Shown one piece after another: positions 1-64,000 of a stretch of DNA of 64,000 nucleotides. The stretch comes from Saccostrea echinata (Eukaryota). The stretch spans positions 15,252,001 to 15,316,000 of the forward strand of contig NW_026889761.1 of the NCBI RefSeq assembly GCF_033153115.1, in the 5' to 3' direction. The notes beneath the pieces are model-generated. The model was not told the DNA's origin. It was given only the letters and a program-made list of their open reading frames with translations, and did no database searches. A program made the translations under genes and the position numbers. Numbering within the stretch: the first letter of the stretch is position 1; each line of letters opens with the position of its first letter.

Positions 1-27000: not shown

Positions 27001-30000
27001 TTTTCTTGCCAAAGGTCTCTTTAGCACTTGATACCAATATGTCACTTATTCTTTCGACAACGTTATCTATAAAATCTGATGTGACTTTTCCTGCTATAGT
27101 GTTCCTGATTTCATGTTCTAATAGTGTGATAGCATTTATTTTGTCTTTTATAAAGTAATGAAATGTTTCTTGCTTCTCAGGAATCCAATTTTTAGCAATC
27201 TCTTGTGTTTGTTTTTGTGGGTTATTTAATTTAGAAGCGTGTTCTTTTTCAAAGGCTAGTAAAACCTCCACAGGATTATGAACATCAGATAATAGGGTAG
27301 AGAATGTTAATATTCTAAAATCAGAAACATATCTTAAAAATTCAAAATTTGCAATACAATAGTCTACAACACTAGTTTGTTTACATGTACATTCACCATT
27401 TGGGTCACCCTTGGATCTACCATTGAGAATAAAAATATTACAATGTTTGCAAATATCAATAAGTTTTTTCCCATACTGGTTTACAATCATATCTCTTGAA
27501 TTTCTTACCATTGAAAAACCATATTTTTCAAGACATCTTATATCGATTTGATCAACAGCCCAATTAAAATCAGTATCAGACACACGATCATGGGTTTGAA
27601 CAAAAGGTTCATCACAATCATTAAATTCTTTCAGATTTGAGACTCTACTGTTAAAGTCACCAAGTAAGCAAATACATTTATTCTCTGTAGATAGATTAAA
27701 AATTTCATTTTCAATCTCTTCAAATATTTCACTAGATGAAAATCTGGAGTTTACAGGTGGTATATAGACTGTACCTATTAATAAATGATCATCGATCCCA
27801 AATGTTTTACCTTCTATTCGGACCCAAAGTACATTGTCACATTCATTATTAATAATATTACAGGTTTTAGCAATTGAATTTCTAATATACACAACTATTC
27901 CACCAGATTTCCGAAATGACAAATTTGTTCTATGCTTACAAAATGCACTAAAATTAGGAATGTCGATTATGTCAGCTTTATCTGTTCTTGTTTCTGTAAG
28001 GCACACTATATCATATTTATTTATAAAATCAAGAAAATCAGGAGATTGGAGTTTTGAATTTAACCCACATACATTAATGGATATCAATCTTACTCTAGAT
28101 GCGTCTTCTGGTTTGAGAGAGTTACTTGAAAAGTTTTTAATTTCATTTTCTATTATTTGTTGTTGCTCTCCGTGGTTTACCTACATCGGAACGTTATCGG
28201 AACCTGGATCAGCCACAAATCTACCTGCTGGTGGAAAGATTTGTTTACCTTCTACGAAAAGTTTGTCCACAATCATCACAGCCTTCTTTCCAAGTTTTTT
28301 TGCTTTTTTGTAGTGAGGGTATAGGACTCTCCTGCGCTCGTTAATTTCCTTGGGGAATTGCTCATTCACTCCAAATGCTTTTCCCTCTAGGGTTGATGGG
28401 GCGGCCTTTCTTATTTTTTCTCTTTCTTTATGCAGCACAAACTTTGCGACGATTGGTCTGTGTTTATCCGTTAATCTCTTCCCCATTCGGTGTACCCTAT
28501 GGAACTGTGGAGCTTCTGTGATATTCATTTCTGAGCTTATGAACTCTTTCAGTACCTCCTCTGTGTTTTCGTCTTGTGTCTCCGGTATACCACTGAATAT
28601 GAGATTGTCTCTCATAGATCTAGTTTGTAGATCTAAATGGCGTTCGTTCAAATCCTCGAATTTATGCCTCACTATTTCTAATTCATTCAAGATAACTTCA
28701 TTTTCATTTCTTATGTTACTTACAGATTTTTTCATTTCTTTAACTTCCCTTGTTTGGTCATCGTATTGTTTACTGATATGTGTCACACACTCCTCTACAC
28801 CGTTAACCTTGACCTTCATCTCTTTTAACTCTGTGTTGACATTTACGGCATTTCGTTCCAGTTCATTGAGTCTCTTTTCAATGTGGTCTAATTTGTTTAG
28901 CTTAGTTGATACTTGTTCTAATTTATTCGACATAACTTTCAAAGTCTCAAGAATATCAACATGCTGATACTGCTGTTGCTGTTGTTGAGGGTTTGGTATT
29001 GGTGATAAATACCCAGCAAATTGACTTTGTGGCCCCGGAGGCCCATAAGGAACGAATTGGTTTCCTTGAAAATTATTTCCTTGACAACTGCTCTGAAAGT
29101 TTACAGAAGGCGAGGGTGCATCTGATCATAGGACAAGTATAATTATACCAATTATTCATAATAAGAAGGACATACTGTGTTCCCAACAATAAGCAAAGCT
29201 CAACAGATCATCATCATTTAAAGTATTTAAGTGTTATACTCACTGTTTTTGATTTTCCTTCATGGCATATGGTGTCAACGTTCAGGGGAGTTAACTTGAA
29301 AGAGAGAAATTGTATTTTTGTTATAATTCTACAATTAACAACTTTTCCATATAAGTTGAATTCTAAATTATTATAATAATTGTTTGATATCAGAATCCAA
29401 ATTTATTATTTTATAAATTGTTATGCCCCAAAAGAGCATTCACAGGGACCCTATATACTTTTGTACATCACATGTACATGACTATAATGTTAGCTTTGTA
29501 TATAAGGCAAAGAAAAAAATAAATTAATATGTATCATAGTTTAAGACATTATGCAATAAACATAAGACTTTCACTAGAATTTTCATTGTGTGTTGACCTT
29601 CTACCAAATACATGTACCTTTTCTTTTTTCCTTAGTTCTGCTTCTTTCTCTTTCCATTTCTTCTCTTGAGCCTCCAACTCTGAAAGTTCAGCTTTTACAG
29701 TTGTTTCACTGTTCTGCATTTAGAAACCATGAGTAATCAAAGTTTAAAAAGAACACTTTCTGTAAGTGAGGCAAAGTCTCATATTTATCGATGAAATAAT
29801 TAATAAGATGTTTTAATTTCATTCAACATTCTAATGTTCAATGTACATAAATGGAAAATCTGCAACTAAAGCCATACTTGAGTAGTAGGCATCTCTAGAT
29901 GCATCATTTCTGCAAATCTGGTGCAGGCCGCGATCAAATAGTTAGCGTTATATAAGAGAGGACCTGCTTCAAGACCTATAGATCAGAAGCAGAATCTGGA

Positions 30001-33000
30001 GCAAGAATGGTTATTAGCATCCCTGGATGCATAAACCTTGCAAGTCTGCTACATACAGTATAATAGAAGACTTTTAGTTAATTGTAAATGAGCCTGCTTA
30101 AAAAAAAAAAGAATGTGCATCACTCTTGTAAGTTTGGTCTAGTTAGACTATGTGTGGCTCCTTTGTTCCCGAGAATAGACCAATTCAAAAATGATATTTA
30201 CTACTGAAGAATAAACATGTATGTCAGATGCAGCATCAGACTCAGAGGCATGACTAGCTGTCTGTATGCTTATTTGCAAGTCTGATCCAGGTAGAACTTT
30301 TAGTATAATACTTGGTAAATGGACTTGCTCCAAGATCTTTCACCTGGGATAATGATGTTAATACCTTGAGTTAACAGCCATAAAACTGTTTGAGGTTTAC
30401 AGCTAAAAAATAAGTGTTGTGTCCCCTTCCTTTCCTTTAAAAGTGGGAGTTTAATTAAATTTGTATACAACTGTAGTGGTTTAGATTTCTATTTCATAGC
30501 CCTCATTTCGTAAATTATATTTTGCAAGTATTTGTTGGTATTTCAGTCTGATAATTCTATTTACCTTATGTTTTCAGTTGTTACTTACGTAAAACCCTTT
30601 TATTATTTGTCTTTTATAAGTTAGGACATGTGTTGACATTCCACGTTTTACTTTTTAAACAGGAAGTGTCATCCATGTTGGGAGTCTTTCCATAGTAGTA
30701 GCAAAAATAGTAGTTTTGGTAGCTGTGTTCTGATTGGTTAAGTTGGTAAGTTGTAGGATCTTTGATGTTTATTGGCTTTTATTTTTGGGCCTATAGCTAG
30801 GGTACTTAAAGCTGTGTTCGTGTAGTTTTCTTCACTTGGGTTGGGGAACACGACCTCATGGTTAGTTCCTCTTTACTGTGCTAAGAAAACCTCATGGTTT
30901 ATGAGCACTATTTGATTAGTACCTTAGAGTGCTAAGAAAACCTCATGGTTTAACAGTACTCTAGGTCTTAGCTAGCTTTAGTTTTTCACAAGTTCTAGGT
31001 TTTTGTTAGGAAACAGTTAGGATGTAGGTTTTATAGAGTTAATTTAGTTTTCCCCTTTCCAAGTCCAGCTTGGTCTAGGGATTTGTAGATAACAGGTATA
31101 ATTTCTAGAACCGCTATTTATTATTTATTTTTGGTGTTGTTTATTTTCTGGGTTAGATATTTTTTGAGTCCAGATTTAGCATTATTATTTTAAGTTCAAC
31201 TCTAGAGTGTTGATTAGTAGAGTTCATATTGGGTGATGTAGCTCATTTCCCTTACATTTTTCCAAATCATTGACATTTATAGCAGTTTAATAGGATTTTT
31301 TACCTTTTTCATAAGTATGGAAGCTCAGTAGGGACATAAATTATTTTCATAGGTTTTTCACATTCCTCCCTTTATTCTCTGTTAAATTTTGACTATTATT
31401 TATTATTTGTTATCATTTACAAAGGTTAATTCTCACTTTATTAAATTTATAAAACTTACAACTGTGTTTTCTTTTAGCGTTGATCATAGTTCAGATATCC
31501 CCTTACCTGGGTTGATTATTGATAACTGGAGATAGTTTACTGCTTTAAGCCAAGTTGGCTATGAACTTTGTTGATTTATCTACTAAAGAGTTCTACTTCC
31601 GGTTACACAATGTCTACAGGGATGTCTGCAAGAAGTCATATGGCATAACCGAACTTGAATTCACACATCCTAGGATGCTTCATTTTCAATTAAAAATTTT
31701 TGAAAGATATTTTCCTACATATTCCAATGTAAAACTTTGATCCCCTATTCTCATGTTTTGAACAAATTTGATTCTGCACTACCTGATCATGTTTGCATAC
31801 ATCACAAATCATGACTCTGCTAACCTTGAGAAAAAGGTATTAAAAATTTTTCCTATATATTCCCTTGCAAACTTTGATCAACTACTGTGGCCCCACCATA
31901 TCCCTGGGGGCCATGATTTGAACTAACTCAAATAGATCTACACTATGTCAGAAAGCTTCCACACAAGTTTCATCTTATCTGGCCAAGTAGTTCTTAAGAT
32001 TTTTCCTCTCCACTCAAAGATGCTTTGTAGCAAGTTTAGTTGAATTTGGCCCAGTGGTTCTAAAGAAGAAGTCGAAAATGTGAAAAAATTAGACGTACGA
32101 CAGATATAGGGGCAGACAGACGACATACATTCTTTGATTAGAAAAGTTCACTTGAGCCTTTGTCTCATGAGAGCTGTAAATAACTCTTAGTACCTCTAAT
32201 AGGTTGTCTTAAAGATAAATAATTTAAAAACTATACACACATACCAAATCAGCTTCCTTTAATTTCTGCTTGATTTCATTCATTTTTCTTTGATGTCTAT
32301 AAATTTGAAGAAGAAAATGAAACATTATTCAACTCTAAATTAACACTTTTTTCTTCTTTGATATCAAGATTATTGTGCTAAATTTATGATTTCATAGAAA
32401 TCCACAAATTACTTACAATCCTCAATATACATACTACAAATGAAATTTTGATCAGAGAATAAACAAAAAACATCTTTTATCTAATTTTGCCTTTGGGAAG
32501 GTTAAATAAGGCCATACCAAGCTTTTTTTTTCTATGTTTAGTGCCACACGCATCTTAGTTTTTGACACCCCATATGAGAAAAATTAACAAACAAAATCAG
32601 GAAGTCCTGAAATTGATTATTCTGGTCAAAATCTTTCAATGCTGTCAATATCTCTAAGTATTTGTTTACAATATGCCATATCATGTATATTTTAAGCATT
32701 TAATACCTGGACTTTGCTAAAGAATAGATTTTTGTACAAGAAAAATAGATTAATGAAATGAAATGCTTTGTATGATGTCATTTTAAAGACTATAAAGTCT
32801 ATGATTTATTTTTATTTTTTGGCTTGTTTGTTTTTGTGAATAGGTTGGTAGATTTTTGAAAGATGGATGGACGCTAAACAGAGAAAAAACTTGGAATGGC
32901 CTTAGCATTCACCCATCTTTCAAACACCTACCTACCTATTCACCAAAAAAAAAAAAACAACACAAGAATAAAACACTGGCTTTAATATAGTCCTTTAAAT

Positions 33001-33973
33001 GATGTCATTCAAAGGATTTGTTTTCATTAAGCTATTTTTCTGTTTGAAAGGTCTATTCCTTAGGAAAATAAATTATTAAATGCCAAATATATACATAATT
33101 TGACAGATTTTAGATAAATAGAGAGAAATAGACAGAATTCAAAGGTTTTTACCAAAAAAATCAATATCACAATGCTTTTTTTTATTCTGATCTGTGATGT
33201 TGAAAACCAAGGTGCATGTGGACACTAAACATAAAAAGAAACTTGAAATGGCCCAATCTTGCTAAGTAACCATTTATAACACTAAGAATGACTTATAACT
33301 CACTCTGCATAACCTTTCTCAAAGTCTTCTTTTTCTTTTTTATCTTGCTCCATTCTCTCCACCCTGGCCTGATGACGCCATCTGAAGAGACTTGCTGTGT
33401 CAACATTTGGGTGGGTGTCATCTTCATCATCTGAAATCTAATGTGCAGGAAATACTGTACATGTACACATAAATTGATGTACTCAAGATTTTGCACAATC
33501 ACTGGGTATTTCTGGGTATTACAAACATCTGCTCCCATTTATTGTAATTATCAATGATTTATTAACGGTATTTGTGAATTAGAACATTGTAGTCCCCGCT
33601 TTTTTAAGTACACATACAGTAACTATCATGTCAATCTCTGAGGAGACTCACTGTGTCAACATTTTATTGTTGTCATCTTCATCAGTACAGAAAATAATTG
33701 TCAATTCTTGGAGAAACTTTTCAAAATAACCTGTATTAAAATATGCTCAAGATGTCCTATGAAGTGTATGTATATCATGCTAGATTTTTACTTTAAAATC
33801 TCTACAGATTTACTATTTTCTGGAACATTCTGCAAATTACAACTGAAAGTATACATTTTAACTTCCTATTATTCTATCGAATTAGACCAAGAATCTGCTT
33901 TAATAGAAACAGAAGTTCTCGCTCAAATATTTACCTCTATGTGGTCCCATTTACTGTAATTGATCGCTGTCAT
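18069..33973 (-). CDS. CDC37: Hsp90 co-chaperone Cdc37, 11 coding exons, 373 aa
   Basis: Exons (minus): 33935-33973, 33304-33437, 32245-32296, 29618-29713, 29244-29294, 24051-24110, 23559-23717, 21781-21896, 20296-20416, 18803-18871, 18069-18293. All introns GT-AG, phases consistent, 1122 nt total. Hallmarks: [38 protein letters not shown] (CK2-site SDDED), [44 protein letters not shown]. Confidence 0.96.
18936..20060 (-). mobile_element. Helitron/Helentron-type non-autonomous element with ~150-bp internal tandem repeats, in CDC37 intron 9
   Basis: CTAG end next to an A/T run with hairpin TGTAACGG-GGA-CCGTTACA. Subterminal TGTTCCCCAA recurs in hairpin TATGTTCCCCAA..TTGGGGAACATA at the other end. 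(GAA)n/(TAA)n microsatellite and 5-6 units containing AAGTATATTGGTCAT. Confidence 0.75.
21990..22387. mobile_element. hAT-type MITE
   Basis: TAGGGATG...CATCCCTA termini; 8-bp TSD GCTCTACT at 21982-21989 and 22388-22395. Confidence 0.85.
22636..22990. mobile_element. Crypton-like non-autonomous element with long terminal palindrome
   Basis: Near-perfect ~135-bp inverted repeat 22848-22983 (TTATCCAGGTCCAATCAAGGGTGTA ... TACACCCTTGATTGGACCTGGATAA) centred on GGCCTTCGGCC. Family label from recall only. Confidence 0.5.
24620..28087 (-). CDS. LINE ORF2: APE endonuclease + reverse transcriptase + C-terminal Cys/His motif
   Basis: SINVCGL, CLTET, VYIPP, LGDFN, VDY, SDVH (endonuclease); [42 protein letters not shown] (RT); [19 protein letters not shown]. 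The start codon in the ORF track is TTG, not ATG. Confidence 0.97.
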   Translation of the reverse strand: MISINVCGLNSKLQSPDFLDFINKYDIVCLTETRTDKADIIDIPNFSAFCKHRTNLSFRKSGGIVVYIRNSIAKTCNIINNECDNVLWVRIEGKTFGIDDHLLIGTVYIPPVNSRFSSSEIFEEIENEIFNLSTENKCICLLGDFNSRVSNLKEFNDCDEPFVQTHDRVSDTDFNWAVDQIDIRCLEKYGFSMVRNSRDMIVNQYGKKLIDICKHCNIFILNGRSKGDPNGECTCKQTSVVDYCIANFEFLRYVSDFRILTFSTLLSDVHNPVEVLLAFEKEHASKLNNPQKQTQEIAKNWIPEKQETFHYFIKDKINAITLLEHEIRNTIAGKVTSDFIDNVVERISDILVSSAKETFGKKTFYTNTCKKTNFKYKKPWFTKDCKNARQNFRKAKRLYKKFGGEIFKADLYEKEKIYKNKLKNTNIKHRVEMKKKLTNLRTKNPKEYWKILNTNCNKQRCNADLNDLFTYYKECCNENFNEQESESTVLTQEELDIVADVQLNHEINQQITHDEVRNSINMLKNNKACGDDRIFNEYIKNSCDCMLNLYTELFNKIFDSGVIPTQWACGNIIPVYKNKGDNTDPKNYRPITLLSCLGKLFTAIINERLNSYADNVQLILENQAGFRRGMGTIDNIFSLYSLVELFRRHKMKLYCAFIDFEKAFDSVWHVGLWNKVLQNNIDGKCFKIITNMYKGIKSKVVVNGISSEMFECSIGVRQGENLSPFLFSLYLNDLEEFLSGNKAKGLPCLSEKLERELNLYLQLFVLLYADDTILLSENADDFQYMLNTFSKYCKTWHLKVNSKKTKVVIFGRGKNNSSFTFEGSKLDIVDNFKYLGVTFCKSNSFNLNTKELYDKATKAMYSVIGRCRKHNLSMDCKLDMFDKIIKPLLLYGCEMWGFHNTKLIEKLHLKFCKHILSLKTSTPNFMVYGELGRHPLLIDIKVRMISFWGKLINAQSSKLSAKLLCALKICKNPWCDFVQKILNECGLTYVWYENSINISWLKNKVYTTLLDQFKQTWFSDVQTSPKGLNYRIFKKSLIFEDYLLNLPPKQSKKYCLFRTGNTKLPIETGRWFNTPRENRICKLCNSNEIGDEFHYLFKCTDVSIKNSRVMYLSKYFHLNPNVLKFEMLFNVTNTNQLSKICKLLDIIIERVGSLG
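28181..29118 (-). CDS. LINE ORF1 (coiled coil + RRM-type), N-terminally truncated
   Basis: Heptad-rich segment, then [34 protein letters not shown]. The frame stays open upstream of the tracked 28942 through a Q/P/G-rich region to the 5' junction, with no ATG. Confidence 0.88.
31620..32180 (-). mobile_element. Degenerate HINE fragment
   Basis: AAAAGTTCACTTGAGCCTTTGTCTCATGAGAGCT end, GACAGACG microsatellite, GGCCCAGTGGTTCT and TGTGGCCCCACC units. Confidence 0.7.
32510..33253. mobile_element. Two copies of a PIF/Harbinger-like MITE in inverted arrangement (32510-32901; 32903-33253)
   Basis: GGCCATACCAAG ... CTTGGAATGGCC termini with TWA flanks. The second copy is the reverse complement lacking one end. 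Same family as 58990-59381. Confidence 0.7.
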
Positions 33974-34256
33974 GATGAAAAATTGATAAAATCACTATGC
34001 ATCAATCAAGATTTGCGTTTTTCGTGCAGGAAATCGCAGAGTTGGTACTTTGATCCCGAGCATTTAATGAATCAAGGTTTAGACTTTCGAACTCTTCACA
34101 TACATAGCCATAAATTTCTCAATTGTTATTAACATAAAAAAAATCCTTTTAAAAAAATTTAAACCTAAATAAGATAAAAAAATATTTTGTGTTTATCGTT
34201 GTGTAATTTTAGAGTTCGGGATCGGTCTTTGTCAATGGTTATGAACAAATCACGCC
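33974..34256. promoter_or_regulatory. Probable bidirectional promoter, CDC37/SPTLC1
   Basis: Divergent start codons only 283 bp apart. Confidence 0.7.
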
Positions 34257-35693
34257 ATGGCGTCAGGGTTTATTCCACAGACATGGGAAATGTACGATAT
34301 GTTTCAAGCATTGCTACAGGCTCCATCGTACCATCTTTTCTTTGAAGCATTGCTTATAATCTGGATCTTTAAACTACTGTTTTTCTCAAAGGCGTATGCC
34401 CCGGAATCCGTTCTAACTGAGAAAGAAAAGGAGGAACTGATTGCGGAATGGCAGCCCGAACCTCTTGCCCCCGAAATCCCGGAAGACCACCCAGTATTAC
34501 AGGCTATGGAAAATAATATAATTACGGGGAAACCTGGTAAATATGTTACAATCAATGGAAAGTCTTGCATAAACATGGCTACACTGAACTTTTTAGGTAT
34601 GGCTGGCAACCCCTCTGTTGAGGCTGCTGCCATTAAAACTCTTAAGAAGTATGGTGTGGGTTCATGTGGGCCCAGAGGATTCTATGGTACTATGGATGTT
34701 CACTTAGAACTAGAGGACAAACTAGCTAAATTCATGAACTGTGAGGAAGCTATTCTTTATGCATTTGGATTCGCTACAATAGCAAGTGCTATACCAGCAT
34801 ACTCCAAGCGAGGTGATGTGATATTTGCAGATGAGGGTGTCTGCTTTGCTATTCAAAAAGGATTAGTTGCCTCAAGAAGCAAAATCAAGTGGTTTAAGCA
34901 CAACGACATGGAAGATCTTGAACGTCTTCTTATTGAACAAGCCAAAGAAGATAAAAAGAACCCCAAGAAAGCTAAAGTGACCAGGAGATTTCTTTTGGTG
35001 GAAGGACTTTATGTTAACTACGGAGATTTGTGTCCACTACCAAAATTAGTTGAGCTGAAGTGGAAGTACAAAGTTCGACTCTTTATTGAAGAAAGTCTAT
35101 CATTTGGTGTTCTGGGGGCAACTGGAAAAGGTATAACAGAACATTATTGCATCTCTCAGGATGAGGTTGACCTGATAGCAGCATCATTAGAAAATGCTAT
35201 TGGATCAACTGGAGGATTCTGCTGTGGGAAAAAGTATATTGTAGATCATCAGCGATTATCAGGACTTGGATACTGTTTTTCTGCATCCTTACCACCCATG
35301 CTAGCCACAGCAGCAATAGAGTCCTTGCACTTGATTGATGAACAGCCTATTATGCTGAATCAGCTACGCGAGAATTCTGAAAAAATCCATGAAAAGCTGA
35401 GAGAAATCAAAGGGGTACTTATAGTGGGAGAACCCCTATCACCTATCAAGCATATAAGACTGGCTGAGCCAAGCACTGACCGAGATTTTGATGTTCAGAC
35501 TTTGCAGAAGGTAGCGGATCTCTCTAGGGAAAACAAAGTCGCTATAACTCTTGCTCGCTATTTAGAAGAAGAGGAGCATAAGCTCCCTGTGCCAAGTATC
35601 AGGATATCTGTGAACAACCAGCTCTCCGATAATGAGATTGACAGTGTATGCTCTACACTTAATGAAGCATTTCAGAAAATTCTCTCCCATTGA
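34257..35693 (+). CDS. SPTLC1: Serine palmitoyltransferase subunit 1 (LCB1), single coding exon, 478 aa
   Basis: N-terminal TM ([18 protein letters not shown]), [76 protein letters not shown] lacks the PLP lysine, as expected for LCB1. Confidence 0.97.
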
Positions 35694-37342
35694 TGATATA
35701 ACTTAAATCTTTTGTAGCTGTGTTAGTGTAAATTAACTTATTTTGAAGTTCATAAGCTTTATAATTATCAACTTTGTTTACATAACATGTATTAGAAATT
35801 TTAGATGCAGTTAATATTATTTATACATGTATTGTACATTATACCATAGCTACACTTGCATTAGAAGAATGAAGTCATAATATTTAATGGGTTAACTGAC
35901 AGTTTTTCTTGAAGAGATACTTTGTATACATGGTTTTCATTTCATGTAAATTCTGATCTGTACATATCATCTGTCATTATGATTATCAATATAAATATAA
36001 ATTTGAACATTTGAATTTTTGCTCAATTTTAAACATTGTTCTCTAATAAACACTTTGCCTGTTGGGAAATGTAAGTAAAATACACAGTGTATGTTTGGGC
36101 AAATGATTTTTTTTAGACAAGTGACCCACATGGTCAGCATTGTTTTTCAGACCACTGTCTTGGTTTGTTGTTTTTTTTTTTATTATTAATATTATTTCTT
36201 TATTTGGTCTAAATGACTTTTTTTAGACGAATCTGTGTCTGACTTGGTTCACTCAGCTGAATACATGTTAAATGGGTGTGTCCATTGAGATTAGTTCAGT
36301 TTCATTTATTGAAGTGGAATCCCCATTCACAACCCAAGTTATGTAGGAAATTTAAAAGAGAAAAAAGACTGGTCTCTGTAGAGATTAAATAGCCTGACAG
36401 TGTGCTTATATGCCAAGCAGTGAAGCTTGCAAGTATTTTGTTATTAGTCACAAATAAGTACGAAATGATGAGAGGAAACCTAGAAAGTGATGTCAGTTTC
36501 CATTCTTGAAATGTTTAAAACATGCAAAATATTACATGAAAACAAGAGAACAAAGAAATGCGAGGGATAGTATTGTTCTGCTGCCTACCTCTAAGACAAT
36601 TTTCAAAAGTTAACATATTGGAATATTTTTCGTGTTTATACTGTATGTGTACTTAAAAAAAGGGGGGTTCATATTTAAGCAGCTTTGGTGCAGACAACAA
36701 TGCACTAATTCATGAATACTGCTAAGAAATCATTAATTTATTAAATACAATACAGGACACGGACATGTATAGCAATAATTCATGGTTACGCCAACAACTC
36801 CATACCCAGTGATTGCTCTAAATTTTGAATAGGCTAATTTATGAACACATACAGTATTTAATAGATATATATATATATATATATATATATTAATTTTCAT
36901 AATATATAATTTACTTGGGGAAAATATAGATTTTTTTTTAATTTTGGTAAAAACACTAATAGAAATCAATGGAAAATATTTTTCAAACATCCCATGGCAA
37001 AAATGTTTCATTTTATTATCATTTCAATTGAGATTACAACTAAAAATTGCACTTTATCAATCTTATATCTTTAATTTTACATTAAACTTACAGAATCATC
37101 CATATGCATGAGTAGTTTAAAATTTGGTGATTCAGATGTTTTTAAATCCTGATTTTGATCATGGATAAAATTTCCTAACCCCACACTCATCCCCCATAAA
37201 AAAAGTTATAATTTAGAGCAATTAACTGGTATTAAAATTATTAATCAATTACTAATGAACCATTCTTTAATAAACCATCTTTTCATTCAAAAAAAATGTT
37301 AATGGCCTAATTGCCATTAAAGTTGCATAAAATGTGTTTTAA

Positions 37343-64000: not shown

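What the first reader, a model, noticed from the sequence alone, without database searches (positions are those of the whole stretch)
28085..28186. LINE ORF1 and ORF2 are in one frame separated by a single UAG, and ORF2 has no AUG before its endonuclease: candidate read-through (gag-pol-like) expression
Seen: on the minus strand ORF1 ends ...CCG ATG TAG (stop at 28183-28181). The next 31 codons ([31 protein letters not shown]) are open and run in frame into LISINVCGL, the first strand of the APE domain. The tracked 'Met' at 28087 is TTG. The first real ORF2 AUG is at about residue 193, after the catalytic GDFN motif, so it cannot give an intact endonuclease. Established: L1 uses termination-reinitiation, SART1 uses an overlapping UAAUG, and gammaretroviruses read through UAG-G to make Gag-Pol. 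Inference: this family may make an ORF1-EN-RT fusion by UAG-G read-through, or initiate at a non-AUG codon. I see no convincing downstream pseudoknot by eye.
Basis: partly seen in the sequence, partly recalled or inferred. Interest (0 to 1): 0.8.

Follow-up and report, generated by a model that had tools for sequence, protein, structure and literature searches.

The report
Leaky stop joins retrotransposon's two genes
In a large group of jumping genes (RTEX LINEs) of this animal and its relatives, the two genes sit in one reading frame behind a single conserved UAG stop with a retrovirus-like signal and almost never a start codon, so the copying enzyme is probably made when ribosomes occasionally read through that stop.

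Summary
The element is an RTEX (RTE-X) LINE with an L1-type ORF1; this copy is 5'-truncated and lies in a Cdc37 intron. In this genome, 89 of 98 RTEX loci (30 of 31 clusters, median endonuclease identity 30%) have TAG as the first in-frame stop above the endonuclease. Foreign contigs found by endonuclease alone agree (16 of 16 with a contiguous ORF1). Behind the stop lies a nucleotide motif, TAG GRN NRY SNN GRR, close to the MoMLV signal UAG GGR NGU CAG. ORF2's own terminal stops are mixed (TAG-G 2 of 22). In-frame AUG is avoided (1 of 55 spacers). A downstream stem has only partial support; no pseudoknot was shown. Best reading: programmed UAG readthrough giving an ORF1-EN-RT fusion (0.75). 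The main rival is in-frame AUG-free restart (0.15). There is no protein evidence. Precedents: readthrough was proposed from sequence for Paramecium LINEs, and this scan noted a UGA-junction LINE in another genome (e1-7495550). My searches found no paper on RTEX readthrough.

The parts
28184..29119 (-). ORF1 (coiled coil, RRM, CTD; L1 ORF1p type), 5'-truncated in this copy: the first 59 codons and 5' UTR are missing
   Evidence: profile hit to human L1 ORF1p 2ykp E 1.3e-6; model pLDDT 92.5, Foldseek E 8e-9, TMq 0.60
28181..28183 (-). TAG stop of ORF1, the candidate readthrough codon
   Evidence: conserved across the clade
28167..28180 (-). conserved nucleotide signal +1..+14 after the stop (G1, R2, R5, Y6, S7, G10, purines to +14)
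   Evidence: column counts over 30 family representatives and 25 foreign junctions
28088..28180 (-). 31-codon open spacer between the stop and the first endonuclease strand; no in-frame ATG, CTG, GTG, TTG or ACG; one out-of-frame ATG
28166..28171 (-). 5' arm (+10..+15) of a possible weak RNA stem
   Evidence: MFE structure, (z +0.86 to +1.0, not significant on its own)
28116..28121 (-). 3' arm (+60..+65) of that stem; TCTCT[CT] lies at +56..+67 in 7 of 30 own representatives (mostly related families), whatever their spacer length
27644..28081 (-). APE endonuclease domain
   Evidence: Pfam PF03372 E 7e-8
27509..27511 (-). first in-frame ATG of ORF2, downstream of GDFN
25571..26347 (-). reverse transcriptase domain
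   Evidence: Pfam PF00078 E 7e-40; about 70% identical by eye to the RTEX-10_CGi reference row
24620..28180 (-). ORF2 frame, 1186 codons, with a C-terminal CCHC-type motif, ending TGA
24512..24530 (-). 3' end: AATAAA followed by short GTTCAA repeats
24111..29243 (-). host intron (approximate ends) of a Cdc37 gene in which the copy sits in sense orientation
   Evidence: Cdc37 hit E 5e-18 for the exon at 23559-23738; contigs over exon 29240-29297 have loose ends that match, by eye, the exon starting at 24110

Best explanation
Ribosomes start at the ORF1 AUG of a full-length RTEX RNA. Most terminate at UAG and release ORF1p. A few decode UAG with a near-cognate tRNA, helped by the conserved 3' signal and in some families a stem beginning about 7-10 nt downstream. 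These continue through an unstructured spacer into EN-RT, making an ORF1p-EN-RT fusion at low ratio. The fusion could join ORF1p trimers through its coiled coil and hold the enzyme on its own RNA, as Gag-Pol does. Shown here: the frame, the stop identity, the nucleotide signal, AUG avoidance and clade-wide conservation. Inferred: readthrough itself, its rate, the amino acid inserted, the role of the stem, and co-assembly.
For: (1) TAG is the first in-frame stop above EN in 89 of 98 own RTEX loci and 30 of 31 clusters; median EN identity among 30 representatives is 30%. (2) An EN-only own search gave 12 of 20 new loci with TAG-G; the other 8 are damaged or truncated. An EN-only metagenome and MAG scan gave TAG in 16 of 16 loci whose ORF1 runs to that stop. 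(3) Control: ORF2 terminal stops of the same clade are TAG 10, TAA 8, TGA 4 of 22, and TAG-G 2 of 22 (counted by hand). Other LINE clades of this genome show overlapping frames and AUG starts. (4) The signal is at nucleotide level: +1 G 29/30, +6 Y 27/30 (a third codon position), +10 G 28/30. [quoted passage not shown] (5) In-frame AUG occurs in 1 of 55 spacers against 14 of 55 length-matched ORF1 tails (codon-level p 0.0006), while +1-frame AUGs, which would trap scanning ribosomes, occur in 38 of 55. In 21 of 30 own families there is no ATG, CTG, GTG, TTG or ACG in frame. (6) The arm +5..+17 pairs better with its own family's downstream sequence than with others' (p 0.0003); it is the only such window among 29 tried.
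Against: There is no protein, ribosome-profiling or reporter evidence. The window's own stem is weak (-6.6 kcal/mol, z +0.86), and the mean fold z over families is near zero. The stem test falls from Stouffer z 3.4 to 1.9 when 6 close kin are dropped. Families are related by descent, so the counts are not independent. Eight of 25 foreign junctions have C or T at +1. One foreign family (L207) has in-frame AUGs in a 130-codon spacer. Single copies carry TAT, AAG or TGG at the junction, a deletion of it, or spacer frameshifts; for L202 and L203 no intact sibling was seen. From memory, human L1 makes ORF2p as a separate protein and tolerates loss of its AUG, so an AUG-free non-fusion route exists in LINEs.
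Confidence: 0.75

Rival explanations
1. AUG-independent termination-reinitiation. The ribosome releases ORF1p at UAG, is not recycled, and resumes in frame just after the stop, giving a separate ORF2p with a non-Met start. The 3' signal positions or holds the ribosome.
For: L1 ORF2 uses an unconventional termination-reinitiation, and SART1 coupling needs a downstream structure (PMC5972666; PMC10760644). AUG dispensability in L1 is recalled; the source paper was not held. An 80S that simply resumes would also keep the frame.
Against: Known reinitiation cases do not need one particular stop codon, whereas here TAG is fixed and ORF2 ends are mixed. Out-of-frame AUGs in 38 of 55 spacers would divert scanning subunits. 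No usable near-cognate start lies in frame in 21 of 30 families. The signal matches a known readthrough class.
Confidence: 0.15
2. TAG|G doubles as a 3' splice site. An intron from the 5' part of the RNA to this AG joins an upstream AUG to ORF2, and the purine-rich tract acts as an exonic enhancer.
For: TAG is the only stop that fits YAG|G, and +1 G fits the acceptor consensus (established knowledge).
Against: There is no pyrimidine tract (pyrimidines 0.41, T 0.16 in the 16 nt upstream), and another AG lies within 14 nt in 30 of 55 junctions. Contigs of runs X1, X2 and X4 bridge the TAG with no joint there (contigs drop rare forms). I noticed no genomic copy joined at TAG|G among the loci examined; such copies would be expected if the ORF2-making RNA is copied in cis (inference).
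Confidence: 0.04
3. A-to-I editing turns UAG into UIG (Trp) in some transcripts, which then encode the fusion.
For: UAG is the favoured ADAR triplet (recalled). One copy (L259) has TGG at the junction and a damaged copy (L154) may.
Against: If edited RNAs made the enzyme and were copied in cis, TGG copies would accumulate. Instead 89 of 98 loci keep TAG, and the other sense codons seen (TAT, AAG) are not A-to-G changes. No other letter is listed at 28182 in the contigs that bridge it. No duplex covering the stop was seen in the window fold.
Confidence: 0.03
4. A single long ORF broken by a private nonsense mutation, or two ORFs in frame by chance.
For: Two adjacent ORFs share a frame one time in three.
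Against: The same TAG and signal occur in 30 of 31 clusters and in foreign contigs. Off-frames of the same spacers are open in only 33 of 110 cases.
Confidence: 0.01

Closest known systems
RTEX (RTE-X) clade of non-LTR retrotransposons, e.g. Repbase RTEX-10_CGi; expanded in bivalves (PMC10294476)
   Same: RT about 70% identical by eye to the RTEX-10_CGi row and unlike the Proto2 rows; APE + RT + CCHC motif; microsatellite tail; about 4.9 kb. Two published RTE-X consensus heads from Solen grandis show TAG-G in frame with EN (by eye).
   Different: In that paper's main text 'readthrough' occurs 0 times and ORF1 once. I found no account of how RTEX ORF2 is translated. Repbase Reports could not be searched.
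Gammaretrovirus gag-pol UAG readthrough (Beier-Grimm type III; MoMLV UAG GGR NGU CAG plus pseudoknot)
   Same: Structural gene, single UAG, then polymerase gene in one frame; G1, R2, R5, Y6 and a G-run starting at +9/+10.
   Different: This is a non-LTR element with no protease to process the fusion. The signal is more degenerate, only a simple stem is indicated in a subset, no pseudoknot was shown, and the G-run starts one base later.
Paramecium LINE Group 3 (PMC5405496)
   Same: ORF1 and ORF2 lie in one frame; readthrough of the ORF1 stop was proposed from consensus sequences.
   Different: It is a separate ciliate clade in a variant genetic code. The passages seen give no signal, stop identity or test.
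Human L1 (termination-reinitiation) and SART1 (UAAUG stop-start)
   Same: Bicistronic LINE RNA with low ORF2 output; L1-type ORF1p fold.
   Different: Both have an ORF2 AUG (PMC5972666); RTEX spacers avoid one.
Luteovirus/polerovirus coat-protein readthrough AAA-UAG-GUA (PMC3159437)
   Same: The window junction is UAG GUA; A is at -1 in 16 of 30 families.
   Different: Plant virus with distal elements. The window itself has AUG, not AAA, before the stop.

Membership tests
RTEX (RTE-X) LINE | RT closest to RTEX references | tested here: met
   By-eye comparison with reference rows in the PMC10294476 supplement: about 70% to RTEX-10_CGi, far less to Proto2 rows. No tree with references was built; my own tree only shows the TAG-junction elements as one clade, 37 rows, 99/96.
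RTEX (RTE-X) LINE | ORF2 with APE endonuclease and RT, preceded by a full ORF1 (unlike RTE/BovB; PMC3905857) | tested here: met
RTEX (RTE-X) LINE | 3' end with short tandem repeats rather than poly(A) (feature recalled) | tested here: met
   AATAAA plus 4-7 nt repeats in the window and most complete relatives
Type III stop-codon readthrough | In-frame UAG followed by GGV, GUA or GAU | tested here: met
   Window UAG GUA; 15 of 30 representatives exact, 29 of 30 UAG-G
Type III stop-codon readthrough | Purine-rich spacer of about 8 nt with conserved bases (MoMLV G1, G2, G5, U6, C7, A8) | tested here: met
   In degenerate form: G1 29, R2 28, R5 25, Y6 27, S7 26 of 30
Type III stop-codon readthrough | Downstream stimulatory RNA structure | tested here: inconclusive
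   Family-specific pairing p 0.0003; z 3.4 falling to 1.9 after thinning; window fold weak
Gammaretroviral readthrough element | H-type pseudoknot starting at G9 | not tested
   Only nested folds and duplexes were computed
Type III stop-codon readthrough | Extended fusion polypeptide detected | not testable with these tools
   Needs a reporter, ribosome profiling or mass spectrometry
L1/SART1-type reinitiation | ORF2 AUG at or shortly after the ORF1 stop | tested here: not met
   No in-frame AUG before EN in the window or in 54 of 55 spacers

The most novel reading that the evidence does not exclude
The whole RTEX clade with L1-type ORF1 has independently evolved a gammaretrovirus-like UAG readthrough signal and makes its endonuclease/reverse transcriptase only as a fusion to the trimeric ORF1 protein, selecting against any free ORF2p. 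That would be Gag-Pol logic, without a protease, in a non-LTR retrotransposon, and would supply dozens of natural variants of a type III signal that may work with little or no downstream structure.
Probability: 0.55. Interest if true: 0.87.

Novelty: new variant of a known kind. Interest (0 to 1): 0.76.

Why it matters
How LINE ORF2 is translated is a standing open question (PMC3894237, lists stop-start coupling, IRES ideas and 2A; readthrough occurs 0 times in its main text). A large, active animal clade with a fixed UAG and a nucleotide signal makes the question testable with a short reporter. If the fusion is real, it changes the picture of the LINE RNP (enzyme tethered to the ORF1p trimer) and shows convergence on the retroviral Gag-Pol strategy. 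It also means annotations of RTEX ORF2 start at arbitrary internal codons and that such copies should not be scored as broken.

Tried and rejected
No RNA holder listed: the five runs holding the stretch are only guessed to be RNA, so expression is not shown. The contigs were used only for what they bridge. Viral contigs gave no relatives. GTDB genomes gave one real relative, a host-derived contig in a MAG (L248), and six unrelated exonuclease-like hits. ATG TAG as a start-stop element, and AG|GT as a splice donor, were rejected because neither is kept in other families. The Kozak-like ACC-ANG-G in the +1 frame is present in a few families only and leads out of frame. A universal stable hairpin was rejected: fold z-scores scatter around zero. 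Proto2 was considered as the clade and rejected on the reference rows. No target-site duplication was found around the window copy. Database proteins carrying both ORF1 and EN (5 to 7 Mytilus gene models) were not used as evidence of fusion, because gene models skip stops by invented introns and their DNA could not be seen. Pfam did not recognise the window ORF1 as Transposase_22 (1 of 16 relatives hit). A sequence look-up in earlier scan notes found nothing. Literature searches found no paper on RTEX readthrough; one search was too broad to be informative. Repbase entries, subscription papers and the cut parts of the PMC10294476 consensus file could hold a remark I did not see.

Full report
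OBSERVATION. On the minus strand ORF1 ends CCG ATG TAG (stop 28183-28181), and the same frame is open for 1186 codons to TGA at 24622-24620. Pfam places an APE endonuclease at residues 34-179 and an RT at 612-870. The codon at 28087 is TTG, GDFN is at residue 174 and the first Met at 224. Other copies match the window only up to 29119 and hold a 5' UTR and a 371-aa ORF1, so this copy lacks its first 59 codons. It lies in sense orientation in an intron of a Cdc37 gene. It is therefore a witness of the family's design and probably not a source copy (inference).

WHAT THE ELEMENT IS. ORF1 has the fold of human L1 ORF1p: profile E 1.3e-6 to 2ykp, model pLDDT 92.5, Foldseek E 8e-9. The 3' end is AATAAA plus short repeats. 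The RT is about 70% identical, by eye, to the RTEX-10_CGi row of the alignment supplied with PMC10294476 and much less like its Proto2 rows. I file it as RTEX (RTE-X); no tree with named references was built. Named homologues come from Mytilus, Ruditapes and Patella, so the host is probably a bivalve (inference).

CONSERVATION IN THIS GENOME. Searches of the own genome and fetched stretches gave 200 loci. Of these, 164 held an endonuclease start, 128 after removing duplicates, in 37 clusters at 75% identity. Six clusters (30 loci) belong to other LINE clades. Of the 98 RTEX loci, 89 have TAG as the first in-frame stop above the endonuclease, 7-43 codons from it. The nine others are five copies with an insertion or frameshift or a nonsense codon in the spacer that keep the TAG signal upstream (L028, L081, L191, L193, L196), one truncated copy (L077), two with a sense codon whose siblings have TAG (L072 TAT, L079 AAG), and one damaged single-copy cluster left unresolved (L154). 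So 30 of 31 clusters show the junction. In 23 clusters an ORF1 profile lies in the very reading frame that ends at this TAG; in 5 it is in frame across other damage; 2 were judged from the ORF1 tail. Two of my seeds spanned the junction and could favour in-frame elements, so I ran an endonuclease-only search (150 matches) and fetched 20 hits not seen before. Twelve have TAG-G, including families with a different ORF1 subtype. The other eight are three frameshifted, deleted or nonsense-bearing siblings of one such family (L268 with the junction deleted in frame, L272, L273), two damaged or truncated siblings of another, two without ORF1 upstream, and one with TGG at the junction (L259).

OTHER ORGANISMS. 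An endonuclease-only scan gave 47 metagenome loci and 7 genome loci. Of these, 34 had an endonuclease start and an upstream stop: 27 TAG and 7 other. In 20 an ORF1 profile was found upstream. In 16 it lies in the frame ending at that stop, and all 16 are TAG. The other four (L202, L203, L223, L231) carry frameshifts or extra stops but keep a TAG-G signal; L202 and L203 are frameshifted within the spacer and I saw no intact sibling. For later counts I used 25 foreign junctions: these 16 plus 9 TAG junctions added by hand, leaving out L211 (flank) and L241 (bacterial-type exonuclease). This set is partly selected on TAG. Two Solen grandis RTE-X consensus heads in the published library show the same arrangement (by eye; most of that file was cut from view). 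TAG-junction elements form one clade on an RT tree of 48 rows (37 rows, 99/96; RT identity 38-69% to the window).

CONTROLS. ORF2 terminal stops in this clade are TAG 10, TAA 8 and TGA 4 of 22 complete ends, with TAG-G in 2 (hand count). Other LINE clades of the genome mostly show overlapping frames or an AUG start such as TAA-AAATG (24 loci viewed). Off-frames of the spacers have a stop every 11 codons and are open in 33 of 110 cases.

THE SIGNAL. I chose 30 representatives, one intact-looking copy per family (two from one cluster, none from L154's); their median EN identity is 30%. Column counts: +1 G 29, +2 purine 28, +5 purine 25, +6 pyrimidine 27, +7 G/C 26, +10 G 28, +11 to +14 mostly purine; nothing comparable lies upstream. 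Position +6 is a third codon position under ten or more different amino acids, so the constraint is on RNA. The consensus TAG GRN NRY SNN GRR resembles MoMLV's type III context UAG GGR NGU CAG, whose spacer bases G1, G2, G5, U6, C7 and A8 matter and whose stem starts at G9 (PMC13517186, passages). Foreign junctions keep +6 Y 21/25 and +10 G 19/25, but +1 is G 17, C 7, T 1. In-frame AUG is found in 1 of 55 spacers against 14 of 55 length-matched ORF1 tails (4/1386 vs 20/1285 codons, p 0.0006), while +1-frame AUGs occur in 38 of 55. The first Met lies inside the endonuclease in nearly all families; in three (L071, L210, L216) it is at its position 2-3.

STRUCTURE. Whole-region folds are unremarkable. 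The arm +5..+17 pairs better with its own family's downstream 100 nt than with other families' (z -3.5, p 0.0003); of 29 sliding windows only those covering this arm stand out. Against synonymous recoding of the target, z is 3.4 for 30 families and 1.9 after dropping 6 close kin; 12 control windows range from -2.5 to 1.2. Three related families whose arm departs from the purine consensus have a matching GC-rich partner near +47..+58. In the window's group, TCTCT[CT] sits at +56..+67 in 7 representatives although their spacers run from 48 to 129 nt. A stem about 7-10 nt after the stop, the position seen in other readthrough signals (PMC3159437, passages), is plausible for a subset and unproven. 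Pseudoknots were not tested.

RNA CONTIGS. No run is on record as RNA. Contigs of X1, X2 and X4 (two studies) bridge the TAG with no joint and no other letter there. Contigs drop rare forms and may hold DNA, so this is only a weak check on splicing and editing.

MECHANISM. Programmed UAG readthrough giving ORF1p plus a rare ORF1p-EN-RT fusion explains the fixed frame, the single fixed stop, the 3' signal and the lack of a start (0.75). In-frame AUG-free restart remains (0.15): sequence cannot tell a ribosome that inserts an amino acid from one that releases the chain and resumes. Splicing at TAG|G (0.04) lacks a pyrimidine tract and has competing AGs. Editing (0.03) would leave TGG copies if the enzyme acts in cis; only one clear case was seen. 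A private mutation is excluded. Co-assembly of the fusion into ORF1p trimers is inference from the L1-type coiled coil.

WHAT IS KNOWN. Readthrough of an ORF1 stop was proposed from consensus sequences for Paramecium Group 3 LINEs (PMC5405496, passages). Reviews describe reinitiation for L1, UAAUG coupling for SART1 and 2A peptides (PMC5972666, PMC3894237, PMC10760644, PMC5009743; passages); Zorro3 needs its AUG (PMC1965478, passages). Other papers were seen as passages only (PMC11203168, PMC3905857, PMC5753468, PMC7846101); for PMC10294476 I saw passages and parts of supplements. Alisch et al. 2006 was not held, and its AUG result is recalled. Searches found no paper on RTEX readthrough or on this signal; Repbase entries and subscription papers were out of reach.

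VERDICT. A real, clade-wide recoding-type junction: a new variant of a known kind, with readthrough well supported by comparison and unproven at protein level. Interest 0.76.

Noticed in passing
window 24111-29243 (-): The LINE copy sits in sense orientation inside a Cdc37 intron that would be about 0.5 kb without it. Spliced Cdc37 contigs skip it, and its AATAAA could act as a premature polyadenylation site.
   Followed up: partly
L180 (long ORF, minus strand) and the head of a published S. grandis RTE-X consensus: 2A-like DVExNPGP motifs at the start of LINE ORFs; a known recoding route in non-LTR elements.
   Followed up: no
L101-L130, L176, L178: An abundant other-clade LINE family (I/Nimb-like, by recall) whose ORF1 stop and ORF2 AUG are adjacent or nearly overlap (TAA-AAATG type), a likely stop-start coupling.
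   Followed up: partly
L170 and L177: In two other-clade LINE copies, the region upstream of ORF2 is split by an in-frame TGA/TAG pair or a TAG-G; not checked whether this is damage or design.
   Followed up: no
L210, L212, L217, L218, L226, L228, L233: A foreign subgroup has TAG followed by CGG, CAG or CAA instead of G, resembling type I/II 3' contexts, while mostly keeping the +10 purine run.
   Followed up: partly
L083, L255, L220: Tandem duplications inside the spacer are in frame, as expected for a translated linker.
   Followed up: partly
L248; proteins P0017, P0044, P0064: RTEX elements occur in bacterial symbiont MAGs and are named as bacterial reverse transcriptases; probably host contamination.
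   Followed up: no
L261-L263, L265, L269, L271: Families with a different ORF1 subtype (weak hit to my ORF1 profile) still keep TAG-G and the signal, suggesting the junction is older than some ORF1 changes.
   Followed up: partly
P0062, P0063, P0065, P0067: Database relatives with 300-850 residues of low-complexity sequence ahead of the endonuclease in one ORF; their junction could not be seen.
   Followed up: no
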